A stretch of DNA of 64,000 nt from Octopus vulgaris (Eukaryota), in assembly GCA_951406725.2 (NCBI GenBank), contig OX597818.1, positions 10,416,001-10,480,000 on the forward strand, read 5' to 3'. This document shows, one piece after another, positions 1 through 64,000 of this stretch. Below the pieces are notes generated by a model. That model was not told where the DNA came from. It was given only the letters and a program-made list of their open reading frames with translations, and did no database searches. The position numbers and the translations under genes are program-made. Positions within the stretch are counted from its first letter, which is position 1. Each line of letters opens with the position of its first letter.

Positions 1-113
1 AAAACCCAAATAATTCCTCTTGACACATTACTCCTGCTCATGATCAGAGATGCACATATCGGCAGCCACTAAGGGACATGCTCAACTGGTTAAGGTCAAA
101 CAACTGACAAGCA
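1..113. repeat. Fragment of an interspersed repeat, probably related to the LINE-UTR-like repeat at 1059-1290
   Basis: Non-simple sequence abutting a (TTG/TTA)n array. The family link rests on recalled similarity and is not shown within the window. Confidence 0.35.
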
Positions 114-125
114 ATATTATTGTTG

Positions 126-178
<53 letters not shown>

Positions 179-235
179 TTGTTGACTTATTTTTGTTGTT
201 GTTTGTTGTTGTTCAGTAGTCTTATTTTCATAACG

Positions 236-505
236 AGACCTCAAGAGACAACAGGTTGGAAGTTCGTGATGTTGTTATGCCTAGTGTGCCATATATTTGG
301 TTGTGTATTTAGTGCTGTACCAGTGAATGACAAAAAGAAAAAATACGAAAATTATGTTTGTTTTAAAACTTGAGATTACATAGAAAGTATTTTACGTAGG
401 ATATGAGCAGTTTATTATTGTTTTTGGTTATGTATTATTATTGGATTTTTTTTATCATACTCAATGCGCCTACTATAATAGTTTTTATTTTTGCTTCTAT
501 TTTTT
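236..505 (-). mobile_element. R4/Dong-like non-LTR retrotransposon 3' end (ORF C-terminus plus 3' UTR)
   Basis: Minus-strand translation gives ..IIVGALSMIKK.. and ..TAHILRKILSM*, matching the ORF end at 3179-3403 (IIVGALRMKKK..TGHILRKTLSIQ). The 3' UTR is shared with 733-990. Confidence 0.7.
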
Positions 506-507
506 TC

Positions 508-732
<225 letters not shown>

Positions 733-990
733 TATGTTTGACTTTTGCTTTATGTCTGTACAAGTTGGCTCCAAGTCTCACCCAAATACCTCAAGAGACA
801 ACAGGTTGGAAGTTCTGTGCCATATATTTGGGGGGGGGTTGTGTGTTGTACTAGTGAATGTCTAATACATAAAAATACAATAAAAAAATAAAAGAATAAA
901 ATAAAATAAAATAAAATAAATAAATAAATAAATAAATAAAAGTTTGTTTTAAACCTTGGGATTACATTAGATTAGTATTATTGCGTAGGA
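733..990 (-). mobile_element. R4/Dong-like LINE 3' UTR with (TAA)n tail
   Basis: Shares CCTCAAGAGACAACAGGTTGGAAGTTC..GTGCCATATATTTGG with 236-300 and runs into the (TAA)n array on the minus strand. Confidence 0.65.
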
Positions 991-1058
991 TTATTATTAG
1001 TTATTATGATTATTATTATTATTATTGTTGTTGCTGTTGTTGTTCAGTAGTCTTATGC

Positions 1059-1290
1059 CATCAAAGTGACACTGGGGTAAAATATACGAAGCCCAATATA
1101 CCCATCATGACTACCCGTCTGATAAAGGTACACCAGGCACATGCATCACAACCATATGTGCGCGACATGGTGATCTCATATCAAGATAAACAGCACATGA
1201 CCTTGCAGGTGGGGCCCAGTTAGAATTTTCTTCAGGTTGAGTAGCCCATCCCGCTCAAAAGGTCCCTGAATAAGGGTTGTTTAAGGATTC
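1059..1290 (-). mobile_element. Interspersed repeat, probable LINE 3' UTR ending in (TAA)n; second partial copy at 4273-4357
   Basis: CATCAAAGTGACACTGGGGTAAAATATA..CCCATCATGACTACCCGTCTG occurs at both loci, each abutting a TTA-rich array. Confidence 0.55.
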
Positions 1291-1355
1291 TGAAAGAACC
1301 ATTATGTATTATTAGGTGATTATTATTCAATTATTATTATTAGAATCCTTATTAA

Positions 1356-1521
<166 letters not shown>

Positions 1522-1545
1522 CGTCCTTTTCATCATCCTCCGATA

Positions 1546-1725
1546 GCATACCGGGCAAAATGCATTTCGCCCATCCTTACGTTCTGAGTTCAAATACCGC
1601 CGAGGTCGAATTTGCTTTTCATCCTTTTGGGGTTGATAAAATAAGTACCAGTTAAGCACAAGTGTCAAAGTAATCGACTTATCCCTTCCCTAGAAATTTC
1701 TGGCCTTGTGCCAAAATTTGAAACC
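1546..1725 (+). mobile_element. SINE family A (short/old tail), 5'-truncated
   Basis: B-box-like GAGTTCAAATACC and central GCTTTTCATCCTTTTGGGGTTGATAAAATAAGTACCAG, shared with many copies. Confidence 0.85.
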
Positions 1726-1735
1726 TATTATCATT

Positions 1736-1800
<65 letters not shown>

Positions 1801-1894
1801 CATCATCATTATTATTATTATTATCATTATTATTATTATTATCATTATTATCAATATTATAATTATTATCATTATTATTATTATGATGATTATT

Positions 1895-2285
1895 ACTTCA
1901 TACACGCACAACAGATTAAAGTGTTGGAAAAGAAAACATCCTAGCATCGGGCTACAAGTAACCTTAGATTTCAGAGAACCCCCTAAGTATCTTAGCTGTC
2001 CCTAACAACATTGTTTTCTGGAGCTATACAAAACTAGATTTTATACCTATTTCCTCTTTCCATCTGTAGGGATGGTTCCTAATGTACCTATAACTATTGA
2101 GATACATTTTACCTGCACTTTCCATAGTCTCTGTAACTCAGTGGCTAGGTCCTGGTACTTTGCCATTTTCTCTATACATCACATGTTGACTTTCTCATCA
2201 TTTATCTGACACTCGCTATTCTTTTATCTACTGCTACTAAATCAGGCCTTCTAGGTTCTATTATTATGTCCGTCTGAATTATTAT
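1895..2285 (-). mobile_element. R4/Dong-like LINE 3' fragment (restriction-like endonuclease), second family
   Basis: Minus-strand translation IQTDIIIEPRRPDLVAVDK..EKMAKYQDLATELQRLWKV..IVIGTLGTIP..LLGTAKILRG, a PD..D-type REL domain; flanked by TTA arrays. Confidence 0.8.
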
Positions 2286-2317
2286 TGTGATTATTATTAT
2301 TATTATTACTATTATTA

Positions 2318-2560
2318 GAAGGCACAATAGCCCAGTGGTTAGCGCAGCGAACTTTAACACCTAAAGCTCCACGATGCTCCAGCAGGGGGTGGTGGCGACC
2401 CCTGTTGTACTCTTTCGCCCCAACTTTCTCTCACTCTTCCTGTTTCTTGAATAACGCTGCGATCGGCTGGCATCCCGTCCAGCTGTGGGGAACACATATG
2501 CCACAGAAACCAGGAAAATGGGCCCCTGAGCCTGGCTAGGCTTGAGAAGGGCGCATGAAA
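2318..2560 (+). mobile_element. SINE family D (tRNA-Arg-like head, internally deleted)
   Basis: A-box-like TAGCCCAGTGG; body homologous to 62225-62531 (CTGCGA..GGCATCCCGTCCAG..GAAACC). Confidence 0.75.
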
Positions 2561-2682
2561 AATAATTAAATAAGTTATTATTATTATTATTATTATTATT
2601 GTTGTCGTCGTCGTCGTCGTTGTTGTTGTTGTTGTTGTCGTCGTCGTCATCATCATCATCATCATCATCATTATCACTATTA

Positions 2683-3080
2683 GGCGGCGAACTGGCAGAA
2701 ACGTTAGCACGCCGGGCGAATTGCTTAACGGTATTTCGTCTGTCGTTAGGTTGTGAGTTCAAATTCCGCCGAGGTCGACTTTGCCTTTCATCCCTTCGGG
2801 CTCGATAAATTAAGTACCAGTTACGCACTGGGGTCGATGTAATCGACTTAATACCTATGTCTGTCCTTGTTTGTCCCCTCTATGTTTAGCCCCTTGTGGG
2901 TAATAAAGAAATAGGTATTTCGACCGTTGCTACGTTGTGAGTTCAAATTCCGCTGAGGTCGACTTTGTCTTTCATCCTTTCGGGGTCGATAAATTAAGTA
3001 CCAGTGAAACACTGAGGTCGATCATATCGACTAGTCTCCTCCCCCAACATTTCTAGGCCTTGTACCTTCTGTAGAAATGA
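2683..3080 (+). mobile_element. SINE family A composite: head, long-tail 184-bp unit, then headless old-tail body
   Basis: A box TGGCAGAAACG and B box GAGTTCAAATTCC. Junction GAAATA-GG-TATTTC at 2908-2921 lies exactly 184 bp after the first GGTATTTC at 2730. Confidence 0.9.
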
Positions 3081-3089
3081 TTATTATTA

Positions 3090-4090
3090 TTATTTTTATA
3101 ACATGTTTTCATTTCACTACCGAGCGCAGCTGTGTGTACGTAGGGTATGTGCAGTGGTTTGTTGCGATGCTCTTATTTTTACTGTATTGAAAGTGTTTTA
3201 CGCAGGATGTGGCCGGTACCTAGAAGTGCTATTTTCTGTATGTTATATATATTTGTAAGTCCTGGTGTTTTTGTTATGTATTTGTCTGAATATTTTTTTT
3301 TCATACGTAATGCTCCCACTATAATAGGAATTGGTTCTGTTTTTAGACTCCCCATTCGAGTTACCTCTATTTCCAGGTGTTTGTATTTTGAAAGTTTCTC
3401 CATTTCTTTTAGAGAAACGTTCTCATCTGTTGGTATTGATACATCAATTAGAAAACATGATCTCTAGCAACTATATCTGGCCTATTGACCTTAATTTCTC
3501 TTTGTGTATTGGCGTAGCCCATAATATTGTTGCTTTTTCATCTTCTGTGACCTTTTCTGGTGTGTGCCTATACCATCTTTTTTCTGTTGTTATTCCATAG
3601 TGTTGGCATAGCTTCCAGTGTATGTAGGTCCCAACTCTGTCGTATCTGTGAACATATTCCTTCATAGCCAGGACTGGGAAGCCAGAGACAATATGATCTA
3701 TTGTTTCTTGTCCATCTCCATATATTCTGCAATTACTTGTTTCTTTTCATTATATGTTTATGGTACTTTCTGGTGGGGAGGCTTTGATCTTGTGCTGCAA
3801 TTAAAAATCCTTCAGTCTCTGCTTTGAGTCCTGAGCTTCTCAGCCACTATTCTGAAATAGGTATTTTTGTAGTCCTATGGTGGTTATTTTGTAATAGTTT
3901 TTTAACTGTATAAGACCTCAACCACCTTCTATACGTTGTATATATATAACCTTTCTATGTCAGATTTTGGGCGGTGCATCCTAGATCCTCTCATTATTTT
4001 TCTTGTTTTCCTGTCTATTTTGGTTAGTTCATTTAGTGTCCAGTTAAGGATATTGTAGTTGTAACTTATAAGTGTAACTTCTTCATCTTC
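3090..4090 (-). mobile_element. R4/Dong-like non-LTR retrotransposon, 5'-truncated and decayed
   Basis: ORF-track 3471-3665 (EYVHRYDRVGTYIHWKLCQHYG..WYRHTPEKV..TILW) and 3179-3403 (EKLSKYKHLEIEVTRM..IIVGAL..ALLGTGHILRK), typical of the R4-clade CCHC/REL C-terminus; embedded in TTA arrays. Confidence 0.85.
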
Positions 4091-4103
4091 TTATTATTAT
4101 TGC

Positions 4104-4213
<110 letters not shown>

Positions 4214-4568
4214 TTGTTGTTGTTGTTATTGTTGTTGTTGTTATTATTATTGTTATTATTATTAATAATAATAAGTGAGAGAGCAGTGTATGACATCAAA
4301 AGTGACACTGGGGTAAAATATATAAAGCCTAGAATACCCATCATGACTACCCGTCTGGGGTCAGTGTAATCGACTATCCACCCCAAATTTCAGGCTTTGT
4401 GTAGAAAGGACTATTTTTGTTGTTCTTATGATCATGATCATTATTATTTCTGAAATTGAAAATACTTGAAGAGTTAATAAGGGATTTTGACTTTTGTATA
4501 TATAATCAACACAATATCATAAAATAATTTTCCCTCCTGTTTGATGATGATGATGATGATGATGATGT

Positions 4569-4632
<64 letters not shown>

Positions 4633-5034
4633 AAAAGCGATGAGGAGGTGAGGGAGATTATCGATTTCGAGCATAGACACAATGACACAGTTTTTGATAG
4701 AGGATTTTAGTCGATTATATCGACCCAGTACATAATTGGTATTCCATTTTATCGGCCCCTTGGAGGGGATGATAGACAAATTCTTCTATTATAATTCCAA
4801 TTACATCTAAAATGCTTTGTAGGAATATAAATCGAAATCCGCTTCTGCCAGTATTTGACTGGTGCTTTAATTTTATCTATTTCGAACGATGAAAGCAAAA
4901 TTTGTAAAGGGTCGGAACTTAACGCTGCGAGACTAGATTTATTTATTTATTTTAGTTATTCATAATTTCTTATTTATTTATTTATTTATTCATTTATGTT
5001 AAACAATTTAACCGTACTGTCATCAACAACTTTG

Positions 5035-5404
5035 ATGATGATCATGAGGAAGATGAAGACGATGATGATGATGGTGAAGATGATGATGATGATGATGATG
5101 AGACGAAAACGGTGATGATGACGACGATGGTGACGATGGTGATATTAATGGTAAGCGTGATGAAGATCATCATCGTCATCGTCATGAGCAAGGTGACGAT
5201 TATAATAATGGTCGTGACAATCATGATAGTGGCTATCATGGTGGTGGTGTCGGCGACGTTGGTAGTGGTAGCGGCGGCGGCGGCGTTGATGGCGGTGGTG
5301 GCGGTGGTGGCAGCGGCGGCGGCGGTAGTGGTGGCGGCAGCGGTGGCGGCGGCGGTGGTGGCGGCAGCGGCGGCGGCGGCGGTGACGTTGGTGGTGGTGG
5401 TGGT

Positions 5405-5435
<31 letters not shown>

Positions 5436-5545
5436 ATGGTGCTGGTGGTGCTGGTGATGGTTGTGGAGGAAGTGGTGTTGGTGCTGATGATGATCGTGAT
5501 GTGATTAGGATCGTGCTCATGATCAAGTTAATCATAATGATGACA
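5035..5545. repeat. Mosaic trinucleotide low-complexity tract (GAT/GGT/GGC)
   Basis: Direct reading. Confidence 0.9.
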
Positions 5546-5564
5546 TTAATAAAAAAAAATATTC

Positions 5565-5626
5565 ATATATGCACACATACAGACAAATATATATGCGTGT
5601 GTGTGTGTGTACAAATATATATGTAC

Positions 5627-5657
<31 letters not shown>

Positions 5658-6064
5658 TGTATGTATGTATGTATGTATGTGTGTATGTATGCATGTATGT
5701 ATGTATGTATGTATGTATGTATGTATGTGTGTGTGTGTCTATGTATAGGGACAACAAAATCAAAATCGCCGACATTTTAAAATATTCATTTCCGTGTCTT
5801 TATGAACACTTCCAAAGTAAACAGATTATTTCATTCCAATATATTTATTTCAACATCAAAATTTTCTTTTATATCTTTTAGTTCGTTCATGCTATCTGAA
5901 ATTCTTTTATTTTGTTCATGATGTCTAAAGAATGAGTCATCGAAGAAGGAAAAGAAAAAAAAATCGAGTCGCGATAATAACAACCTTTAAAATTTTTCTG
6001 TCTATGACATATATGCATTTATATTTATATGTGTGTGTGTGTATGTATATATGTATGTGTATAC

Positions 6065-6132
<68 letters not shown>

Positions 6133-6560
6133 GTATACACACATATATATATATATATGTATGTATGTATGTATATACATAGATATGCGTGTGTGTGTGT
6201 CTGTTTGTATATGAATATACATACACATATATATGTATACATGTATATGTATATATATGTATATTTATGTATACACATACACACACACACACATGCACAT
6301 GAGTGAGTGTCTGTATCTGTGAATGGGTGGGTGTGTTCGAATGTGTTTGTACTCAACGAGTAGAACATCAGTTCCGTTGTCAGAAGAAAATAAATTACAA
6401 TACATACGTACATACATACATACATACATACATTCGTATACATCTATGCGCACAATCACACGCATACATGTACACATACTCACAAATATATACACAAACA
6501 TATGTATATATATGTGTATATATAAATATACATACGTGTGTGTGTGTGTGTGTGTGTGCG
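5565..6560. repeat. Compound (TATG)n/(TA)n/(TG)n microsatellites
   Basis: Direct reading. Similar compound tracts lie at 7110-7470, 28084-28237, 31340-31670, 41120-41700, 42940-43255, 52510-52635 and 53578-53705. Confidence 0.95.
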
Positions 6561-6859
6561 TAAGTTAGTTCTGTTACGATCCTCTGCCATTTCTCTCACA
6601 CAATTTCACTTAACTGTTTGTTAGCTGATGACGTTAGATACTTTCGATCCTTCTTCCTAACTTTAACCGTGTACTTGAGCTGGTTTCTGCATTTACACCG
6701 CTGTATGTTTATGTGTTTGTATGCTTATATATGTTCGGCATTGTGTTAATAGTATTTTTTTTTAACTTTTCAATCTAATAGCTGATAAAGATAACGATAA
6801 AAAAAAACACAGAAATCCAACTTTGCTCTTAATGCACCTTTTCTCCATAGTAGAAACGC

Positions 6860-7110
6860 ATTACATATTGAATGTTCTTCCAATATCTATCAAGTGTGTT
6901 CTTCAATTGATTGGTTGTCTTCGACTCAGCAACCTCCTTTAGTTAATTAATTGATTCCAGTTTGTATGGATCCTGTCTGAGGCGGTTTGCAGTCTCTTTG
7001 TAAGCTTGTTTGTTGCATCGCTTCATAAATAACTTAGGTGAATGGCCTCTTGTTGGTCACAATGATGGATGTCATTCCAAAATGGCATTTTGTTAATGCA
7101 CATGGATATG
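6860..7110 (-). mobile_element. CR1/L2-like LINE ORF2 C-terminal remnant
   Basis: Minus-strand translation PTRGHSPKLFMKRC...KEVAESKTTNQLKNTLDRYW resembles the TRGH..KL..C..FK..LD..W end of CR1/L2 ORF2. Confidence 0.6.
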
Positions 7111-7140
7111 CTGATATATATGTATGTATATAAATATACA

Positions 7141-7174
<34 letters not shown>

Positions 7175-7218
7175 TCTACATTCATGATTATCTAATGTGT
7201 ATATGATATATATATATA

Positions 7219-7279
<61 letters not shown>

Positions 7280-7529
7280 TGTGCGTGTATCGTATATATA
7301 AGATATAGATATATATAAGATATATAAGATATAGAAATTCATATTTGTATATTATATATAAACTAAATAATATACACAATATATATATATGTATACATAA
7401 ATGATATATATATATATATATATATATATAATAGACATACATCTGTTATATATATATATATATACTATATATTCACATCACTTGAATATCACATCCTGCG
7501 CAAGGATAAGCGTTCCATATTCTAAAATA

Positions 7530-7710
7530 GGTCGAGCATGGCTGTGTGGTAAGAAGCTTGCTTCCCAACCACATGGTTCCGGGTTCTGTCCCACTGCGTG
7601 GCACCTTGGGCAAGTATCATCTACTATAGTCTCGGGCAAACCAAAGCCGTGTGAGTGGATTTGGTAGACGGAAACTGAAAGAAGCCCGTCGTATTTATGT
7701 GTATGTGTTT

Positions 7711-7792
<82 letters not shown>

Positions 7793-7975
7793 GTGTGTCT
7801 GTCTGTGTTTGTCTCCATCCGCCATCGCTTGAAAACCGTAACTTAGCGATTCGGCAAAAGTTACTGATAGAATAAAAACTAGGTTTACAAAATCTTGGTA
7901 TCGAATTGTCCGACTAAAAGCGGTGCTCTAGCATGGCTGCAGTCAAATGACTGAAACAAATAAATGAATAAAAGA
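7530..7975 (+). mobile_element. SINE family B (tRNA-like head, CORE-like segment, internal (TG)n, conserved 3' module)
   Basis: A-box-like TGGCTGTGTGG, B-box-like GGTTC..TCCC, CORE-like CACCTTGGGCAAGT, and tail GCGGTGCTC..GCATGGC..CAGTCAAATGACTGAAACAA. Confidence 0.85.
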
Positions 7976-8269
7976 AAGAATAAACATATATATTATATAA
8001 ATAATATATAATACATAACATATGACCTGTGTATACATATATATGTTTAATGTGTGTGTGTGTGTATTTGATGTCCAAATATAGAACCCCTGCAATGTTT
8101 ACAAGAGATGAGGAGTTCAAGTCACACCGGCAGTCTTCGACTTTTAGCTTTTCAAATATTTTTTAACCTAATATTTACACGCTATTACTTACAGTTCTGA
8201 GTGTTTTGAGATCTATTGCTCTTATATGTACATAAATACACGGAGATATAGAGACAGAGGGAAGAGCGA

Positions 8270-8312
<43 letters not shown>

Positions 8313-11300
8313 CCAACAGATGAAATCCTGAGATGCTCAAAGTAGAAAACACATATTAGTGTTCAAATGATTTGAACTTACTCTCTGAATATTTATCGGG
8401 TGCTAAGTCTGAGGAGCAATGAGTGGCTATAAGAGGAATCCACGTGAGCTGATGCGGAGATAATGATGCAAATAACAAAATAAACACGCTTGGGTAGGAT
8501 ATGCAAAATGTTCGTACATATATACATCTAATATATATATACGGATACATATAGAAACAAGAAGTGAAAATAATCAGATGAACATTCATATATAAGCATC
8601 TAGATATTTATATATTTACAGAACCGATTTACATGGAGTGCAAAAAATGCAGAAAACTAAGGGAAGAGTGCACTGTATTTCAGGTCCGACAGCTGTTTCG
8701 GGGAGCTTGGAATTACGTAATAGTTGTAATGTTGGCAGATGGCGTGTGCAAAAAGTCATGGATAAGCGACCCGCAGTGGATGCATATAAACAATTCTGTA
8801 AATCCGGCCTCCGTATTCAGGATGGAGATATTGACAACTAACATTTTAGGGAGGTGGGGAATGCTGGAGCAGAGGAAGGGCACGAAGATTTAGAGAAACA
8901 GAGCAGAGAAAGGAAGGAAGGGAGGGAGTGACCAAGAGAACGAAAGTAGTGGAAGACGTGAATCTAGAGATGAGTGGGATGTCTTCGCGTGTGTGTGTGT
9001 GGGCGCGCGCGCACTCAAACACACACATACACACACAAAATATTACATACGTGAACATCACATCTTCTCTCGCAGTTTCTGCGGCACATTGAAAGTGCAT
9101 CAAGCCGTAACCAGGATTTGGCGCTTCCTTGCTCTCGTTTGTAAATTTATTTTTCAGGTCTCCCGCTGATGTTACTTTATTTGAAATATAGATTTCTTAT
9201 AAAGATTTTTTTTTTTTTTTAATAGACCTGGCACATAATTTTTGAAATATAGTTTTGAAACATTAAAGTACGGAAGAGAATACTCTTTCGGATACAGGAT
9301 TTTCAAAGAATAGACTTGGAATATAGAGTTTTAGGGAACATTTATAAGATATGATTTTGACGAGAATAATTGTAAGTAACAATGGGATTTGGTTTAGTGA
9401 GCGAGATATATGCTAAGTCAGCATTTAAGATATATGCTCAGGAAGCGCAGAAGGACCTGTAAAGATGAGCAAAGTGTTGCCATAGAACTAAGAATTCCGA
9501 AGCATTGCAGTCTCTCGCGGGTATATATATTACGGCAAATTTTGATGCCATTTTGCAACCATATATCTTACACACGTTAGAATAAACTTACATACATTCA
9601 CAACATGCAAACATACACACACAGACACATGAGTATAACAGTAATTCATAACCGTTTCTCTTAATTAGATACACGTAACTGCTGAAATCATTCAGAAAAC
9701 TCGTTTAGATTCCTTAAATCATCTGTAGGCTCTGATACATAGCTGGCCATTTAAGACAAACTATTTTACCGATTTTTCTTTTTTTTTGTGTGTGTGTGTG
9801 TGTGTTTTTATTTTTTTCTATCATTAAGTTCAAAGGTAAGCCGTTAATCTTCTGCAATATTGTTAATACCTAAATATTTTACCTAGTTAATTAACTTTTC
9901 GCATTTAACGTTAGAACTTGTCGTAAACTGAAGCAGCCTGGATTTCATATTATTGATCTAATACCTCAAAAACTGCTGTGCGTTTGTAGTATATAATTTA
10001 CTATTATCCAATTAAATGTCATCTGATTTGTGCCTTCTCTACTTGATTATAATATTTTCCTGGTTTCACTATTTGACATTCAAGAACATGATATTTCGTT
10101 TTATTTCTTTATGTGCTATACAAAGATCGCAATTTTGATTCTGCAGTTCATGTGATGATTCAGACACTCAACTAAATTGTCCATCTATGAGGTCATATCA
10201 TTTACGAATGATGAAGAATTTAATTATTTTTTCATCTCGTCCACCATATATTTCTTTCTGCGCTAGAACTCGAAAAATCCAGGTCTACTCCTCAAAGCCC
10301 CTCCCTAAAATCATTCTCAGATTGCCACATTACCGTTATAACACTACAGCGCCTCTACACAAGCAGTTAACTCGTCTTGATTCTTTGGAAACCTATGATA
10401 TGAAGGACACAGTTTATCATAAAATGTCTGGAAATTATTCAACCCTGCAACTTCATTGACAGCGCCACTTAAATGAAGTCCAAGCCTGTGTCTTGTACGG
10501 TGCTATAGAGTCGCGTTCGGGAAATCATAATTTTTTTTTAATCCTGTTTTCTTTCAAGTATTGAATTGAAAACATGACTTTGTAAGCGGCATAGATGTCC
10601 ATCATATGTTACTTCTACATGTGTACCAACTTTGAATGTCCCATGTTACAATAGAATTATACAAGTTGGGAAATTCCACCAAATGCTGCTCTGAAGCAAC
10701 CTGTTTGAACAAGTTATTTTGTTTTGTTTCGCTTTTGTTTTGTTTTTTTTCTTGTTTTTTTTTTTCATTTATTGTCGTAAGTTCATGAATCATAATTGAC
10801 ATATCAGATTGATGGAAATTACACTTTTTCTTACTTTGTTTCCCATGGTGTTTTCTATGTGATACGCAAAGTCTGTACACAACTTATAAGAGCGTAGAAT
10901 GTATTCTAAGTTATGGCGATTTCTTTTTTTTACTTTTCTGTGTTATACGACATATATCTGTGTATAATCCATTAATGTAAATAATATTATACACAGCGAA
11001 AAAAAATTCAACCTGTCTTGTGCCGTCATTTTCCAGTGAAATGCAACATCAAATAAAATGGGAGCATGGCTGACATCAACATTTTAAAGTAATTTAGCCC
11101 GCTTTAATGGCTGAGTGTTTTCACTGTTGTTTTCTTCTCCAGCAAGCTTCCTTTTAAAATATTTTTGTGAGGGGAATACGATCTGACATGTTTAGATATT
11201 TGATACTAATGATATTTATATGATAAGATATGCAGATTATCATTTTTTTTTTCTACTTTTACTGTTGCTAAATAAACTACCCACAATAAAATATTCACCA

Positions 11301-12488
11301 ATCGCTATTTAGACGGGAAAAGGAAATTACTGAAACTACCGACTTTAATTTCTCGCTGTCCATTCTAATCTAACTTCGATGCCTAATCTATTAGGTGGCA
11401 GGAGGCAACTGAAAGAACATTAAATTACATATTAAGCTGCTTAATTCAGGCCAACTGTGCAATTTCTAACTAGAGACGTTTATGCTAAGCCTGGTCTACG
11501 TTCCAAACAACAGTGAGTTAAATGTTCAATAGATAAAGACTATCTCACACTAAAACTTATGTTAACCACTCTATTTGATCTACACAAGCCACCGTGTGTA
11601 CATCGTCAGCCTCACACAGAAAAGAAAAACAAGTAACTAGGTAATGAGAATCACGTGGCATACAAAAACAGCCTTGCTGCTAATGTGAGTTTAACTCATT
11701 TTGGTTAAATTAAAATTATAAACTATTATCACAATTAAAATACGCTGTGCAGCTTTTTGTATGCGTATGAGCGCTTGATGACCTTTTTTGCTCACTGAAT
11801 TTAAACTTAAATATATACATTGTTCTCTATGAATACTTTAACATATATGTTCATGCCTAAGAGATCAAAGATGTCCATGACCTTCAAATTAGCATTATCT
11901 ATAGCCAGCCCTAGCTGCGCGTTCATAACTTCACAACCTATAATCACAACGCTCTATAAATTATATGCGCTAATATGATAATGAAGTGTTATTAGAATAG
12001 CAATTACTTCAGTGTGTGAGAGAGAGACCAATATTATCATTCACATTTTATGGAAGAAAATATATGCTAATACTCACAACCTTTGATTCAAGCATAATAA
12101 TAATTTATAAATGCCTCATTGTACCTGCCTCATTGCCTCCGCTATATCTGCTTCAATACTGTACCTGCCTCATTGTCTTCGCTATACCAAGTAAACTCAA
12201 CAATGCTGATACAAGAATCACATTTTAACAGTTCGGAAGGTCATGCTTCATGCAGCTGCGTAATTCCTTAATATTTTATGTCTGTCTCGCCTCACAGTCG
12301 AGTGCATGCTGATGTTACTAATGGTAAATTTTATATTTGAATATTTAATATATCAAATATAGAGAATATTTGTTGACGAGACAAAGCATTATGGGTCAAC
12401 AACCGACAGTGGTTAGCTCTTTTCAGGTCTGTTAGATTAGAGTTGATAAGGTTTAATAAAGAAATAGCTATGGAGAATTCTAGAGTAA

Positions 12489-13495
12489 AGAGAAAGCTCG
12501 TCGGAGTCTAGAAGAGGTATTTAGGAAAGGCATAGCATCTGATATTCTGATGTCGTGACTGGCCGTGGATCAATTTTTCAACGCTAAGCACGAAAGTTAC
12601 GTTGTCAGTGCGTGCTCTGGTGGTAGAGGTGCAAAGTGTCAACAGGCAGATCGGAGGTGGGAAGCGTGCTACTTGGCTCCAAGCAGAAGCGTGCAGCTTC
12701 TCTGTGGCACTTTGCCCGCTGTTTGGGGCGGACGGAGAACGGCAGACTGGGGTGGCTTTATTGTCTACTTCGACTACTTGCCTCGGATGTCGGCTATAAA
12801 TGAGGAGTTCTGAAAAAAGCCGATAACAGGGGGCCAGAAGGAATTGGTGGTTCAGGATAAACTCTACAGTGCAGTCAGCCAAGCCTGCTGCACTCGTATG
12901 GTGCCCGAGCATTGCTGATTCTGGAGTTATGTCGAACAGATGCTATCGCATGAAAGGCGGATCTGGTTACCAGCTGACTCCATTAGATTACATCACCACC
13001 TTCCTTTCGCCAAGAAGGACAGGCATTTTTCTCTACCCGGTAGATATATCGAAGAAGGTTGAATGGTGGATGAGACTGAAAAGTTGAAAACAAACACTTT
13101 CTATTTCGGCTAAAACCTCATCGTGTTTTTGAAAGTAAAATTGTAAGATGAGTGGGAGGGTTTGCACCTTTGTTGAAAGATGAATGAATGTGGCTAGCGT
13201 GGCCTGAGAGAACGAACCTGCTCTAAGCTGACCCATGTAGAATAGAGAGAGAACGGATGGAAGAAAGGGCTTTTCAGTGGTACCCTTGGTGGTTGGGGTG
13301 ATGCTGAATCTTTGAGATTTTTCAGTTACCCCTGGGTGGTACACCACCTACTGGAGAATTTTGTTGTAAGAATTTTCTTCTTAAGCAATATTGTTTTTTT
13401 ATTGTTTACATGTGATTATGAAAATCCTTACACTGTATTTTGTCTTTGTATTGTCCTGAATATTCTTTTCGGTCCTAGTGGCCAATAAAGAAATC
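12489..13495 (+). mobile_element. Tx1/L1-clade LINE 3' fragment with intact 3' end, inserted at (AGT)n
   Basis: Translated pieces (ALVWCPSIAD, KKVEWWMRLK, FVER*MNVASVA) are homologous to the ORF2 C-terminus at 19031-19450. It ends ..GGTCCTAGTGGCCAATAAAGAAATC at 13495, followed by (AGT)n. Confidence 0.75.
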
Positions 13496-13555
<60 letters not shown>

Positions 13556-13589
13556 TTAAATTCAGTAGTAGTAGTAGTTATAAAGGTTT

Positions 13590-14245
13590 GTACTGGCAGA
13601 GTCGTTAGCATGCTGGTCAAAATACTTAGCGGCATTTCGTCGGTCTTCACGATCTGAGTTCAAATTCCGCCGAGGTCGACTTTGCCTTTCATCCGGTCTA
13701 GGTCGATAAAATAAGTTCCAGTTGAACACTAGGGTCGATGTAATCGATTTAGGCCCTTAGCTGATCTTGCTGGTCTTGTGTGAAAATTTGAAATGAATAT
13801 TATCATATTATGAATATTATCGTTTCTAATATAAGAAGAAGACCTGAAATTTGTGAGGTGGGAGGATATTTGTTGATTCAATTTGCCTTAGCATATGACT
13901 GGTACGTCATTTTATCGATCCGAAAGGATGAGAAGCAAAGCCAGCATCGGTGGAATTTGAACACAGAACATGAAATATCGGAAAAAATGCCGCTAAACAT
14001 TTTTCGGCGAACAGTAATAAACAAATATATTTTTTATTAAAAGAAACTTGTCAAAAATATTGATTTCAAACACAGGCACAAGGTCAGCGAGTTTGGGATA
14101 TGGGATAAATATATTACAACGTCTCCAGTGGTACTTATTTTACCGACCAGAAAGGATAAAAGGAAAAGTCGACCTCACTGGAATTTGAACTCAGATCGTA
14201 AAGCATTTTGCTGAGCTAGCTAATGTTTCTCCAGCTCGCCGCCTT
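13590..14245. mobile_element. Cluster of three SINE family A copies (+ 13590-13795, - 13830-14010, - 14060-14245)
   Basis: Family A head and central motifs in both orientations. Confidence 0.8.
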
Positions 14246-14739
14246 TAACGTGACTAAAATATTAATAGTTTGTAATAATTACTTCCATTAGAAACACTGA
14301 AATGAGAAATGCGTACCCCCATCTCCACCATTGATCTAGAGATGTAATCTTGAAGAGAATAGTTTTGAGCTTTTGAGATAGAGATATAGTCAGAACAGAA
14401 TTGCAAGACGAGTGTTTTTGCTGCAAAAGTTATTTCTAGTATTCCAAGAATAACATTAGTCAATCCTGGGCTGCATCTAAAGTATATTTTGGGTTTTTCA
14501 AGATCTTGTGAATGATCGCAACGAGGTGTTTATTTTGATGGAAAGCTTCAATCTTCTGAGATTCCCTTCTTCCCGCCCATGTTTTTGCCGGCAGTTATCA
14601 AATTACACATGTTAAAGATAAACATCAACAATATTAATTTCACGAGACGCGGGCGGCCTGCGTATTTCATGGGCGTAGCACAGTACCTTCTTCCTGATTA
14701 AACCATTAAAATAAAATAAAAACCAACGAGGAGGGCTAT

Positions 14740-15150
14740 ATGGTATCACTCTACTTGCAAGAAATAGCATTTAAATTTCCTTCGAATCTCACCTTGCTGT
14801 CTTTAAGGAAAATGAACACTGGACAATGTAGCTTCTGATATACTGAAAAGGGTGGATTGATCATGGCTAGAATGCATTTGATCGTAGATCTGCTCGACCA
14901 TGGCTAAACTAGAGCTAAACATTAACAACAACAGCTGCAAAGGAAATTTGTCTAACTTATTTGATGATAACACTTCCTATTCCTCGAACCTGAAGTTAAC
15001 TGCCAAATTTTCCTCTTATCACTCCCTGCTGTCAGGAAAGCGGAAGGACTTTGTGATTAATGATGTAGTCCCGAGTATATGATCCTGCGCAAAAAAGATG
15101 GGATGGCGATGACTGTAATGCCTTTATTAAAGCCAAGCCTGATCAGGTCT
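14740..15150 (+). repeat. Old interspersed repeat family C (two copies); others at 23370-23590, 23600-23785, 53850-54050, 55010-55060, 55110-55285, 55890-56126
   Basis: Recurring motifs AATAGCAGCCAAATCTCCC-like and GTCA(T/C)(G/A)GCTGGAATGC..TTTGATCATAG..GGGCTAAACAACAAC. Probably an ancient SINE 3' part. Confidence 0.65.
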
Positions 15151-15261
15151 TACAAAAATAATACCACGCGGTTTTATTCGAATTTCGCAACATCTTCACA
15201 CTTTATCATCAAAAGTGTTGAATATCTTCGTTATAATGATTTCAATTTTTTTTTTAGACAA

Positions 15262-15622
15262 GACCAGCAATTTTGAGGGACTGATAGCATCAGAACTCAA
15301 CTGGTACTATTTTACCGACCCCGAAAAGATGAAAGGCACAGTCGACCCTGGTGAGATTTGAACTCAGAACATGAAGACATACGAAATACTTATTTCTTTA
15401 CTACCCACAAGGGGCTAAACACAGAGAGGACAAACAAGGACAGACAAACGGATTAAGTCGATTATATCAACACCAGTGCGTATCTGGTACTTATTTAATC
15501 GACCCCGAAAGGATGAAAGGCAAAGTCGACCTCGGCTGAATTTGAACTCAGAACGTAGCGGCAGACGAAATACCGCTTAGCTTTTCGCCCGGCGTGCTAA
15601 CGCTTCTGCCAACTCGCCGCCT
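15262..15622 (-). mobile_element. SINE family A composite: head, long-tail unit, then diverged old-tail body
   Basis: Same junction as 2908-2921, read on plus as GAAATA-CT-TATTTC at 15383-15396. Confidence 0.9.
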
Positions 15623-15660
15623 TAATCTTCGTTATAATGCTAATACAGTGCTAATATAAT

Positions 15661-16140
15661 GGGGTCGATTTGTTCAGCTAAGACCCTCCAGGGTGGTGCT
15701 CCAGTATGGCTGCAGACAAATGATCTGAAACAAGTAAAAGAATAAAAGAAGTCCCAAGTAAATTTACTTAGCAGGCGTGGCTGTGTGGTAAAAAACTTGC
15801 TTCCCAACCACATGGTTCTAGGTTCAGTCCCACTGCATGGTACCTTTGACAAGAGTCGTCTAACTACGGTCCCGAGCCTACCAAAGCCTTCTGAGTGGAT
15901 TTGATAGACGGAAACTGAAAGAAGCCCGTCGTGTTTGTGTGTGTGTGTCCTACTAACACTTGACAACCGGTGATAGTGTGTTTACGTCCCCTTAACTAGT
16001 GGTTCGGCAAAAAAGACCGATTGAATAAGTACCAGACTTAACAATAAAGTACTGGGGTCGGTTCATTCGATTAAAAATACTTCAAGGCAGTGCTCCAGCA
16101 TGGCCGCAGTCTAATGACTGAAACAAATAAAAGGTAAAAG
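15661..16140 (+). mobile_element. SINE family B (tail fragment plus near-complete copy)
   Basis: Homologous to 7530-7975. Confidence 0.85.
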
Positions 16141-16356
16141 ATATTATTTGCTTTAATTTTGTGTTTTTCGCAAATTACACGGTTTATAGTAGAGAATTTC
16201 AATGAGTGAGGTGAGTTCCTGCAGCCCACTGCTACCGCAACTATCGGACCAATTCCGGTTTCTCTTCATGTATGTATACAATACTATGTCTTTTGCGGAG
16301 TGAACAGAAACATTATAGCTTTGGACTACAATCATTTACAACTACTGAAGGCATTC

Positions 16357-16557
16357 AGTTCTATATTTAGGAGATGAGGAACTCTGTACATTATTTACAT
16401 TATTTATATTATTTACATTATTTATATTCGACGGATATTTGTCCTCATCTTGTTTGTTGTTTCTTCCAGAAGAAGGCTGGAGGGTATATCAGCCGAAACG
16501 TTGTGTTAACAACAAACAAGATGAGGACAAATATCATTCGAATGTAAATAACGTAAA
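16357..16557. mobile_element. Penelope-like terminal-repeat fold-back insertion with 14-bp TSD and decayed hammerhead
   Basis: Direct repeat TACTGAAGGCATTC at 16343-16356 and 16558-16571; inverted arms GATATTTGTCCTCATCTTGTTTGTTGTT / AACAACAAACAAGATGAGGACAAATATC; CAGAAGA-A-GGCTG..CAGCC-GAAA-CG-TT at 16467-16502. Confidence 0.7.
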
Positions 16558-16889
16558 TACTGAAGGCATTCTTTAGTGAATTTGATCATTATATTTAATT
16601 TAATATTAATCATATTTCCTAAGGAAATAATTATATAGCTGAAACTCCTCGGGAAAGTCGCGTGTGATACGTTGTTGCCATAATCAGATGAAACAGTAAA
16701 TTGATCTTACCTGTTTTAAGAGTTTTACATCACTTTTCGTTTCGGTGTCCTATGATTCAACCTCCTAATTGTTTTTCTGTTTGTGGTTTGCTTCGTTGCT
16801 TTTTTTTTTCTTTTCCATATTGCATTTTGTGGACAATAGCATCGTTGGTTATCGGTTATCGTTTACCAGCAAGCTAATCACTGATTCAC

Positions 16890-16988
<99 letters not shown>

Positions 16989-17126
16989 CGGAGATGTACT
17001 CGCATAGCAAGTAATTTGATCTGAGATCGTGTGCTGAAACGAAAACAATTGCAGCGTGGAAGGTGTTTATAAGCCATTTAAGAAACACACAAAAGCCGTT
17101 CGATTCACTCCAACATTTAAGTTTAA

Positions 17127-17174
17127 TTTGTCAAAATATTTTCGTCGCAAATCCGCGACCTGTTCACTGACAAA
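17127..17174 (-). ncRNA. Mirror copy of the G3:C8 hammerhead motif
   Basis: Reverse complement reads TTTGTCA-GTGAACA-G-GTCGC-GGATTT-GCGAC-GAAA-ATAT-TT-TGACAAA. Confidence 0.7.
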
Positions 17175-17205
17175 GTCCGTGCTGCATCTCAAGATGCACA
17201 CGGAC

Positions 17206-17255
17206 TTTGTCAGTGAACAGGTCGCGGATTTTAGCGACGAAAATATTTTGACAAA
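17206..17255 (+). ncRNA. Minimal type I hammerhead ribozyme motif, G3:C8 core variant
   Basis: Stem I TTTGTCA/TGACAAA; core GTGAACA (17213-17219) plus an extra G; stem II GTCGC/GCGAC; GAAA (17239-17242); palindromic stem III AATATT; predicted cut after 17248. Confidence 0.7.
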
Positions 17256-17339
17256 TTAAACTTAAATGTTGGAGTGAATCGAACGGCTTTTGTGTGTTTC
17301 TTAAATGGCTTATAAACACCTTCCACGCTGCAATTGGTT

Positions 17340-17378
<39 letters not shown>

Positions 17379-18047
17379 ATTAGTAAATTAAGCACGATTA
17401 ACACATTTAATGTGGAGAACACGATTAATTTAATTAATCGAAACTATGCTTTATCGAAGAGAAGTAAACACTGTTGATCAGTGCATTAAAAAGCTAATTA
17501 GGAATAATTAGGTGCTGAGAAAAACACAACATTAGTCAATTACTAATATTATCTATACTACGCGCTACAGTTTATATGTGAAACGTTTTGTAGAAACGTT
17601 TTCTTGAATATTGAACACTATCGAAGACATAGTTCATTATACACACACAAGCAAGTGATGTATCATACGTAAAACAGTTGACTAATAAACTATGGAACGA
17701 AATCAAAGATATAATCCATTAAACGCAACGTATATAGTATTAAGACAATGACCGATAATCTATGGAAGCAAACCAAAGATATAACCTATTATAAATGCAG
17801 CATTTATATTATTAATATTTAAACAAAATGAAGTATCACATATCTCTATTACTGTTATAGTTTGTTTTCTGCTAGTATACGTCTTTCACTCAAATATATG
17901 CACTTTTTCTGTTATGAAATTAAGTACAGTGTACTAAAATTAGTTAAAGTATTAAGATTAGTTAACGTACTACGGTGACTGAAAATCATATGTAAATGAT
18001 ATCTTTGGTTTCGTTCTATAGTTACGTCTATTTACTTCTTAGCATAA

Positions 18048-18730
18048 TGGAGATACTAATCTTGAAATATGAGGTAAAAGAAAAGACCCATTCTGCAAGC
18101 ATTGCAGAGCAGCTCTATGCACCCTGAACCACATTTTGACTGGATTACCTAGAACACTAGGAAAAGACTGATACTCATGGAGACATGACAAGGTTCTTGC
18201 AATAATTGCCAAGTAGACTGATCTGCAAAGGGTGAAGGCTAATAAACACCAGTCACCATCAAAGGGTATCAAATTCCTAAAGGAAGGTGACAACGTCCCC
18301 AAAGTGAAAGCAATGGAAGAGAAAACGTTTTTTTTTTTAATTTTACGTTCAACCTCATACTGAGCGGTGCAAGTACACCTAAGAGGCAGAGATGCCTTAG
18401 CAGAAGACAAATAGTGGTAACATCACTCCGACCAGACATGTTCCTGCTCTCAAGGAATACAAAAGCAATTATTGTGGTCACAATGTTCTGGGAGGACAGA
18501 CTCGATATTTCCCACCAGGTAAAGAAATCGAAATATCAGGATTTAGTCAACAAGGCCCTTCTCAAGGGCCCGCATGCAGCCTCCTTCCCCATTGAAATCA
18601 GTTATCACGCCTTTCCATCTGGGTCATTGCGGCGCTACTTCCTGCAGATTTGTGAAACCTAGACAACTGAAGAAAGTCATCAAGGATGTAGGTACGGCAG
18701 CTGAAACTAGCTCGAGATATGTTTCTTCAT
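18048..18730 (+). mobile_element. HERO/NeSL-like non-LTR retrotransposon 3' fragment (CCHC plus REL endonuclease)
   Basis: Translation DPFCKHC..TLNHILTG..YSWRHDKVL and ORF 18414-18662 TSLRPDMFLLS..TMFWEDRL..KKSKYQDL..FPIEI. Confidence 0.8.
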
Positions 18731-19030
18731 TAGCAACACAGGACCGAACGCGGAGGGGACAAAATGCAATGTGGAGCTTTTCTTTTGGCGACAAAAAACG
18801 GGGTGGGTGAAACAAAATTTCAATCAAAAGGGATCGTGGGAAAAAAATGCCGATCAATAGGGATCGTGTATCACAGAGATGTCATAAATGTAAAAGGGAA
18901 AAAGGATTAGGTTTATCCGTGGAAAGAAAAGCCTACGGAAAAGACCATGGTAACCTTGGGCAAAAATGTCAAGCAAAAAAAAACACACATTACAGTAAAT
19001 GACTCTCTTTTTTTCCTTTCTTTTTCTGGA

Positions 19031-22000
19031 TCATAGGATTATACTAAAGATGGCTCCGTCATTCACACGTGCCAACCTTGCTACATTCACCCATCTTTTA
19101 TTGAAACATTCACTAGTCAAAACTTCCTTCTCTACTCTAAAATTCCGCTTCATGTGTTACTTGAAGAAGTTGATGAGAGATGACCAGAGAGGAAAGTGTG
19201 TGTCTGTACATATTTCAGACGCGTCCGCCATACACATTCTTTCGCCATAGCCACAAGTACGATAAAAATGGCTCTTCCTTCCCGACTCAAGGAAGGAGGC
19301 GTGACAATATTGACGATAGACTCAGCTGATAAACCGACTCGTCACACACGCGATAGCAGTCGTTCGACATAGACCCACAGGTCGGAAATGGTTGAACACT
19401 GTACGAGTGCGTGCAGAACAGTTTCATCGATCTGACTGCATTCTGGGCAGGTCGGCCCGGTGTTTCTCGAGCCATACCTGTAAAGATTATTCCGAACAGG
19501 TAGCGCTTCTCGATAGCACTACCAGGCCAGGGATCTCTGGAAGTTGTCCATGGGTCCCGGCCCGAAAATCGTCTTGAACAGGCAAGTCAGGTATCCCACG
19601 TCGACGCCCAGGTTCGCCCCGAGATCGTCGTCGTACCTCCCCTCCACTAATCCCGTATAGAATGCTTTGGTTGTGATGCAGTCGCTCAAGGTCAACCCGG
19701 GACGGCATAGTTGCTCGAGAGCAATGCGACACACGCGGTACCATTCGCCCTTCCTTAGTCTCTATTTGATCCACGACTGCAGTTCGGCCATGGAGACGAG
19801 CTGCGAGAAAGCCCGCCTCACAAACGGCGACCGCACTTGTTCACCATCGTCTACGTAGATTCGGAAATGACGCAGTCTTAGCGCGTGTCTGTGCATCATC
19901 AACCACGGCATGCCCAGCCCTCCTTTTAGCGGGTGTTGGCAGCAAACTGATCGCCTGACCATCGGAACGCTTCCTTTTCACAAGAAGCGGAAGAAGATGC
20001 GTTCCAGTTTGGTGATGGTAGGGTCACGGCACGACGGTCAAACGGTAGAAGATGACGGACGCGATGTACGTGTTCGCCAACACCGCTTGACCTTTTAGGG
20101 ACAGCTTCCTCTCAGTCCATTGCCGGGCGAGAGTGACCACCCAAATCGTTATCTTGTCCAAGTTCTTCTCCGTTTGGAGGTCCGGACCAAACCAGACCCC
20201 GAGCAACTCGACCGGCCCGTCGATCCAGTGTCCCACGATGAAGGCATGGGCTTGCTTCTTCAGGTGCCGAGTCGCAAGCCCACTGACTTTTCCCGGTTGA
20301 TTTTCGCTCCTGTTACCACTTCGTACTATTTCAGTGTCTCGCCGACCAGCTCGACGTGGTTGTAGCTAGACACTATGACGGTGACGCCGTCCGCGTATGC
20401 GGAAATGCTCGTCTCACATCCCAATTCACGCGGGATGCCCCTCAGTGTCGCTAGCTTCCGCAGTAGTGGCTCGAGTATCAACACGTACAGAAGCGACGAG
20501 AGGGGGCATCCCTGACGGACCGAACGTGCAATGTCGAATGGACTCGATAGATGCCTATTCACGAGAATTACCGAACAGATGCCTTTGTATAAGGCAGCGA
20601 TCCAGCCGCGGAAAACGGGACCGAACCCAGCCGCTATGAGGACAGCCTCCAAGTATCGATGCTCTACTCTATCGAAAGCTTTGGATTGATCCAAATTGAT
20701 TTGTTCCCCACCCATGCCAGGTTCCTTTACTACCCTGTCTATGATGTAGCGCATGAGGGGGAGGTTGTCATAGATGCTCCGGCCGGCACGGCGAATGTTT
20801 GAGCCTTGTCGACAGTTTCTCGATGACAAACGTCAACCTCTTGGTTAGCACCTTAGCCAAAATTTTCAAATCTGCATTGAGTCGAGTGATGGGCCTAAAG
20901 TTATCTATTATGTCCCCCTTGTTTGGATCTTTCTTTAGCAGCGTTACGGCTCCTCGGCTCACAAAACCGGGGATGCTCGTAGGGCAGACCATCCAAACCC
21001 GGCGATCTGTCCCTCGCACACTCTGCCATCGCGTCTCGCACATCTGCCGCTGTGATGGTATTTTCGCAACACTCTGCCTCTCTTGCCGAGAGTCGTGGCA
21101 GGCTATGCAGATAGACACTGAAGTCCACCCTGCGTTCTCGCTCGCCACTTGTCCCGAAAATTCAGGCAAAGTGCTGCTGAAAGGCCTTACACATCTTACT
21201 AGGCTCGAGTAATTCGCGCCCCTGTTCATCCATCAGAGACCGAATAGTGGCTTGTTGCCCTGTTGCGCCTCCGCCACCCGGGCCTCTCACGCAGCTCTAA
21301 CACCTTCCATCCTTATAGCACACATCCTAGCTCTGACAACGCACCCTTCGTGTTTGGCGTTGAAGTGTTGGTCGAGGGCCAAACTCGCCGCCAATACGTC
21401 GGATGCGACGCCACTTCTAATCGCCTCTTCTAGCTTCTTTACTAGGGTCACCCTCTACTCTGTTTCTATCGATGGCTAGTGGTTTGCTATACCTAATCGC
21501 TTCCGCTTTTATTGCTCTCTTTAGCGCAAATCACCATTTGTTGTTGATGATGGCTCCCGTCAAAGACCTCTTCACTAGCGTGCTAATCCAGTTCTGAAAA
21601 CCTGTCTCGACGGGAAAGATGCGTTCAGTTTCCAGTAGCCGGGACCCTGCCTATGTTCTTTATCTAAGTCTAACCTGTCAGACAGTTGAAAGCGTCTGAG
21701 CAGGTCTTTGAGACATTTGCAACACTTCCTATTACTATTTCTGCCCACGTAGTCTAAATGCGTCTCCAACGTAGCATTCCAATCCTCCATTAAAAGTAAA
21801 GGACGAGACGTTCCTAGGAATACTTCCAGACGTCGAAAGAAAGGCGGTGAGTAGACTGATATGAGTCGAAAAGCACACCCGTTGTTGCCCTCGACATCCA
21901 GGACAACCAGTCTACCCTCCGGGTTTACGAATATTGTATTTGCTTCGAGATCCAGACTCTTACGAAAATGTTACCGCCGTGCCACTACCGCTCATTCTCG

Positions 22001-22187
22001 GCAGACAGGGAGAAAAATAAATGTTAAACTGTCCGCCAAACATGGACTTTAGGGCCCGTGGATTATGGAGTCTGGTCTCACTTATGGCTATGATTTCTAA
22101 CTCGTGTGACTTTACGTCATTTAAAAGGTACTCTTGTTTCTAAGGGGACCCAAAGCCACGCGCACTCACACAACCAATCTTCATCAT
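19031..22187 (-). pseudogene. LINE ORF2 (APE endonuclease plus reverse transcriptase), disrupted
   Basis: Start MMKIGCVSARGF; EDWNA; GPGYWKLNAS; RSPGLDGLPYE; NFRPITRLNADLKILAKVL; NLDQSKAFDRVEH; SVRQGCPLSSLLY; AYADGVT; LLGVWFG. Confidence 0.9.
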
Positions 22188-22522
22188 AATCTTAATGAGT
22201 TAAAACACAAACGAAAGGAACTGAGAGTTACTTACTGTTCGAAAGTTTTTGTTGCCTTCTCCTTCGGTTTGTCCTCGAGGAGATCACAATAGTTTTTTTA
22301 AAGGTATTTCTGTTAAGTTTGTTTTTGAGTTGATGTATTCCATCAACTCGGTGTTTTTAGTGTTTATGGCTGTGTGGATGGTTGCTAAATATGTTTGTGT
22401 GGTGTTGTTGTTGCTGTTGTTTGTGTTAGGGTTCGAAATGTCTTCGGGATTTGTTTATCTCACTGCTTTATTTGCATTTGGGTTTTTTTTCTTTTTGCTC
22501 CTCTTCCTCTTTCCTTTTCTGG

Positions 22523-23185
22523 CTACTTGCCATTCCTCTTACGACGAAATTTCTGAGGTATCGGAAGTGGGTAAGAGAATATTGTAAGCGTCGATGTGCG
22601 TTTGTTAAGTGGCTGTGTTGTTGTTTTCGTTGATGTTGGTTGTTGATTGTTTGTGTGTGGTGTATGAGATATAGTGGAAGGGGAATCCGTTTTTGCATTG
22701 TCTTTTGGCTTTTCTGTTTCTTTAGTTCTTGCTGTTGTTGGTGGTGGTGTTTTTCTAGGTGTTGTTGTATGTTCATTTGTTGGTGTTGGTGGGTTTGGTT
22801 GGTGCGTTTCTTTTGTCGTACTCCCTTTGCTTGTCTTCTGTGTTGCTAGTGGTGTGGGTAGTAAGGGTCCTTTTTCCTTTTCACTTTTTCCTTGTTGTGG
22901 TTGTTGTTGTTCTTTCGCTGTTTGGCACTTAGCTTTTAGGTGCTCTTCGCTGCCACACAAGTAACAGCGAGGCCTCCTACCTTTTACTACAACGTATAGG
23001 TTATGGCCGTCTGGAAGCTCAGTTTGGTGTGGGATGCTTTTGATTGAGTCCTGATCTATTTGCATCAGCGACTGAATAGTTTTTCCCGACCGCAACTGGA
23101 ACCACTCAGGTGAAGCGTATATGCAAAGGGGTAAACGCTTACGACCCAAAGATACCTGCTGACGATACAGAATTGTTTCCAGCAT
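22523..23185 (-). pseudogene. LINE ORF1 remnant with CCHC zinc knuckle
   Basis: VVVKGRRPRCYLCGSEEHLKAKC followed by a low-complexity K/T/P tail, upstream of ORF2. Confidence 0.8.
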
Positions 23186-24725
23186 TGCAATGGATTTAGA
23201 AGAGCTGGAAATACCTCTGAGTAACTCCTGTAGTTTTTGCTGGGGTCAAAGCATCTCTGGTGTTTATTTCAATTTAGATACTATCCAAGAAAAGGATATA
23301 GTTTATGAAGGTATCCTTTCCCAAAGCTGCACCTTCAGTACCAATTATATGAGCTTTAACACGTCAAGAACCAAGCACTTCAGAAAGCATTAAAACGCCA
23401 GCCATATAAAAACCAATACTAAAGTTAGTGCTAACGTATTTAATGCAGGCGATATTAAATACGTTATTGGTGGGGAAAATCAATATCAGTCAATGACTAC
23501 AGAAAAAGGATGATTACAACTGAAGCACTTTTGATCATAGATCCGATGAATCAAACTCCTCTGAAGACTAAACAGCAACAACAACAACAACAGATGTAGT
23601 CAAAGAAGGAGTCTCTTTGTTGTCGTTCGACTTACTAAAAGCAACAATCAAATCTCCCTCTCTGAATACAACCTACAACCTTAAATGTTCTAGTCACGCT
23701 ATGCCTGAAAAAAACATCGTTTGTTGCGACTGGAATGCTTTTGCTCACAGGATCAACGTTGACTGGGGCTACACACAAAATAACATTGAAAACATTTTCA
23801 CCGTAGAATGAAACTGTTGTATATGTGGACATTAATATTCATTGCTTCTCATCTGACTTTTGACATTTCCACTAAAATAATGATTACCCACCAACGGTTG
23901 GTGCCAAATCACTCACATTATAAGACAATAAGTTGATACGCTGTATTTGTCAAAGGATGGATGAACTCTGTTAAATTAACAGTAATCAACAGCTGTAAAA
24001 CCACTGGGAGTGATGGACCCCTTTCTCTCGTCACAGCATCTTTCTAGGAGCGGAACATTCTGATGTAAACTTGTAGTTTCACATGATTACTGGTTATCTC
24101 ACTTCGACAGCCACTAGGTGCAAACCACAGACACTCAGAGAGTGGTATACTGGTATATGTGTTGCACAAGCATTTATCAATACAATCTAGTGACATACAG
24201 ATATTTTCATGGCCACATCATTTGTCATTCCTTCAAGTGAAAACGCTAAGGCAATGGAAGAGTGGTGACACTTGCAGGCCTAATCTGTGAGAAGATTCAA
24301 CTTCAATTCGAAAACGTTAAAAACTTTAATCGGGCAACTGTTTATCCCACAACCTGACCTGACCAATCCAGTGAAAGTTGAACTTTTGTTTCATATCTTC
24401 TATGCCTCAAATTATGCATTTCTGCACCGGAACAGTCATCTGAGAGGTCATGGACAGGAAGTCAGACACGCCATTGACAACGAAGGCAGACAAGGAGACA
24501 CTAACCATCTGTGAAGATAGATTAAACATATGTATATAAACAGGATAAGAGGAGATACATGGGATAGAGACACATTGATGAGCTCACAGAATGTGTGACT
24601 GTCAGCCACTTTTGCAGAACCGCTAGGTTACGGAGAAGTAAACACACCAACACCGGTTTTCAAGCGATGGTGGAGGACAAACGTAGACATAAAGATACCA
24701 CACACACACACACACACATACGTAC

Positions 24726-24848
<123 letters not shown>

Positions 24849-24860
24849 CATATACATATA

Positions 24861-25728
24861 CAAGGTGCGATGAATATATTGTCGTCTAAATTACGCAAAA
24901 ATGAAAATAACACTGACATCTCATTTAGCAGATATATTTACAAGAATTACATAAAGATATTTTGAAATAGCAAAGAATAAATTTATTTAATAAAATTGCC
25001 ATTGGCTTCAGCCACGGCCTCCAGACGGCTTCGGAATCACCCGCGACTCTTCTGGACGGTCTCTTTGTTTAAGTTGGCTAATGCTGCCATAATACTTGCC
25101 TTCAGTTCATTTTTGGCATTACAAGGAGCTTTGTTGTTCTCTCGCTCTACTGCGCCCCACACATAGTAATCAAGGAGATTGCAGTCTGGAGAGTTAGGTG
25201 GTTAGATGTTAGCAGTGATGTAGCTTCAGAAGTTGTCTGACAGCCATGACTGCGTTCTCCTGCTTACGTAGCATGGTGCAGAGTCCTGTTGCCAAACATA
25301 GTCTTCCAGCAGCCACCCTCTTGACCCAGGACTGCACTACCTCCTCAAGACACTTGATGTAGGTATTCGTGTTCAGTCTGAGACAGTGGGAGAGGATGAA
25401 TGGGGGCATAACGTCGTCATCGCTATTGATCACTCCAAACACCATGATGTTTGATTTTTATCACTCTTGGTACATGTTTTGGGGACACGGCAAACTAACG
25501 GTTGATCTGTGTGTTTACTATCTATTTGTATTGGAGCTTCCGGCGCGAATGCCAAGCAGTACAGCATGTCGTTTCTAAATTTCTGGCAGAGTGAATTGCG
25601 TCATGACACTGTTTTATTTCACAGACGGTGCCCAACTAACCCTATTATATTATGTAGTCGACAAAATCAAAAACAAACAATGCGCTAAATTAAAAATATG
25701 AAATTGCTACAATTTACCCATCGCACCC

Positions 25729-25730
<2 letters not shown>
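24861..25730 (-). mobile_element. Tc1/mariner-superfamily DD37D (maT-type) transposon, internally deleted
   Basis: TIRs CA(A/G)GGTGCGATG..ATTGT within TA repeats; minus-strand YVWQQDSAP..PPNSPDCNLLDYYVW with 37 residues between the catalytic Asp residues (counted, including two stops). Confidence 0.9.
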
Positions 25731-25785
<55 letters not shown>

Positions 25786-25791
<6 letters not shown>

Positions 25792-25910
25792 GAGATAGCT
25801 ATATACGCTGGACATGACCTGCTACGGTTCTCCAAGTCCTTTTTACACGTAGGGGTCTTCGAAAGAATACTCCCAAGGTATGTATATGTACGGCGAACTC
25901 CTTTCAATTC
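25786..25910 (-). mobile_element. RTE-like LINE RT fragment
   Basis: TYTYLGSILSK..KKDLENR motif. Confidence 0.5.
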
Positions 25911-25944
25911 AATCAACAAAATCCTCCCACAAAGCTTTAGTCGG

Positions 25945-26050
25945 CTCGAGGTATTAGTAAAAGACATTTGTTCAGGGTGCCATGCAATGGGACTGAATCC
26001 AGAGCCGTGTGGCTGGGGAGAAAACTTCTTACCACGCAGCCACGCCTACG
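25945..26050 (-). mobile_element. SINE family B 5' part
   Basis: Reverse complement of the family B head. Confidence 0.75.
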
Positions 26051-26759
26051 CTTGTATTGAAATTTAATTCTTTTATTTTTAATATTCGTGCTATTGAAGT
26101 ACCACAAATATACACGTATTTTGGTTTTAGATAAAGGCTTAGAGGCTTGGAAATAGTTTTCTTGTGTGAGTGTAGTGAGTTAAAATCTCTACACAGCAGA
26201 CTCCAGTAGGTTGCAGGGGTAACCAAGACAGAATGTGCGCCGCTTCGAGACTTTATCTGGGTGGCTGTATAGTGCATTGGCCTTCACTTCACTGATGTGA
26301 GGCTCCAATCTACTGGATCGATTGACTTATTTGATCTTAAGCTCATTTCAGGATCATCGCCACCATTCAAATTGAGAGGTTTTGCAGGTCTGATTTGCAA
26401 ATAGGTACTTCTCTCACACCCTCCCACTACCTCTCCCATCGGGTTTCATCACATCTTTTCAGCCATATCCAATAGCTGACTCTCTCAACCTGTTGTCAGG
26501 ATTTCTTTCAAGATGGTTTTTGTTTTATGATCATTGATGCCAACTGAAAGCAGTCACTGTCTCAGTGCAATTTCTTTTTTAATATATCAGTAAGACTTCG
26601 AGTTTAATAGAATATGATTTAAAATTTCACAATAAACGTAAAGAACTATAGGTTATTGAAAGGAAATTTTAAAACTTTAACTCATTTTTAATGATTTTTT
26701 GTTGCTGAATTCCAGAAGGCAAGTTGCTTTATAAGAGGGTCATACCTCATAAATTTTAA

Positions 26760-27400
26760 TGCTAAGCAAACAGTACTTATTGTATACACATTTAAGCTAC
26801 GCAGGCAACATTCAAGTCATCGTACATTCGATTTCTCTTCTTCGTTTTGTATTACTTAATGTTGAGAACAATACTTCAGATTTATACATCGGTGAGGAAA
26901 TTTGGATGAATTCAATTCCAACAAGTTCGCAGTTTAAATGTTTATTCACAATTACTTGTACACGTTCACGTACAATTTCTTCTAAATCCACTTTAAGTGT
27001 AATGAATTTTTGCTTTCAAACAAGATTGGAAGACGACTAACTGCATTTCTAGATCCTTCAAGTCAACCACTCAAATGCATCTAATTTCAGATTCGTGCTT
27101 CATCAGGATACTTTGTAAATTGTATTGTTTTCTCTAAGTCTCTGAATTGCACAAATCTAGAAGAAACCTAGTCAGCAACAGCCCTTGTAATTTTTATAAA
27201 CAGTTTTGCGTGTTGTTCAAAATTCTTACAGATATTTCCTTCGAACAAAATGTCTTCCTCCTTGAGTAATACTTGAAACTTTTACTTTCTAAATCCCATT
27301 GAAACATGCCGAGTTTACTCTCAAATCTCTTAATCACTCCAAGTATTATGTCAATAGATTTCCCAAAACTTTGAATTTTAACATTGAGTTCATCTAATTA
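26760..27400 (-). mobile_element. hAT (Charlie/SPIN, GTF2IRD2-like) transposase remnant
   Basis: LDELNVKIQSFGKSIDIILGVIKRFESKLGMFQWDLESKSFKY and a downstream FSTLSNTK..RNRMYDDL..ACVA dimerisation-like segment. Confidence 0.7.
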
Positions 27401-28892
27401 AGAGTAGAGAAAAATGCTGACAAAGTTAATCTACATTTAAAGAAGGAAACAGAAAATAGGAGAGATGATCGGAATAGACAAGAAGAGAGTGAGTTTTGTG
27501 TTTGGAGTAAAATGGTGTTCAAACTGAATAATAAAAGTCACTTTTTATTAAAATACATTTAAATTGGAATTTTTAAGCGTTTACCATCATAACCACTTTG
27601 ATCAAGGGTTCTTAAACAGAGCAGTAGCACTCTCTAGGGGTGTTGTAAACTTACAAGGGAGGGCTATGGAGAGTACACATTTTCAGTAAAAATATGAGTT
27701 GAACATTGTGTTATAAGTGAGCAGGAACAACACTAATGATCCACTAAGATGCAATATAGTTTCGTTGTCTAAGTCCTTGCTTTCTTGACTAATTTTCATA
27801 AAGATTTAACATAGAAATACTAATCCACGCAAGTATGAAATAAAATGAGCAGACGAGTAGCATAGTAAGATAGAGTGTAGATAATAAACCTTTGCGTAAA
27901 GCTGAGTTTCACTGTACTTAAAAAATTAGCTTCTTTTTCCAAACCTTAGAGAGAGCATATGTAAAAGTTATTCGATGAAAACGAGTGTTGAGCTATAAAA
28001 AGTTGTAAACCACTAAAAGATTGATTCAAAAGGTTTTTAGAGTTTTTGGTTACATAAATACATATACTTACATTATGATCACTATGTATGTATGTATGTA
28101 TGTATGTATGTATGTATGTATGTATGTATGTATGTATGTATGTATGAATGTATGTATGTACAGACCAGCTATGTATGTATCTCTAGACTATGTATGTATG
28201 TATCTACAGACACACACATACACACACACACACACATAGACTCTTTTATCTATGTTGAAGGTTCTTTTCATCCAAATGATACCATAGACATGTACTCACG
28301 CCAATCCTCTTGAGCTGTATTTACAAATTAAGATTAATATATGTTGAAGATGGAAAGGCATCCTTTCATTTTTCTCTTAAAAAGCATAAAGATACGCTTT
28401 AGAAAGCTCTACACAGTAGGCCTTATCGAATAAAGCAAACAAAGAAAGTATGCAGAGAAAGACCTTTGTCTTCGAGAAAGGGATTCGCAGATCACCTGCA
28501 AGCAAGAACCGATTCAAAACACAAAATATCTTTCCACTTTCCCCAAATTACGACAACTAAAACTTTGAGTCCGGTCTCATCAAATTGATACAATGTAAGG
28601 TTTTCAGCATTACAACAATCTTTTTAAAAAGAACTTAACCATATATATATATATTAAAAAAACTTCAGATACACTCCCAGTGTACATATGCTTCACACAA
28701 CACAAAGAATATATATGAAGTGAGAGCAACAACAGACTGACTGCTTTACAGATATCTCCAAAATATTTTAGAAAACAATCACATAAAATGCACAAATGCG
28801 AAGACTAACTTTCCAACCAAAGGGAAAGGATCACGTGGATCACCTCGCCAAGCTGTCAACATACGTTATTATTAAGGATCATAGGGATAAGG

Positions 28893-29100
28893 AGACGAGC
28901 TAACAGAATCGTTAGCAACCCGAGCGAAATTCTGAGCGGTATTTCATCTGCCGCTACGTTTCTGAGTTCAAATTCCGCCGAAGTTGACTTTGCCTTTCAT
29001 CCTTTCGAGGATGATGACTTAAGTACCAGTGAAACACTGGGGTCGATGTAATCGAATATCACCCTCTCCCAAATTTCAGGCCTTGTGCCTATAGTAGAAA
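28893..29100 (+). mobile_element. SINE family A, old-tail copy
   Basis: Head, B box, central domain and ..CAAATTTCAGGCCTTGTGCC tail. Confidence 0.9.
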
Positions 29101-29938
29101 AGATGAAAGGCAAAGTCGACCTCGGCGGAATTTGAACTCAGAACGTAACAGCAGACGAAATACCTATTTCTTTACTACCCACAAGGGGTTAAACACAGAG
29201 AAGACAAACAAGGACAGACAGACGGATTAAGTCGATTATACCGACCCCAGTGCGTAACTGGTACTTATTTAATCGACCCCGAAAGGATGAAAGGCAGAGT
29301 CGACCTCGGCGAAATTTGAACTCAGAACGTAACAGTAGACGAAATACTTATTTCTTTATTACCCACAAGGGGCTAAACACAGAGGGGACAAACAAGGACA
29401 GACATGGGCATTAAGTCGATTACATCGACCCAGTGCGTAACTGGTACTTAATTTATCGACCCCGATGAAAGGCAAAGTCGACCTCGGCGGAATTTGAACT
29501 CAGAACGTAACAGCAGACGAAATACCTATTTCTTTACTACCCACAAGGGGTTAAACACAGAGGAGACAAACAAGGACAGACAGACGGATTAAGTCGATTA
29601 TACCGACCCCAGTGCGTAACTGGTACTTGTTTAATCGACCCCGAAAGGATGAAAGGCAGAGTCGACCTCGGCGGAATTTGAACTCAGAACGTAACAGTAG
29701 ACGAAATACTTATTTCTTTATTACCCACAAGGGGCTAAACACAGAGGGGACAAACAAGGACAGACATGGGTATTAAGTCGATTACATCGACCCCAGTGCG
29801 TAACTGGTACTTAATTTATCGACCCCGAAAGGATGAAAGGCAAAGTCGACCTCGGCGGAATTTGAACTCAGAACGTAGCAGCAGTTGAAATACCGCTAAG
29901 CATTTCGCCCGGCGTGCTAACGATTCAGCCAGCTCGCC
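29101..29938 (-). repeat. Tandem array of SINE A long-tail units (one head, four units of about 184 bp, one partial), alternating ABAB variants
   Basis: Junction GAAATA-NN-TATTTC starts at 29157, 29341, 29519 and 29703, and the head site is at 29887 (spacings 184, 178, 184, 184). Confidence 0.92.
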
Positions 29939-30238
29939 GGGATTAGGGCAATATTGCCATCAGCAAGTGGTAAAAGGGTATCGAAACAAGGCACCCAGCA
30001 GATTCACCCAACTTGACATTAACACAAGGCCAGTCATCACGGTGTTGACGCAATTTGGTCAGCTGATATAGAATTTTGATGCTTGTTAGCATTTGTCGTC
30101 TACGCGAAATGGTATTTCAGGAAGTTCACCACAGTTTACAGCGTTATGAACCACACTACCAGGTTAGATAGGTTGTGCTAATTAATCTGTGTGTTTGTGT
30201 ACACATATGTATATAAATATGAATGTATATATATATGG

Positions 30239-30270
<32 letters not shown>

Positions 30271-30275
30271 AATAA

Positions 30276-30319
<44 letters not shown>

Positions 30320-30334
30320 TACATTCATTACACT

Positions 30335-30552
30335 TTTACTTGTTTCAGTCATTTGACTGTGGCCTTGCTGGAGCACCGCCTTTAGTCAAGCAAATCGACC
30401 CCCATTCTTTGTAAGCTTAGTACTTATTTTATCTGTCACTTTTGCCGAACCGCTAAGTTACGGGGACGTAAACACACCAGCATCGGTTGGGGTGGGACAA
30501 ATACAGACACACAAACATATGCACACACACATATATATATATGTGAGTATAT

Positions 30553-30591
<39 letters not shown>

Positions 30592-30757
30592 TACGACGGG
30601 CTTCTTTCAGTTTCCGTCTACCAAATCCACTCACAAGGGTTTGGTCGGCCCGAGGCTATAGTAGAAGACACTTGCCCAAGGTGCCACGCAGTGGGACCGA
30701 GCCCGGCCCCATGTGGTTCGTAAGCAAGCTACCTACCACACAGCCACTCCTCCGCCT
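30335..30757 (-). mobile_element. SINE family B
   Basis: Full bipartite copy, reverse complement of 7530-7975. Confidence 0.88.
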
Positions 30758-31425
30758 ATATATATATATATATTTATTTATTTATTTATTTATTTATTTA
30801 TGGGTGTGTTTGTGTGCATTAAGATATTGATCTATACATATATATCAGATAAAGCAAAATCGAAGTAGACTGGTGGTGGTGAGCGTCACGATTACCACAA
30901 CATCCTCCATCGAATCTCTCCATCAGTATCACCAACATGATACCATCACATTTCAACTCCTATCCCATATCCGCCACCTTAGCACCGCCATCATAACCAT
31001 AATCATAATAACCTTCATCGACAGTATAGTCATCATCATCATCATCACCAGCAGCAGCAGCAGCAGTGGCAGCGATAGAGGCGACAGCATTATTTTCACC
31101 ACCACCATCTCCAATACCACCGGCATTATTACTAACAATGTCACCACCAAATACCCTCCGTCTAGCTATCTGTTTTGCTCAATTCTCTGTCTGTTTGTAT
31201 GCCTATCTCTCTATATATCGAATTATATCTAATGGAACAATACCTTCAATCTAATTAGTCCCTGGCGCAGCTTCGAACGAAACAAAATATTTTATTGTTT
31301 GTTTTTTTTTCTTTACTTTTCTTTTGCTAAATGTTTTCAATAAGATATATACACAAACACACACACACATATATGTATGTGTGTATATATACATTGTATA
31401 TATATACATATATATATATACATTA

Positions 31426-31522
<97 letters not shown>

Positions 31523-31882
31523 ATGTGTGTTGAGGGGGGCGCGCGCGTAAGTGTGTACATATATACATACATGCAAGCATACATACATACATACATACAT
31601 ACATACATACATACATACATACATACATACATACATTCATTCATTCATTCATTCATTCATTCATACATACGTATATGGTGGATAGGAAGGCCACTAATGC
31701 GTATGTGATTTTCTTCATTCTCTGTTGATTTTCTGCGACCGTTAAGAATAGGAAATAATTATTTTATTCTGTATAAAGTCATTTTTCATTGGCTATTCTT
31801 TTCAAGTTAATATCTTTGTTTCGTAATGTTCTAAACTGCTCTCTCTTTCCTCCACCTTTCACACTTTTTCTTTTTCTCTTTA

Positions 31883-31920
<38 letters not shown>

Positions 31921-32354
31921 ATCTCTGTCTTTCCCTCTCACTTATAATCGAAATTAATTCTCTTTAAATATTTTTTTTTACTTTTTAATGTATTTAATAT
32001 TTATCTATTCTCTAAACATAGACTATTTCCAACATTCCGTTTTTTTATTTTATTTTTATTTTTATTTTTTATTTCTTATTTTTTTCATTGTGATGTGATT
32101 CTACAAGTAAATGAAAATACATGAAAGATTTTATGAAACTATTTTGCAGACAATATAATATTAGTTCTAGGCGGTGAACTGGCAGAATTTTACAGATTCT
32201 GCAAATTTTATAGATTTTGCAAGTATTTTTTCATAAACATTTTCGAATATTCTCGTATACCTCTGAACCATATCACACAAGAGAAAAAAATAAAAAAGAA
32301 AATTTTCAAAACAAAACGTATCGGTGACTATACCGAAGATAATTGATAAATAGT

Positions 32355-32540
32355 GGTTTCAAATTTTGGCACAGGGCTAGCAATTTCGGAGGGGAGGAGT
32401 GCTAAGTGGATTAGATCGACTCTAATGTTCAATTGGTACTTTTTTAATTGGCCCCGAGAGGATGAAAGGCAAAGTCGACCTCGGCGGAATTTGAACTCAG
32501 AACATAAAAACGGACGAAATATTGCTAAGCATTTCGACCG
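32355..32540 (-). mobile_element. SINE family A, old tail
   Basis: GATGAAAGGCAAAGTCGACCTCGGCGGAATTTGAACTC. Confidence 0.85.
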
Positions 32541-32781
32541 CCGCTGTATACTTGATACATATTAAAAATATTTAAAATAAAATGTTTGTAATTATGTTTA
32601 ACTGCTCCATAAGAAAAATCTAAGACAGTAGTACAGAACTTTAACGGAGATTCACCATTTCAAAAACTAACCTACGAAAAACTATGACATATTGGAGTCA
32701 CATTCATTCGAATGTCTATGGAATTAATGTGATTAAATATTGGTTTAATACGTTCCAATTTAAGTTACTAAGAATGTATTG

Positions 32782-33058
32782 TGGAGGCGCAATGGCCCAA
32801 TGGTTAGGGCAGCGGACTCGCGGTCGTAGGATCGCGGTTTCGATTCCCAAACTGGGCGTTGTGAGTGTTTATTGAGCGAAAAACACCTAAAGCCTTTGCC
32901 TTTCCCTTGGATAACATTGGTTGCGTGGAGAGGGGAGGCTTGTATGCGTGGGCGACTGCTGGTCTTCCATAAACAACCTTGCCCAGACTTGTACTTCGGA
33001 GGGTAACTTTCTAGGTGCAATCCCATGGTCATTCATAACCGAAGGGGGTCACAAAAAC
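32782..33058 (+). mobile_element. tRNA-Arg-like SINE with 12-bp TSD
   Basis: A box TGGCCCAATGG, B box GTTTCGATTCCC; TSD AAGAATGTATTG at 32770-32781 and 33059-33070. Confidence 0.88.
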
Positions 33059-33283
33059 AAGAATGTATTGAGAAAAACTTCATCAGTTGTGGACTAAGAT
33101 TCATATTACAAAACAGTTCTTTCATATTCGATGAATCAATGAGCCTGCAAATATCAAGAAATACAGGGAGCACTGCATTAGCCGCTACTTATGCCAATTT
33201 AATAATGGGTCTTCGTGAGAAGTAAATATTTGATGAATCTTTACAAATATTTGGAAATATTTTATACATACTATCTTTACCCT

Positions 33284-33488
33284 CTCTTTTACTTGTTTCA
33301 GTCATTTTAACTGCTGCCATGCTGGAGCACCGACTGTAGTCGAGCAAATCGACCCCAGGACTTATTCTTTGTAAGACTAGTACTTATTCTATCGGGCTCT
33401 TTTGCCGAACCGCTAAGTTACGGGGACGCAAACACACCAGCATCGGTTGTCAAGCGATGTGGGTGACAAACATAGACACACAAACACA

Positions 33489-33525
<37 letters not shown>

Positions 33526-33706
33526 GTGTGTGTATATATATACGACAGGCTTCTTTTAGTTTCCATCTACCAAATCCACTCACAATGCTTTGGTCGGCCC
33601 GGGGCTATAGTAGAAGACTCTTGCCCAAGGTGCCACGCAGTGGGACTGAACCCGGAACCATGTGGTTGGTAAGCAAGCTACTCGCCACACAGCCACTCCT
33701 GCGCCT
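33284..33706 (-). mobile_element. SINE family B
   Basis: Full copy inserted in the PLE RT remnant. Confidence 0.88.
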
Positions 33707-34487
33707 ATACATATAGAAGAAATAACTGAAAATGATATCTAGATTACTGTTTCAGTTTTGGTGGACAGGATAATCTTGATAAACTTATCGAATTTAAAAG
33801 TCTGATTATTAATATAACCCTTAATATTAAATTCACGACAGAATTCAACCTAAAGGAACAACCATTTTAGGAATTTTAATCATGAAAAGAGGTAGGCAGA
33901 GAGATTGATTCTCTTCACATCCTCTCAACTTACGCATACAAAAATGAAAATTCTATTCAACCCACCAAAAAGAACTTGCACAACAATATCGAATCTTACG
34001 AAATAAGATCAAAGAGTAGACGAATTGTAAAACATGCCTATTCAAAGAGCATTTCCACTAAGTCTGGTTTCAAATGGAACAGAAAGGGCAAAACATATAA
34101 ATTTTCAAAATCTAAGTAAAAGCTAAAACTGAGAAAAAAAAGTTTCACTACATGTATCGACATTTAACTCTAGAAATGCCAAAACATTTTACTATATTGA
34201 TAAAAACTTACTTATTTTATATCAAGCTTGGAAAATGAAAAGTTTTGGAAAAATCAATAAATCATGAAAAGCAAAGGACAGTCTAAAACATTGAATACAT
34301 AAATATTTGACAATCTCCGTAATAAAGTCTAGCATACTGCTGTCTGGGCAACTCTGAGGAAAGTTGCCAGCATGAGAGCTTACTCTCTTAACTGCCTTGT
34401 GGAGGGATATCACTGACCAGCATACAAATGTCCAGTCTCAACACTTGAATTTACCACTACTTGGTAAAACAGCACTACGCGACACTG

Positions 34488-34554
<67 letters not shown>

Positions 34555-34889
34555 GTGTGCGTGTGTGTGTGTGTCTCTGTGGTGTATCTGCATGCGGGTG
34601 TGCATGCGTGTGCATATGTATGTATATGTATGTATACATGCATGTATGTATTATTTTGATATTAACGAGGAATTAAAAGTCTCACGTACAGTTGTGATAT
34701 GATTGGGCTCTATATTGTATCACCTTTGTATACAAAATTTATCTTTTTGTTTCAAGTCACTTTTATAGAAACGGCAGCCAATTCCTTCTGAGAAGCTTCA
34801 ACCTGAAAGAAAACGAAACCTCCAAATTTAGAACGAACTTCAATTTCTTCTTTATAAACCCAATCCACTTTTGTGACAATATATACACT

Positions 34890-35340
34890 ACTTAAAAGAA
34901 AGACATCAAATTTCTAGATCTGAACTTAAATTTAGAATCTTACACCTATCAGCCCTTCTAGGCAGAAAATGAAGAAATATGATACATAAGTAAGTCCTTC
35001 AACAATGCCTAGGTTAAACCAAATCCTCATAAAGAACATACCTCTAAAACATTCTAATTTACCCCCTAACGAATCTAAAGTTGATGAAATTGATGCACCT
35101 TAGAATGTAGCATTACACAATAGCAGTTATAAAATCAAACTACGACACACTAATAACATAACATCAATATCTCAATGAGAACTACAAATAGAAGCAAATG
35201 ATTGCTTGGTTTAATTCACCGTTCAGCCAACAATTCCTACATCAATTACTGCTCTGTTACTCAAAATCCTACAAAAGTACGTCCCCTTTGACGACATCAC
35301 ATATTAATCCATAAGAACAACGTATAAAAACCATGTTCTA
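34890..35340 (+). mobile_element. Second Penelope-like RT/thumb remnant (different subfamily)
   Basis: KFLDLNLNLESYTYQPF*AENE..YISKS and IAWFNSPFS (cf. FLDVTLNL..YKPY.K.N..YI..SNHP and IIWFNPPFS). Confidence 0.65.
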
Positions 35341-35646
35341 ATAAAAATGAACAAATTTAGTTGAGTTTAACCTTAAAAACTATCTAAACAGCCTAAACCA
35401 CATATCAAAGTTAAACAACCGTAAATCCAACAGTATTTCATATAGCCTTTTAGGCAAAAACTGCCTTACTGGCAATGGCGAAAAAAATAAACACTATCTA
35501 CTTTGGCGCAATACACAGGAGTAACAACTTTGGCAGCGTCTTCAAGACAAGACAATGCCAAACATAGGTTTCATGACAATGTATCATCTTCTAACTAGGT
35601 AGGACCATTTAAGACAGTGCGCGCGAGAGAAGGGAGATAGCTTCTT

Positions 35647-35876
35647 ATTTATTTATTGCCCACAGGGGCTGAATATAGAGGGGACAAACAAGGACAGACA
35701 AAGGGATTAAGTCGATTACATCGACTCCAGTGCGTAACTGGTACTTAATTTATCGACCCCGAAAGGATGAAAAGCAAAGTCGACCTCGGAGGAATTTGAA
35801 CTCAGAACGTAACGGCAGACGAAATCCCGCTTAGCATTTCGCCCGACGTGTTAACGATTCTGCCAGCTCGCCGCCT
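35647..35876 (-). mobile_element. SINE family A, long (Tx1-like) tail, monomeric
   Basis: Head plus body plus TGTCTGTCCTTGTTTGTCCCCTCT..GCCCCTGTGGGCAATAAA tail, with no second body. Confidence 0.88.
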
Positions 35877-35891
35877 ATCTCGAGAGAAATA

Positions 35892-35955
<64 letters not shown>

Positions 35956-36609
35956 CTTGTGTATTCATGTGCGTCTTTTGTATCTTACTCAGAAAGGAAG
36001 AGAATGATCAAGAAAGGGAGGGAGAACATCTTCAAACCGGATACCTGGTTCGAATGCTTACCAAGGAGCGTACTCTACTAAGCGCACTCAGGCATTCGCT
36101 GGTGATGTTAAATCAGAAGACGATGTGCATATGTGTATGCACGTGTGCATGTGTATGTGTGCGCGTGTGTGTGTGTGTGTGCGTGCGGGCGGGCAGGCGG
36201 ACGGGCGTACGTATGTATGTGTGTGTTATTCTGTATTTACTAGGATTCTCGAGTCCTAAATTCTTGGCCGTATTATTCAAAAATGAATTGTAAAATGGTA
36301 GGACGGTCTTAAAGTGCTTGTGTGGTTCAAGAAGCTGTCTTTCATGCAATTTATAGATCGTTCACAAAGATATTTTCTCACAAATTAATACAATTCAAAT
36401 AGAAAGTCTTCTTTCCAAAAGAATTCAGCAACAGAAAATAAACTTCTTTATGGGAATCTTACCAAAGCTATTAAAAGAAACTGTCTCAAGTCAAGATGGG
36501 TGGCGTTAAACTATTTTGCAAAATAGACTGAAGATTGTGTTTGGTGGTTAACTGAAGGATTTTTAGTCGAATGAATTGATTCCAGTACTTTTTCCTTTGT
36601 ATATGTATA

Positions 36610-37003
36610 TGGCGGGCTTCTTTCTGTTTCCGTGTAGCATTCACTCATAAGACTTTGATTGGATAGAGGTTAGAGTAGAAAACACTTGCCAAAGGTGCAG
36701 TGCAGTGAGTGGGTCTGAACCCGGAACCATGTTGTTGGGAAGCAAGCTTCTTACTACACAGTCACACCTGCGTCTGTATTGTGATTTTTAGCCAAGCATG
36801 AGGCTGTGAACTGGCAGAATCGTTATCACGCCGGACAAAATGCTCAGTTGCATTTCGTCTGTCTTTACATTCTGAGTTCAAATTCAACCGAGGTCGACTT
36901 TAACTTTCATCCTCTCAGGGTCAATAAAATAAGCACCAGTTAAGCACTGGGGTCGATGTAATCTCCCGAAATTGCTGGTCTTGTGCCAATATTTGAAACC
37001 AAT
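36610..37003. mobile_element. SINE B 5' part (-, 36610-36773) and SINE A (+, 36803-37003)
   Basis: Family motifs. Confidence 0.8.
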
Positions 37004-37472
37004 ATTTTACAAAGCATTTCTGACATCAGCCTGTGTGTAAGTGTGTTAGCCTAAAGAAAAAAACTTTGTTTCCGTGCCTAAATTACCGCCAGAACATCGA
37101 GAATTTTCTGGGAAAAGCCTAGTCAGTCTCTTATACACCAAGTATGGGTAAATTCCGTTTATTGTAGCTGGAAGCTACATATATTTTCCGCTTCAAGTTA
37201 GAAAAGACAATTTTCATCACTCAACTTCTACATTGAAAAATTATTTTGTATCATGTATCAATCAATTGTAAATATTGTAAAGTAAATGCTAAGATTTTAT
37301 CACCAAAATATAATTGAATATAATTTCTTTTTTGCTTAAAAACTGACATGTCAATATCTTGTCGGTCAACATTTTGAATTCAACTCATCTTAATAGAACA
37401 CGCATTTAATAACAATAATTAAAATAGTTAATCTGAATTTTTCATGACTTCAATTGTTAAAAGCGATTTTTC

Positions 37473-38674
37473 TAGGGTGGGCTGAAAGGTTCATAGGCTG
37501 ACTACGAAGGAGTGATGCTAAAACTGTGAAATGTTGCATCCTTGAATTTCAATCCTTATTAATACAATATCTGCATTGTTTCTTTCTAAGTATTCTGACA
37601 TCTGACTGTTCAAAGAACACTTCAAAAGTAACTGGTAGCGACTTCTCTTAGAAAATGGAGTAAAAGGGTTTAGCCCAAGGACATTCATGCTGACATACTT
37701 GCTACATTAGGAGTTAACTCTCAAACTTTATCAGTAGTGTAAAAGTGGGAAGTGGAATTCTGAAGGGGAAGGGAGAGTCTTGAAGGTGACCCAAGGTCTG
37801 GATGTCCTAGAGCTGCCACCACCGAGTAACACATTGATCGTGTTCACCACGTGGTGGTGAATGACGGGTGATTCACAATGAATCAATTAACAATGCTGTT
37901 AACATCTCCCATGAGTTGAGAATATTTTTGCACAATGATCTTGGCATGACGAAGGTTTCTACTCGGGCTGCCATACCCTCTGACACCTGATCAGAAGCGC
38001 AACAAGCTCATCACAACACGGAAAAATCTGACATTCTTTGAGACAGATCCAGCTTATTTCCTTGAATTTTCCCTAACCCAGGATGAGTGTCGGGTTCATC
38101 ACTCGAGCCAGAGACAGTGACAATGCAGTGGAAACACCTCTCCTCACAAATCCAAAGAAGGTCAAGGTCATTTCATCTACAAGGAAGGCTTCAACTTTTT
38201 GGGGATCCAAAAAGCATGGTGTTTATTGACTATCTTCAAAATGGCCACACCATCAACGGAGAGTATTATGTCAACTTGCTGAGGCAGTAACAAAAGGCTA
38301 TCAATACCAAACGTCCAGGAAAACCGGCGAAGTTATATTTTTCATCAGGAAAATGCACCAGTACACAAGTCCCTCAGTTGAATGGCTGCTGTGTGTGACT
38401 GTGGTTTTGTAATGGTTGATCACCCTACTCTCCTGATTTGGTTCCATTTGACTATCCTCTGTACTTGGCTGAGAATCAGTGTCGCAGTGAGGATGACGTC
38501 ATATCTACTGTTGCTACCAGTTACTTTTGAAGTGTTCTTTGAAAAGATGTCGGTTTACCTGGAAAGAAACAATGCAGTTGTTAATAAGAAGAGTTGAAAT
38601 TAGTGCATGCAGTATTTATCAGCTGTAACATCACTCCTTTATAGTCAGCCTATGAACTTTTCAGCCCATCCACG
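37473..38674 (+). mobile_element. mariner (DD34D-type) transposon, decayed
   Basis: TIRs GG(G/A)TGGGCTGAAA(G/A)GTTCATAGGCTGACTA..AAGGAGTGATG; translation TQDE..MQWKH..IDYLQNGHTINGEYY..HQENAPVH..YSPDLVPFDY. Confidence 0.88.
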
Positions 38675-39399
38675 TACTTGAAAGCTATTACAGATAAATC
38701 TTTGATATAGTTTACATTTAAGGAAGATAATTATATCTCAGTACAATTTGAAATATATTTGTTTTGTGTAATAACTAAAAGAACTGATTTTTAAAAATCA
38801 GTGTTACTTTAGGTTATTATTCATCTATGCGTAGTCAAAGACAATTGAATATAAAAGCACGCTAATCTGGTAAAATTTCAAGAATGACCACCAATTTATG
38901 AAAGGACCTGCTGAAAATATAACTGAATCTTCTTAAATTCAACCTTGATATTGATAAAATATGTTGCCCTTCTCACTGATGTAGCAAGTTCGTGGTACAT
39001 TTTGCTAAAAAACAATTGTTTTATGCACATGTACTTCATTTGTCTGTTTCTAACATTATTTACGATAGAAAAAAATTTGAATCAAATTATGATGAAGCGA
39101 ATTTCACTAATGAACCTTTCATCGATGAAGACGACTTTGAAGGTAAATTCGATGATGATCATAAGGTAGATTCTGAATTTACAAATGTGATTACTAATTA
39201 TATTGATCTGCAGTAAACTGGACTTGGTGAAATAATTCCTATTTCACAAGACCTTTCCACTTAAGAAAATTTAGTCATTGGCAATATCATTAAAAATTGA
39301 GAACAATTGTCTGTTCATTTCGTTGATTTCCAACAGAAAATGAAATATTTCAGAAATATGTTAAAGAAGTGTAAGGTTATGAATGTCAATTAATCAATG

Positions 39400-39680
39400 G
39401 TACTAAGACATGAGGGAATAGTTTTGTGGAATCTTAGAACGATTCATGTTCCTTAAAAGCTGTATTGCAATAGCTACGATCGATAGAAAGCAACCTCTCG
39501 ACTTTGCAGCCAATGAATTTAACGCTATTCAAGCTGCTGTATTTGCATTGTGCCGATAAACACAATGGTCATCCAGGCGAAAGCTGAAATTTTCTATGAC
39601 GATTTTTAGCAAGAGGAAGGTACCAGTAAAGGAAGGTTTAAAAGATGCCAGCATTAAAATAACCTGTGAAGCTACAAGTG
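39400..39680 (+). mobile_element. Possible pogo/Tigger CENP-B-type HTH remnant
   Basis: IQAKAEIFYDDF..TSKGRFKR resembles IQAKA..FDD..ASKGWF..FK. Confidence 0.4.
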
Positions 39681-39937
39681 TTGATTATGGTTTCTCAATT
39701 TCTGGAATTTATCATTCCGAAAAAAATCGGGAGTCTAAAACAAAATAACAAACACCTGGTTCTCGAAAGTTTTCCCAGGAATAGATCCCAATTTCTCTTT
39801 TTCATTTTCAAACCCTTTTATTTAATGATTTCGAGTTTTAGGCATTAGAAAGCAAGAACCATGGACATGAACATTCATTTCTTTTAAAACATGTATATTT
39901 GTATAGAGAACTCTATACAAATATACTCTATACAGTT

Positions 39938-40072
39938 TGGTGTGTGGTAACAAGCGTACTTCCGAACCATAATCCCAGATTCAATCCCACTGCGTGGCAT
40001 CTTAAGCAATTGTAAGTATTTTCAACTGCTGAATAGATATAATTGACAGAAACTGAAAGAAACCTGTCGTGT

Positions 40073-40140
<68 letters not shown>

Positions 40141-40300
40141 GACAACCGTGCTGGTATGTTTACGTCCCTGTAACTTAGCAGTTCGGCAAAGAGAGACCGA
40201 TAGAATAAGTACCAGATTTTAAAAAAGTAAGTACAAAGGTCGACTAAAAATTTTTCCAGTCGGTGCCCCAGCATGGCCACGGTCAAATGACTAAAACAAA
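39938..40300 (+). mobile_element. SINE family B, diverged
   Basis: Family motifs around (TG)n. Confidence 0.8.
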
Positions 40301-40399
40301 TACACGATAAAGCGATAAAAGAATTTACACACAAAAAAAAGATAAGAACAATGGAATTGAAAATTTAGGTAGAAGAGATGCAACATCAATCTCCACAGA

Positions 40400-40990
40400 A
40401 GTCATATCTGTTTTTGTCTTTAAGAACTGAAAGGATAAACTGGTCTAATGACTCTCTTACTGGAAGAATATACCAAGAAAAGAATCGAAGAACAAATTAA
40501 TAAAAATCTGAACTGTTGAAGTATTTTGATGACTTTGCTTTATTTTGAATTCACTTAACTCATTTCTAATCTTGCCTCAGAAACTTCAGGCAAAATATGG
40601 CAAAGAAGCTGTATAATAGATCGTTCACAGCTTTGACAAAAGAATGCCTTTCTTCTATTTCGAAACTTATGATAACTGAAGCACCAATTCATCAAAAGAA
40701 ACTTCTCTAATGCAGGGATTAATTGTTGCCATTAACAGAGTTCTTGAAAACAATCAAGAGAGCATTCAGTCATTCTAAGATCTAAAAGATATTCTCAAAG
40801 ATATGGAAATGTCCGAAATTACTTTATATAGAACTGTTCACTAACAGAAACTGTTTATTGCCTTCGATACTATTCCGCCTACTTCCATCGTAGCGGAGAT
40901 AGCTTTTCTGGGGCTCTTTCCTAGGAAATTGGTAACAAAGCTTACGTAGCAACATCATCTACAAAATATGTTGCTGGAGACAATACTAAC
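40400..40990 (+). mobile_element. hAT transposase C-terminal remnant
   Basis: FDTIPPTSIVAEIAF..VTKL matches the hAT dimerisation motif TIPPTSVEAERAFS..TKLRS. Confidence 0.6.
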
Positions 40991-41499
40991 ACTTAGAAGT
41001 ATTTTCTAGCATTGAGGAGGTAAATTGTTAGCTGCTTTTTAGACAAGTATACACTTGCAAAATGTATAGTGCAGGGGCTCCAACCCGGAGTCGTTTCGTG
41101 GAGAAGTAACCTAATCACATATATGTATGTATGTATATGTGTGTGTGTGTGTGCCTGTGTGTGTCTGTATGTATGTATGTCCAGAGAGAGACAAATAATG
41201 AGGTGGGGTAGATAATATATTATAAATATATGGCTACATATATACATCATCATATACATGTGTGTGTACACACAAAAACACACACACATAAATCTATATA
41301 CATATATACATACATGCATGCATAAATACATCCATACATACATAAATACATCCATACATACATACATACATACATACATACATAGAAACATATATACATC
41401 CTACGTTTTATATGTGTGGGTGTGTATATATATATATGTGTGTGTGTGTGTGTATGTATGTATATGTATACACACGTTAATTTACACACACACACACTC

Positions 41500-41537
<38 letters not shown>

Positions 41538-42420
41538 GTATATGTATGTTTGTATGTATGTATATAGGTATGTATACACGAGTACATTTATGTGTATGTG
41601 TGTAAATATGTACGCTTATGTATTTGAGTTATATACACTATATACACACAGACGTACACATATACATACTACGTACTACATACATACGAGTAAATATATA
41701 GCCACGTACATAAAACTAATACGATATGACAAAAACAATAGACACATCAATGGTAATAACGGTAGCGACTGCAATAAACAAAGAGAATTGGAACAGAAAT
41801 ACACTCAGCAACAACAGCAAATAACATTAACAACAAGCAATAACAACAATAGTAATGAACGAAGGACAATGGTAACAACAACAACAACAACGACAACAAC
41901 AACCTTATTTCAATCAGTCCAAGGCTCTGTAATCACACACGCATGTTCTTGCACGCACCGACGCTTTCTTTCAGAGCGAAAACGCGGTAGCGTTTCTAAC
42001 ATTATATATTAAACACGCACTGTTTCACTCATCTGCTCAGTTACCATCTCACTTCCACTCCAGACTACCCTCCACTCCATACACCTTTCCTACCTTCTCT
42101 TGTTTTCCGTCCTGCCCACAATTCATCATTCCCTTCCTACTAATCTCTCTTCTTTCATTGTTTCTTTCTGTCTTCTGTCCTTCTGTCTTTCTTTCTTTCT
42201 GTCTTCCTTCCTTGCTTCCTTTGTTTTTGTCGTTCTCTCCTTCCTTTATTTCCCCTCTCACACTTTTCTTCTTTTTCATTGTCACACTTCTCGTTTATTT
42301 ATCCTCCCTTAATCTCTCTCTTCCTCTCTCTTTCTCTCTCTCCATCTCTCTCTCTCTCTCTCTCTCTGTTTTAATTTCTCTCTAAGTCTTAAATTTTCTT
42401 TCAATTGATCTGTTATGTGC

Positions 42421-42451
<31 letters not shown>

Positions 42452-43257
42452 GTCAACTATGGTTAAGTAATTCTTCAATTATTAGAGTCCCAAGAATAAC
42501 AAAACAATGATTAGTACAGAGTATATAATTACTCCGTGAGTAAAGGATAGAGTGCAATTCGCCGTTTCGGACCGCAATCATTCATCAAGAAAGAAAGAGA
42601 AAAGGAAAGCTAAAAAGATGCAAAGTTCAGAAAACAGTCAAATTTAGTGCAGCTGCATATTAGGTGGTAGAATTGTACAGGATAATGTTTTGAAGCTAAA
42701 AGTGGAAAACTGAGGGAGATGAGCGAGATAACTATCGGAAAGGTTTAGGGGAAATGGTCGAACACGTTATGCATGTATGTGTACGGACATTTGTGTGAAT
42801 ATGTTGTATGTGTATGTGATTTTATGCAAACACACATACATGTAGAGGCGTGGATAGACACTTCGAGCAAATGTCTTCTACTATACCCCAGGGCCGAGCA
42901 AAAGCCTCTGAATGGATTTGGTAGATTGACACTAAAATTATGTATGCGTGTAAGCATGTATGTATACACGTATGTATGTATATATTTTTGTATGCTTGTG
43001 TATATGTGTGTATGTATGTATGTATGTATGTATGTATGTATGTATGTATGTATGTATGTATGAGAGTATGTACGTGTGTAGGTAGGAATGCACGTATACA
43101 TATGTACGTATATACGTACATATATATATATATATATATACATACGTACGTGTATATAATTATATATATACATACACATAATTACGTGTATATAAATATA
43201 TAAATAAATAAATATATATATTATATACACACACACACATACATACATACATATATG

Positions 43258-43700
43258 ACTGGCTGTGTAGTAAGAAACTTGCTTCCCAACCACATGCATC
43301 CGGGTTCAGTCCCACTGCGCAGCACTTTGAGTGAGTAACTTGCCTCATGACAACCAAAGTGTTGTGTGCATGCCTTTGATAGACGGAGACTGAAAGAACC
43401 CCGTCGCAAATATATGTGTGTGTGTGTGAGTGCTAGTACTCTGTGCGTCGGTGAGTGCTAGTATTAGTGTGTGTGTGTGTGTATGTGTATGTGCGTATGT
43501 ATTTGTCTGTCTGTATTTGTGTGCTTGTGTGTCTGTCTGTGATTATCCCCCCACCGAACCCCACCATCTGACAAGCGATGTTGGTGTGTTTACGTCCTTG
43601 TAACTTTGTGGTTCATCAAACGGGGCCAATAGAATAAGTAGCAGGTTTTAAAAATTAATCAATAGTGGTGTTGATTCCTTCTAATTACTGAAACAAGTAA
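43258..43700 (+). mobile_element. SINE family B, diverged (partial copy also at 42860-42930)
   Basis: Family motifs. Confidence 0.75.
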
Positions 43701-44393
43701 ATGTGAAAGTGAAAGTGAAAGTATAGACACACGTTTTGGTAACGTATATCCTTATTGTATCTCATTGATACAGTTCATAAAGAATTGCATTTATAATAAT
43801 TGTGAAATTGATGCCAAAATTTACTTTTTCAATGTTATACATATAAGTAATCTGTATACAGGGATAAATGAAAGCAACTAAAAGCTATTCCAAATACCTT
43901 CGTCACCCAAGCTAGACCCGTTTAACAACAATTAAATGTTTTTCACTAAAGTGATAAATTTATCCTGCTGTGGTTTTGGTTGGGAACGATAAAACGAACA
44001 TCTGATAGACGGTAGAATTATTCTACCACGCAACCAGTTCCTATCATCGATCAACAAGCTTTATACTGTTTAACATCAGAAAGGAGAACGGGCGTCCTCG
44101 TACTTTGAATTCCTGACTGAAAATGTAGTCTAACTTTTCCTGTCGTTAATTTTTTTCTCTTTTTATCATTCGCTTGATATAACATTTTCCATTTTCCGAC
44201 TGTTTCTATCAATATTAGCATCAGACATGAACGGTTGATTGGTCAGTGATCAAAGGCGATCCATTCTGTCTTCTTTTATTCAGATACTTTGTTATTGTAA
44301 CTGAATTGGCAGATCTGTGAATTAACTAATCCCATTCAAATGTAATTTTATATCAGACTAAACTATCTGATGTGCCCTACTCTGTTTTTCATA

Positions 44394-44610
44394 CGAGGAG
44401 ATGCTGAAAAGTTCCTGGCTTTAAGGATATCGCAAAAGGCATGGTTGGAGGCCCGACTTTCCTAATTCTTTTACAGTGCTTAGAAAAACTGAAGGACTGC
44501 TGCAATAAATGTGTGAATCTGAGAAATATATACGTTGGATAAAATCATAATCAGCTGATCCTCCTGTATTTTCTTCTACCCAAAGCCAGGAACTTTTCAG
44601 CGCCCCCTCG
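44394..44610. mobile_element. mariner-derived MITE, 217 bp, TA target duplication
   Basis: TA-CGAGGAGATGCTGAAAAGTTCCTGGCTTT ... AAAGCCAGGAACTTTTCAGCGCCCCCTCG-TA. Confidence 0.88.
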
Positions 44611-45679
44611 TATGAAGGTTGCGGTTTGAGGGAAAATCAGCTGTTATTTCTATGAACAACATAATGATTTCTCTATTTGCCCGTTGATCTTGTGTTTCAT
44701 AGTTATTACTATTCTTTGTTTAAAATGATGTATGGCGAGATTGTAGTATTTCTTTACGGCAATTCTGAGTTCAAAACACGCCAGGTACGATTTCGGTTCA
44801 TTTATTCAATATTGATGAAATGCAGTACCAATCAAGTACTTTGGTTTGATTGAATCAGCTGATCTTTTTACATTTCGAAATTGCTGACCTTGTGTAATGA
44901 TGGAGATTGTTACTACTTCAAGACAGTGAAAAATGGAAGAATAATTGCGCTGCGGTGAGAAACCCTTATTTTGGCCAAGAGTCGGCAAATTACAGCTCTT
45001 GCCTTCATTTCATTCAACCCACCAACCGTATTGATCAAGCGATATTGTATACGCAATAAAATTCAGTAGCCAAAAGTAGAGTAACTAAACGATTCCTTTC
45101 AGCAATAGTCTCGATTAAATTAATGTTTCATATTAATACAAAATGTGAGATTGGTTAAGAATAAAAGTTTTCCTAGACGCTAAAGTCACTTTTCTAAATG
45201 AACAGAGTAACAGACAGTAATAGTGTCTCATACGCTGTTATAATATAGTTTACATTTAATAATCAAATAATAATCATTGAAGAGAACAGCTAAACTGGTT
45301 GGTACGACACTTACTCCGAAGCCACAATCTTCCCCAATCAGTCTAACTAAAAATGTTTTAACTCTTAAGTGAATGCTGTATCATAGCTCATACCGATATT
45401 TATATCATTAAATGTGAAGTATATTTCATTACAAGTGACGTTTGATCTTTTTTATAAGTACTTCTCTGGCCTTGTATGATGATGGTTTCATTTTCTAATG
45501 CACCTGGCCGCAAGATATAAAAGCATTTCTAACTCGGCCCACCTCCACAAAATTTTTGCTGATTCTGATTTAGACAAAGTGAAAGGGGTTTCACTATAGC
45601 CTTAAGCAATTATCCTAATTATGCGATGGTTTCCTTTATAATTCCATTCACATCCAGAGTGTTTTCTTGTAATCAACCC

Positions 45680-46470
45680 AGCGTATGACTGATGCTATAC
45701 TTTATAGAGCCGAAAGGATGAAAGACGAAGTCGACCCCAGTGGAATTTGAACTCAGAATGTAAACACGGATGAAATGCCTCTAAGCATTTTACCCGGAGT
45801 GCTAACGATTCTGCCAGCTCGCAGGATTAACCGTTCTTTTAAAATTAATTTTCTTTAGTGTGTGGCCTAGTGGCTACGGATGTTGGACTCGTGATCGTAT
45901 TGATTGCGGTTTCGATTGCTCAGCCGTGCGATGCGTTGTGTTTTTGAACAAAGCACTTCATTTCTCGTTGCTCCAGTCCACTCAGCTGGCAATAAAGAGT
46001 AATGCTGCGATGGGCCGGCGTCCTGTCCAGGGAGTGAACATATACTCCGCGGAAACCGGGAAACCGGCCTATTAGTCTATATAATTCAGGAAGGATCTTT
46101 ATCCTTTTAAGAATAAGGTGGTGAGCTAGCCGAATCGTTAGCACGCCGGGCAGAATGTTTACTGGCATTTCCTCCGTCGTTATGTTCCATGTTCAAATTC
46201 CGCCGAGGCCGACTTTACCTTTCATCATTTTGGTGTCTATAAAATAAGTACCAGTTGAACACTGGGGTCGACTTAACTCCTTCCCCGAAATTGCTGGCAC
46301 TGTGCCACAATTTGAAATCATTATTGATTTCTTAAATAAGTTAAGACCTAAAATTTGAAACTGAGACATCGTCGCTTATAATGTCTCCTGTATTTGACCG
46401 GTACTTTATTTTATAGACTGCGGAATGATACAACGCAGAGTTGACCTTGGCAGGATTTGAACTCAGAAGG
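45680..46470. mobile_element. SINE cluster: A (-, 45680-45821), D-related tRNA SINE (+, 45860-46072), A (+, 46117-46320), A (-, 46340-46470)
   Basis: A box TGGCCTAGTGG and B-box-like GTTTCGATTGC at 45863-45920; family A motifs. Confidence 0.8.
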
Positions 46471-46913
46471 TAAAAGTCTTTAAGTATGGTGTTGTTAGTG
46501 AATAACGTGAACAAAGGATAATTCCAGAAATATGCACTGTTCTAGAAATGTAGTCGTCAGTACGATTTTACTGCGACTGTAGTGCTGTGTTGGGTGTTGA
46601 ATTACATTCAGTAAAGAAGACTTAATGGGTGTAGAGCTTAAATAAATGGATGAATACACAGATTACTAGTTTAGAGAAGCAGAAATTGCTGCAATAATGA
46701 TGGAGGATATAACGTATTTGGTGATATAGAGGTTATAACGTGCTGGCGAATAGAGGTTTGTCAAGCAGTAGAGGGACTCTTTTCTTTCTCATTTTTATTT
46801 GGTTCGAGACAGGAGAGGGGTAGGGGTAGAGAAGGAGAGAAACAGGGGAGAGGAGAGAGGAGAGAGGGCGAGAAACGGAGAAGGAGGGTGAGAAAAAGGG
46901 AGGGAGTAACTTA

Positions 46914-46963
<50 letters not shown>

Positions 46964-47079
46964 GCACTTTGAGGAAATACAAGATCAAGATTAAGTTAGA
47001 AAAATAGACGGGATGTTACTGACCGTACACATTTGAGGAGAGGTGAGGGTCATATATATGAGATGGAGAAAGGAAAGGC

Positions 47080-47295
47080 AATCAGAAGACATTTGAGAAG
47101 AATCAAGAAAGATATAACCAATGATTGCAGTAATGTTTCCATCATGACTACAATCTTTATTATCACATATAAATGTCCGACCTGCAATTGGGTGTGTGGG
47201 TCTAGAATAGGACTGTTCAGTCGCCAAAGATATCATGGTTAAGAGAATGGTCACTGTAATCGAACTTCTGTGGACAACCGAAAAGGTGAAGAAGC
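47080..47295 (+). mobile_element. RTE-clade LINE 3' end
   Basis: YKCPTCNWVCGSRIGLFSRQRYH*, the C-terminal CxxC..SRIGL.SH motif of RTE ORFs, then a short UTR and (TG)n. Confidence 0.75.
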
Positions 47296-47307
47296 GTGTG
47301 TGCGTGC

Positions 47308-47374
<67 letters not shown>

Positions 47375-48236
47375 TGTATACACACGTACACACACGCATG
47401 TTTGAATGCGTACGTGACATCTGCGCCATCCTAGATGTGAGCAACATCCTGACATAGGCTATATTTGTGCCTTATGGAAGGGTTTGTAAAAGTTTGTTTC
47501 TTTATCAAAGAGACGCGGGGCTGTGATATTTGATATTGTATAAATAGTGGATAAATAACCAATTTCTAGAAAGGCATTCTTAGGCGGTAACTTGATTAAA
47601 TCGACCCGACATCGAATAAAAAGGCTTTACGACGTTTGTTTCATTATCTTACGTACTGAGTCGAAATCCTGCCCACTTAATTTTGCTTTCCATTCCTTTT
47701 CAGTCTTGATTAAAAATAGTGCCAATCGAGGATGGTAGATCGGCAGAATTGTTAGATTATCTGACAAGAGACCTTGCAATATTCGCCCTGGCTCTCGAGT
47801 GTTCAAGTACGCGTGGCGAACCTGACATATCTACCCCTATGCTTGTGCTTCGTAAAAAGAATACCTCAAAAGACAACGGACAAAAAACACATTCTAAATT
47901 TAAGTCAAACATTATGTACATGTCGAGGAAATCACCAGATTACCGTTCGTTGACTTAAGGACTTAAACTCTCTAACCTTGGGTATGCCATTTTTCTTCTC
48001 AGGTATATGACTACATTACGCAATATGTTCTTTTTTTCTTTTTTGTTTTACTTTCATTAATAGACTATAATTATGTATCCAACCTATGGCCTCTACAGTT
48101 TTCGGCTATACCCAGATCATCATCGCGATATCATCTGAAATCAATAATTGGTACTTTGTCCTTTTACAAGTTCAGCAAGTTATAGTAGATCTTGTTGGAC
48201 TGTCTTTGCTGAGCGTGATAAAGGAAGGGTAGATAA

Positions 48237-48280
<44 letters not shown>

Positions 48281-48403
48281 AATAGACAGATAGAGAGAGA
48301 GATAAATAGATAGACAGTCAGACAGATAGTAGATAGAAAGAGTGATAGATGTATCTCTCTGTCTCTCTCACACTCTCTCTCTCTCTTTATCTTACGCTCT
48401 CTT

Positions 48404-48479
<76 letters not shown>

Positions 48480-48834
48480 ACTTTCTCTCTGTATATATAT
48501 GTATGTGTGTGTTTGTGTTTGTATCATTAATAATGAACAAATAGCGCGGCTGAAATTGCATTGCTACATTAAACGCATATCTTACATTTCAAATTATCCT
48601 ATAAACGCTCTGTGCATTATTAATTCATTAATTACTTGACTATGCTGCCAACGATTGCACTGTTATGCAAATTAGACTTTTTAGTTTAGCTGACCATTGG
48701 TTTATATTCACTATAAATAGCTGTAAAGAGTTTCTCCGGGGACAGGGGATGATAGCTTTCTGATGAGATTCCAAAAACAGAATCGATCAGAGCGACCCCA
48801 TTTTTTTCTACCCAACAAAAGATAAAAACTTTTC

Positions 48835-49260
48835 TCTTTTACTTGTTTCAGTCATTTGACTGCGACCATGCTGGAGCACTGCCTTGAATGGTTTTTGCCA
48901 AACAAATCGTCCCCGCGACTTTGTTTAAGGTCTGGTTACTTATTCCATCGGTTTCGTTTGCCACGCAGCTAAGTTACAAGGATGTAAACACAGCAGCGTC
49001 GATTGTCCAGCGGTAGTAGAGAACGAACTCACACACACAGATATACATATATCTTTTATCTTTTATTTGTTTCAGACATTTCGCTGTGGCCATGCTGAGG
49101 CACCGCTTTGAAGGGTTTTGGTTGAATGAATCGACCCTCAAGACTTATTTTTTTAAGCCTAGAACTTATTCTATCGTTCTCTTTTGTTGAATCGCTAAGT
49201 TACGGGGACGTAAACACACCAACACCGCTTGTCAAGCAGTAGTGGAGGACAAATACAGAC
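48835..49260 (-). mobile_element. Two SINE family B 3' modules in tandem
   Basis: TTGTTTCAG(T/A)CATTT..CCATGCTG..GCTAAGTTAC repeated. Confidence 0.8.
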
Positions 49261-49299
49261 ACAAAAACACACATACACACACACATACACACACACACG

Positions 49300-49341
<42 letters not shown>

Positions 49342-49534
49342 TAGAAAAATGAAATATCTTTTTATGGATAATTCGTTTAACCGATACCTGGGTAGCAAAT
49401 TCACATCAGAAATAACACGGTTGAAGTTACGTGCCTAGGGCAGAGACTACGTGTTTTCGTGTGGAAATTTGTGTGTATTTTTATAAAATTTATGAATAAA
49501 TTCAAGAATGGAGTTGAACGACAAATTAACAAAT

Positions 49535-49633
49535 TTCCTTTATTTTCGACATATGTTTCGAAGGCTGCATATTCCTAATTGCGAAGGAATAAGGAGTACA
49601 TTATGCCGCTTTCTCATCAGGAAAAACAAGGAA
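49535..49633 (-). ncRNA. Mirror copy of the canonical hammerhead motif
   Basis: TCATCAG at 49614-49620 and GACATATGTTTC at 49548-49559 are the reverse complements of the core. Confidence 0.85.
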
Positions 49634-49871
49634 TTTATTTATGTCAACATCAAGATTCACAAAAACTTTTAGATGACTGCTCTCACGGAGCGCATAGCGA
49701 TAATGAGTGTCTCTTTAATATTCCTTTATAAGGAGTGACGTCGAATTTTCTACATTCAACCAGTTTGACGTCACTCCTTATAAAGGAATATTAAAGAGAC
49801 ACTCATTATCGCTATGCGCTCCGTGAGAGCAGTCATCTAAAAGTGTTTGTGAATCTTGATGTTGACATAAA

Positions 49872-49970
49872 TTCCTTGTTTTTCCTGATGAGAAAGCGGC
49901 ATAATGTACTCCTTATTCCTTCACAATTAGGAATATGCAGCCTTCGAAACATATGTCGAAAATAAAGGAA
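49872..49970 (+). ncRNA. Type I hammerhead ribozyme motif, canonical core
   Basis: Stem I TTCCTTGTTTTTC/GAAAATAAAGGAA; CTGATGA at 49885-49891; extended stem II GAAAGCGGCATA/TATGCAGCCTTC; GAAA at 49946-49949; palindromic stem III ACATATGT; GTC cut site after 49957. Confidence 0.85.
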
Positions 49971-50178
49971 ATTTGTTAATTTGTCGTTCAACTCCATTCT
50001 TTCATTTATTCATATATATATATATATATATATAATTCAAATAATAAGGGAGATAAATTGAATATTAATTTGATTAATATCAGTTTAAAACCAGTAGCCA
50101 AGCGTAGAAAAAATCTGAAAAATCAGAAAAAATACACACACACATATATATATATGTGGGGGGTATGTATATATATAA

Positions 50179-50225
<47 letters not shown>

Positions 50226-50257
50226 GCGAATAGCCACCTTAATAATTTATTTAGGCA

Positions 50258-50417
50258 CAGGAGTGGCTGTGGGGTAAGTAGCTTGGTTCCCAACCACATG
50301 GTTCCGGGTTCAGTCCCACTGCGTAGCACATTCGGCATGTGTCTTCTACTATAGCCTCAGGTTGACCAAAGCATTGTGAGTAGATCTGGTAGTTGGAAAC
50401 TGAAAGAAGCCCGTCGT
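50258..50417 (+). mobile_element. SINE family B 5' part; matching 3' module at 51360-51548
   Basis: Family motifs. The two halves are separated by about 940 bp of inserted material. Confidence 0.8.
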
Positions 50418-50456
50418 ATTTATATTTATGTATGTATATGTATATATGTATATAAG

Positions 50457-50501
<45 letters not shown>

Positions 50502-50752
50502 ATAAGTATATATATATAAACATATAAAGTAAATTAGAGATAAAACCACTATTAGGCAAATCAAACAGTGAAAACCATAAACCAAAACATAGAAATAAAA
50601 ATAATTAATATAATATATATATATGTATATATATACATATATATCAGGTGGTGCTATTAAGTTAGACATGGCCTGGACCAATCTTTGGTCGAAACATATC
50701 TAAGTTTATCTAAGTTTATATATATATATATATATATTATGTATGTATGCAT

Positions 50753-51250
50753 GGTCGGGTTGTTGGCAACTAAACCAGCAACCCCACCAAGCTTGCTTGG
50801 TGAGGAGGGTGTTTATTGGACACCCTGCGGGATGAAAAACAAAACCCGTCAAAGGGCGGAGGAACTCTTAAGAGTCAACGGCCATCCAATAAATGTCTTA
50901 AGGCTGTATCATGCGCGGGGACATAGAAATAATCGGACTGAATACCCGATCGCGCGGTTAAACCATTGGGAGTGAAGGACTCCTAGCCTTTGTTAGGGCA
51001 TCCTTCTAGGAGAAGATAACTCAAGTAACTGGGATAACTCCAACATAAAACCTGCGGCTCAGTGGTTACCGATGATGTTGACTTGTTCTTCTTTTCGGAT
51101 TATGGCTGCTGTTGCTTAGTGAGTGGGATTGACTCAGTGCACAGCCTTTCCTCACTTTAAAAAAATATATTTTTGCACTGGCATTGCACGATAACAACAT
51201 TGATTAAGCTTCGTGCAATGGTCATACTTGATAACGAGGGGGCAGCCACC
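50753..51250 (+). mobile_element. Structured GC-richer insertion, possibly an RTE-type 5' UTR
   Basis: GGGCATCCTTCTAGGAGAAGATAACTC resembles the RTE 5'-UTR motif ..CTAGGAGAAGG.AAACTC; consecutive hairpins at the 5' end. Confidence 0.4.
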
Positions 51251-51550
51251 ATATATACATAAACATATACATACATATACATATGTATACATACATATAC
51301 ATACATATACATATACATACGTACATATACATATGTGTGTGTGTGTGTGTGTGTGTTTGTATGTTTGCCTGTGTTTGTTCACCCACCATTGCTTTGACAA
51401 CCGATGTTGGTGTGTAACTTAGCGGTTCGGCAAAAGAGACCGATAGAATTAGGCTTACAAAGAAAAGTCCTGAAGGCGATTTTTCGGCTAAAGGCAGTGT
51501 TCCAGCATGGCCACAGTCGAATGACTGGAACAAGTAAGAGAGTAAAAGAG

Positions 51551-51616
<66 letters not shown>

Positions 51617-51619
<3 letters not shown>

Positions 51620-52504
51620 GGTGGGACAGAGAGGACAGACGTTTTTGAAAAATTCACAAAATCATTAATTTTAGCTGCAAACAAATTTTATTGACAATGT
51701 GTTCGTATTGAATTAGTGTGGAAAACAATAGCTATCATGTAGTGTCCGTTTTCATTGATGCATTTCTGAAGGCGTTCTTGAAGGTCGGCCTCCACTCTCT
51801 CCGGCACTGCTCCGTCAGTTTGGGCGACATTGCTCTCTCGGATTTCCAAGAGCCCAATAATGACAGTTCTGCTGATTCACTATGGCATTGAGATGAAAAC
51901 GAGCTTCATCACTCATTAACAAAATGAGGTTATCATTCGCCTCAAAAATTGCTTCCATCTGACGTGCGAAGTTAAGCCGCTGTGCGTAGTCCCATGGTTT
52001 CAACTGTTGCCCGTTAACCAATTTGTACGGGTGGAAATGCAAGTCTTCATGCAAAATACGCCTTACCGATCGATTACCGATGACAAGTTCAGTGGAATGC
52101 TTCTGAGCAGAGCAATTCGGACGCACTAACTAAGCTTGTCTGACGTGTTCAACATTTTTCGGGTTCTGTACCCTTCGTGGCACACCCTCCGGTCTCCTAT
52201 TTATTACTGTACATCGAGTCCGAAGTGCATTCACCCAACGTAAGGTTATATTACGGATGGGAACAAATTGATTTCGGCGGATGTTGAAGGGTCGCCGAAC
52301 AGCTGTAACAGACTCGTTCTTATCCACGTAATTGTCATAGAGAAGCACGCGATGGTCTATCGTCCACAGCGCCATGGCTTCATTTGAAAAGGAAAAAAAT
52401 GCTAAGACATCACGGATCGAATGGTATCTGCCAGGCATATGTCCCTTCCGCTGATACTGAGTAATAGCTATTTCAAAAATGTCCGTCCTCTCTGTCCCAC
52501 CCTG
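51617..52504 (-). mobile_element. Tc1/mariner-superfamily transposon (rosa/DD41D-like), internally deleted
   Basis: TIRs TA-CAGGGTGGGACAGAGAGGAC(A/G)GAC(G/A)TTTTTGAAA; translation RRILHEDLHFHPYK..MSDEARFHLNAIVNQQNCHYW. The second and third catalytic residues are deleted, so the subfamily is inferred. Confidence 0.85.
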
Positions 52505-52596
52505 TATAAGTATGTATGTATGTATGTATGTATGTATGTATGTATGCATGTATGTATGTATGTATGTATGTATGTATGTATGTATGTATGTATATA

Positions 52597-52632
<36 letters not shown>

Positions 52633-52704
52633 TATAGATGGACAGATATACACATATACAGACAAACACACACACTCATTTATATTTACTTGGAAATGAA
52701 TGCA

Positions 52705-53575
52705 TCGCTTTCAATTAAATAAATAATATATGATATATATATTCAGCCGAAATTGCGAAGATGATCTGGTTCTTGACTGATGACTGAGGGCTTCGAATGT
52801 CCCGTCCTGTGGTTCTTGTGTCGTCTCTTTGGTGTTTCATGTTCTTTTCCATGTCTGTATTTATTTTTTACTGTTCACATATATATATATATATATACAA
52901 TATAAATAATATATAAATATATGCATATATACATACATATATGTACATACCTACATATATATGTATATATACATGCATATATGGGTACAGGACGTCAAAA
53001 ACACATGAACAAAATAAGAAATGAGAATAGGAAAACAAAAACATAGAAAACGAACTTTTTTGAACAACGAAAGAAACACATAGAGAAGCGAGACAAGCAG
53101 CATAAAGAACATTCCTTTCATCGGTTGTCCCCTGTTTTATCTACTCCGCGTTTCGAAGGAGTAGATGCATATATGGGTACAGGACGTCACCAACAGTGCA
53201 TATAACATGAAATACGTAAACAAACTAGTTAAATACGTAAACAAACTAGTTAAATAGGTAAACAACGAGAAAAAAATGGAAAGCAGGGCAAGTAAACACA
53301 GAGAAAGGACTCTTCATCAGTTATCGGCTGTCTAACAACTCTTCATTTCGAGCATTCAACGACAATATGAGTCTTCAAAGACAGTTGTTCCCATAAATTC
53401 TAAAATAAAATGTAGGATTTATGGAGGGTCAAAGTTGGGAACAAAACCATGACAGTGGAGACATACAAGGAGACCGAACGAAAACAAGCATGGAGGATCG
53501 TTAGACCAGAACGAGAGGAAAATAGTGAACGATGGGTGAAACATCTTTTTGAAAAGAGAAAAGATACAAGAGAGA
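52705..53575. mobile_element. Cluster of probable PLE terminal-repeat fragments
   Basis: Repeated ATATATGGGTACAGGACGTCA, a hairpin junction at about 53138-53166, and hammerhead half-motifs, all within TA repeats. Confidence 0.45.
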
Positions 53576-53590
53576 GAATATATATTATAT

Positions 53591-53709
<119 letters not shown>

Positions 53710-54049
53710 TCATCTTTTCGGGGTCGATTACAAAAGTACCTGTTGAAAACTAGGCTCACTGTAAGCTATTTACCCCTCCCCCAAAATTGCTGGCCTTTGT
53801 GTCAAAATTTGAAATCAATATTTCATGAGTTAACATGGGAAGTTTAAAGTGGCCTCACATCATACTACTAACAGCAGTCGGATTCTCTCTTCACGCACGC
53901 AACGGTCTTAAAAAGGGAAGGACACCTTGAACAATGTAGTCCAAGAAAGCCAAAACACAAACGTGATGGTCACAGCTGGAATGCCATTCATTATATAGCT
54001 AAACTCGATCAGTGCTTGTCCAGGGCTACAGAAGGAAAAAGAAACAACC

Positions 54050-55860
54050 ACATCACCAGCACCATAGTCCCCAGTACCATCACTAACATCTCTACAACTA
54101 CTCATGATGATGATGATGATGATCATCATCATCATCATCATCATCATCACCACAAATACAATATGATTGGTCTGCCACAGCCATCACCACCACCACACAC
54201 ATCATCACCATAATCTTCCTCATCATCGTTACCTCATCATCATTTTCATCAACACTACCACGACTAACACACACATCATCATCATCATCACCACCACCAC
54301 TACAAACATACATCATCAACATCATTACCACCGCCCCCGCGATCCACACGTTAAATCCACCTCCGCTACTACATCTACCATCATCACCACCATCATTACT
54401 ATCATCGTTACCACAATCACCAATACCATTACCGGCACCATCAACAAACCCATCATCTTCTCCATGACTCTGTCACCATCAGCATAAGCAAGACAATCAT
54501 CAACATCACCGGCAACAGCACCACCACTACCACCACTACCACTGATGCTACCACTGACAACACCATCACCAATACAATCACTATGCGTATCATGACGCAA
54601 CTACCTGCTATGCCACCACCACCACCACAACCATAACTACCACAACCACCACCACCACTACCAGCATCACCACCACAACCACCACCACCACTACCAACAT
54701 CACAACCACAACCACTATCACCACTACCACCATCAACACAACTACCATCTCCACTACCACAACCACCACCACCACTACCACCATCAACACAACTACCATC
54801 TCCACCACCACCACCACCACCACCACCACAACCACCACTACTACAAACACCACTATCACAACCCGCCACAACCACCACAACCACTACCAACACCATCTTA
54901 AACCTCAACCCTTAAATCAATACAAACAATATCCCCCAACACACCACCAATAACAACAACATTTATTCCGATGGTACCAACCGTGGCCACCACCACCGAT
55001 GACAGCAACCATAAAGTCACGGCTGGAATGCCTTGAGGCTGACCTTGGCTAAACAGCAGTGACTACTACTTTGATTAAAATTCTCACCCTAACCAATCAT
55101 TATCGATGACCCAGCGAGGGAGCCTCTACAGGGCTGTTCGAATGCTAGAAGTAGCAGCCACATCACTTTCAAATGACTTCCCATACTTGCTTTTCAAATA
55201 AACAACGAGACGAGACAGTCACTACTGGAACGCCTTTGGTCATAGGTTCGCTTAGTCAGACGGCTGACATGGGACTAAAGATTACTACCAAATGCGCCGC
55301 CACTGATACCACCACCACCACCACCACCACCACCACCACCACCACCACAACCATCTCCACCACCATCACCACCACCAGCATCGCCAACATCGCCATTACT
55401 ACCACCATCACCACTACCACCATCACCACCATCACCACCACTAACATCACCATCTCCACCACTACCACCACTGCCACCACAGCCATCGCCACCACCATCA
55501 TCACCATTACCACTACCACCATCAGCAGCAGCACCACCACCACTATCAATACCACCATCACCACCACTGCCAACACCACTGACACCGTCACCATCACCAC
55601 CATTTCCACAATCATCACTGCCACCACCTCCTACACCATCACCACCACCACCATCACTATTGGCACCACCACCACTATCACTACCACCACCACCATCACC
55701 ATCACTGTCACCGCTAACACCATCACCAACACCAACACCATCATCATCACCACCACCACCATTTCCACTACCATCACTGCGACCACCTCTGCCACCATCA
55801 CCACCATGACCATTACACCCACCGTCATCACCATCATCAATACCGACGCAACATTGAGTA
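54050..55860. repeat. Degenerate (ACC/ATC/ACT)n low-complexity tracts; similar at 30880-31150 and 58180-58620
   Basis: Direct reading. Confidence 0.9.
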
Positions 55861-56610
55861 GAATTATTCAACTGATGGTAAAATCGCGAGCCATCAGAGG
55901 CGGGGCTCTGGCATGACCACTCGATCTGTTAGAAATGACGACCAAATCTCCCTCATATCACATCCTACCTCTTTGTTTTGTTTTGCTTTTTTTTATTGTT
56001 AAGGGCACGTTCGATCATGTAGCTCCGGTTTCTCTTGCCTAGAGAAAAAATGGTGTGGTCATGGCTGGAATGAATTTGATCATAGGTATGGTTAAAGCCA
56101 TACCGATCTGAGGTTCAACAATAACAGCTACGTTATCCGCCATATCACTATATTATTATCCTCTACTCCCAGGACAGTGAAAAAGAAAATATTTTCACTA
56201 CTACCATTGCTATCACGACGATAGCAATTCTCTCTAATGCTGGGATACGTTTTACCATTTCCATATTTCCATACCACCGGCATACATACACACATATCAT
56301 ATCGACACACACACATATATACACACACATACATATACTCACGTAAATATACATAGACACAAATACACAGATATACGTGTAAATAGACGTACATACCATG
56401 GATATAGACACACACATTCATGTATATATATACACACACATAAATATGCTCTCATAGAAACAAGCACGCAGAAATTCTTGCAAACTGGTACATATTTACA
56501 TTTACACTCATACAAACGTGAATACAACACACTCATACACACGGACACACAGAAAACATACACTCAGGCATGCGCACGCATACATTGCCTTCCCCCTCTC
56601 ACTCTCTCTC

Positions 56611-56648
<38 letters not shown>

Positions 56649-57282
56649 GTTCTATCCATCTATCTATTTGTATCTCTATCTGTCAATATCTCCCCTATAT
56701 TGCCATTTCTGTCCGAAGCTACCACATATTTAAACAGTCACCGTTACTCCGCCTCTCTCACTCCCCACCCTCTCTCTCCTCCCTCTCACTCTCCTTCCCC
56801 TCTCTCCTTCCCTTTCTCTCCTTCCCTCCCTTCCTTCCTACATCTCCCTCTCTTACATTGTCATTCCAGTCCCTAACTAACACTCTTCTACCGACCGAAA
56901 ATACCCCGAAAGTGAAAGTAGCCCACCCAATCAATTTCCGTTGTTGTAAACAGCGCATAACTCTACAGCAGCAAGCACCACAGCAGCAAACACTTCAACT
57001 GCACTACAGCAGCTGTACAGCAGCAGTATAGCAGCATCATAGCAGCAGAACAGACAAAATCTCTCGGGCCGACCGGCAAAACACCCATCTATACCAACAT
57101 TAACTGTCATGACAACGACTATAACAAACCGACCAACCAACTCTTTCAATATGGCTACGACTGGTGCGGCAGAAAAAACACCCACTCTTCTTGTTGCGAT
57201 GCATACTACCTAATATAGTTAGGCAGGTGCTAATGGTGTTTTATTTATCCTTTTTCTTCTTTTTTTTAAATATTTTTTGTTT

Positions 57283-57694
57283 TTACTTGTTTCAGCCATT
57301 TGGGGCACCACCATGAAGAATTTTTAGTCGAATGAATCGACCCCCAAAACTTTTTTTGTTTTTAAGCTTGATACTTATTTTATCGGTCTCTTTTTCTGAA
57401 CCGCTAAGTTACGGGGATGTAAACACAGTAACACCGGTTGTCAAGCGGTGTAGTGAGGACAAACACAAGCACAAAAACACGCGTATATATTCTTTTATTC
57501 TTTTATTTGTTTAAGTCATTTGACTGCGGCCATGCTGGAGCACCGCCTTTCGTCGAACAAGTTGACACCCCACGACTTATTCTTTGTAAGCCTAGTACTT
57601 ATTCTATCCGCTAAGTTATAGGGACGTAAACACACCAATATCGGTTGTCAAACGATTGTTGTGGGGGACAAACACAGACATAAAACATACACAC

Positions 57695-57746
<52 letters not shown>

Positions 57747-58070
57747 GTATGTATATATGACGGGCTTCTTTCAGTTTCCATCTACCAAGTCCACTCACAA
57801 GACTTTGGTCCGCCAGAGGCTATAGTAGAAAACACCTGCCCAAGGTGCCACTCAGTGGGACTGAACCAGAACCATGTGGTTGGTAAGCAAGCTACTTACC
57901 ACACATCCACGCCTGCGCCTATATATATATATATATATATATATATACGACGCCCTTCTTTCAGTTTCTGTCTAATAAATCCTCTCAAAAGGCTTTGGTC
58001 GGCTTGACGTTATAGTAGAAGATACTTACCCAAGGTGCCACGCAATGAGACTGAACCCGGAACCATGTGG
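57283..58070 (-). mobile_element. Nested SINE family B copies
   Basis: Two 3' modules followed by two 5' modules, consistent with one copy nested inside another. Confidence 0.8.
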
Positions 58071-59220
58071 ATTACCCCGCAACCTCTGCGCTATCATGGT
58101 TTGGACTGGCAAACCCCGTGTGTTTGTTGTTGAAATGTTTGTCAACTCGGAAAACGCGGGAGGTCTTTATGCTACATTCTGTACTACCACCATCACAACC
58201 ACTAACTACTACCACCATCACCACCATCTCCACTACTAGCTACTACCACTTTCGTCAGCAACATCGTTATCGCTACCATCAACACCTGCAAAACTATGAA
58301 AACCAAAAGCACTACCATTACTACCACCAATACCATCGCCAACAACACCAACAACACCACCACAAGGCAACTATAAGCGATAACCACCACCACCACCATT
58401 ATCACAACCATCACTAACACCAACACAACCACCAAAGCCAACTCCAGCACCATAATCAGTAACACCATAATCACCACCAACATCATCACCACCAACATCA
58501 TCACCACCAACATCATCACCACCAACATCATCACCATTATCCATACGACTAGTATTATCAGTACCATCACTATTACAAATATCACCATCCCAATCACTGT
58601 TTATACCACCATCACAAACGCATACACACGCTCACACGGACACAGTGCATATATAGATACGCGTATACACGCGGTCACACGGACACTCACACACAGACAC
58701 GAACACACACACACACACATACTCTCAGAACGATTGTGATATGCGATGTTTACGTATTTAATAAAACATCATTCTAACTTAATCGAAAGTGAAAATAGAA
58801 AATCAAAATAAGACATAGCAGTAGGAGTGGCAACGTCGCCGCCGTCGCCGTCGTCATAGTCGTGGTGGTGGTGGTGGTGGTGGTGGTGGTGGTAATGATG
58901 GTGGTGGTGGTGGTGGTGGTGGTGGTCGTCGTCGTCGTCGTCGTTGATTTTGTTATCGTGTTAACCATGATCGAGTATACCTATGATCACATCATTTTTC
59001 AGGCATATTGTGTGTCTGAGAGAGTGCGTGTGTGTATGTGTATGTAAGTGTGTATGTCTGCAGGTATGCATGAATGTATATATGCATGTACGTATGTATA
59101 TGTATATACATATATAGATATAAACATAGCTCTGTATGTATATACATATATAGATATACACATATCTCTATGAAATATACATATACATAATAGATATAGA
59201 CATACTATATACTATATACT

Positions 59221-59584
59221 TCCCAACCACATGGTTCCGGGTTCAGTTCCACGGCATAGCACCTTCGGCAAGTGTCTTCTACTGTGTCCTCGGACCCACC
59301 AAGGCCTTGTGAGTGGATTTAGTAGAGGGAAATTGAAAGAAGCCCGTCGTATATATATATGTGTGTGTGTGTGTATGCATGTATTTGTGTGTCTGTGTTT
59401 GTGCCTCCACCATCGCTTGAAAACCGATGTTGGTGTATTTACGTCCCTGTAACTTAGCGATTCGGCAAAAGTGACCGATAGAATAAGTACTAGACTTACA
59501 AAGAATATGTCCTGGGGTCGATTTTTCGGCTAAAGGCAGTGTTCCAGCATGACCGCAATCAAATAATTGAAACAAGTAAAATAG

Positions 59585-59650
<66 letters not shown>

Positions 59651-60010
59651 TGTGTATACATATATATATATATATATATTATTTCCGGGGGAAGCCCTGT
59701 CTCCGAGGTTAGCTTTGAACTTTTCTTTGTAGTTCAACCAGAGTCTTTCTACTCTTCTCCTTCCATCATGGAACTGGTATTATCGTTTACCCATTGCTTA
59801 TTTCCGTCATTTGACTACGGCCATCTTGGAACACCACCTTGGAGGGTTTTAGTCGAACAAATCGACCACAATACTTATTTTTAAACCTAGTACTCATCCT
59901 ATCGATGTCTTATCGGCGATTCGTTGAGTTACAAGAACGTAAACACACCAACACCTGTTGTCAAGCGGTGGTGAGGACATACACAGATACACAGATACAC
60001 AGACACAAAG

Positions 60011-60044
<34 letters not shown>

Positions 60045-60378
60045 GTAGCATACTATTATCGGACCGGAAGTGTAACTACGGTCCTACCGTAGTACTTACA
60101 TAGCCCAACCTGCCATTTTGGGTCTTCTGAATACCAAATCCTCTCATATATACTTATTTATATATATATACATATATATTATATATATACATATATATAT
60201 ATATATACATGACGGGTTTCTTTTTTTTTTTAGTTTCAGTCAACCAGATACACTCACAAGGCTTCGGTCCGTGCGAGACTATGGTTGAAGACACTTGGCC
60301 AAGGTGCTACGCAGTAGGACTGAACTCGGAGCCATGTGGTTGGGAAACAACTTTTTTACCATACAGTCACGCCTGCGC
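59221..60378. mobile_element. SINE family B copies (+ 59221-59585; - 59795-60378)
   Basis: Family motifs in convergent orientation. Confidence 0.82.
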
Positions 60379-60392
60379 CCATGATTAACTGA

Positions 60393-60464
60393 TGCGTCGA
60401 CCGGGTGTCGAACCTGAATCGACTGCTTGGAAGGCAAGTATGCTAACTGTTACACCACCAACAC
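60393..60464 (-). pseudogene. tRNA-Gly(TCC) pseudogene
   Basis: Minus strand GTGTTGGTGGTGTAACAGTTAGCATACTTGCCTTCCAAGCAGTCGATTCAGGTTCGACACCCGGTCGACGCA aligns end to end with eukaryotic tRNA-Gly(TCC), but the D-loop GG is lost and the anticodon and T stems have mismatches. Confidence 0.8.
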
Positions 60465-60606
60465 CTCACACTGGCTAGACATAAGAGCTTTCGAATGCCA
60501 CTACCGTTCATTCTGACCCCACTACTAATTCGTTTCAGTTGGGATTACAAACGAAAAGATTCATTACAACCAATAAAATAATAACAATAATAATATTAAT
60601 TATAAT

Positions 60607-60812
60607 TCTTTCTACTGAAAGCACAAGGTCTCTAATTTGAGGGAAGGGATTGAGCCGTTTACATCGACTCCAGTGCGTAACAGGAGCTTATTTAATCGAC
60701 CTCGAAAGGGTTAAAGTCGACCTCGGCGGAATTTGAACTCAGAAAGTAGCGAAAAACGAAACACCGCTAAGCATTCCATCCGGCGGCTAACGATTCTGCC
60801 AGCTCGCAGCCT
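60607..60812 (-). mobile_element. SINE family A, old tail
   Basis: Family motifs. Confidence 0.85.
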
Positions 60813-60814
60813 TA

Positions 60815-60897
<83 letters not shown>

Positions 60898-60916
60898 CGA
60901 CGACGATGACGATGAC

Positions 60917-60958
<42 letters not shown>

Positions 60959-61320
60959 AGAGCGCAAACCTCCGCCAAGGCAACACTAACGTCCTTTCAA
61001 CGATTAGCTGGAGCTGATTTTTAAAATGAGAATATCTGAAATGAACTCGATTGCTCTCATAAACGAGAATATTAAAAATAAACCCGACCGCTCTCAAAAA
61101 TTAAGTAAAAAAGGAAAAAAAAAAACAAACAAATAATCCAGAAACCTTGTCCGGTACCGAATCGATCCCAAAATCTAATCAGTTTATGCCAGTCACGAGG
61201 CCAAACATCCCTGAAAGTTTCATCCGAATCCATCCAGTGGTTCTTGAGATATCTTGTCCATGGACAAACTAACAAACACGACTGAAACAATACCTCCGCC
61301 TTCACCAAAGCAGAGGTAAT
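60959..61320 (-). mobile_element. Non-autonomous Helentron-type element (HINE/DINE-1-like)
   Basis: One end has the hairpin TACCTCCGC..GCAGAGGTA (61291-61319); the same ACCTCCGCC motif recurs at the other end (60968-60976). The internal AAGATATCTCAAGAACCACTGGATGGATTCGGATGAAA and CCTTGGCGGAGGTTTGCGCTCT end are characteristic of these elements. Confidence 0.7.
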
Positions 61321-61321
61321 G

Positions 61322-61403
<82 letters not shown>

Positions 61404-61464
61404 TGATAATAATAATGATGATAATAATAACGACGACGACGATGATGATGATGATGATGATGAT

Positions 61465-61525
61465 GATTTCTTTTATTGGCCACCAGAGAGAATACTGAGA
61501 GGGACAATACAAAGACAGACATAAA
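61465..61525 (-). mobile_element. Isolated Tx1-type LINE 3' tail inserted at (ATC)n
   Basis: Minus strand ATGTCTGTCTTTGTATTGTCCCTCTC..GGTGGCCAATAAAAGAAATC, homologous to 13441-13495. Confidence 0.7.
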
Positions 61526-61549
61526 GAGTGGCGGTACTTATAACTATAT

Positions 61550-61586
<37 letters not shown>

Positions 61587-61669
61587 AGTTTTGGTCAAGT
61601 CAGTCTCTTGCTACTCTGACTTTCACTTGCGGGGTTACTCAAACTGTGTACATCCACAGGTGGAACTCA

Positions 61670-62030
61670 GGGTAGCAAGAGAATAGGTCAATATTCAAAA
61701 GTCTGCTATCCAGGCTGTATCCACAAACGGCCCGTAGGCATCGCTTATGAAAGACATGAAGCTGATTGTAAGTGATCGAGAGGGAATTGATAGGGGTTCC
61801 AAGTTTCCGATCCGCACAGGTAAGACGAGAGGAATTCAGCTTAGCAGTCATAACTTTGAGTTTCTAATGACATTCGCCATTCATCGCACAGTCGATGACA
61901 AACTTTGCCGAAGCATTTGTAACTTGCATTATATATGGTGACTGTTTCAATATCAAGAGAAGCACTTGTGTTCATTCTGCTCCCCATATATGTGAAGGTC
62001 TTTTTATCTATCAGGTTATTGTCATCGATG
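61670..62030 (-). mobile_element. RTE-clade LINE RT C-terminal remnant
   Basis: KTFTYMGS..SLDIE and LHVFHKRCLRAVCGYS..RLLNIDLF. Confidence 0.6.
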
Positions 62031-62224
62031 GTGATGATGGGAAAGGCAGAGAACTGATGAACTGGCCGCTGTTGTTTTATATTTCTGATTTGCTTGGGAA
62101 CGGGATTTGGCTCATAGACAACATCGCTTTGTGCGTGTGTGTATGCGCACGCGTGTGTGTATGCGCACGCGTGTGTGTGTAGAGAGAGAGAAAGAGAGAG
62201 AGAGACTTGATAGCATGTACCATG

Positions 62225-62531
62225 TTGTTGTTTGTTCCTTCTCGAGCCACGCCTGGCTCATAGGGCCAGTTTCTCGGTTTCTTGGCGTATAGGTTCCCCA
62301 CCTGGACAGGATGCCGATCCGTCGCAGGTGAGCTGCAAGATGCAGGAAGATAGAGTGAGAGAAAGTTGTGGCGAAAAAGTAAGCAGAAGTTCGCCATTAC
62401 CTTCTGCCGGAGCCGCGTGGAGCTTAGGTATTTCGCTCATAAACACACACATCGCCCGGTCTGAGATGTGTGTGTTTATGATCCCTCGACTGCGAGTCCA
62501 CTGCTCTAACCACTAGGCCATCTGCCTCCAC
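62225..62531 (-). mobile_element. SINE family D (tRNA-Arg-like head) with 13-bp TSD
   Basis: TSD AGCATGTACCATG at 62212-62224 and 62532-62544; A box TGGCCTAGTGG; (AAC)n-type tail. Confidence 0.88.
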
Positions 62532-64000
62532 AGCATGTACCATGCTTTCCCCAAATATTTAGGCACCCATATAGTTTGCGAGCAGACACAAATACCCTCA
62601 CAGTCCTCACACCCTTGATCCAGTGGGATAACCGTGACGTGACAGGTGAAAACAGGGTGAGATGCACTAGCATTGGGCTTGTACTTTATTTATCCTTCCT
62701 GAAAGGATGAGAAACGATGTTCACAATGGCAGAATTTGAACTCATAGCACAGTGACTCTTGTGTATCACAACTACTAGGATTAAATCATTAGTTTCAACC
62801 CTTATATTTTTCAGAACTTAACTTTTCTGTTAGATGAGAATATCAAGATGCGTGTTTCGTTTGTTAATGCATACCTTGTCGTCGTCGGTGGAGGTGGCTG
62901 CGGCAGCGGCGGCGACGGTATCAACTCATATGTAAGTAGTTAATCTGTAGCGAGTAACTGGGCTTTTTAATCTTGATGGGTGCGGAGGCTGCCGGTGCCT
63001 GAGGTGGTTGTTCAAGCCAAGGGCGGTTTAAAAGAGCTGAGAGCATTCGTTGCAGGTGAGTGTTGGCAGGGGGCGAGAAAATGTACGTTTATTATATACA
63101 TTTAGCACTGCAGTTGCCTCATTGTATTTTGCGCACAGCGCTTGGGTTTGGTTTTTGGTTTATTTTTGTGTACGTGTGCGCTTTATTTATATCTTTATTT
63201 ATTCATTTCAGTTACAAAATGCTTCCGCTCCCAATTTTGTTTAAAGACGTGACATTCAGAGCCAATTTTCTCCCCTTTTCTTGTGGCCTTATGAATCAGT
63301 CTTCTACATCTATCTTTATCATTTAAAAATTTCCTTTCAAAAATTTATTTTAATTCAGAATAGTAAAGCAGCACGTGTTCTCACAACAATGCATACACAG
63401 AAATATAACTGGTTTCAAATGACAACATTAATTACAGCAAGGATTATATAAAACATGTTGTAGAGAATGTTTTATAGATATTTTCATGTTTATAAAATCA
63501 AATATTTTGATCGTGTGTTGTAGAAAACAGTTTTATTTGCAAACGTGACCTGACGAAAAGTGATTCGGCAATTTCGTTTCTCATTCAGCTTAAACGTGTC
63601 TTGTAATTTGAGATAGCTGAAAATGTGAGTGGACAAAAGGCCAATTCAATTATGTGCAACTTTCAACAATGTCAAGATAGAAAGTATAAGGGCGGACAGC
63701 TGCTCAAACTGCCAAGTGCTGAGTAAAAGAAACATTTTTCAAAAATAGTTTTGCTTTATATAGCCTAAGTGACTGCCAGAGTATAAATTTTTTATTGGTC
63801 CTTATAAAACCAGTGAATTTTTTTTTAAATCACCTGTTGCAAAGTGGGAAGCATTACATAGTTAATGATGTCAAAATTGTTATGTTCCATGTATGACAAA
63901 GCATACAGTGCGGGATTCAAATTATGTAGCGAGAGTGAATAGAGACGACTGTGACTTTAAACTAAATATAGCACTGACTAGTTTCCCAGTTTTCCCTCAC

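Follow-up and report, generated by a model that had tools for sequence, protein, structure and literature searches.

How a short interspersed element of the octopus genome acquired a tail resembling that of a LINE, and whether a preference for particular insertion sites came with it, are the questions raised by a 64,000-nucleotide stretch of Octopus vulgaris DNA (contig OX597818.1, positions 10,416,001 to 10,480,000; hereafter the window), part of a 2.8-Gb animal genome with many microsatellites and SINEs. A long-tail unit of SINE family A (2682-2913, plus strand, variant A/TA) has a head with A-box- and B-box-like motifs (judged by eye against the consensus), a body and a LINE-derived tail at 2857-2913, and its tail runs directly into the remainder (+49 to the end) of a short-tail SINE A host at 2914-3080. 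The corresponding site within the inserted unit itself, SINE +49 onward, lies at 2730-2745 between the two box-like motifs. SINE A may bear a resemblance to the central domain of the Meta superfamily. An Rfam scan of the window gave no tRNA match at the SINE heads and one match only, away from the tails; this weak match (36 bits), at 60393-60464 on the minus strand, is probably the head of another SINE. Elsewhere in the window an inverted repeat of 151 nt arms, 97% complementary and 228 nt apart (49488-50017), is possibly a young MITE.

The original prediction grouped three tails, and all were located: that of the SINE, that of a LINE at 13439-13494 (plus strand, termed here the 13441 LINE) and an orphan at 61466-61522 (minus strand). 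Over the 45 nt before AATAAA both the LINE tail (z 3.3, p 0.004) and the orphan tail (z 6.2) resemble the SINE tail beyond shuffled sequences, and the window holds a fourth related tail, absent from that grouping, at the end of a decayed Tx1-like LINE of a (TATC)n-ending family (18721-23245, minus strand). Just 5' of AATAAA the tails contain a putative four-pair hairpin with a 5-nt loop (2889-2901 in the SINE, 13471-13483 in the 13441 LINE). Across 21 tails 81% of the cells in this stem are paired, against 72% after shuffling (1 of 500 shuffles was as high) and 17-45% in slid controls. Three of the four pairs vary on both sides, as they also do in 49/500 shuffles, the stem having only four pairs and the sequences being related. 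By folding energy the hairpin does not stand out (z -0.4 for the SINE tail), and it is absent from the best fold of the orphan tail. The terminal stem-loop said to be common to the tails is thus upheld by pair counts but not by folding energies.

In its literal form the original prediction held that the 13441 lineage itself gave the SINE both its tail and an RGTA specificity. The tail likeness above chance is in its favour, as is the hairpin register that the 13441 and SINE tails have in common. The 13441 tail is a true LINE end because pieces of a decayed, internally deleted ORF2 lie upstream within 12502-13225 (about 12502-12828 and 12844-13225 by tblastn), and the orphan is ~80 bp of Tx1-like 3' end (61466-61545, minus strand), the extreme 5'-truncated terminus of an ATT/ATC-ending family whose relatives bear ORF2 upstream. 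The sequence AATAAAGAAAT at 12455, which borders the ORF2 remnant on its upstream side, lacks the tail hairpin and was set aside. Against a donor role, the 13441 tail matches only 24 of the last 35 nt of the SINE compared with 34 for the LINE family D described below, and the ORF2 remnant finds its best matches among the genome's own families outside the clade of D and a second family, F (ATT 122 and TATC 113 bits, F 28). RGTA follows none of the 25 located ends of 13441 relatives (29 loci), none of which is at SINE +49, and begins the flank in 0/29 relatives of the orphan and 0/28 of the 18721 LINE. The RGTA at 13495 that had seemed common to the LINE and the SINE junctions is a coincidence, its source being an (AGT)20 run at 13496-13555 (plus strand). 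That this lineage was the donor is therefore scarcely credible.

The 13441 LINE and the orphan are instead distant cousins of the SINE-tail donors, with the same tail fold and with microsatellite ends. The 13441 lineage terminates in ATT, ATC or AGT runs, its relatives having ATT/ATC in 16/25 cases, and microsatellite flanks follow 25/29 ends in another ATT family and 20/28 in the TATC family. These lineages, with their ATT/ATC or TATC ends, invite comparison with Kibi, Koshi and the other microsatellite-targeting Tx1 elements described in the relevant portion of PMC4494074, whose repeat units differ. In three clusters (L146-L155, G000 C1) young TATC-ending Tx1-like LINEs, their 1149-aa ORF2 intact, follow one another head to tail, every copy ending in a (TATC)n run that leads into the next, and a further Tx1-like family (L294, L448, L450) ends in (TC)n, resembling the target described for Kibi.

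Candidate donors came from searching with the Pfam model of the C-terminal zinc knuckle and from follow-up searches, which revealed that many Tx1-like families in the genome bear variants of the SINE tail. The LINEs are of L1/Tx1 type, with ORF1 and an ORF2 encoding an APE endonuclease, reverse transcriptase and zinc knuckle and no RNase H; the ORF2 of L136, L276 and L432 contains Exo_endo_phos, RVT_1 and zf-RVT domains only, with ORF1 frames upstream, and the best-scoring source-named match is 'Transposon TX1 uncharacterized 149 kDa protein' (P0014, 31%, E 2e-90). In best-matching examples picked by hand, identity to the last 35 nt of the SINE tail is 34 (L302) and 33 (L273) for family D, 33 for D2, 32 for G and 30 for F, against 27 for the TATC family, 27 for E and 24 for the orphan. 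Family E (L326) is identical to the SINE tail over the first 28 nt, so the 5' half of the tail fits E better than D. The SINE and these LINEs have a 3' tail in common, as in stringent-type LINE/SINE pairs, and the long tail is, as predicted, a Tx1-like LINE tail carried by autonomous elements, family F being intact. A LINE with the whole 56-nt tail was not found among the families retrieved in this non-exhaustive search and may exist unseen. The TATC family, an early candidate partner, was dropped once the D and E tails proved closer. A quick tree, built without family E and with long outgroup branches, unites D, D2, D3, H and F in one clade (SH-aLRT 100) and places the ATT and TATC families outside it; the endonuclease domains of D and F are 69% identical. 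From the tail identities, this tree and the protein scores of the 13441 remnant, the SINE is likely to have received its tail from the D/F clade, or else from an element related to D and E.

The SINE itself is abundant and selective in where it lands. A 28-nt motif of its tail has 29,685 exact matches in the genome (control 0). Sampling of 251 matches, 238 of them distinct and 231 with flank, left 187 with a SINE body upstream, a set enriched for tails matching the motif; the 44 rows left out of the counts were LINE tails and two truncated SINEs. The 187 tails run into SINE +49 in 68 cases, +16 in 6, other SINE positions in 3 and other DNA in 110. Duplications, mostly of 10-20 bp, flank 61 of the 110 non-SINE insertions compared with 29 of 2000 shuffled pairs, and 49 of the 61 begin within one base of the tail end. 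Their upstream copy, i.e. the pre-existing target, reads H|GGTAT in 31 (never with G before), H|TATA in 17 and AGA in 3. In 144 kb of unselected DNA only 9 of 175 H-GGTAT sites are SINE +49, as against 68 of 128 GGTA-class tails, part of this excess coming from multi-unit arrays. Both kinds of flank occur in the window, where a long-tail SINE of the G/TG variant is followed by its host's SINE +49 (15300-15622, minus strand) and a single long-tail SINE of the CA variant by an AGA-type flank (35646-35876, minus strand). At another locus (L066:1330-1700) a long-tail SINE stands beside antisense SINE A, the duplication starting at GGTAC on the host's other strand, and antisense SINE A sequence also adjoins a long-tail SINE at 29000-29100 of the window.

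A check for tail-bearing LINEs at about +48 of SINE A had been suggested, and a third family, F, provides them. Forty of 120 further matches were fetched across the score range, irrespective of SINE context, and gave 13 ends from family F or older F-like copies; one more lies in locus L315. Each of the 14 ends runs into SINE A at +49/50, with long flanks in 13 and only 17 nt visible in L315. Three full-length copies, 98.8-99.2% alike, encode an intact 1134-aa ORF2 with endonuclease, reverse transcriptase and zinc knuckle, and 5' of each lies the SINE head as far as about +63. The LINE ends are 99.1% alike whereas identity among the SINEs downstream is only 92.7%, with differences at subfamily positions; the copies therefore inserted independently, and a composite unit made of F and its downstream SINE was rejected. 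All four F 5' flanks examined carry one head variant, which is found in 25/97 heads. More than 20% of flanks fall in one repeat type, the threshold for a Tx1 target preference given in the consulted part of PMC4494074, in the F, TATC and ATT families alike. Contigs from two presumed-RNA runs pass the F end by 34-41 nt into the SINE; no transcript end is visible in them and they were not used as evidence. Locus L315:1740-3241 consists of three nested layers, a D copy at +15 of a SINE head leading into an internally deleted F (~1.4 kb) and then SINE +50.

Family D as a whole has no single target. In one subfamily AGAA follows the tail in 8/9 copies, compared with 0/21 of the remaining D, and the two D copies at SINE +15/16 both belong to it; D subfamilies with 3' ends 82-96% alike differ strongly in their flanks. 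Other D sublineages have AGTGTG, CATA or ACTT after the tail, a further linkage of flank and lineage, and TGGAT comes after every family G end (L436, L440, L441, L443). Copies of D2 and some of D (L356-L385, L262, L310) often precede a common sequence and recur at intervals of ~5 kb, as though stacked at the 5' end of related LINEs.

SINE units also occur in tandem, as in the window array at 29092-29943 (minus strand) of one headed unit, three units that run from +49 to the tail and are by turns of the TA and TG variants, and a broken +49 piece. Of 46 headed units that precede a +49 or +16 junction, only 2 show another head upstream, so the 5' junction is usually seamless, and we infer that the cDNA is likely to have annealed to the head of the host. 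Such arrays could have been built mostly by the copying of multimeric masters as a whole, with DNA slippage or unequal exchange, rather than by insertion into SINEs. That 10 of the 61 duplications enclose 2-7 units fits either nested insertion or copying of a multimeric RNA, and the adjacent units of L188 and L074, which have private changes in common and are 96-99% alike, speak for such an origin, as does the alternation of TA and TG units in the window. Most adjacent units are, however, only 86-96% alike compared with 89% between loci, two pairs at 98-99% being the exceptions, so local duplication is a minor source; 23 of 66 scorable +49 junctions lead to no further long tail, many of them into a short-tail host; copies of families F and D are likewise found at +49 and +16; and the first dimer would still require an insertion at +49. 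Copying or slippage is therefore likely to contribute to the arrays without replacing targeting, and as their main origin we regard it as improbable.

What selects the site is the more difficult question. The original prediction was that the SINE inherited its specificity with the Tx1 endonuclease, and this is supported in so far as family F lies strictly at SINE +49/50, but it does not of itself account for a target motif that follows variants internal to the SINE, or for a +49 base that is not the same at SINE and F insertions. Targets are of the GGTA class in 51 of 52 A/TA copies and in 1 of 14 C/CA copies, and, for non-SINE targets only, in 35/39 TA tails against 6/35 CA tails (p 1.5e-10), the classes having been set after viewing the data and copies of one master not being independent. 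In six GGTA-class copies the letters after the tail are unlike the upstream target, and five of the six read AG to AGGTAG. All this is most simply read as an RNA that extends beyond the tail, its post-tail letters pairing with, and sometimes overwriting, the target. Taken together, these sequence comparisons lead us to favour, as the probable course of events, capture of a D/F-clade tail by the SINE, copying of the SINE by the LINE proteins and some help from pairing of the RNA flank in the choice of site. The ORF2 protein would bind the tail hairpin of a transcript extending beyond the tail into the donor's flank, and reverse transcription would be primed where 4-15 nt of that flank pair with the nicked DNA strand. 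As a copy once landed at +49 has GGUAUUUCG after its tail, its offspring would prefer GGTAT, and above all other SINE heads. The cDNA end would anneal to the homologous host head, giving single-headed arrays with the A and B boxes in line, and the product could then be transcribed again.

The same data may be read without any guiding RNA, if each SINE variant is mobilised by a Tx1 family of its own that has a distinct sequence-specific endonuclease, the F lineage serving +49 and GGTA, the D-AGAA subfamily AGA and +16, and another family TATA. The strict targeting by F (14/14) agrees with this, as does the D-AGAA subfamily, whose tail resembles the CA variant and which has its flank too. The consulted part of PMC4494074 ascribes Tx1 target choice chiefly to the endonuclease, and in its section 16 separate Tx1 carriers were argued for separate SINEU families. 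Indeed, the linked variants lie partly in the tail and could select different LINE carriers, the 31% difference between the D and F endonuclease domains is enough for distinct specificities, and 49 of the 61 duplications need no RNA-only letters past the last A of the tail. Other observations are awkward for this account. The +49 base is C in 30/97 long-tail heads, in 0/68 SINE junctions and in 11/12 young F junctions, unexpected if the F protein served both, and plain GGTA-type non-SINE sites were used by 58/128 SINE tails but by 0/14 of F. The very different flanks of closely similar D subfamilies, and the copies bearing target-like letters that are not in the target, are likewise not anticipated by it. 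A point against the reading with RNA pairing is that F copies are 99% alike compared with 89% pairwise for most SINE copies, so today's younger F cannot have made all of the SINEs and older F-like elements, of which L428 and L452 are ends, are required. We consider specificity set by the endonucleases alone unlikely, and the reading in which RNA pairing assists remains the one we prefer. Its stronger form, a target memory in cis whereby the donor's downstream flank, read into the RNA, is a short guide for the next insertion, is plausible but falls somewhat short of an even chance.

Known systems, compared here from portions of the cited texts, resemble the octopus pair in part. The nearest known case is that of crocodilian Tx1-Mar and SINEU (Kojima 2015, PMC4494074), in which a Tx1 LINE and a SINE also favour one site within a different repeat and SINEs are inserted in tandem. 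The crocodilian elements target a third element, Mariner-N4_AMi, whereas here the target is the passenger SINE itself; the partnership there was inferred from common targets and 5' heads, and SINEU ends in poly(A), while here a poly(A)-less hairpin tail is in common and the target motif tracks cis variants. In the maize LINE1-1_ZM group and Chlamydomonas SINEX-3_CR/L1-1_CR (Ohshima 2012, PMC3472496; PMC3747384) an L1-clade LINE and a SINE have a ~50-nt hairpin tail in common, with compensatory stem changes; these pairs are from plants and algae, the algal pair ends in poly(A), and no self-targeting is described in the portions of the two papers examined. Precedent for RNA-target pairing comes from SART1Bm and R1Bm (PMC7265360), where target-like letters 3' of a recognised RNA structure are proposed to anneal and raise accuracy, as here. 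Those elements belong to the R1 clade and have a fixed telomere or rDNA target, pairing refining a site set by the endonuclease; in the octopus the flank appears to vary between sublineages along with the target. Head-to-tail multimers, some inside one duplication, are known from bivalve SINE arrays (PMC11481361) and squamate SINE-derived satellites (PMC10702118), and the portions of these texts examined describe no site-specific LINE at the junctions. Octopus repeat annotation lists 80 L1-Tx1 families, 13 of them recently active, and leaves most active SINEs unclassified (PMC13282606); the words target, nested, partner and tail do not occur in its main text as searched. A Tx1 LINE that targets its own tail-sharing SINE, or this octopus pair, was not found in the literature searched, which for the most part lay outside subscription papers and Repbase.

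In these octopus elements an animal Tx1-like LINE and a SINE are linked through a structured tail that lacks poly(A), and a LINE inserts into the SINE that is probably its own passenger. They make testable how APE-type site specificity is shared between the endonuclease and RNA-DNA pairing at priming, and young intact copies that are 99% alike, together with natural sublineages that have different flanks, offer ready comparisons. If the flank does steer insertion, this would bear on programmable retrotransposon insertion tools. Were a target memory in cis to operate, a single insertion at a new kind of site could change the specificity, and a SINE that has landed in its own head would become self-homing, building landing pads for a dedicated LINE.

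What the first reader, a model, noticed from the sequence alone, without database searches (positions are those of the whole stretch)
17046..17336. Mirror-image minimal hammerheads with a compensatory G3:C8 core (GUGAACA)
Seen: both arms contain TTTGTCA-GTGAACA-G-GTCGC-loop-GCGAC-GAAA-ATAT-TT-TGACAAA, with a perfect 7-bp stem I and 5-bp stem II. Established: C3 and G8 form a Watson-Crick pair in the active hammerhead, and a G3:C8 swap can retain activity. Such a variant is missed by CUGANGA searches. Inference: a PLE family uses a rare core variant with a UUU cleavage triplet; the double change suggests selection rather than decay.
Basis: partly seen in the sequence, partly recalled or inferred. 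Interest (0 to 1): 0.7.

Follow-up and report, generated by a model that had tools for sequence, protein, structure and literature searches.

The report
Swapped-core hammerhead in Penelope retrotransposon ends
This stretch is two back-to-back end-pieces of a very abundant jumping gene, each carrying a hammerhead RNA motif in which two paired core letters have traded places relative to sister families; the motif likely still cuts RNA slowly in the full element, but cutting is untested and is predicted to be blocked at this spot.

Summary
Observation confirmed; interpretation partly supported. The insertion (16987-17337, in a TA run) is two head-to-head terminal-repeat copies of a Neptune-type Penelope-like element (RT + GIY-YIG, 4.26-kb unit, found in G000). 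G3:C8 is the family state: 6,323 exact matches versus 0 with C3:G8 in the same flanks. It persists in older subfamilies whose loops, N7 and helix III differ. Related families carry C3:G8, some in identical stems, so this is a true reciprocal swap, and published lab mutants show the swap partly rescues cleavage. I found no natural G3:C8 in seven literature searches, but one key paper was not held. This scan has noted G3:C8 hammerheads before, once in this genome and in three windows of other genomes. New variant of a known kind; activity untested.

The parts
16923..16986 (.). (TA)n run, left side of the insertion target
   Evidence: most family copies abut TA runs
16987..17189 (-). Left arm: terminal-repeat (pLTR) copy from the common 5' start to the far 3' end, tail included
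   Evidence: 98-99% identical to the 3' end of ORF-bearing copies
16987..17044 (-). About 58-nt 'tail', present on this arm only; it is the start of the ORF
16988..17077 (-). First 30 codons of the element's ORF (MAYKHL...)
   Evidence: same start runs into the RT ORF in L307 and L308
17127..17174 (-). Minimal type I hammerhead motif, G3:C8 core, 6-nt loop II
17190..17191 (.). Junction of the two 5' ends; an extra G precedes the left arm (inferred copy of the RNA cap)
   Evidence: G precedes the start in 14 of 27 copies that begin there, background 14%
17192..17337 (+). Right arm: pLTR copy from the same 5' start to the near 3' end, no tail; one base missing near its start
17206..17255 (+). 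Minimal type I hammerhead motif: 7-bp stem I, 5-bp stem II, palindromic helix III
17213..17219 (+). Core positions 3-9 with G3 (17213) and C8 (17218)
17248..17248 (+). H17 (U); predicted cleavage 3' of this base
   Evidence: hammerhead numbering (established knowledge)
17305..17337 (+). ORF start codon and first codons, 56 nt after the predicted cut
17342..17371 (.). (TA)n run, right side of the insertion target

Best explanation
The locus is a head-to-head pair of terminal-repeat copies of a Penelope-like retrotransposon whose minimal hammerhead motif has a lineage-wide G3:C8 core, and this motif is likely a slow, dimer- or protein-assisted ribozyme in the full element while being predicted inactive here. 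Shown: element, copy number, reciprocal swap against relatives, common 5' start, two 3' ends. Inferred: transcription starts 22 nt before the core (capped); the hammerhead sits in the 5' leader ahead of the ATG and again at the 3' end of a tandem unit; the element's protein nicks both strands of a TA run and primes reverse transcription at two internal sites about 58 nt apart in the ORF start; both cDNAs run to the RNA 5' end and are joined there, giving the mirror image. The template is mostly uncut RNA, so cleavage would be a minor or late event (for example decapping the mRNA or trimming tandem transcripts). Selection on keeping a 3:8 pair implies that the active fold still matters.
For: Element: GIY-YIG above Pfam cut-off; 1025-aa open frame with YVDD, a CX3CX2C linker and C-terminal nuclease; L338 has two cores in direct orientation 4,261 nt apart around the ORF; all 48 cores read from protein-selected loci are GTGAACA. 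Swap: 6,323 vs 0; 95 of the first 100 hits with 3 and 8 free are G:C, 5 single changes, none C:G. Old relatives: 22 of 30 G:C, none C:G, loops highly varied, N7 mostly C; six core positions 87% conserved vs N7 72% and 3' flank 68% (core vs N7 p = 0.048). Sister family B (tree support 1.0) has C3:G8 in all 37 motifs read; three old copies have C3:G8 inside the same stem II and nearly the same stem I. Of 9 metagenome relatives, 4 show a motif: three C3:G8 and one U3:A8. On 8 aligned copies the 3:8 pair is G:C 5, C:G 3, never unpaired; 4 pairs change on both sides. Lab data: C3G/G8C partly restores a PLE hammerhead, which needs the element's protein (PMC11167929); the G:C swap was the only rescuing double mutant in the CUGA region (PMC9901934). 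Insertion mechanism: 34 of 98 copies start within -115..-109, 3 extend further upstream; tail on exactly one arm in 36 of 36 pairs.
Against: No cleavage data. No excess of copies starting at the cut: 8, versus 2, 6 and 7 at control positions and at least 101 at the 5' start. Rescue by the swap is only partial in the papers read. G3 can pair with U17, a possible inhibitory state, and a paper reports G3-C8 less active with C17 than G17 (PMC3884650, data not shown there); U17 is not covered. The AU-only palindrome is very weak as a duplex (-0.2 kcal/mol vs -3.5 for AACGUU). Active sister family B lacks A9 and has an imperfect palindrome, which could mean relaxed constraint. Only two independent 3:8 changes were seen; no intermediate family was found. 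The old-family comparison was selected on exact stem II matches and flank alignment inflates divergence. The start site and cap are inferred from copy ends only; the same spot also looks like a 3' splice site.
Confidence: 0.6

Rival explanations
1. Dead relic: the ribozyme lost function in this lineage and G3:C8 was fixed by drift in the master copies, the Watson-Crick match being chance or a leftover from an earlier active stage.
For: No footprint of cleavage in copy ends; cleavage is not needed for insertion in vitro in another PLE (PMC11167929); Naiad PLEs spread without canonical hammerheads (PMC8557442); family B tolerates C9.
Against: Core kept while loop II, N7, distal stem I and helix III changed between the young and old lineages; every family-level state seen at 3:8 is a Watson-Crick pair.
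Confidence: 0.22
2. The fold is kept for a non-catalytic job, such as binding the element's protein or acting as a downstream promoter element just after the start site, and the 3:8 pair is structural.
For: Motif lies 15-65 nt after the inferred start; templates are uncut; a PLE hammerhead is protein-dependent.
Against: The 3:8 pair is known from the active conformation, and catalytic G12, A13, A14, A15.1, U16.1 are all kept; a DNA element would not need covarying stems.
Confidence: 0.13
3. The mirror-image pair is itself a functional unit (self-cleaving pair, MITE, or small-RNA hairpin gene).
For: Near-perfect 145-bp hairpin (-256 kcal/mol); weak microRNA-type Rfam matches.
Against: One transcript holds only one sense motif; hammerhead stems have probability near 0 in the full fold versus 0.96 and 1.0 in a single arm; junctions and arm lengths differ among pairs and most copies are single; inverted 5'-truncated copies are a described PLE insertion form (PMC8557442); Rfam scores are far below gathering.
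Confidence: 0.05

Closest known systems
Minimal type I hammerheads of metazoan PLEs (PMC4209133)
   Same: Location in the pLTR, extra base between 9 and 10.1, G10.1-C11.1, palindromic helix III, predicted dimer mode, thousands of solo copies, pairs on opposite strands.
   Different: Position 3 is C in 53 and U in 3 of the 56 motifs of Fig. S3, never G. Stem I is longer here (7 bp).
Natural U3:A8 core covariants (PMC3088659; PMC4209133)
   Same: A natural double change that keeps the 3:8 pair.
   Different: Here the pair is inverted to G3:C8, putting a purine at 3.
Engineered C3G/G8C hammerheads (PAc element, PMC11167929; pairwise scan, PMC9901934)
   Same: Same core letters; partial activity shown there. 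PAc also shows two internal priming sites, a tail, AT-rich targets and uncut templates.
   Different: Laboratory mutants of other ribozymes; here the state is natural and family-wide, the ORF starts after the motif, and the tail is about 58 nt.
Neptune-type EN+ Penelope-like elements (as described in PMC8557442)
   Same: RT then Zn-finger-like linker then GIY-YIG; partial tandems; inverted copies; tail at one end; TA-run targets.
   Different: Clade placement against named references was not tested; Nematis shares the linker.

Membership tests
Canonical PLE minimal hammerhead consensus (CUGANGAH) | C3 and G8 | tested here: not met
   G3 and C8; filed as a core variant, not as a canonical member
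Hammerhead ribozyme, type I minimal | Watson-Crick pair between positions 3 and 8 | tested here: met
   G:C here, C:G and U:A in relatives
Hammerhead ribozyme, type I minimal | U4 G5 A6 A9, G12 A13 A14, A15.1-U16.1, H17 | tested here: met
Hammerhead ribozyme, type I minimal | Stems I and II with covariation; extra base after 9; G10.1-C11.1; palindromic helix III | tested here: met
   (8 related rows, so the shuffle counts are not probabilities)
Hammerhead ribozyme, type I minimal | Self-cleavage after H17 | not testable with these tools
   only contigs were available
Hammerhead ribozyme, type I minimal | Genomic footprint of cut RNA (copies starting at the cut) | tested here: not met
   8 vs 2, 6, 7 at controls; not a defining feature, and also absent from PAc RNA reads
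EN+ Penelope-like element | Single ORF with RT and C-terminal GIY-YIG | tested here: met
   GIY-YIG above cut-off; YVDD motif; RVT_1 only weak, in 2 of 4 homologs and not in this ORF
EN+ Penelope-like element | Direct pLTRs with hammerhead around the ORF; tail; inverted truncated copies | tested here: met
Neptune clade | CX2-5CxxC linker between RT and nuclease | tested here: met
   read in the L061 ORF; definition from PMC8557442
Neptune clade | Phylogenetic placement with named Neptune references | not tested
   tree holds only unnamed relatives
Non-LTR retrozyme | Head-to-tail tandem of short hammerhead units | tested here: not met
   this locus is head-to-head

The most novel reading that the evidence does not exclude
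G3:C8 is a working natural hammerhead core, and this PLE clade repeatedly rewires core pairs once thought fixed (G3:C8, U3:A8, U15.1:A16.1, C9) because the element's own protein props up the fold; whole ribozyme families with thousands of copies are then invisible to standard descriptors, and some PLEs reported as lacking hammerheads carry such variants.
Probability: 0.4. Interest if true: 0.62.

Novelty: new variant of a known kind. Interest (0 to 1): 0.42.

Why it matters
It supplies a natural, high-copy example of the compensatory swap that biochemists built to prove the 3:8 pair, together with natural relatives that share the stems but have C3:G8, which makes a clean test set. It widens the descriptor needed to find hammerheads. 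The copy ends also give in-genome support for two-site internal priming in a second PLE clade (tail on exactly one arm of every inverted pair) and suggest that uncut RNA is the transposition template, which bears on the open question of what PLE hammerheads are for.

Tried and rejected
Rfam scan: no hammerhead match. PDB sequence search of the ORF: 0 hits. G3:C8 with an ACGT palindrome genome-wide: 18 hits vs 33 in the control, so no second large family of that form; 2 of the 18 were old relatives. The same core pattern in viral contigs: 0. Sequencing runs: no RNA holder listed on record; only contigs, so no ends or strand; guessed-RNA contigs cover the pLTR but show no splice joint at the splice-site-like AG, which neither supports nor excludes an intron. 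An apparent rise of copy starts just after the cut (29 distinct loci in the first 100 rows) did not hold against matched controls; six of 98 copies starting at -48/-47 fit microhomology with TA runs. The 14 copies in the -100..-96 bin are largely an alignment artefact of subfamily differences. No RT/nuclease ORF remnants were found beside the old G3:C8 copies, only N-terminal pieces, so that family is linked by DNA and N-terminal similarity only. Searches used mis-set structure strings and are void; one search is the valid count. The first tree run did not finish; one search used FastTree on 38 rows (23 homologs under 680 aa or further down the list not all included; L268-L270 left out).

Full report
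Observation. The motif is present on both arms exactly as described. In the 64-kb window a descriptor that accepts any Watson-Crick 3:8 pair finds only these two sites; 100 shuffles gave 0 strict and 1 relaxed hit. The inverted repeat is the inner part of a larger insertion, 16987-17337, between two TA runs.

What it belongs to. The right arm has 824 first-look candidates in G000, a 2.8-Gb genome, and the 20-nt core-plus-flank motif occurs 6,323 times, control 0. Longer copies continue upstream through about 1 kb of 3' UTR into a GIY-YIG nuclease. Searching with that domain gave open frames up to 1025 aa with an RT-type YVDD motif, a CX3CX2C linker and the nuclease at the C-terminus. Pfam's RT model does not hit this ORF and hits 2 of 4 homologs only weakly; two homologs are named as RT-domain proteins by their sources. 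The ORF starts inside the terminal repeat, at the ATG that lies at 17305 in the window. L338 shows the full layout, two hammerhead cores in direct orientation 4,261 nt apart around the ORF, with a stop in this copy. These are the features given for Neptune-type Penelope-like elements in PMC8557442 (passages); I did not place it against named references. The closest named relative is labelled as an octopus protein and matches G000 at 100% over the 101 residues searched.

Is G3:C8 the family state? Yes. The C3:G8 form in the same flanks has 0 matches. With 3 and 8 left free, 95 of the first 100 listed hits (of 6,024) are G:C and 5 have one change. All 48 motifs read from loci chosen by the protein have the same core. 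Among 98 copies chosen by a downstream anchor, the core could be read in 57: 49 G:C, 8 decayed, 0 C:G. Contigs of runs labelled as three other coded organisms show no other letter at 2% or more at 17213 or 17218 (labels unverified, and absence of a row is weak).

Selection or decay? Older subfamilies differ in loop I, loop II and N7 but keep G3:C8 (110 matches with N7 not A). A much older group, found with the core left free, has G:C in 22 of 30 fetched copies and C:G in none (a 31st hit, not fetched, reads C..G), with N7 mostly C, very varied loop II and a shorter palindrome. Its six core positions are 87% conserved, against 72% for N7 and 68% for the 3' flank (core vs N7 p = 0.048; the set was selected on stem II and the flank figure is inflated by alignment error). 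The sister family B (54% protein identity, support 1.0 on a 38-row FastTree) has C3:G8 in all 37 motifs read, with a compensatory change in stem II and C at position 9. Three old copies have C3:G8 within the same stem II and, in two of them, the same inner stem I as the window. Of 9 metagenome relatives, 4 show a motif after the ORF: L262 and L267 C3:G8, L264 U3:A8 with C9, and L263 C3:G8 with U15.1:A16.1 (L263 read by eye from the printed sequence); 1 shows none and 4 lack usable flank. So C3:G8 is likely ancestral and G3:C8 derived, and each family-level state keeps the pair. On an 8-row alignment the 3:8 pair is G:C in 5, C:G in 3, and 4 of 14 pairs change on both sides (related rows, so not a probability). 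This favours constraint on the active fold but rests on two independent changes.

The mirror image. A transcript of the locus holds one sense and one antisense motif and folds into one hairpin of -256 kcal/mol in which the hammerhead stems have probability near 0; a single arm forms them at 0.96 and 1.0. Copy ends explain the shape. Of 98 downstream-anchored copies, 34 start within -115..-109 of the anchor, 3 run further upstream, and the 2 that break within 3 nt of the cut (-54) are internal breaks. A non-templated G precedes the start in 14 of 27 copies that begin there (background 14%, p = 5e-6), as expected from copying a cap (inference). The 3' ends fall at two sites about 58 nt apart, and in 36 of 36 head-to-head pairs exactly one arm has the tail. 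This matches the two internal priming sites, both-strand cutting and AT-rich targets shown in vitro for the anole element (PMC11167929, parts 1-2 of 4). Both window arms begin at this common start. The start site also resembles a 3' splice site; I could not separate the two readings.

Cleavage. TA-flanked copies that begin exactly at the cut number 8, against 2, 6 and 7 at three control positions with the same junction type and at least 101 near the common start (that last pattern misses the youngest subfamily). So inserted RNA is mostly uncut, as in PMC11167929, where the ribozyme was also protein-dependent and C3G/G8C partly active. PMC9901934 (passages) found the G:C swap to be the only rescuing double mutant in the CUGA region; PMC8495972 (one passage) gives partial rescue. 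G3 can pair with U17 in the predicted fold and the palindrome is weak, so activity is likely low.

Literature. Natural covariation at 3:8 is reported as U3:A8 in PMC3088659 (passages) and PMC4209133 (parts 1-2 of 4; supplement file 2 parts 1-2 of 3; file 1 not searchable). None of its 56 aligned motifs has G3; U17 is common and the oyster row has UUU. Searches found no natural G3:C8 report. PMC5785218, PMC1986816 and PMC4447102 were not held; I saw only their reference entries, and the first, with its supplements, could contain this variant. Also seen: PMC6765202 and PMC3884650 (passages), bioRxiv 10.64898/2026.07.22.740005 (part 1 of 5). Hammerhead numbering is from established knowledge. Earlier notes of this scan describe G3:C8 motifs in a satellite of this genome and in three windows of other genomes; I did not check them and do not count them as support.

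Verdict. A real, lineage-wide, compensatory core variant of the PLE minimal hammerhead, in an ordinary inverted insertion. New variant of a known kind; likely weakly active in the full element (about 55-60%), predicted inactive at this locus.

Noticed in passing
window 16410-16559: Another inverted repeat from a different family, enclosing a decayed hammerhead-like motif with C3:G8 and U4 changed to A (about 16466-16505); probably an older PLE terminal repeat.
   Followed up: partly
window about 19290-21970, minus strand: Broken frames that read like an APE-endonuclease and RT of an L1/Tx1-type LINE (recognised by eye, no profile search).
   Followed up: no
L148-L170 (family B); G000:C19:14372126-14381599: Very young sister PLE family with full tandems about 4,585 nt apart and open frames of 1,311-1,312 aa; its hammerhead has C at position 9 and an imperfect palindrome.
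   Followed up: partly
L263:4990-5050 and L264:2490-2550: Metagenome relatives with other core changes: U15.1:A16.1 swap in L263; U3:A8 plus C9 in L264.
   Followed up: partly
L003:1470-1500 and other long copies: A branch-point-like CTAAC, a pyrimidine tract and AG lie directly before the common 5' start of short copies; an intron end here, as in Drosophila Penelope, is possible but no splice joint was seen.
   Followed up: partly
G000:C26:25545098-25545855; C11:18767048-18767870; C27:31281449-31281952: Several short copies a few hundred bases apart, three in the same orientation on C26; such direct clusters could allow dimer cleavage.
   Followed up: no
L104:1500-1530: A single G3:C8 motif with good stems in what looks like an otherwise canonical, unrelated hammerhead family; only one such copy was seen.
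   Followed up: no
P0088: An annotated leucine-rich-repeat host protein isoform includes a 66%-identical piece of this element's ORF, suggesting an exonised or mis-annotated insertion.
   Followed up: no
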